Assembly (NCBI RefSeq): GCF_963853765.1
Contig: NC_088859.1
Location: 12,276,001-12,340,000, forward strand
Length of the DNA stretch: 64,000 bases
Direction of reading: 5' to 3'
DNA from: Magallana gigas
Lineage: Eukaryota
Under the pieces are notes generated by a model. The model did no database searches, was not told where the DNA came from, and saw only the letters and a list, made by a program, of their open reading frames with translations. Position numbers and translations under genes: made by a program. Of the stretch, positions 1-64,000 are shown piece by piece; within the stretch, counting starts at the first letter, position 1; the number at the start of each line of letters is the position of its first letter.

Positions 1-28
1 TACATAGTCTGAGACACACAATACTAAC

Positions 29-3000
29 CACTTGGTGAATGAGGAGCTTGGTCTGTGCAGTTCCTTCCCCTGAGTCCTGGTCCATCCCCTTATGATCCTT
101 CAGTATAGAAGAGTGGTCACTATTCAAGGCCTTGAATTGTGTCTGAAGGTTAGCAGTTATGTTTTGCAAAGCACTCAAGTAAACCTGAAAGAACCAACAT
201 ATACAATATTAATCTTACATTCAGGAAATATTCCGAAATAAGGTACAGTCGCACCTGCTGTTACGGCCACCTTTAATCAGCGGCCACTCGCCATGAGCGG
301 CCAGTTTTAATCCCGCCCGTTTAGTTTTACACTATATTTTAACTGATTTAAGCGGCCACCTGTCTAACGTGGCCAGCGGCCACTGTTTTTAGGTCCCGTG
401 GCTTCAACATGCCTGTTTTCAACGGCCATTTTGTCTGTTTTGTCACATGACTTTTGAATCTGACATGTGACCCCGTATCGAAAGAAGCCAAACTTCGAAA
501 GCTGATAATGAGTTAATGACAAATAAATGAGTGTGTTATTTGAAGTCTGCTGAGATTTAATGTGATAATTGATTATCATAACACCTGTTTTGTGTTGTTT
601 ATATATCGACACGTACTTATATACTTCATTACAAAGTCATTGTATATGGCCAGTCTTGCGCTGAACAGCTTAACATGTGCAAAATAGCCGGTAGTATGCA
701 CTTTTTTCCTAGAAAATTTCTTTGAGATAATAAAATGGGTTCTTAATATATATAAGAATGGAATTTTGATACTTTTTTTAAAAGGGAAAACATCGGCTAT
801 CGTAGTTCAGTAAGTAGCCTTTGTACGGAAACACTACTTCTGTTTGTTTACCGCATTTAATCCCTTGAAAATTATCATTTGGGCGTATTTAGCAGAAAAT
901 GTTTTGTTCTTAATCCCTTGATAGATAAATGGAACTAAAACGGCCATTTAGAATTAATATAAACTGTTTATTTAGCATTCCGAGCTGTGCATTCACCATC
1001 TCTGTGTACGCCGCCATTACAGATGCTATTAATAAATCTGTGCAATAGTACTCGATGTTTTTTTTCCATTAGTTTGAAACCTGGAATAAGAGGCCACCTG
1101 TCTTTAGCGGCCAGTTTGGCATTGTCCCACAGGTGGTCGCTTAAAACAGGTGCGACTGTACCTTTTTTATGTTTATGGGGAAAGAATAGGGGCTGGCTAG
1201 GTAATCCAATTACACAAGGTCCTAGGCACTCTCTCTCCCTTTCTTCTTTTTATCTCACTCACCTCATGACTTGACAGTTTTGATTGAATTTTTGGCAGCT
1301 CAGACCACAGAGAGTTGTTGACCAGCTGTATCATGTTGCTCAGATTCTCCAGTTTCTAAAATTGAAAAAAAAATATCACTGTAGTATTAATTGAACTACA
1401 TGTATTTTTAAACACATACTTGCAACCTTCTTGATTATCTGTGACATTTAACCAGACATTTAAGTGAGATTTAAACTACAGTAAAACATGGTTACATCTA
1501 ATATAATTATAACAAATTCAGGCTTACAGGGAAGTCAGAATGATTCCCCTTATCTGGAAATATATTATGCATTTATTGGATATAGTGAATAATTCTTAGA
1601 ACAAATCTGTATCTTTCATCCCTCATGCTTCACTATAACCATGTATTCCTGTACAACTTCTTGTTCATGATACTGGTCTTTTTGTTATGGAAAAAATGAA
1701 ATTTCCTTACTTCTGTGTCAAGGTCAACATGGCCTGACTCTCGACCCCCTGATTCACGACCACCACTCCCCATCTGTATGTTAAAAAACAACTTGTTTTA
1801 ATAAAATCTTAACAACATTGAAGAAATAATTGAAGATCACAGTCGGTATTTATCACATGTACCATATATGTCAGTACCATAATGTAATGTTTTAATACAG
1901 AGAAAAAAGTGTTACTGTGAATTTGTAACTTGACTATAACAGAAAATATTTTTAGTGATTTAATGAAGCAGAACAAACCTCCGGAGTCTGTTGTTTTTTC
2001 AGGTCTGCCAATTCTTTCTCAACTTTCTCTTTAAGTTTTTCCACCTCCAACTTCATTGCTTTCACATCAACTCCTAAATCCCCTATAGTCTGCAGGAATA
2101 GAAAGATGAATGCTAGCAACATCAGCTCATCTCATGATGAATTACCAATGCAATTAAAACTTAATATTGTGTAGTTGTGATTTGAAACCATTTTTTTTCT
2201 GATGCTCAGATGTAATGAACTTGTCACTAATGAATAGGCATTCAATATTAAGACTAGAGTAATAAATGTAGCAATTTCAGCACTTACCTTTAATAAGGTT
2301 GATTTTGGGACTTGAAATTTTCATGTATTGGCTTCATTACTTACCAGTGAGATAACTTGGACAAGAGAATTAATTTTGTGCAGATTTCATTACTTATCTC
2401 TGAGAGAATTTGGAATTGAGTAGGTAATGTCACTTACATTTGAGATAATGGGCACCTGCTTTGATAGTGTATTGACTTGATTCACAATGACTTGACTGCC
2501 TGGTTGACTTTTGCTGACTGCCTCTAAGGCGGAGCTTTGATCATTTACCTAAATAATTTCAGATCATTATTGGTAGTTACATGTACATCACATTCATTAA
2601 TTATTAACATCAAATATATGATAAACATATTGTTTTATCCGTACTAATGATATCTTAAGGACTTTAACAGATTGCATGTTTAGTCAAATTCGACGATTAA
2701 CTGAGATAAGATACAAAGATATGAGTGGGCATCACTGAGATTTCACATCCAGTGTCACATATTTTCACTATCCAAAAGCCGATTCATTCAACTTTTCTTG
2801 TTCCTAAGAACAATTCCTGTCCTTATTCTTTTTGACTTTTCAAAATTCCATGAAGGAAATATGGCGAATAGCATGAGGGCTGTTGTACATAATCATAAAC
2901 AAGGGTATACTGTCATTAGATGAGCTTCTTTTTCATCTTCTCAAAAAATAAAAGGCTTTCCCATGATGTAGTTTAGGCAGGATTTCATTAAATAATGAAA

Positions 3001-4998
3001 TTTTTACAATGGGGGTAACACCACATACACTTTATATGTTAACATATTTTAACAATGAATCTATAAACTTGAGCTGGTACCTGTAAATAAACTATGGAAA
3101 TTATGACCTTTGCAATCACAGAAAACAAACAAGGATATTTACTTTAGAAGTGAGGCTGGACAAACGTAGTTTAACATCGGCCATTTCCTTGGGGCTCTGT
3201 GTGACATTGACTAGATCTTTTTTGATACTGCTCTGAATTTGTTGCTTCAGTTCATCTACACTGGTCTGTAAACTGCTGCCTTTTACTGTCAATTAAAATT
3301 TAAAAAAAAATACAGTCATTAAAATCAAATTAAGATTGTCAGACTTTATTGCACATCTGTTCATGTATGTATAACATTTAATATGAAGAACTTAGCATCA
3401 GGTTTGTGGTTTGTGAAATTTAAGTCGTTTAACAAGATAAAACTTTATGCAAGAGCAAATAGTTTAGACAAACACTGGGTAATTTATTGTTTGTACATGC
3501 ATGTTTAATTTAGTTTTAAAATACTGTTCCAGTAATCAATCTTCTAGAAATAAAGCACCATTGTTAGCTAAGGTTACTAAAATATTGATTTACAGCAAAA
3601 TCATTGAAATTTCTTCTTACTGCAAACGGAGTATCAGTAGCTAATTATTTGCATTAATGTTACACATTATTTATTCATATACAGTAAAACACGCTTATAA
3701 TGAAGTGCCAGGACAGGCAATTTTGCTTTGTTATAAGCTTATTCATTATATACATCAAGTTTACAATATGTAATAAAGTCACAGGGAATGAAAATCACTT
3801 CCCTGCAAGCGACAATTCATTATAAGCGTGTTCGCTGTTACCATGTTTTACTGCATTAATCAATAAATCGTAGCATTTTCAATGCTGTTGATGTGTACCA
3901 ACCCATATTAACTAAAACCAAAGAAGCTAAAAAGTCATCTCAAGAAAAAACAGAGGAACAATCCTAAAATTTTTAAATTTACAAAATTTATATTAATATG
4001 ATACCTAACAGTAATGAATGAATTAAATTATTAACGTTTTTGTTAGCAGTATATTATCTTGAAATATCACTAGAACATGCAAATAAAATTTGACAGGTTA
4101 AAACCAGCCTACTACCTCAAAAATACCAGTCAAATAAAATTTCCTTCATATAATAATATGTCAATCCAATATTACTTGTCAATAGCAGAACATTCAGAGA
4201 TACACTCTATACATTTTTTTCCATAGAAACTTGAACCCTGCATGCTTTATAGTTGATGATGATTTTGTTTGCAACAGCTTGTAAAAGTAGACTCAATCAA
4301 TTTGTCATAAATAGTAATGAACAAGAAAGGCAAAAGAATAAAACAAAGACACATTCATCAGAACTCAATAAAAGAGAATCGACCAGTGGAAACAAAACAC
4401 AGAACTATTCAAGATACAACAAATAAGTCACCTTTATTAACTTCTTCCCGGATTTTTTCAACATTTTCTTTCAGTTGTAAATGCATGTATAACAAGGCGC
4501 CAATACAAATGAAACAAGTGACAACCATGAAAAATCCAAATACTGACATGCATGTGGAACAGCACGAGACTCGCCCCCTAGTGTTGGATAAGATAAAAAA
4601 AAATTGTTAACTGTTGATTTTTTCCAAATCAGATCATTTGTTATATAAAATTGAAAATCATTTTAAATTTGTTCAAAGATGGCAATCAAAATAATCCGAA
4701 AGCCCACGTAATTTAGTAAAACTAAAAGCCGAGACATGTTAATGTACGGAAATGAATTACACATTTGCCGCTAAATAAACCTCTCATTTAAAACTCACTG
4801 TCTCATGAAAGATTTACGATCAGTTATTAAAAATTCATCCACTTCGGACGACTCGGACTCCGTACGAAGAAGTTCGTGACCATTTTTCATCTTTCTCCGA
4901 GTTTTCCCACTTCCCACTAGTGCGTCAAGTTCTCGACGCTTTTTCATTTTCTTTGGCGGTTTAAAACCGACGTCTAAATTTCCCTGAGAGTCCAACAT
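29..4998 (-). CDS. EFCAB14: EFCAB14-like type II membrane coiled-coil protein, 5' part (continues beyond left edge). Exons 4998-4799, 4577-4432, 3285-3143, 2548-2438, 2089-1979, 1773-1711, 1355-1263, 184-29
   Basis: Exon 1 reads MKKRRELDALVG...HELLRTESESSEVDEF, recalling the vertebrate EFCAB14 N-terminus (MKKRKELNALIG...HRLLRTE). Exon 2 encodes a Cys-flanked TM helix (VSCCSTCMSVFGFFMVVTCFICIGALLYMHLQLKE) and later exons are coiled-coil-like. All introns are GT-AG with consistent phases (2,1,0,0,0,0,0) and an open frame. EF-hand not in window; name assigned from memory. Confidence 0.8.
246..1158. mobile_element. Non-autonomous TIR element (Tc1/mariner/pogo-type), intronic
   Basis: TA|CAGTCGCACCTG at 244-257 and CAGGTGCGACTG|TA at 1147-1160: perfect 12-bp TIR with TA on both sides; repeated subterminal GCGGCCA motifs; no transposase ORF. 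Confidence 0.9.
3682..3853. mobile_element. Short MITE with CAGTAAAACA termini; partial relative at ~1479-1540
   Basis: TA|CAGTAAAACACG ... CATGTTTTACTG|CA inverted termini; the same left terminus TACAGTAAAACATGG occurs at 1477. Confidence 0.7.
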
Positions 4999-5059
4999 GG
5001 GACATTGATAGATCTGATAATGTAAGTTTAAGGTCTAATCGATTTTGTAGTTTTTGACG

Positions 5060-5110
5060 TTCGATACGTACACCCGGAAGTGGTAAAACAAAAGTAGCTT
5101 TTACAAGAAA
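5060..5110 (-). promoter_or_regulatory. Promoter-like site of the proximal EFCAB14 first exon (ETS motif)
   Basis: CCGGAAGTG at 5074-5082, about 80 bp upstream of the ATG at 4998. Confidence 0.45.
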
Positions 5111-5807
5111 TACTTCGTATAAAAGAGCTTAGGAGGTGTCCGGTCCATTCGTACCAAATGAAATAAAAGAGTAGGACATTTCGCCCTCCCTTGTAGTCTT
5201 AACTCGTCATTCATCCTTAACCTGCAAATTACTTGCCAAAACCTTTGATTTTAATTCTAAACGAAAAACGCAATGAAATTCTCCCATGCCATGGATACAC
5301 ATACACTGCCAAAATGTATTTGATGTGACATAATTTCTTTCGAAATAAAATACATACATGTAAACCCTTATAAAACTTCTCTCACAATCTTGGTATGTAA
5401 CGAAGTATCAATAAAGTGAAGTGTAAGCCACTGATCTGCAAGGCATGGGTTTTAAATGCTGATTACATTTTGAACATAATAAACTTCAATATTCACATCA
5501 ATATACCAAGTACATAATTTTTATATGAATTTGAGTGCAAATGTTTATAATAATTTGAATCACGTACTTTTCACCAACAAGCAATAAAAACAGTTGTTTT
5601 TCTTGTGTATAAAGTTACTGGGTGTTGATGAATCATGGTTTTGATCTTGAATGTGTCTGAAAGTGTTAATTTTAATTAAATCTGGAAACATTAATACATG
5701 TATATCCATATTAATCATGTAATATACATATGTATAGACTTTGAGGTATGTGCAAGTGGCACCAGTAGAGATCAAATGCCACACATCAATATCCTTTGGC
5801 TCTCTTG

Positions 5808-6092
5808 TTAGTCCCATACCTGTTTTCACCGGAGGGGACTATAGCTTTCCTCTGCGTCCGTCAGTCTGTCTGTCTGTCCCACTTCAGTTTTCCACACTTT
5901 TTTTCTTTATGCGTTTGAGGAATAATATGAAATTTGCTGAACAGCTTCAAAATGTCAAACAACAGATCAAGTTTACACTTTTGTAGCGTCTGGTTGACAT
6001 ATTTTCGAGAGAAATTCTGCATAACAGAGCATTGTTTTCACAAACCAGTAGGGGACGTGTATTGCTTATGCAATACTCTCAGAATGCTTGTT
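5808..6092 (+). mobile_element. Helentron-associated non-autonomous element (HINE/DINE-1-like)
   Basis: 5' TTAGTCCCATACC followed closely by its inverted copy GGAGGGGACTA, then a (GTCY)n microsatellite; 3' CAGTAGGGGAC followed by a perfect hairpin GTATTGC-TTAT-GCAATAC (6059-6076). This is the canonical HINE layout. Confidence 0.8.
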
Positions 6093-6654
6093 GATATTGT
6101 CTTAGAGATGATGTGGAAAAGAGAGGACATTGATATATAAAAACGGCCATGTGTTGAAGTTGAACAACATTGACCAACGGCCAACTAATCACCAAGTACC
6201 CTACCGCCCCCCCCCCCCCCCCACCTCCTTTCATGAATGCCTCTCTCTCTCTAACACAGAGGATACAGTGCCACTGGAACTTGAAATGTTTGCATTCTAT
6301 TTATCATAAAGTTTTCTTTCTTCCAAAATATTTCTAGGTAAAATTGTATGGATACCCCGCATGCAAAGCTCTATGATCCATGAATATCAAACGTGAGGAA
6401 TTCAGCATTAAGGGGCATGAGATTGATTAGGAAAAACTTGATTTGGTCATTTTGAAGTCTTATCTTCCAGTATATGCAAAACTGAATATAATGCACTATT
6501 GATGAATTGGAACTGTCATATCTGTGTATAAATTCAAACTCTGTCACTTCTGTATTACTTATCAGTGAACAAGATAACTCAAAGCATAAATTTTGCTTAA
6601 AGCAGGTCAAATTTTGCAAGTCTGCTTCATTGTCATGATGGGTTGTGGACATAC

Positions 6655-8430
6655 CTTCATTGAGCTGCTGTTGTAGATCCTTCACTTGATTGGACAGCCA
6701 CACAGTAATGAAGCCCATAACCGTCACAGAGCACACCAACAGTAAAATAATCAGCATCTTCATGAACTGCCAGCAGTTACAGATCCCTCCATGGGACGAA
6801 GAGGGAGAACTATAGGGATTCCGCTTTCTGTAAAATAACATACCATGTTATTAATTAAACCAGAATAATACCAATGATCTTTTAAGGAGGCTGAATGGTT
6901 AATAAATGAACCATCGGATCTCCCTAAAACTTTAAAATATAGGGGTTCTTGGTTTTTTTTAGCTAAAAACTATTATTGAGAAAAGAAAACTCCATATATT
7001 TTGCTTTTTAAATTTTCAAATGGTATTTTTCTATATTTTTACATAGAGTTCTTCTTCAAAAGGAGATCGATACAGTCTAAAAATGGCCATACAGCCATCA
7101 AGCCCTTTTAAGCTATGGACTCGGCAGTTTATCTATTTTCCATAGCATATATGATTAACATTTACATTTCAGATGTTTGCAAAAATAGTACAGAAAAACA
7201 AGCAATAGGCGATAAAATACTACTATTTACAGTGGAAATAAAAACATTTCTTTGAGATTTCTTAGTTTGAAATGCTTTTTTAATTTTATACATCGTAGAA
7301 ACATTCCAGTTTGAAGGTGTAATTTTTTATCCATTTTCATCTTTTTGAGATTGGTTCATGAGATGTAATGTAATTTACGGATTCTCTTGCAAGTATTACT
7401 GGCATTATGAACAATTTTGGCCAAGGACCATTTCTCGCCAGTGCACTGTTACGACATTTTATCAACATCATATAAAAAAATAATGTAACAATGCACTGTC
7501 GAAAAATGGTACTTGACGAGGATTGGTCGCATGCCAGCATGGAATGATTAATAAGGACTGTGTTTGTTTGATATACTGTTAAAGTGAGGGGTTCCCCTAA
7601 AAATCCACGACAACTGCACAGGACATAACAAGCTCCCATGGTTCCACAGTACCATGCATGCTATTTTTTTGTTGTTGAAAACTTAAGTTTTAGAATTTCT
7701 GAATGATATACAATTCTCATTTTAATAAGGGCTCCATCAAGTATTCAATTTCAAATTTGCTGATAAATGCTTATTAAAAGAGTCAGGCAGGAAACTGAGT
7801 AAGTGGGTCTACTTGAGGAACTGGACCCCAAATTTTTCATTTCTTTTAAATGCCTCTCAGAAAAAAAAATAAAATATCATATGTAAGTTATCGAACTCAG
7901 CAGTAAATGCAAGTTCTAATATACCTGTAAATACATCACAAAAATCATAGCTGCATGCATGTTTTTCTACCATATGCAGTCTGTCGTGTATACTAGGTCT
8001 TAATAAAATTTAACACCTGCTGACCAACATAGGGCATATCAATCTATGAAAACTACAAGTCTGGAAATCAGAAGTGAATTAACACTTGGGGCGATGGAAG
8101 AAACAATTAGATAATATAGAAACATGACGTAAAATCGGTAAACAGTGGTAAACATGCTCTGTCAAAGATATTTGCTACTAGAAAGTGAAAGACATCTCTC
8201 TTTTTTTTTTTTTACTGTAATAGTGATTTTCTGAAGTTTTGAGCATTGCTACAAGTGTATAATGCTTCTATTCCAACTTCACACACGAGACAATGCCAGC
8301 AGTCATACCTGCGAACTTGCTTCTTTCCTTTCAGGGGAGGCAGCTGAAGCTCGTCTGTTTCCGACGAATCGTCTAACAGTGTCATCATGAGTTCCTCCCT
8401 CTGAATGTGGCCGTTACTACCCTTCTTCAT
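6655..8430 (-). CDS. Upstream two-exon module (8430-8309, 6827-6655): cytoplasmic tail + TM helix + coiled-coil start; probable alternative N-terminus of the EFCAB14-like gene
   Basis: ATG AAG AAG...CGC AG|gtatga (phase 2), ttacag|A AAG CGG, TM MLIILLLVCSVTVMGFITVWL, ends GAA G|gtatgt (phase 1), matching the phase-1 acceptor at 3285. Confidence 0.7.
6882..7112. mobile_element. Possible degenerate TTAA-flanked MITE
   Basis: TTAAGGAGGCTGAATG at the left loosely mirrors CATCAAGCCCTTTTAA at the right; internal ATCGGATCTCC / GGAGATCGAT inverted pair. Confidence 0.35.
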
Positions 8431-10351
8431 TGTTGCTTCTCATTACAACCCTCCCAAAAAACAAATCTGAACTTTGACAACTCCAGAACTCTTTCTTGTT
8501 TTTCTCAAACAGGAAGTTGTTGTAGGATTTAGGATAATTAGGTTGTACCAAATAATTTCGTTCGTCCAAATACTGTCCCAAATCAAGCTTCCCCAACTAG
8601 TAACAAATAACAAATTTAACTTCCTGGTAACTATCAGTTTAAAGAGTTGAATCACAACATTAAAATCCATTGCCTTCATAACTCCTATCAGCTGATAACA
8701 AACCATGTGACCATACCAATGTCAAGATAAATTTAGAGTAGCATAAGTGCACTGATTACAGAAATTCTTACCACAATGTCCATATAGGTTGGCCTTTCAT
8801 ACCTTTACATTTCAATACACGTATAACTTTCTGAAATAAGAGATTAATACTTTGCATTTATCTTCCACAGAGCTAAACTATCAAAAAATGTTGAAGACAT
8901 CTGTAAGTAACTTTTTTATTTCAACAATAAAGAAAAAAAAATACAAACATAACAAATATTGAGATGTAGAGATAGTTCAAAAATATTTACGCAATATTGC
9001 AATACAAACTTTTTTCCAGTATGCCAAAACTTTGCTGGGATTCATTTACATGTGTAACACATCATGAAACAAAATGGTCACAAATGGCATTAAGCTTGTC
9101 AAACTTAAATACCCGGTACTACCTTTCTCGAGTGAACAAAGACTAGTAACAGTCATCTACAGAAACATTGTAGTATGCAATTCAACCTAAGCAATTTTCT
9201 GTCACATTTCTCTCTGTTGTTTTTTATCACTTGGTTTACAGCATAAATATCTTCATACATGCCATTTATGAAAATGAATTTATGACCATCAGTATAAGTT
9301 CCCCAAATATGCCTTTTAAAAATATACAAAATTTTTACTATTTTTGTTTTTGAAATTTTAGAATGGGATATAAAAATATAATACTCAAGTCATCACACTG
9401 ATCAAGGTCAATCTTAGCATGAAACTTTCATCTTCCTTACTAACATATACTCCCAAAATAAATATGTTTATATCCATTATACAGTAATACTTAGCCAGAC
9501 ATGACTGAAAAACCAAACAATTTTTTAACATTATCTCAAGACCAGTTGAACTTTTGCATTTGCAAATAAATCTAAAATGAGTTTGAATGTGACATAACAA
9601 CAATTGAAAAATTATTTGAATTATGAAACAATTTAAGTGTTTCCGAAAACTCACAGATAAAAGTAGGAATATAGAATTTCATAAACACCCTTCTTCTAAA
9701 TTTGGAATAATATCAAAATGTGCATACTTCTATCAAAACTGCACTCTACTTAAAATCCAAAACATGTCCAAGAATACATACACGTAGTAATTGAAATATC
9801 TAAATTAACAAATCTCCTGTTAGTCTTATATTTAAAATGAACCTTACAACCTATAAAATTAATGAGAAATAGCAGGAAAAAAGTAGAAAGAAGGAAAAAT
9901 CTTGGACATACTATTATATAAACCCTGCCTTAGCCACTTGACTGGACTTATACACAGTTTCTACAACATGATTTGGTCAACTGTTTATAAACATTTTGAT
10001 CCAAGTCTTACATAAAACATTAATGATAAATCATCATCTGAAACTTTAACATGGTGACAAAACTCACAGACTTAGAAACATGTCATATGCTACAGAGCAT
10101 AAAATGAACGCTGTACACTGAAAGACAAAGCAAAAAAACATGGCCATTAAATGGCTTTGGCAAGTACTAACACGTACAATACTTATATAACATACATACA
10201 TCGTACCTGTACTCAATCTAATTAATAAAAAATTTTCCATGAATTATCTATTAACCTGTATTTATTGGGAGGAGAAGGTAAACATGTTGTGTATGACTTA
10301 TGAAAAATTACGGTATACAAAAACAAGAACAGTTGAGTTTATATAGACAAA

Positions 10352-12808
10352 CTAGACATCTACAGATAGTTCTTGATTGCTTTGAATGATAGCATCTAAT
10401 AAGTACTCTAAATTGTCAGAATTCCTGAAAAAATGGTGTTCAAAATGAACCCCCGGTAAAAGTCGGTGAAGAAGAGAGTGGACCTTCTTCATGAACATCT
10501 TTAGACACTTCTTCGGCTTTTTGCACAAAACAACGGAAGGTTCAAACACTTCGACGACCTTAACTGTGGAGGATTCAGTGTTAGCTACACCCTCTTCATT
10601 GTCAGCATCACGTGGAGTCTCTACTACACAAGTTAAACCTTGAACTGCCATTTCATTCTTACTTTCAGTTGGAAAAGTTTCACTAGTCTTTTCAACTGCT
10701 AGTAGCTCCATGAGAGGGTCAGATCTAGAGGCTGAAGTACTTTTCGAATCACCATTGGCGAGAACACTTGCTAATTTGTCCAAAACATGGACATCATTTT
10801 CACAATTGTCAACTAAAACATCAGAGGTTGTAGGAACTTTGTCGTTGCTTTTGTCATCATCACTTTTGTTGTCTATGTCATGATCCTCCATTGGGACTTC
10901 AGAGGGAGCAGTACTGACTGTGGGGGGTTGTGCATCTTCTATATCCATAGGAACCATTTCCTGAACACTGGTACATATCACTTTCTCCTGGAAAGAGTTC
11001 ACAAGATTTTGTGTTTATTGATTAACACTAAAACTTACTTTAATTCTAATGTAGCAATAATAAATATTATATGTCAATAATTTTGTTTAATGACTAATAA
11101 CTTATATATTAAATTTTACCTGGCTTGCATCCTTCATGACTTCATCCTCTATAACCATGTGAGTTCCATCTGGAAGTGCTTCAGATGAGATCATTTCTCT
11201 GGGCTTGTTTGTTGGCAAGAATCCTTGGTAATCTGAGTCCACATTGGTTTGCTGATCATTTGCAAAGTCAACATTGACAGATATTGTTTCACAGGTTGCT
11301 TCACATGTAAACGACTGATCCTGCACAATTCCTGAATCTGATAGACTTTGAAATCTTGATGTTGGAGGTGGGGAGGATATATTGGACGAAATATTGGAAA
11401 CATAAGCAGTACAATTTTCTAGCACTGGCATTTCATCATCTAAACACTCACTCTCATCCTGATATTTATGCAGAGAGTGAATATCTGTGTCCTCAGATTC
11501 AAGGTCCTTCTCTCTGTTGCTTGAGCGAATGACACGCATAACAAATTCTATGAATTCATCCACACTCTCAGTTTCTGCTTTCACTGTATGTTTCAGGTTA
11601 GCTGGTAGTAAACATTGTAATAGTAGAACAATTTTATTTCTCAGTGACACAAGGCGCATCATGTCTTGAATGAAATGTTTTTGTTCTTTCAGCAACTTTT
11701 TCTCATGCTGACGGGACTGTTTCTCTTTTTTGCTATGACTTTCTGCATCAATACAACATGCACAACTGTTATTCTTCACATTACGAGACCTGCGTCTCCT
11801 AGAGATTTTAGCTGGTACTTTATCAACATGACACACAAAGTCTGGATCGTTGGATGGGCAAGCTTCTTCTTCTTCTTCCTGAGGTGTTGACAAGAAAGAC
11901 ATGAACTGTTGCTGCCATGCAATTGGAGTTAAAACTGATTTTCTTCTGGATGAAGTTCTAGTATTCAAACTTGAATTGGTGACATTGACTTCTGATGAAT
12001 CTGTAGTTGATGGTTTGGGTACAACCTGAGAGTCACAATGTTGGTTTATCACACAACTTTTAGGTTTATCAACTTTATTTTGGACAGAATTTTGATGACC
12101 TCCAGTTTTAACAAGAGAATCAGGTTGCAGTTCATAAGAAGAATATATCACGGCTTCTTTATCAGACACCTTTTGCAAAAGAGGTGTGTCAGGCACTTCT
12201 GGCAGTTGAGATTCAAGACAATCTTTATTAACCCCACATAAGCACCCATTGTTTTGGGAATTGTTATTTTGTTCACAACATGACTGAGTATCTGTACAAG
12301 ATGCACTTGTTGGCTTTGCTGAACCTTGTTCTTGACTAGTTAAACCTTCTGGTGATCCACAGCTATTGCTGCTGTTAAAAGGTGAATTGCCATTGTCCCG
12401 AATTCCAGAAAACTCTTGAGAAATGCCCGTTATTGGAAAATCTGTGCAGAAAGTCTCACTGTTCATCAAAGAAGAATTGAAGTTTCTTGGTTCCTTCCGT
12501 AAATTAGTGCAATTTGAGGTATCTGCCCTTGAATGAAATTCAGACCACGGGGTCTGCTGATTTCCCATCCATACATCATTGCTTGAAAAAATACCATGTT
12601 TCAGTTTTTTCCTTTTCTGCCAATCAAACTTCTTTTTACTTGCACCACTGGCCCACCATTGTTTTCTATACTTCTTGCGCAATCTTTTGTACACATTCTG
12701 TGAATCTCTTTTCTCTTTCATTGCACCATTGGTTGTTAATGGTTTGTTGGAATTACTTTCACCAATACTCTGCAGATGTATTATGAATTCTCTTTCAAAG
12801 CCTGCCAT
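10352..12808 (-). CDS. Uncharacterised 774-aa protein, two coding exons (12808-11120, 10987-10352)
   Basis: The 568-aa and 216-aa ORFs join in phase 0 through CAG|gtaaaa ... ctctttccag|GAG (131-bp intron). Basic N-terminal segment (NLS-like), long S/N/D/E-rich low-complexity parts and two related helical motifs. Confidence 0.75.
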
Positions 12809-13968
12809 CTGGCTATTTTGTGTGGTCTTTTATCTGCATCAATACAATCACCACATTCTTCATCTGAAAAAAAGGAAGAGAAATGTTTGCAATTTAAAGC
12901 TATGTATAAATTAAAAAAAAAAGGAAAGATGTAGCAGTCAAACAATTCAGAGAACTGAAACTCATAGCCTTTGGATTATCTTCTCATGTTTGCTAATATC
13001 ACTACTAGTAGAACTTGCGAATCATTTGAGCAAAAGGGTGTACTAATATTTAAACAAGCTTAATAGAATGTGACATGTCTTTGAAAGCCAAGGCAACACC
13101 AATTTGTTTGATCCTCTCCAATCTAAATTTGGTTGCAACCTTTACAGCTCATTAAACATTGACAAACGTGAGAAAAGTATGTTTGGAGATTGATCCATCT
13201 TTATCTAATCAAAGTAAAAAATAAAGTGTTTTTAAGGCTGATGTAATCACAGCACACAACCTGCAAAATTTATTTCAAACAGTCAAATGTGACAACCTAT
13301 ATAAATCATCATTCTAATAATTCTTTGTGGTTAACCAGGCAAGGGTATGGGGAGGTCAATTCGGAATCCAGACAAATGAATTGGAATCAGTATTTCAACT
13401 CCATTGTTCAATAGATTAGATTACTGTAAAACAATGTCACATAAGTTGAATTCTCTACTACTTTCTTATTTAGACTGATTTATTAATCAATTTGCAACAG
13501 GTATGAAAAATTTCCTAGCACCAAGAATTGAATGCAGAGCAGTGCATGGTCAATGCTATATACCCCTTCACAGTAACTGTAGTACTACTCTTTTGCAGGA
13601 CAAAATGATATATTTTGATTAAAAGATGACGCAATGTCAATTGTTTAATCTACCATCTATAACATCGCCAAACTTTATCAATTTGCCCTGCAAGAGAAAT
13701 GTACTACAGTTAACGTGAAAGGGTCTATTTGATTATTAAAGATAAATAACAAGTCATGCTTTGCCTCATGAAATAGAAGCCAATCAAGCCATGTGTATCT
13801 AGGGAGACAACAAAGAAATAGAGTATTCTCATCTTCAAGTTTCGACGATGGAACCCAAAATTGCTTTGAAAGTTCATAATATGTTTCAGATGAGGTATAA
13901 ACCTATTTGTCCATCGTTCCATGGGACAGACTTGCGTCATACTCATATATATCTACAATTTAACTTAC

Positions 13969-26910: not shown

Positions 26911-27699
26911 TAACTACTTTAGTTGTAGTTGTCCGTAGCTGGTCCAGGACTACAGCCCCGGAGGTTCGGACACTCTTCTTAAATGATAGATGATAAGTTG
27001 TAAAGAGGTGTTTGTTTAATCATATATTTTTTGGTCATTTGTATATACATCATATGTTTTTCTTGTTGAGTGAAAGGTGTATGAGTTTTTGAGTGGTTTA
27101 GTGTTTATATTTCTCTTTTCTTTCTTTCTCTTATTTTCTTTTGTTAATGAATGTTGTTAAATCTAAGATGTCTTGTTGTTGTTGTTGTTGTTGTTTGGGG
27201 TAGCCTCCGCTCATCCCGTTACACCCGGGACAGAGGTTTTTTTTTAAAGAAATTGTTTGATGAACAATAAAGACCTGGAAAGGTCATCCAAGTTTAATAC
27301 AAACACACAAAAGCAAAACATACGATTTTGTTTGGAGAGCCAGATTGAGAATTCTAACATTAATTAATTGAGGCAAATAAAACTGATTGTGTAAGAGAGA
27401 AATAATAATACCGGTATTCCATTATTTAAAAAACATTTCCTGTGAAAGAATATACGAAGTTGGAGCTGGTGAAATTCTTCATAAATGTATCGAAATTTAA
27501 TTTTGCAGGTCGAAATTACCATGTTCGATCATTCCATTCTGATGGCCCTTATATCAGGCATGTCTTATAGAAACCTAAAAAAATCTTTTCTTATTATCTT
27601 CAAATAGGAAAGCGAACCCTCCCCCTATATAAAACTATATAAGATACACATGTATGAAAATAAAACTCAGTTTTCTTACCCCCCCCCCCCCCCCCCCCG

Positions 27700-27886
27700 C
27701 GAATGTTCGTGGGTAACCAAAATGCTTCTGGTTCGTGAGGACGTTATTTTGTTTGTAGTGTTAAGTGGTTTCGTGAATATTAAAGAAATGCTTCTACATA
27801 CGTTCGTGGGGATGTACATTCGTAGAAGAGAGTTACCGACGAAATCCACGAAAATTGCCCCTCCACGAACAACGATGATTACACAG
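27700..27886. mobile_element. Right part of a TA-flanked MITE ending ...ACACAG|TA
   Basis: Repeated TTCGTG/CACGAA subterminal motifs ending GATTACACAGTA; left terminus not recognisable. Confidence 0.45.
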
Positions 27887-29205
27887 TATTCCCTTTTTAC
27901 TTTATATTTATCTTATTTGCCATACCTTAAAAAAGTTGTTTCAGGTAAAACAAATCAAAAATGCTTAAATAAATAAACACTGTTAGTACACAATAGCAAT
28001 ATGTTCCCAAAGTCAATTTAGATAACAAATTTTGAATTTGTGACAATCTTCATCGATTTATTATATGTATACAGTTAAAAAGGCTAGATGGTCACGTCCA
28101 TTTTTTTACTATTTCTAAGATATAAAGGAAATGTTACAAATTTGAAAAATTACATTTTTTCTATTTCAAATGCTACTTCATAATGTCTCGCATGGTCTGG
28201 GTGAATGTTTGGTTTGCCCAATCCTTTCGGCGACAATCTTTAGACAATCCAAAGTAGGAGATAAGAATTAACACAAATTTTAAAGGTTATATATTTGTAT
28301 TTTTGGTTTTGTTTACTTTACTAAACACTAGTTCATAGATCCAAAAACATTAACAAAACATTGGTACATCTGATGCGTAATTGTTCATCATCGAGTCTCC
28401 TTTATAATTCAAGATATGCATACATTGTAACTATAGGGTTTGAAAAAAAAACAACCTCTTGAAAACCAATTGAATTTTCCCCCATCATACATGTCTTTGT
28501 TCATTCAAAACTGCGTGGAAATCCAATAATACCATTCTCTATCTTTAGGGGATATTGAGCGACGCAAAATGATGACCGGGCTACAAGCACAATAAAAAAA
28601 GATACATGTAAATTTCAATGAAGATGGCATGATGCTTTCAAATTTTATTTGCTAGATGATTATGATAGCTTAATACCCATGGAATTGAATTCATTGAAAT
28701 GACGTAGCTTTGTCATTTTTCCAAACCATCCAGTTAACATTTAGTTGACTGAATTGCATTGGTTTATCCAATGTCAAATTCCATTTGCTTATCTTAAAAC
28801 ACCGTGCACTACCTGTAAAATTAAAAGCTATCTCTATTCCTCTCAGACTGACCCTGCGCCGATCAGGACATCCTCACCAGGAGAGGGTGGTCGTTCATCT
28901 ATAAAGTGAACATACATGTAAATGCATGTGTTAAATTTTAACTGAGTGGTTAAAATTTATGAGTCTTTTCAAAAAAAGCATCCACTTTCATTTATGATCA
29001 AAAAATCTAAGAGGAGAATCAACTATTTTTATGCATGAAACTGAATACGTTCATTGTAGATCATCAAAATTCATTCGCAGCGCGACGCTGTGTCCATATT
29101 GATGTTTGTAAAGAAAAAAAGGATTTTAAATATCAAGTGAAAAAGGAAAAAATAATGGAATACAATGTGTCATTGTTAACAAACTGTTTTTTTTAAAATA
29201 GATAA

Positions 29206-32041
29206 TCAATTAAACGTACTTGTCACAGTGTCCTGGTCACTGAACGTGTAAATACTCAATGTGTTGTTGTACAGTGTTCCTACCCAAAGGCTTTGAGTAT
29301 GAACATCGTAACCCAGACTGCAAGGTTCATCTTCCTCTTGCGGTTCCATCACATGCAACAGGAACTGTCCATCTTTATCTATCATGTGCACTGTTTTGGA
29401 TATACTATCACAGACAAAAATGTGTGACAATGCATTAGTGCAGATTCCACCTGGTAATAGTCCTGATCCTAATGGATGCCCTGTGTAGGAGAAACGATGT
29501 CTTCCATCCCGATCTGTTACCACTAAAGCATCATCGTCGCACACCACGATATCCCCGTTGTTGTTCTCCGTTATAAAGCGCGGTCCACGGTACAGTTCCA
29601 ATTCGTTGTCGTTATATTGTATTGTTTGTGCCAGTTCTCCGCTTTGGTTGTACCGAGTTACTTTGCCTATGTTTGGTTCCTCTATGTACATCCCGACCAG
29701 TAAATCTCCAGTGAACGGTGACCAACAAACACATCGTGGTCTCCAGGTAGAAGTTTGATTCGTAGTAGAGAATGGCCATTTTACATACTGCCATTTAGCG
29801 TCTTTATTAAAAGAAGACGGCATCCATATATGGCACTGTGGTATCCTTATAGAGGCCGTTGTCAGTGTAAATAAGGTTGTACTTCTCATATCCTTTGATA
29901 ATTTTCTTATGTTATATTCCTCATCTATATAAAATAGTTCATCTTCATTGTTCACAGAATGTAGTCCAGAATATGAATCTTCACATAAATCTTCCAGATG
30001 ATGCAAAGTTTCCCCTGCTTTATTTGTCAAGATAATAGATTTTTTATCGTGGACCCAGGCCCTATCTGATGTCACACAGGAAATGTGATGACAGCTAAAG
30101 ACACCCATCACTTCTGGAGAGATGGATAACTTTTTGGGAGAACCTAATCCCAATAAGTTGTCCTTTCTTTCTTGTGGGGTTTTTGTTTCCGGTGTTTGGA
30201 CATCCCCCATTCCCTCCACCTCATCAAAAATGTCTGCATTCAAATCTACAATGTACAAATATGAGACCCTAAGCCTTAATAACGAATAACTTTATTCATT
30301 GAAGAAATTAATCAATTGACAATTTTTATGTCAAATTTTACTAAATGTAGCATATGAAAGTTTACTTATGAAATACTTAATAATTATTCATGAACAAAAC
30401 ATACTAACAAACAATAAAGCATTAATCAGACTTGCCTGTCAAACCCCCCTGTCGTGTGATAAACCTGTAAACGCAGATTGTGCTATATTGATTAGATCCA
30501 ACCCAGAAACGGTGAGTATTGGCATCATAGCTCAGGCTGTGTGGTGTAAATATCCCTGAAGGTCTTATACGTAGATATGACAGGAACTGACCGTCCCTGT
30601 CTATCATCTGTACTGTGTTGGCTTTACCATCACACACCAGGATGTGTGATAGCACGTCAGTACAGATTCCATATGGAATAAGTCCTATTTCTGGTGGATG
30701 TCCTGTGTAGGAGAAACAATGTCTTCCTACACAATCTGTTACAACTACTCCTATATTAATGTCAGACACCACGACATCCCCATTGTTATTTTCTGTTATA
30801 TAGCGTGGTGATTTATATAAGTTATTTCCTGTGTTGTCGGTAAATACTGTTTGTGTCAGTTTTCCGATCTGGTTGTACCGGGTAACTTTACCTGTCTCTT
30901 TTTCCTCTAAATATCGATACACACCGACCAGTAGATCTCCAGTGGACGGGGAACAGTAAACACACCTTGGTCTCCACGGAGAATCTTTTGTCTCAATAAA
31001 TGTAGTGGCTGTTTTCATATCCCTTGAAAGTTTAGTGATGCAACCATTACCAATAAAAATCAATTCGTTCTCTTTGTTCACGGTGTGAAATCCATCAGAA
31101 TAATTTGATAACTTGTTCAAGGAATAAAGAGTGTCACCTTTTGTGTTTATCAACATCAGATGGTCTCTGTAACTGATCCAAACCCGGTCTGATGTTACAC
31201 AGGAAATGTGGTCACAATGTCTTGCGTCTTTCACTGACAAAGATTGATGTAACTCAACACCAGTCATCAGTTTCAGAAGACGCTCATTTTTAAAGTGTCG
31301 TTTTTCTCCATCTCTCATTTTGATATCAATCAGTGACTCCAACACATCCTTTGTGTTGATAGCGTTATTAATGGAAAGATGGTTGGTGTGGATAGTAAGA
31401 TGTGGGCTGTCACATATTTGGGGGATGTGAGATTTCTCTCTGAGAAATTGCACTGGATTTATTGCTGACTGTTCATATCTAAGCTCGTATCTTTCTGTAC
31501 TGTAACAATATCTCCTCTGTTTTGAACATCTGTGTTTGAAATTAAATCCACCAAACCCATTGTGAAGGCGATCCTTTAGTCTCTGGGCCTTTTTTAACAT
31601 CTTAGATTGATATAATGTGAATGTTTCGTGACAGATATTGTGATCTTCCTCGATTGTTGTCATGAGAACTTGTCTGTTTAGAAGAACCTCACTTCTAATG
31701 ATTTGAATCATTCTTCGCTGGTCTTCTTGCTCTGTTTCATCTCTAATATATAGTAAGGTATGTTTCCTGTGCTCCTTGCCGAGACAACAGGCAGGTTGCT
31801 CACTTAGATCATGGTGCTCTTTTATATCTGAGTGTTTCGAGTGGTTCACTTGTTTTAGATTTGATTTGGGTTTATCACGGTATATTACAATATTATGGTC
31901 AATTGTTTTTAGATCTTGTTTATGGTTTACTGTACACTGGGAACACATATCACATTCACACGTTATACAAGAGTAATTGGTGTCCCCTTGACACGTATAA
32001 CACGTATGCACTTTGTATTTGGTGGCAAACATTTCCATCAT
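29206..32041 (-). CDS. B-box/coiled-coil/NHL beta-propeller (TRIM2/3-like) protein; exons 32041-30436 and 30245-~29220, possible small 3' exon 28898-28843
   Basis: ORF1 has a B-box (CYTC...CITCECDMCSQC..H), a coiled coil and NHL repeats (PRCVYCSPSTGDLLVG, PRYITENNNGDVVVSD, PYGICTDVLSHILVCD). ORF2 holds a second NHL set. Both ORFs are certain; joining them relies on a GC donor. Confidence 0.85.
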
Positions 32042-34009
32042 TTTTTTTAGGGTGGTTGCTTCGGACGTATAATATATTCACCTTAAATAAAAAACAAGAT
32101 TTTTTTTTTGCATTGTTATTCGACAAAAAAATAATTCTAAAATTGTATAAAAGTTTATAAATATGTCTGGAACAACGGGATATCCAGGGGCCACATCGCT
32201 AACATGATTACAATAACTTCACCTTTTTTTTAAAAAACTCTAAACTCAGAAAAGGGAAGAATTTAAAAACAAATACGTAGATTTTGTTTGAATTTTACAA
32301 AGGATAACACCTGTTTTTTTCTTTTCTTTTATACATAAATAAAAGTAGATTCTTAACAAAAGATATGCAGACTTATACAATTTCAATAGATTGTTGTGAT
32401 TTTCTCAAAATTAATAATAACTCACAACTTTTCTCCGAAGATTGTTTTGTTCTTTAACACGTTTTCTTTATTTGAGTATCAGATATAAATTAATGTGATT
32501 GTTTTGTTCAACCTTGTTATTACAATAGTTTAACTTCTCTTTTCCGAAGAAGGATTTGATTATCACCGTCTCATTCAAATTGGTGTAAAGCCTTTTCTGA
32601 CCAAAAGCGATTTCCATATAAATAAATCTTCAATTCAAAATCAAACAAGCTTATGTCCTTTTTATATCAAAATTAGTAAGCAATAATTTGTATCCAATTA
32701 GATGCTCCAATTACAATTTAAGTAACATTTGAGTCCCCTCTGCACGAGAGTTGTGATATGTGACATGAATTCAAATATTCTGTCTATTACACATGAAGCT
32801 TGCTTCCATATTTGTTTCAAAATTCTTATCGTTTTCATATTCGCTATATTTCTCTATACAATTTAACTTTACCCTCCGCTTCTGACGAGTCGCATGAAAA
32901 CATGTTATTTCAAACAATTTATAATTACACAAATAATCCCGACTGTCATTTATTTTTAGAAGAAATAAAGCATTATTTAAGTTTTTTTAAATTTATAAAA
33001 AGGTTAAAACATTATATACACCGTTCCGATGTGTTCACTTTTTTAATTGACTTCCTGGCGGCCGCTGATAAAATTCTTACAAGTTTACGGATTTTTCCAG
33101 TTTTTCCCGTTTTCATTTCTTCTGAACAGATTGCAAAAAATTGTTATTGAATTAATTTTGTGGGGACGGGAATTTTGATGGTGTGTCAACTCACTCTGAA
33201 TTTATCTGTAGGTAACACATGTAGACTGACATTTATGGAATCATTTGAATTCGTGTATGCTCAATTTTCATGGATTTCTTTAATCCTATTATCCAGGAAA
33301 TTAAATCCACGACAAATTGTGTGAAAAAGTTACAGGAATGATATAATAAGTATAAATTAAATATGAAATAATGAATTGTATTAATAAACATGTAGAGCAA
33401 AAACTGTTCTTTTTTAAAATTCACATTAAGCTGTTAATGTCAATCGACATCTGCCGTTTCGAGCTAGATTCAAAGTGCAGTGACGTGAGTAACTCTCGGG
33501 AACTTTATAACAATATTTTTGCAATCTGTTCCCAAGAAATGGAAAAATATACGAGTCGATATACCTATAATGTATACATTTTCATTGTTTTATTTCAACA
33601 TTTCTGTCTTGTCAGGAGGTTATACTTTTAAAGTTTTGTCAGATATGATTGCAAGTAGTTAACAATAGGAGGCTAAACACTTTTTTTATAAACAAAAACA
33701 GAGTCTTTTTTATTGTTGTGGTGATTATTTTCTTACATGTTAACATAAAGATTTGACAATTTGACAAATATCGACCTAAAAAGTTGATTAAAAATCTGAC
33801 AAATCGACATAGCTTTTTAATAAGTAGTGGCAAAATTATTGCGTTATAATAAACGATCGAAGAGTCCTAAAATGATATGTAATGATTTTAAAATCTAACC
33901 TTATTAAATATTAAAGCTGACATGAATTCATAAATACGCATTATTTCCCTTTTATCTTCGACTACCGCCATATTAGTTGTCGATTTCTATTGTTCTGCTC
34001 ATCGCTACA

Positions 34010-34530
34010 CACCCCTTATATAAGGCCGAGAGCCCTCGTCTTGCTTCACCGCATTCAGGAATGTCATACACCCGAACACGTTACCTTGGACAAAAAGACT
34101 TGTAAAAACGCGTTTTGAACAAAAACAATTTGACAACCACTTCACTGGCAAGATATATCCAATAAACGACGAAACAAGACAGACTGAAATCCAGGCGCAG
34201 ATACTTAAAAAATTCTTCGATAATTGTAGACCGTTTCCCTATGTATGTTATAACATCGTACATGCGCAAACCACACACTGTGACCGATCGAGCAATGTCA
34301 ATTATTGCATGGATTTTATAAACGGGGAGTTTTTGTAGGAACGGATGGAAACGTTGTTACTTTCTTGGATTTACTATCATTTATCTACTGTGTTGGATGT
34401 AGTGTTGCCGGGGTTTTCAAGAAGATTTAGACGTTATGCACTCTGTATGAACGACACACGTGTTCGATGTGCATGCGAAGTAAGGCAGCACTGTCTGTGC
34501 AAATAAAACGGATACCTTGGAAATCCCTTC
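34010..34530 (-). promoter_or_regulatory. Candidate promoter of the TRIM-like gene
   Basis: TATATAA on the minus strand at ~34015-34021, YY1-like AATATGGCGG just downstream, TTCAGGAA at 34054-34061, kappaB-like GGGATTTCC (minus, 34519-34527). Confidence 0.4.
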
Positions 34531-35221
34531 AAAGAATAAATATATTTGTATTTCATTGATTGTTGTTTTCTTTATTCTTTATTACTACATTTTACTACAA
34601 TGTGTAGTTCATGCATTTAGAAGTCCGTGCAACGTGAATGCCTCGATCGGAAAGCAACCGACCGTAACTTTCTCAACCGGTATATACACCTCAGTGGCAG
34701 TACAGGAGCGATCGAAACTAATATGGCGACCAAATGCTTTTATGATTTGCAGGATAAATTCAAAGTTCTTGATATTACGAAACATATGTTCAATGAAGTC
34801 TCTAGGTCACCAAAAGGTTTGATGGAAGCAAGCTGCATAGAAATAAAATATAAATCAACAAATTCAATATTTTATCACCGACTTTTTTTTTTAATTTATC
34901 AAAAAATCTATTGATCATTTCAATTTGTGAATTATGCATTTCAACATAACAGTTTTAGAGAAACTCGGTCAATAATAGATGGATACTAGATCGCACACTT
35001 CATTTAATTTTCCAAAGAATTAAGTCAACGTTAAAGAACTATATAATAAATAAGGGCAAGAAATTGAAACGTTTAAAGACAGATCATAACCAAGGTAAAC
35101 CTGCCTAACATAAACACACCTATGTTGTTATTTAATGTCGGTATTAATATATGATGTAAAATCATACCTAGAAAGTGTTACAATCTATGCAGGTTAAATA
35201 CAGCAAAATACAGGCTTTCAC

Positions 35222-35760
35222 CTCCTAACGAAGAACGCATTAAGCATGAAATCAACTATCATATAACTAGAGTTAATTTCCTCATTTAAATTCTTCTTTC
35301 TGTTTAGATTGTTTACATTGTTGCCAACGCACTTCGGTAACGACACATTTCGTTCCTGAAATGTTTCGTTATTTTAATATCATATTCAAAAAGGATACAA
35401 CAATTTAGCAAAAGGGATCTGGATTTAATTATTATTATGATAACTCCAAATATACCCCCACCCTTCAACTTAATGATGGTGAATAATAATATAAGTTCAT
35501 AATAAATAGATCCAATATGTATACATGGATTTGAAAGTAAGATAACTTGATCTGATTATTAAGTTTACTGAGTTGTTATCTCAAATCTATCATTGCAGAT
35601 ACTTTTAATCTGCTACAGATAAATATTTTAATGTGCTACCATGCTATGAAAAATCTAAAACTTACTTGAGATTGGAAAAAATTCACTTTCACTATCAGTG
35701 CAATTCTTATCTGCCTGTAAAAAATTTAAGAGTCAAATTTCAAATCCATCTTTCTCTCTT

Positions 35761-35823
<63 letters not shown>

Positions 35824-36382
35824 AATGATAAAAACATAAAAAATTTAATTGTACTTAAATTGTATGAAACTTACCTGAAATTGCATTAATTCATTTTGAC
35901 CTTCAGGGGCAGTTTTAATGAAAGAATTCAGATCTGTCTGGAAAAAAGTGCACTAAAGTGAATATTCACATCTCAACATCTCTCCCTCCAACTAAAACTT
36001 ATTTATTCCTTCCAAAAAGTCTTCACCTGACTAACATACTCAGCTTTGAAATATATCTTGATTTGGTGTTTCCAATTATACATTTTATTCAATATTATAT
36101 TTATTGGTAATATGCATTTAATATCAATTTAATTTAATATTCAATTCAATTTCATATTTTATACATTTTATTTAAGATTTATAAGTAAAAAAAATGCCCA
36201 TGATGAATCAGTAAACACCATGTTCTGCATCTCTATTTGGTTACATATCAAAATAACTATTCAAATCACCTTAAGCTTCCTAACTGTCTCTTGATTTGAA
36301 ACCATAACATCCATTTCAGCAGTTGCAGAGGACAAGTCATCATGAAGTGGCTCTTCATTTATAACATGTTGTCTCTGAGTCT
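35222..36382 (-). CDS. Putative spliced exons of an unidentified small gene (~36382-36272, ~35939-35877, ~35355-35222)
   Basis: Each segment has a pyrimidine-AG acceptor and GT donor and they read open in phase 0 (TQRQHVINEEPLHDDLSS..., TDLNSFIKTAPEGQNELMQFQ, ERNVSLPKCVGNN...). No family recognised. Confidence 0.4.
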
Positions 36383-36559
36383 GTAAGAGGTCATTATATG
36401 CAACAAATATCAATAAAATATCAGCGCCGGCTAGCGAAGCGAGCTCTAAGAACCAGTGTGCGCGGGAAAAAGAACGAGCTAAACCTACAGTTCATCAAAC
36501 ACAATTTTTTGTCTACGTCCCATAATGCTCTCTAATGTTTACACCCGTGGTGCTATGCC

Positions 36560-36760
36560 AAAAATGGCCGACTTTTAACTCGTAATTTACGGTGACTTAA
36601 AGTTTGAAGACACGTTTTGAGTACCGCATATGCTTTGGCGAGACTCAAAAGATTTGTTACATGCTTCCATAGCTTCGTATTGAGTCGAGAAACGTAAACA
36701 AAGACGAACAAAGTCATGGATGACGTCACAGTGCACTCGCGCTATATTTCCCGCGAAAAA
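36560..36760 (-). promoter_or_regulatory. CpG-rich promoter-like cluster (CRE, E2F, YY1 motifs)
   Basis: TGACGTCA 36721-36728, TTTCCCGCG ~36747-36755, AAAATGGCCG ~36561 in otherwise AT-rich DNA. Confidence 0.5.
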
Positions 36761-37125
36761 TTTAGAGGTGGATCAAACATCTGTAATGAGTGTACTGGCT
36801 ATTTCAGTATAGTCTGCGATACCTGCCTCATTGACATATGATTTGTTTTTAATCTTTTTTTAATATAGAGATTTTATATATATATAAACTAGCAAGGGCC
36901 ATACTTTACTGTCATGTCGATCCATTTTTAAAGTAATTGTGCATGCATGTACCGTGCAGTAGGCAGGTAAGTATATGAGTAGGGAGGAAATAAACAATAG
37001 GACATTTTGAACTAAATAAAAAGGAATAAAATGAAAAAATAAACAGGTAAAAAAATTATGTAGATATTGCATAAAGTCATACCATTAAATAAAAGTGGGA
37101 AATTACACACCTACAAACAGGTACC

Positions 37126-37210
<85 letters not shown>

Positions 37211-38383
37211 GTAGGGGGTTGCGCTGTATATATCATAACCATTAAAATTAGTACATTTGGCATACTTATTGTAGAGCAATACTCTCTCAAAAATTCTTTG
37301 ACGTTCGTTGATACCTAAATAAAACTATAAGTTGACAATGATGCAAGGTACAGTATGTGTAATTCTTGCTCCGCTCGCCAGAACGGTAGCACCGTAAAAC
37401 ATATTATTTCTATTGTTGATATCAGCCGTGTTTAAATCAATTAAATCATTAGAACATAAAGAATTTTCCGGGAAAATAAAATGACAGATCATTGTTGTTA
37501 TCTTCTGCTAGCTGTTTACATGATGTTTTCTATTTTTCAATACAAAAGAGTTACTGCAAGGGCAGTAACTCTTAATGGAATTTAGGTGTTTCCCCTTGGA
37601 ATTCAAGATTTTTACATGCAAATATTTACATTAATTTAAATAACACAACTCTTTTTTTGGGAATGTATATAGGTTATACGAAGAACTTTATATTAGGGAA
37701 GTCAAACAGACTTTTTTATTTTGCGTTCAAAATATATATCCCAATGAATTATAAAGGAAATATAGCCGGATAGACAAAACTTAAATTTACAGCTCTCCAC
37801 AAAAACATCGAAACCTTAAAATTTTACATACACCAATAGATTACGCTAGCACTAGGTTATATTTTTGCAAAGTTTTATGAAAATTGATAACCATTGTTTT
37901 CCTACAAATTTTGGTGCTTACAGAGAATGACTCTTAAAACGATTAACCTGGATATGTTTTATTTTCTTTTTGATTCAATACTATATGTTTTTGAAATAAA
38001 TCGCATTAATGAGCATGATTAAAAAGCCATATATACTGGGAGAAAAGACACAAAAAATATGTAAATTTATTTACAGATTCTTTCTTCCTTAGTACAATCA
38101 AAAGATTGAGTCAATAATAGGGAACATTTTTTCACGTAATGCAAAATAATCAAGGTAAATATTTCTTTCGAATGGCTCTATTTGCCCAAGGGCTGATAAG
38201 GGTATTTCTGACTTGGTCCTGATCAAAAATAAATTTGATCACATGATAGAAGTTTGTTTTGTTTTGTGTTTTAATTGTTTGCTGGTCAAGGTTGTCATGA
38301 AGATGTTCCCCTTTTTGTTCAAACAAAGTAACTTGTCTGATATCCTTTAAAGATCATGTTTCTTTGCTCTTTGGAATTTAGAA

Positions 38384-38388
<5 letters not shown>

Positions 38389-38419
<31 letters not shown>
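38389..38419 (+). repeat. Poly(A) run of about 30 nt
   Basis: Direct reading. Confidence 0.9.
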
Positions 38420-38421
<2 letters not shown>

Positions 38422-39014
38422 AATTATAAAATATGTTGAATTATCAATGTAATGATACAGTAATTTAACTAATTCTGCGACATTGTCCTTTGAGTTTTAG
38501 TAATAGTTCTACAAAAATCCTCCAAACAGACCTTTACCAGTTGCTTCAAGAAATTACTATTACAAAAATGTTATCATGTCATATGTCATAACAATCATGT
38601 CATTATAAAATAGCGATGCTACTGAGAGCTGATCATAATTTTTTCAGACACTCATTTTCTTCTCTTAAAAAAGTTTCCACTGTGTATGTGGTTTGAATTT
38701 TACTCACATATTTTACCACTTCAACGGTGGATGGATTTTGATCTACAATAAACAGAAAAAAGTCTTTGATGTATGATTGTATCGAATATAGCCTTATAAA
38801 AAATTCCTAAAGAAATTTTAAAAAAATCATGAAGCCTACAATAAGAGCCCCGTTAAGTTAATGTTGATCTCCATTACATTATGTAAATAATTTTTATTGA
38901 TAACATGCAACTAATACCAGATTAACAGTGTCTGTGAACTATAAAATTAATACGTCATACATTATAAACAGAATATGCGATGCTGACATCATTTCTGCTT
39001 CATTTTGTAAAGAT

Positions 39015-53023: not shown

Positions 53024-53113
53024 TTAGTCTATTTCTTCTGCAGTCTGTCCGTGACTGGAACTAGAGTGTCCTTGTTTTTTCTGTGGACGTATTCTGATAT
53101 AGTCTGGCCATGA
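53024..53113 (-). pseudogene. Relic 3' end (~90 bp) of a fifth HSP70
   Basis: TTAGTCTATTTCTTCTGCAGTCTGTCCGTGACTGGAACTAGAGTGTCC...TAGTCTGGCCATGA aligns with the last ~30 codons and stop of the intact copies (e.g. 54864-54952). Confidence 0.85.
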
Positions 53114-54863
53114 GGAGAAGATAATGAAATTTTTTATCCTTGGGCATCAAGCAGAAGATGATTGTTAAGTTCACGGCCTAAGGGTCAGGGTTTCTGGTGT
53201 TAGAATGGGGCTTTATTGGTCATGCAAATGTATAGTGAACATGCATCAATTCTTCAAAAATCTTCTCTGCTATTGAGCAAACTGCAATCAAACTATAAAG
53301 TACATATGTTACGATATTGTTACATATCGTTATCGTATGATAAGCAAGATTACTACTCCTGTAGTCTGTCCCAGGATGCTTTTGGCCGATTTTTAATAAA
53401 AAATACACATACATGTGAAAAAAGTGCAATTGAAATCGACGAAGGGGAAAATTTCCAAGATATCTTCATTGACACATTATCATTTTTCACCCGGACAAAT
53501 TCACAAAAACGAAAACAGATTTCTTATGGAGATTTATATTGGGGGAATATTTACATCTTTTCTGAATTCGGAAGTCACTCGGAAAACTTAATTAGTACCT
53601 CGCGCAATTTTTCAACGTTATCATCCGGGTCTGCTGCAATCCAAATCACCGTAGACATCACTTTTTTTTTTAGCCATGTATTGAAATCTGATAAGCTAAA
53701 GGCGGCGCTTCAACGGAGAATTCTTGGAAAATTTTAATTCTTTTGAATAAACATCTTTTGAATCCTAAGGTATTTATAAATATCAGGTAATTAGCAAAAA
53801 CGTGATTCGAGGATATCTTGGGACTGAGTATAACAAAACTGTAAAATTTATGGGCACATGCTAATTTAGATTCTAGTGATGGGGTTCTTAATTCTTTGAT
53901 ACTGGGGATCTAGGAGGCAGGCTAACTGAGAGCACGATATTGATGAATAGGTAGGATTTTACCACTATTGTGAAGTTCGTGAACCCTTGATTAGGCTTTT
54001 TGATGTTTGGGCCGAGTCATACATTTTTTCATAACAAGGAAACACACTCTCATTCTTTTAAAAAATCTTATTAAAATACTCTTCTCTTCAACTCAAACCT
54101 ACCCCCTGTCACCTTAAAATTTTGCACATAATGCAATTCTGTTAAGATAAGAAGTTGATTCCTACTAAATAAAAGGAATGCAAGTTGTACTTGGAGTGTT
54201 AAATACATGTACTCTATTAGTTGCGTAAGATTCACAGGGACAGTACTCGTCTCAAATTTCAAAGCCGATGAGTCTCCGACTACCCAGTTCCCAGTACCAT
54301 TGCAGTGGGTGGACTCATACAACCTGCTAGAGGTCTCAGGCTAATTATGTAAAAGCACTGTTTGGTTTAAAATATTATCGGTATTGAATTCTACGAGATT
54401 TTCTCTCAAATTAGAGATATTGGAATGAAGACAGCGTCTCATTTTGATAGACTTCTTGTCTTTGTAACAAAATCACTTTTGCTATCTATATATGTGAACA
54501 GTACACTTTCTCATATATTTCAATAACTTTTGGAGCTGTTTAAATAATATTCCTGTGCAAATACAAAACTATTAACCTGCTATCACTATCTCAGTTTTAA
54601 ATTCTAACATATAAACGCCAAATTTCATACTACATAGAAAATTTAAAAGAAAAAATCATATTCATATAGTTTTTATTAGCATTCAAAAAAGTATAATTGT
54701 ATAAAAAATATTATATAATAACAAATGAACAAATTTAAATTATAAATAACAAATATCACAGTTATATTGCATAATGTCTTTTGGCAACTCTTGCTTACTT
54801 TCATAGAAAGTACAAAACCCGTTTGATCTATTTTAATTAAAGTTAGTACATTCAATTACAGAC

Positions 54864-56768
54864 TTAGTCCATCTCCTCTACAGTCGGTCCCTGACTGGAA
54901 CTAGCTGGTCCTGGATTGCCCGTGGACCCGTTCTGGTGTAGTTTGGCCATGATGGGTGAACACACCTTCTGAACCCCCTTCAATTTGAATTCATATTCGT
55001 CAACCTCTGCCAGGGCATTGTTGTCGAGCCAGGACACTGTTTCACTGCACACCCTGGATATTGTCTCTTTGTCTTCAGACTGAAGCTTGTCTCCTGTGTC
55101 CTCTGCCGCCTGTTTGACGGTGAAGACATAGGATTCTAACTGATTGCGGGCCGCTATCCTTTGACGCTGTTTATCGTCTTCCTCTTTGTATTTCTCGGCC
55201 TCGTTCACCATTCTCTCAATGTCGGCCTTACTCAGACGACCTTTGTCGTTGGTGATGGTGATTTTGTTGGACTTTCCAGTGCTCTTGTCCTTGGCTGATA
55301 CGTTTAAGATACCGTTGGCGTCAATGTCAAACTCCACGTCAATCTGTGGGACACCTCGAGGGGCGGGAGGAATTCCATTCAGTTCAAAAGTACCTAATTT
55401 GTTATTGTCTTTTGTCATGGCTCGTTCACCTTCAAACACCTGAATGGATACACCGGGCTGGTTATCGGAGTATGTGGTGAAGGTCTGTGATGCCTTGGTA
55501 GGAATCTTGGCATTTCGTTCGACGATCTTTGTCATGACCCCTCCAGCAGTTTCAATGCCTAGAGACAATGGAGTGACATCGACCAGGAGAACGTCCTTGA
55601 TGACATCACTCTTATCTCCGTTCAGAATAGCCGCTTGGACAGCGGCACCATAGGCCACAGCCTCGTCTGGGTTGATAGATTTGTTCAGTTCTTTTCCGCC
55701 CATGAAGTCTTGGAGCATTTTCTGGATCTTTGGAATTCGTGTCGACCCTCCAACCAGAACCACCTCGTGAATTTTAGATTTGTCCATTTTGGCATCCCGC
55801 AGGGCTTTCTCGACGGGTTCTAAGGTTCCACGGAACAAATCTGCACACAGTTCTTCAAATCTAGCCCGTGTGATTTTGCTGTAGAAGTCCATTCCCTCAA
55901 ACAGCGAGTCGATCTCAATGTTGGCCTCAGAACTGCTGGAAAGTGTTCTCTTGGCACGCTCGCAAGCCGTCCTGAGTCGTCTCAGTGAACGGTTATTTTT
56001 TGAAATGTCTTTGTTGTACTTGCGCTTGAATTCCTGCACAAAGTGATTGACCATTCTGTTGTCGAAATCTTCACCTCCCAGGTGAGTATCCCCTGCAGTG
56101 GAGCGAACCTCAAATATGGAACCCTCATCAATGGTAAGGATGGACACGTCAAATGTACCACCTCCGAGGTCAAAGATGAGAACGTTTTTCTCACCGGAAA
56201 TGTTCTTATCCAGACCATAGGCTAGAGCGGCAGCTGTGGGTTCGTTTACTATCCTGAGAACATTGAGACCGGCTATCACTCCGGCGTCTTTAGTGGCCTC
56301 TCTCTGGGCGTTGTTGAAATAGGCAGGAACGGTGACGACTGCGTCTTGGACAGTTTGTCCCAAGTAGGCTTCTGCTGTCTCCTTCATTTTGGTCAGCACC
56401 ATTGAGCTGATTTCTTCGGGGGTAAATCTCTTTTTCTCGTTCTTGAATTCCACTTCTAGCTTGGGTTTTCCTCCATCATTGATCACCGTGAACGGCCAAT
56501 GTTTCATGTCGGACTGTACACTGTCGTCGTTGAACTTGCGGCCTATCAGCCTCTTAGCGTCAAAGATCGTATTGTTGGCGTTCATGGCTACCTGGTTTTT
56601 AGCCGCATCTCCTATCAGTCTCTCTGTGTCTGTGAAGGCGACGTAGCTGGGCGTCGTTCTGTTTCCTTGGTCGTTGGCGATGATTTCCACTTTTCCATGT
56701 TGAAATACACCGACACAGGAAAACGTCGTTCCCAGGTCGATGCCGATGGCTGGAGCTTTATTTGCCAT
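54864..56768 (-). CDS. HSP70: Intronless cytosolic inducible-type HSP70, copy 3 (634 aa)
   Basis: Full ORF with all HSP70 signatures; ends EEMD. Confidence 0.98.
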
Positions 56769-56914
56769 GCTTGTTTGTAAACACTAAAGTGAAAGTAGCA
56801 ATAGATTTTTCAACTGTAGATAAAGTAAATACTTGTATGTACTATTACTGAATCGTAGTCTAGTTGACTCAAAGTTTCGAAGTTTCAAACTTGGCAATTT
56901 GTGTTTGACTTCCA

Positions 56915-57125
56915 TTATGGTCTCGGATCGCCCCTTATATACCATTATGGATCTTTCGCGACACGACGAGAAACAATATTCTAGAATATGAAGGATTAAT
57001 CCCGACGCTTCCCGAATGATCAAACTCGAGGGCGGATCCACATTGTATGCTTTGAGCTGAGACATAAATAGCATTTATGTTATTTATGTCTCTGCTTTGA
57101 GTAACATTTCTAGAAGGGTCTGGAA
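56915..57125 (-). promoter_or_regulatory. HSP70 copy 3 promoter
   Basis: TATATAA (plus-strand 56935-56941), TTCTAGAA 56979-56986 and 57108-57115, TTCCCGAA ~57009-57016, GC box. Confidence 0.85.
57057..57094. mobile_element. 38-bp hairpin insertion with 7-bp TSD (8 bp on an alternative boundary) in the copy 3 promoter
   Basis: CTTTGAG|CTGAGACATAAATA-GCATTTATGT-TATTTATGTCTCTG|CTTTGAG; absent from the copy 4 promoter. Confidence 0.85.
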
Positions 57126-57905
57126 TTTTTTACTATTGCAGTTATTTCGTAAATTGCACTTTTTAGACTTTTACGGGGGTCGTTAAAACCTACTGGCATG
57201 ACTAATTTTCCTCTTAGAACTTAATTATAAATAATAATTGAATAAATAATTGTCTCGAAAGACAACACATGCGACTTATTTTTAAATTGCTTTATAATAT
57301 TATAGTTCATTATTTTATTTTATACGGCCAACCAATTAGTGATTTTGTAACCAGTTACCAGTAACTATAATGATTCAGTATCATAAGACATAATTCTGAA
57401 ATGATATTTTGAATAACACATAAGACGAATTTATGTACTAGTATTATTTATAACAATTCTTGAAATGATAACAAAATGTCATAAATATCCGTATTTTCAT
57501 ACAAGTAAACGATTAATCGGTCAGAACGAATTGCGATTCAACAAATAGTAATTCTGCAATTGACTGTCATCCCTAAAATGCATAAATAAAATTGTGTTTT
57601 GTTATTTCCTTACAATAAAATCATCTATATTTTTATTCCTAGAATACTAGTACTGCTTTACTTTGGAGAGTCAGCTTTCAGAATTTGATACATTAATTCA
57701 AGATTTGTTATATATAAATGTGTTTTAATTATTTTTTAAAACTTATTTATTATTACATTACATATATCGTTTATAAACGGAAAAAATCTAATCTGGCAAA
57801 CACAAAAACTATATATAGTTGTTTTACCGGTAACGAATATTTGACAGTATCGAATAATTTTTAGAGAATTATTTGAGAGAAAAACGGATTTACGGTTTTA
57901 AGAAA

Positions 57906-58015
57906 TCTTAGATATGAAATTAAATAACAACTTATAAAGAATTTGTTTACGTTATTTTTTTCTTAGATATGAAATTAAATAACAACTTATAAAGAATCTG
58001 TTTACGTTATTTTTT
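57906..58015. repeat. 55-bp tandem duplication in the pair 2 spacer
   Basis: TCTTAGATATGAAATTAAATAACAACTTATAAAGAAT... starts at 57906 and 57961. Confidence 0.9.
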
Positions 58016-58337
58016 ATGATACAATCATTTATGATTAAATTATTCCGCAAACATTAGCTGATTCTGTCGTCTACGATGAGGCAAATGTTTAAGCGTGAAA
58101 ATGTCGCCAAACTAGTCATATTATGTATATTAAAGCATACATATATACAAATCCCGTCCACATACTGATATGATAATTAATTATTTTATCTAACAAAAAC
58201 TTATACCAATTCTGTATAAACAATAAAGAGCGTCTATGAACATTCTGAAAACATATGAATCAAAATCGAAAAAAAAATTAACGACCCCATGTAAAAGTCT
58301 AAAAAGTGCAATTTACGAAATAACTGCAATAGTAAAA

Positions 58338-58512
58338 AATTCCAGACCCTTCTAGAAATGTTACTCAAAGCATACAATGTGGGTCCGCCCTCGAGTTTGA
58401 TCATTCGGGAAGCGTCGGGATTAATCCTTCATATTCTAGAATATTGTTTCTCGTCGTGTCGCGAAAGATCCATAATGGTATATAAGGGGCGATCCGAGAC
58501 CATAATGGCAGT
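58338..58512 (+). promoter_or_regulatory. HSP70 copy 4 promoter
   Basis: Distal TTC-ca-GAC-cc-TTC-ta-GAA (58340-58357), TTCGGGAA 58404-58411, TTCTAGAA 58434-58441, TATATAA 58479-58485. Confidence 0.85.
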
Positions 58513-58651
58513 CAAACACAAATTGCCAAGTTCGAAACTTCGAAACTTTGAGTCAACTAGACTACGATTCAGTAATAGTACATACAAGTATTTATTTTAT
58601 CTACAGTTGAAAAATCTATTGCTACTTTCACTTTAGTGTTTACAAATAAGC

Positions 58652-60556
58652 ATGGCAAATAAAGCTCCAGCCATCGGCATCGACCTGGGAACGACGTTTT
58701 CCTGTGTCGGTGTATTTCAACATGGAAAAGTGGAAATCATCGCCAACGACCAAGGAAACAGAACGACGCCCAGCTACGTCGCCTTCACAGACACAGAGAG
58801 ACTGATAGGAGATGCGGCTAAAAACCAGGTAGCCATGAACGCCAACAATACAATCTTTGACGCTAAGAGGCTGATAGGCCGCAAGTTCAACGACGACAGT
58901 GTACAGTCCGACATGAAACATTGGCCGTTCACGGTGATCAATGATGGAGGAAAACCCAAGCTAGAAGTGGAATTCAAGAACGAGAAAAAGAGATTTACCC
59001 CCGAAGAAATCAGCTCAATGGTGCTGACCAAAATGAAGGAGACAGCAGAAGCCTACTTGGGACAAACTGTCCAAGACGCAGTCGTCACCGTTCCTGCCTA
59101 TTTCAACAACGCCCAGAGAGAGGCTACTAAAGACGCCGGAGTGATAGCCGGTCTCAATGTTCTCAGGATAGTAAACGAACCCACAGCTGCCGCTCTAGCC
59201 TATGGTCTGGATAAGAACATTTCCGGTGAGAAAAACGTTCTCATCTTTGACCTCGGAGGTGGTACATTTGACGTGTCCATCCTTACCATTGATGAGGGCT
59301 CCATATTTGAGGTTCGCTCCACTGCAGGGGATACTCACCTGGGAGGTGAAGATTTCGACAATAGAATGGTCAATCACTTTGTGCAGGAATTCAAGCGCAA
59401 GTACAACAAAGACATTTCAAAAAATAACCGTTCACTGAGACGACTCAGGACGGCTTGCGAGCGTGCCAAGAGAACACTTTCCAGCAGTTCTGAGGCCAAC
59501 ATTGAGATCGACTCGCTGTTTGAGGGAATGGACTTCTACAGCAAAATCACACGGGCTAGATTTGAAGAACTGTGTGCAGATTTGTTCCGTGGAACCTTAG
59601 AACCCGTCGAGAAAGCCCTGCGGGATGCCAAAATGGACAAATCTAAAATTCACGAGGTGGTTCTGGTTGGAGGGTCGACACGAATTCCAAAGATCCAGAA
59701 AATGCTCCAAGACTTCATGGGCGGAAAAGAACTGAACAAATCTATCAACCCAGACGAGGCTGTGGCCTATGGTGCCGCTGTCCAAGCGGCTATTCTGAAC
59801 GGAGATAAGAGTGATGTCATCAAGGACGTTCTCCTGGTCGATGTCACTCCATTGTCTCTAGGCATTGAAACTGCTGGAGGGGTCATGACAAAGATCGTCG
59901 AACGAAATGCCAAGATTCCTACCAAGGCATCACAGACCTTCACCACATACTCCGATAACCAGCCCGGTGTATCCATTCAGGTGTTTGAAGGTGAACGAGC
60001 CATGACAAGAGACAATAACAAATTAGGTACTTTTGAACTGAATGGAATTCCTCCAGCCCCTCGAGGTGTCCCACAGATTGACGTGGAGTTTGACATTGAC
60101 GCCAACGGTATCCTGAACGTATCAGCCAAGGACAAGAGCACGGGAAAGTCCAACAAAATCACCATCACCAACGACAAAGGTCGTCTGAGTAAGGCTGACA
60201 TTGAGAGAATGGTGAACGAGGCTGAGAAATACAAAGAGGAAGACGATAAACAGCGTCAAAGGATAGCGGCCCGCAATCAGTTAGAATCCTATGTCTTCAC
60301 CGTCAAACAGGCAGCAGAGGACACAGGAGACAAGCTTCAGTCTGAAGACAAAGAGACAATATCCAGGGTGTGCAGTGAAACAGTGTCCTGGCTCGACACC
60401 AATGCCCTGGCAGAGGTTGACGAATATGAATTCAAATTGAAGGGGGTTCAAAAGGTGTGTTCACCTATCATGTCCAAACTACACCAGAACGGGTCCACGG
60501 GAAATCCAGGACCAGCTAGCTCTAGTCAGGGACCGACCGTAGAGGAGATGGACTAA
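58652..60556 (+). CDS. HSP70: Intronless cytosolic inducible-type HSP70, copy 4 (634 aa)
   Basis: Full ORF; 3 aa differences from copy 3; ends EEMD. Confidence 0.98.
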
Positions 60557-63500
60557 ATGTCTAATTTAATGTATAGATTAAATGGTTTTTGTACTTTCAA
60601 TGAAAGTGAGCAAGAGTTGCCAAAAGACATTTTGCAATATAACTGTGATATTTGATATTTATTAAATAAAATTTGTACATTTGTTGTTATATATTTTTCC
60701 ATACATTTATACTTTTGTTGAATGCTAATAAAAACTATATAAATGTTTTGGGTTTTTTTTTCTATGTTGTATGAAGTTTTGAGTTTATATATTAGAATTT
60801 AAAACTGAGATAGTGCTAGCATGTTAATAATTTTGTATATACCTGGTAAATTATTTTAAACAGCTCCAAAAGTTATTGAAATATATGAGAAAGTGTACTG
60901 TTCACATATATGGATAGAAAAAGTGATTTTGTTACAAGGGCAAGAACTCTATCAAAATGAGTCGCTTTTTTCTTTTGAATATCATTAATTTCACATAGAA
61001 TCTTGTACAATTCAATACCAATAGTATTTAAAACCCAACCATGCTTTTAGATAATTAGAGACCTCTAGCAGATTGTCTGAGTCCACCCATTGCAATGGGA
61101 CTGGGAACTGGGGAGTGAGAGACTCTATCTGCCTTGAAATTGGAGATGAGTACTGTCGTGTCTACTTTTGGGGATTAATTTATGTTAGGGGAACTTGCAT
61201 GCAGTGAGGGACCCTTAGGATTCCAGTCTCCGGTCCAAACGGTTTGGGATGACTGTTGAATATAAAACCAGGAAAGTTGAAAGAAAAATCATTGCAGATA
61301 TTATTTGAAAAAATATATGTCAGAAAGGACAGTACCGTCCTAGTGAATCTTACGTAACTAACAGGTTACATGTATATCACACTCTTAGTACAACCTTCAT
61401 TCCTTTTATTTAGTATTTGGGAATAAATTCTTGATAAAAATGAAATTATGTGCAGAATTTAAAGGTGCGAGTGGAGTTAAAGAGAAAAGTTTTTGAGTAT
61501 GGTTTTTTAATACAATTAAAATCAGATTGAGAATTTTTTTTAAACAATGATTGTGTAAATTTCCTTGTTATAGTAATATATGCCTCAAACCTAACATCAG
61601 AAACCCTGACGAAGGGGTCATGAACTCTATGATACTGGCAAAAGCCTAAGACCCAATTCATCGTTATGCTCTGAGTTTGCCTGCTCCCTATATCACCAGT
61701 ATCAGAGAATTAAGAGCCCTACCACCAAATTCTGAATCAGCATGTGGCAATAAATTTTACAATTTTGGTAGGGTGCCCATGCTTATCAGAACCATGTACT
61801 TAGTGTGTTTGCAATATTCTCAATAGCCGAGAAGACTTTAATTGGAAGAATTTATGCATTTTCACTATATTTTTGCATGACCAATAAAGCTCCACACAAC
61901 CTTAGGCCATGAACTTTACAATTTTGCACATGTACCGGTACTTAATTTTCTGCTTGATGCTAAAGAGTAAAAATTTGCATCAATTTTTTCCTAAAAATAT
62001 ATGGGCCTTTTCAGTGGGGATGGGGATCATGAATTTTAGAATTTATGTTCCTCTTTTCCTACAAATGTAATTTGGTCAAGATTGGGCAAGTATCATTAGC
62101 AATTAGTCAACTAAATGACTCAGATGACTTCAAAACCCAATTCACCAAATTATTTAATTTTTTCATCATTTTAAATACAGATAAAGAGAAATTTGATTTC
62201 TCTAGGATTGACATAAAGAACAAAACAATACTTAAACTGATCCATTCCTTTCATGTTTTAATAACACCAATATAAATGTACATGTGTAACAAAAAAAATG
62301 AGCAAAATAAAAAACAAATGTCTCATGTATTATATTTGGTAGGAACAACTTGCTATTACCCTAAATCATTAAAATTGTAAAATAGCACAGAATTTTAGTA
62401 ATGGAATGCCAATAAAAAATGAATTAGTTCAAAGACGTATATCATGTTTAACTTACTTGTATGACTTGATCAATCTGGAACAATGAATTTAGTATAAAGT
62501 GTGTTTACTTTCTTGAAACATGTTCATATAGAAGTAACAAAAAGAGAAAGGAATGAAAAAGTGGCCATTTTACACTATGAGTAAAGCCTTACAAGTTTTT
62601 AAGATAAAACATTGTTGAAGAGTTACCCAACATATAAAAAAGATGCAACCTTTAGAAAAAAGCCAAATTGTTAAAAAAAATTACATTACATTTTACTGAG
62701 ACACCATGAATATAACATATGCTAATGTTAATTAATAAGTAGGATTTGTAATTTCCATGCAATTTCAATTATTAGCTGACATTTACAAATCAAATTTAAA
62801 CAACAAGTACTTGTATATTTGAATTTGTTTGAGTCCCAACTTGTACACATATACAATGTATAATGAATGAACATGCATATTGTCCATGCAAATTTTATGA
62901 GTCTATTTAGATAAAATATAATCACATTGTTTTGTTTGTATCCATTTCATGAATCCCTTCATTATTAGACTAAATTTGCATTTTTCTTGTCTATGTGATT
63001 TTTAAATATCAATTTCTTAAAAAAATGCAATTATGTTTCTTCGTCTTTTTGGTCCATTGAGAATGTGACCAGATTTCTTGGCCATGTGTATATCACTAGT
63101 CTATTTAGACAACATTATGAAATTAAATGCTGCACGCCAATATCTATTTTATGTACATACATTGGGAATGTAATCAAGTTTCTTGTCCATGTACTTTTCA
63201 TGGGACTTTTCCAAAAAGTGCAATTCCATATTTTGTGTCCATGTCCCTTTTAGTTCAGATTTTGTCTGATACACAAAGTGCAACTCCGGCCAATACCAAC
63301 AGCATGCCTACATAAGTGTCTGCAAAATATCAAACATTGTTACATTAAACAGCTACCAAGTAGTCCTTAATTAATTTCAAAGATCCTGTATAATTACATA
63401 GATTTGTGCTTGTATTCAAAAACTTGAACAGAATCTAGTAGAAACAACAATGTAAATTGTTATGACTTCTTTCTTGTAAGTATCCAGAAATGGTATTGTA

Positions 63501-64000
63501 GCTAAGGAAAATGTTAAAAAAAAGAAAAGAAAGGGTGGTATTATGATAGAACACAAAAAAAGATGAAATTGCAATAAAACAAGTTGCATCACATGCCTAT
63601 AGTAATTATCAGGTAATTGTACATACCCCAATGTCTGATCTTGTCACCCAGAAACCAACCGGATATAATGGTAAAGAGAAATGTCAAGGAGTTGGTTATT
63701 GGTACGGCCACAGACAGCTCTGAAATTATCAAAAACACAAATGTTCTCACTGATTGATTCTGTCAAAATAATATTATTATACATGCATACCATTTTGATG
63801 GTTTTAGTCAAATAACTTTATTTTACATAAATCATTTGAATCTAAATAAAAGAGGTTTACACCTCATTGGTTTCATGAATACAGCTTTACAAATTCCAAA
63901 TTGCTTTAATTATAAAAGCTCTGATATCATAGAAAATTATTATTATGAAATATTCCTTAATGAAAAGTCGCATAGTCAATCTTTTCTGTACTTAAAATGC

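What the first reader, a model, noticed from the sequence alone, without database searches (positions are those of the whole stretch)
3143..8430. Two interchangeable cytoplasmic-tail + TM modules feeding one EFCAB14-like ectodomain
Seen: two separate two-exon modules (8430-8309 + 6827-6655, and 4998-4799 + 4577-4432) each encode a basic/acidic tail, a Cys motif, one TM helix and the start of a coiled coil. Both have intron phases 2 then 1, and both donors fit the single phase-1 acceptor at 3285. No private downstream exons for the upstream module were found between 6655 and 5000. Each module has an ETS-like motif upstream (~8510, 5074). Inference: duplicated alternative promoters put different cytosolic tails and TM anchors on the same luminal/extracellular domain.
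Basis: partly seen in the sequence, partly recalled or inferred. Interest (0 to 1): 0.7.

Follow-up and report, generated by a model that had tools for sequence, protein, structure and literature searches.

The report
Two alternative membrane-anchor modules, one oyster gene
One oyster gene for a single-pass membrane protein with a calcium-binding (EF-hand) end has two alternative pairs of 5' exons; RNA reads show both pairs joined to the same third exon, so two proteins differ only in inner tail and membrane anchor, which is a well-documented but ordinary case of alternative first exons.

Summary

- **Both modules are spliced to the shared exon.** RNA reads join 6655 to 3285 (9 and 19 stranded poly(A) reads, plus contigs of two other studies). 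Contigs also join 4432 to 3285. No private exons for the upstream module were seen.
- **A separate RNA contig** runs A1-A2-C-D-E.
- **Usage differs by sample.** Module A dominates the two poly(A) runs. Module B is about twice as deep as A in the two contig runs.
- **Both products are 620 aa.** They differ only in the first 98 residues, and each has one hydrophobic helix.
- **Both modules are conserved.** In a related oyster (dS about 0.15), dN/dS is 0.08 for A, 0 for B and 0.10 for the shared exons. Splice sites and the ETS-like promoter motifs are kept.

A duplication origin is plausible but unproven: 23% identity, no DNA similarity. I could not confirm the EFCAB14 label by a database hit. 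Different sorting of the two isoforms is inferred only. This is a new member of a known kind, of moderate-to-low interest.

The parts
8309..8430 (-). Module A, exon A1 coding part: ATG at 8430, 40 codons plus 2 nt, giving a basic/acidic Ser-rich tail. The exon's 5' UTR reaches upstream to roughly 8540 or further.
   Evidence: Sequence and translation. An in-frame TGA at 8442-8440 rules out an N-terminal extension. Joint 8309/6827 was seen in 2 and 22 raw reads and in two contig runs. In a related oyster 119/122 nt are identical and all 3 changes are synonymous.
6655..6827 (-). Module A, exon A2: end of the tail, the CNC motif, the TM helix (residues 65-86) and the start of the coiled coil. It ends in phase 1.
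   Evidence: Joint 6655/3285 was seen in 9 reads (5 start places) and 19 reads (17 start places), and in contigs of depth 138.5 and 101.3. It is single copy in the genome. In the related oyster 164/173 nt are identical, with no indels and dN/dS 0.13.
4799..4998 (-). Module B, exon B1: the first ATG is at 4998 and has a weak context. The ATG at 4947 has a strong context and opens with MKKRR. The exon encodes a basic/acidic tail.
   Evidence: Joint 4799/4577 was seen in contigs of depth 278 and 297. The 67-aa reading frame is identical in a related oyster, where all 7 nt changes are synonymous. It is single copy.
4432..4577 (-). Module B, exon B2: the CC..C motif, a Phe/Cys-rich TM helix and the start of the coiled coil. 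It ends in phase 1.
   Evidence: Joint 4432/3285 was seen in contigs of depth 343 and 179.9. In the related oyster 143/146 nt are identical and all changes are synonymous.
3143..3285 (-). Shared exon C, with a phase-1 acceptor. It is the first exon common to both isoforms.
   Evidence: It is the acceptor for both 6655 and 4432. Translation.
29..2548 (-). Shared exons D (2548-2438), E (2089-1979), F (1355-1263) and G (184-29), all coiled-coil ectodomain. Exons H-L lie left of the window (G000:C7, window coordinates -183 to -2733). They encode a K319L-like PKD domain and the EF-hand C-terminus.
   Evidence: The gene model gives an open 620-aa frame for either module. A loose end at 3137 matches exon D. 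Contig L008 joins C-D-E. Pfam hits.
8510..8517 (+). ETS-like CAGGAAGT site about 80 nt upstream of the module A ATG. It sits inside a 27-nt block that is perfectly conserved in the related oyster. A second copy lies at 8619-8626 on the minus strand.
   Evidence: In run X22 raw-read depth falls from 13.5 (8348-8538) to 1.28 (8539-8700).
5074..5081 (+). ETS-like CCGGAAGT site about 75 nt upstream of the first module B ATG, conserved in the related oyster.
8417..8443 (-). An 8-codon upstream open reading frame that overlaps the module A start codon out of frame. It is kept in the related oyster.
   Evidence: Sequence; alignment. No test of function.

Best explanation
One minus-strand gene encodes a type II (N-terminus inside) single-pass membrane protein. 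The protein has a long glycosylatable coiled-coil stalk, one K319L-like PKD domain and a C-terminal EF-hand. It is transcribed from two alternative starts.

Each start supplies its own two coding exons: tail, then juxtamembrane cysteines, TM signal-anchor and the first heptads. Each second exon splices in phase 1 to the same exon at 3285. The outcome is two 620-aa proteins that are identical from residue 99 onward and differ in cytosolic tail and membrane anchor.

**Shown:** the exons, both sets of junctions, the RNA strand, sample-dependent usage, and purifying selection on both modules.

**Inferred:**
- Separate promoters marked by conserved ETS-like sites.
- Origin of module A by an old tandem duplication of module B, with loss of the first ~19 residues.
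- A consequence for sorting. Module B started at ATG 4947 has Arg-Arg at positions 4-5, the position described for N-terminal di-arginine ER retrieval signals of type II proteins (PMC2799409). Module A has no Arg in its first ten residues and has a Leu/Ile/Val-rich anchor in place of a Phe/Cys-rich one. The two isoforms may therefore sit in different compartments, as ECE-1 isoforms do.
For: - **Sequence:** phases, GT-AG sites and open frames.
- **Module A junctions:** 3285/6655 in 9 reads (5 start places) in X21 and 19 reads (17 start places) in X22, with anchors up to 73 nt. Contigs in X9 and X6 show the same joint. 6827/8309 was seen in 2 and 22 reads and in contigs with a 173-nt side.
- **Module B junctions:** 3285/4432 and 4577/4799 in contigs of X9 and X6, at depth 180-343.
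- **Strand:** all exonic raw reads have the first mate on +, which fits a minus-strand RNA in the usual stranded library.
- **Independent contig:** a Logan RNA contig from a further run joins A1-A2-C-D-E.
- **Usage:** exon A2 depth is 6.3 and 31.9, against 0.5 or less for exon B2, in X21/X22. In X9/X6 the B junction is 2.5 and 1.8 times as deep as the A junction.
- **Topology:** one hydrophobic helix per isoform, none elsewhere, and 8 N-glycosylation sequons downstream.
- **Within-species haplotype contigs:** 1 synonymous difference in 814 module-A sites, against 1.5-7% in the flanks.
- **Related oyster (intron identity about 80-83%):** module A has 3 amino-acid changes and dN/dS 0.083. Module B has none. 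Shared exons give 0.10. Splice sites, the upstream ORF and the ETS-like motifs are conserved.
- **Copy number:** both modules are single copy.
- **Domains:** EF-hand and PKD hits.
Against: - **Weaker support for module B.** Its junctions rest on contigs with only 27-29 nt on the short side. Fewer than 3 raw reads showed them in the two poly(A) runs.
- **No 5'-end data.** Module-A contigs in X9/X6 run colinear past 8700 for 118 and 325 further letters. They could therefore overlap the 3' UTR of the upstream gene, so a separate promoter is not proven.
- **No protein-level evidence.**
- **The sorting idea is unsure.** The di-arginine reading holds only if translation starts at 4947 rather than 4998. 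No localisation data exist.
- **Module homology is weak** (BLASTP found nothing at default settings).
- **Limited taxonomic reach.** Conservation is shown in only one further taxon, of unknown name. A1 and A2 come from contigs of two different runs.
Confidence: 0.88

Rival explanations
1. Module A is transcriptional or splicing noise, or a decaying duplicate. Its RNA exists, but it makes no functional protein.
For: No similarity to any family. No relatives were found in the searches that could be run. An upstream ORF overlaps its start codon. One individual carries a repeat inserted 73 nt upstream of the ATG.
Against: The frame is intact and the length is kept in a taxon at dS about 0.15, with dN/dS 0.08. 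That is as constrained as the shared exons. Almost no polymorphism falls in the exons, although the flanks differ by 1.5-7%. It is the dominant form in two poly(A) libraries.
Confidence: 0.04
2. Module A has no promoter of its own. It is reached by read-through or extension from the upstream gene (open frames at 10352-12808), so the 'isoform' is a conjoined transcript.
For: Contigs in X9 and X6 continue colinear from 8309 past 8700 for 118 and 325 further letters. A poly(A)-signal-like AATAAA of the upstream gene lies near 8920.
Against: Raw poly(A) depth falls about ten-fold upstream of 8539. No splice joint enters exon A1 within the stretch laid. An in-frame stop at 8442-8440 means nothing upstream could be fused to the protein. 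A conserved ETS-like block sits at 8530-8505. A contig that spans two genes does not show one transcript.
Confidence: 0.06
3. The two modules did not arise by duplication. Module A was recruited from unrelated sequence or by exon shuffling, and resembles B only because any type II anchor needs a tail, a TM helix and a link to the coil.
For: No BLASTP hit between the second exons. No DNA similarity. Against shuffles that keep tail, TM and coil composition, the alignment score is only z 2.3, with 62 of 2000 shuffles as good.
Against: - The intron phases are the same (2 then 1).
- The coding length is the same, 295 nt from the conserved ATG.
- The phase-2 intron falls at aligned residues (R41 of A against Q of MRQ in B).
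- There is a local match: MK-NGH, then an acidic SSE-x-DE run. The start of A aligns to Met-20 of B.
- No other copy of A2 exists in the genome that could have been a donor.
Confidence: 0.35

Closest known systems
Endothelin-converting enzyme-1 (ECE-1) isoforms a-d
   Same: ECE-1 is a type II membrane protein. Alternative promoters of one gene give isoforms that differ at the N-terminal cytoplasmic end, share the whole luminal/extracellular part, and differ in subcellular location and tissue distribution (PMC2567069).
   Different: [quoted passage not shown] Here the whole tail, the juxtamembrane cysteines, the TM anchor and the first heptads are exchanged, and each module is two exons. Different localisation is not shown here.
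Vertebrate EFCAB14 (EF-hand calcium-binding domain-containing protein 14)
   Same: The architecture is the same: an N-terminal basic tail opening with a Met-Lys-Lys-Arg motif, an acidic Ser/Glu run, a cysteine pair before one TM helix, a long coiled coil and a C-terminal EF-hand. Module B carries the features I recall for the vertebrate N-terminus. That recollection is my own knowledge and was not checked here.
   Different: No named EFCAB14 sequence could be retrieved, so homology is untested. The oyster protein has a K319L-like PKD domain that I do not recall in the human protein. No second N-terminal module is known to me in vertebrates. The papers that mention EFCAB14 are association and marker studies with no functional work.
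MHC class II invariant chain p33/p35 and other type II proteins with N-terminal di-arginine signals
   Same: These are isoforms of a type II protein that differ in whether an Arg-Arg lies within the first five residues. That position governs ER retrieval (PMC2799409). Module B started at 4947 has RR at positions 4-5. Module A has none.
   Different: In the invariant chain the difference comes from alternative start codons in one exon, not from alternative exons. Here the motif is only read off the sequence.
Mutually exclusive tandem-duplicated exons
   Same: The modules are adjacent, have equal phases and are never joined to each other.
   Different: Classical cases are internal exons with clear sequence similarity that share one promoter. 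Here the modules are 5'-terminal, each has its own ATG, and similarity is marginal.

Membership tests
Alternative first exons / alternative promoters | Two mutually exclusive 5' exon sets, each with its own start codon, spliced to one common downstream acceptor | tested here: met
   Joints 6655/3285 and 4432/3285 were both seen. No A-to-B joint was listed. Contig L008 joins A1-A2-C-D-E.
Alternative first exons / alternative promoters | Separate transcription start sites | tested here: inconclusive
   Depth drops upstream of 8539 in raw reads, but contigs run past 8700. Conserved ETS-like motifs lie upstream of both modules. No 5'-end data.
Alternative first exons / alternative promoters | Usage differs between samples | tested here: met
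   Module A is far above B in X21/X22. The B junction is about 2 times as deep as the A junction in X9/X6. Tissues are unknown because the runs are coded.
EFCAB14 | C-terminal EF-hand calcium-binding motif | tested here: met
   The last exon hits EF-hand_6 (26.4 bits, cut-off 25) and EF-hand_1 (25.4 bits, cut-off 25.4).
EFCAB14 | Single N-terminal signal-anchor helix with no signal peptide | tested here: met
   One hydrophobic segment per isoform, none elsewhere.
EFCAB14 | Significant sequence similarity to a protein named EFCAB14 | not testable with these tools
   No continuous stop-free reference reaches the 355 aa needed to pull 620-aa relatives. The representative search with exon J was swamped by multi-PKD proteins. 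The other searches returned only same-locus fragments.
Tandem exon duplication | Detectable homology between the two modules | tested here: inconclusive
   22.7% identity. z is 6.3 against full shuffles and 2.3 against segment shuffles. Relaxed BLASTP gave E 0.006, and there is no DNA match. Phases are equal and the coding length is 295 nt in both.
N-terminal di-arginine ER retrieval signal (type II proteins) | RR at positions 2-3, 3-4 or 4-5 from the N-terminus | tested here: met
   Module B from ATG 4947 begins M-K-K-R-R. Module A begins M-K-K-G-S. The rule is quoted from PMC2799409. It is met on sequence only, and it fails if translation starts at 4998.
N-terminal di-arginine ER retrieval signal (type II proteins) | Motif-dependent ER localisation | not testable with these tools
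   This needs cell-biological assays.

The most novel reading that the evidence does not exclude
The swap of the whole tail-plus-anchor module may be a regulated switch that moves one uncharacterised, widely conserved calcium-binding ectodomain between compartments. Under this reading B is held in the ER by its N-terminal Arg-Arg, and A is free to reach the Golgi or cell surface and perhaps be shed. That would give a first functional handle on the EFCAB14 family. It would also be a rare natural case in which the signal-anchor itself, not only the tail, is exchanged by promoter choice.
Probability: 0.25. Interest if true: 0.5.

Novelty: new member of a known kind. Interest (0 to 1): 0.3.

Why it matters
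The mechanism, alternative first exons giving N-terminal isoforms of a type II membrane protein, is textbook. Automatic annotation of this genome may well list both isoforms already.

What gives it some value:
- The exchanged unit includes the membrane anchor itself.
- Both versions are kept under purifying selection.
- Usage swings from about 2:1 in favour of B to at least 7:1 in favour of A between samples.

For a protein family with no known function, a natural pair of isoforms that differ only on the cytosolic and membrane side is a ready-made experiment on where the protein has to be. For genome annotation, the result fixes both start codons and the shared acceptor.

Tried and rejected
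- **Representative search.** I queried exon J (108 aa). Its half PKD domain pulled in multi-repeat proteins that filled the 150 rows, so no full-length relative was obtained.
- **Homologue searches.** The length window (0.55-1.75 times the query) excluded 620-aa proteins. Only same-locus genomic reading frames and one RNA-contig fragment came back. A blank for other species therefore means nothing.
- **Metagenome contigs.** Two scans for the C-D and A2-C junction sequences found no match.
- **Protein atlas.** A search with exon B1 gave no usable hit.
- **Pfam on the module exons.** Nothing found.
- **BLASTP of A2 against B2, and blastn of the two module regions.** No significant similarity.
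- **Earlier findings of this scan.** Nothing bearing on the gene.
- **Considered and rejected:**
  - Module A as part of the upstream gene's coding sequence: an in-frame stop lies at 8442-8440.
  - A paralogous locus as the source of the 80%-identical contigs: both modules are single copy in this genome.
Full report
**What is in the sequence.** The window is G000:C7:12276001-12340000 of a 564-Mb genome. Run labels such as 'oyster metagenome' among the holders point to an oyster.

- A1 is 8430-8309 (122 nt) and A2 is 6827-6655 (173 nt).
- B1 is 4998-4799 (200 nt) and B2 is 4577-4432 (146 nt).
- The shared exon C is 3285-3143.

All introns are GT-AG. In both modules the phases are 2 then 1, and C accepts phase 1. 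An in-frame TGA at 8442-8440 closes the frame just upstream of the A1 ATG.

B1 has two in-frame ATGs. The one at 4998 has a weak context and the one at 4947 a strong one. From 4947 the B coding length is 295 nt, the same as A.

**The whole gene.** I fetched the DNA left of the window and built the rest of the gene from open frames and splice sites. Exons D-G lie in the window and H-L lie beyond it. Either module gives an open 620-aa product.

Pfam finds the two halves of a K319L-like PKD domain in exons J and K, each below threshold on its own. It finds an EF-hand at threshold in the last exon. Each isoform has a single hydrophobic helix and none elsewhere, and 8 N-glycosylation sequons follow it. 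The protein is therefore read as type II, with the tail in the cytosol.

**RNA evidence.** I laid two raw stranded poly(A) runs (X21, X22) and the contigs of two RNA runs from other studies (X9, X6) on 3000-8700.

| Joint | X21 reads | X22 reads | X9 contig depth | X6 contig depth |
|---|---|---|---|---|
| 6655/3285 (A2 to C) | 9 | 19 | 138.5 | 101.3 |
| 8309/6827 (A1 to A2) | 2 | 22 | 138.5 | 101.3 |
| 4432/3285 (B2 to C) | none listed | none listed | 343 | 179.9 |
| 4799/4577 (B1 to B2) | none listed | none listed | 278 | 297 |

- The A2-to-C reads begin at 5 and 17 distinct places and have anchors up to 73 nt.
- Joints are listed only from 3 reads, so 'none listed' means fewer than 3.
- The contig anchors next to exon C are 27 nt plus 2 ambiguous letters. 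That is what a k=31 assembly graph gives where two paths merge, so it fits both isoforms being present in one library. This last point is my inference.
- Exonic raw reads all have the first mate on +, as expected for a minus-strand RNA in the usual stranded library.
- No canonical joint leads from A2 into 6655-5000 or to B2. The joints at 5855-6062 are non-canonical, lie on both strands and sit in a high-copy repeat.

**Independent confirmation.** A protein search restricted to A2 returned P0151. It is a 139-aa fragment called on a 1,024-nt Logan contig of yet another run. That contig aligns to A1, A2, C, D and E in order.

**Regulation.**
- In X21 and X22 the A2 bin has depth 6.3 and 31.9, against 0.5 or less for the bins holding B2. 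In X9 and X6 the B junction is 2.5 and 1.8 times as deep as the A junction. Usage is clearly sample-dependent, but the tissues are hidden by the coded run names.
- The 8-mer CMGGAAGT lies about 80 nt upstream of the A ATG (8510-8517, with another copy at 8619-8626) and about 75 nt upstream of the first B ATG (5074-5081). The window has 7 such sites against 2.05 expected.
- Raw depth falls about ten-fold upstream of 8539.
- The X9/X6 contigs continue past 8700, so overlap with the 3' UTR of the upstream gene cannot be excluded. The start sites remain inferred.

**Is module A a real coding unit?**
- *Within the species.* Four haplotype contigs show 1 difference in 814 module-A sites, and it is synonymous (6743). 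Their flanks differ at 1.5-7% of columns.
- *Across taxa.* An exact look-up of the B1 reading frame returned roughly 5-6.5-kb genomic contigs that are only 80-83% identical to the window. They cover 6975 to -631. A further contig, found through the A1 reading frame, covers 10470-7577 at 81.5%.
- *These are orthologues.* Both modules are single copy in this genome, so these contigs come from a related taxon, not from a paralogue.
- *Selection.* All exons align without indels at 93-98% identity, against roughly 73-93% (mostly about 80%) in the 60-nt flanks. By the Nei-Gojobori method, module A has dS 0.158 and dN/dS 0.083, with three amino-acid changes (S48P, M63I, C73S). Module B has dS 0.158 and no amino-acid change. 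Shared exons C-H have dN/dS 0.10.
- *Other conserved features.* The A1 donor, the A2 acceptor and donor, the short upstream ORF over the A ATG, and all three ETS-like sites are conserved.

Module A is therefore as constrained as the ectodomain it serves.

**Origin of the modules.** The two 98-residue modules are 22.7% identical. The global alignment scores z 6.3 against full shuffles. Against shuffles that keep tail, TM and coil composition it scores only 2.3. Default BLASTP of the second exons finds nothing, and the DNA shows no similarity.

In favour of duplication:
- The phases are equal.
- The coding length is equal.
- The phase-2 intron falls at aligned residues.
- The start of A (MKKGSNGH, then an acidic SSE-T-DE run) matches B from its Met-20 (MKNGH, then SSE-V-DE).

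I put an old duplication at about 0.55-0.6 and independent recruitment at about 0.35.

**How it most likely works.** What is shown: promoter or first-exon choice puts one of two tail-plus-anchor modules on an identical ectodomain.

What is inferred: the modules direct the protein differently.
- B from ATG 4947 begins M-K-K-R-R, with Arg-Arg at positions 4-5. That is the position described for di-arginine ER retrieval signals of type II proteins (PMC2799409).
- A begins M-K-K-G-S and has no Arg in its first ten residues.
- The anchors also differ in make-up: Leu/Ile/Val-rich in A against Phe/Cys-rich in B.
- Both have juxtamembrane cysteines that could be palmitoylated.

The closest worked-out parallel is ECE-1. 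Its alternative promoters give isoforms that differ only in the cytoplasmic N-terminus and sit at the surface or inside the cell (PMC2567069). None of this was testable here.

**Comparison with what is known, and verdict.** The label EFCAB14 fits the architecture and my recollection of the vertebrate N-terminus. The papers that mention EFCAB14 are association or marker studies.

The mechanism is a known kind, alternative first exons. The less common feature is that the signal-anchor itself is exchanged and that both versions are conserved. Novelty is 'new member of a known kind' and interest is about 0.3.

Noticed in passing
window 8503 / L008:1-318: In one RNA contig (Logan, SRR11939890) the module-A 5' UTR is colinear with the genome only up to 8503. 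Upstream of that it carries 314 nt of a high-copy repeat (98-99% identical copies on many chromosomes). This is probably a polymorphic insertion between the ETS-like site and the A1 ATG, and it is transcribed into the 5' UTR.
   Followed up: partly
G000:C1:76020764-76070679: The same repeat forms a tandem array of at least 25 copies spaced 2,094 bp apart on contig C1. Shorter arrays lie on C4, C5 and C10.
   Followed up: no
window 5674-6246: A repeat in the intron between A2 and B1 has very high RNA depth on both strands (contig word depth up to 54,000), with many non-canonical joints and loose ends. Most of it (5809-6087) is absent from the related oyster's contig.
   Followed up: partly
window 3573-3954: A second intronic repeat is expressed on both strands and shows an opposite-strand joint at 3703/3736. 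Positions 3680-3856 are absent from the related oyster's contig, where a weak inverted match appears instead.
   Followed up: no
window 244-1160: A roughly 920-nt element in the intron between exons F and G has more than 40 copies at 87-97% identity across the genome. It is absent from the related oyster's contig. It is a young, active-looking transposon family.
   Followed up: no
window 8417-8443 (minus strand): An 8-codon upstream ORF overlaps the module-A start codon out of frame. It is kept in the related oyster with two amino-acid changes. It may act as a translational brake on isoform A.
   Followed up: partly
window 10352-12808 (minus strand): The upstream neighbouring gene has two large open frames (216 and 568 aa) with no Pfam match. 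They are conserved in haplotype contig L014, with 12 differences in 2,358 nt. Its 3' UTR may reach a poly(A) signal near 8920, close to module A.
   Followed up: no
window 4719-5482: Low but continuous sense-strand poly(A) read depth (1-4) runs upstream of and over B1 in X22, with almost none over B2. Several reads carry 4-5 differences. This may be unspliced RNA, a divergent allele, or a B-region transcript that is not spliced to B2.
   Followed up: no
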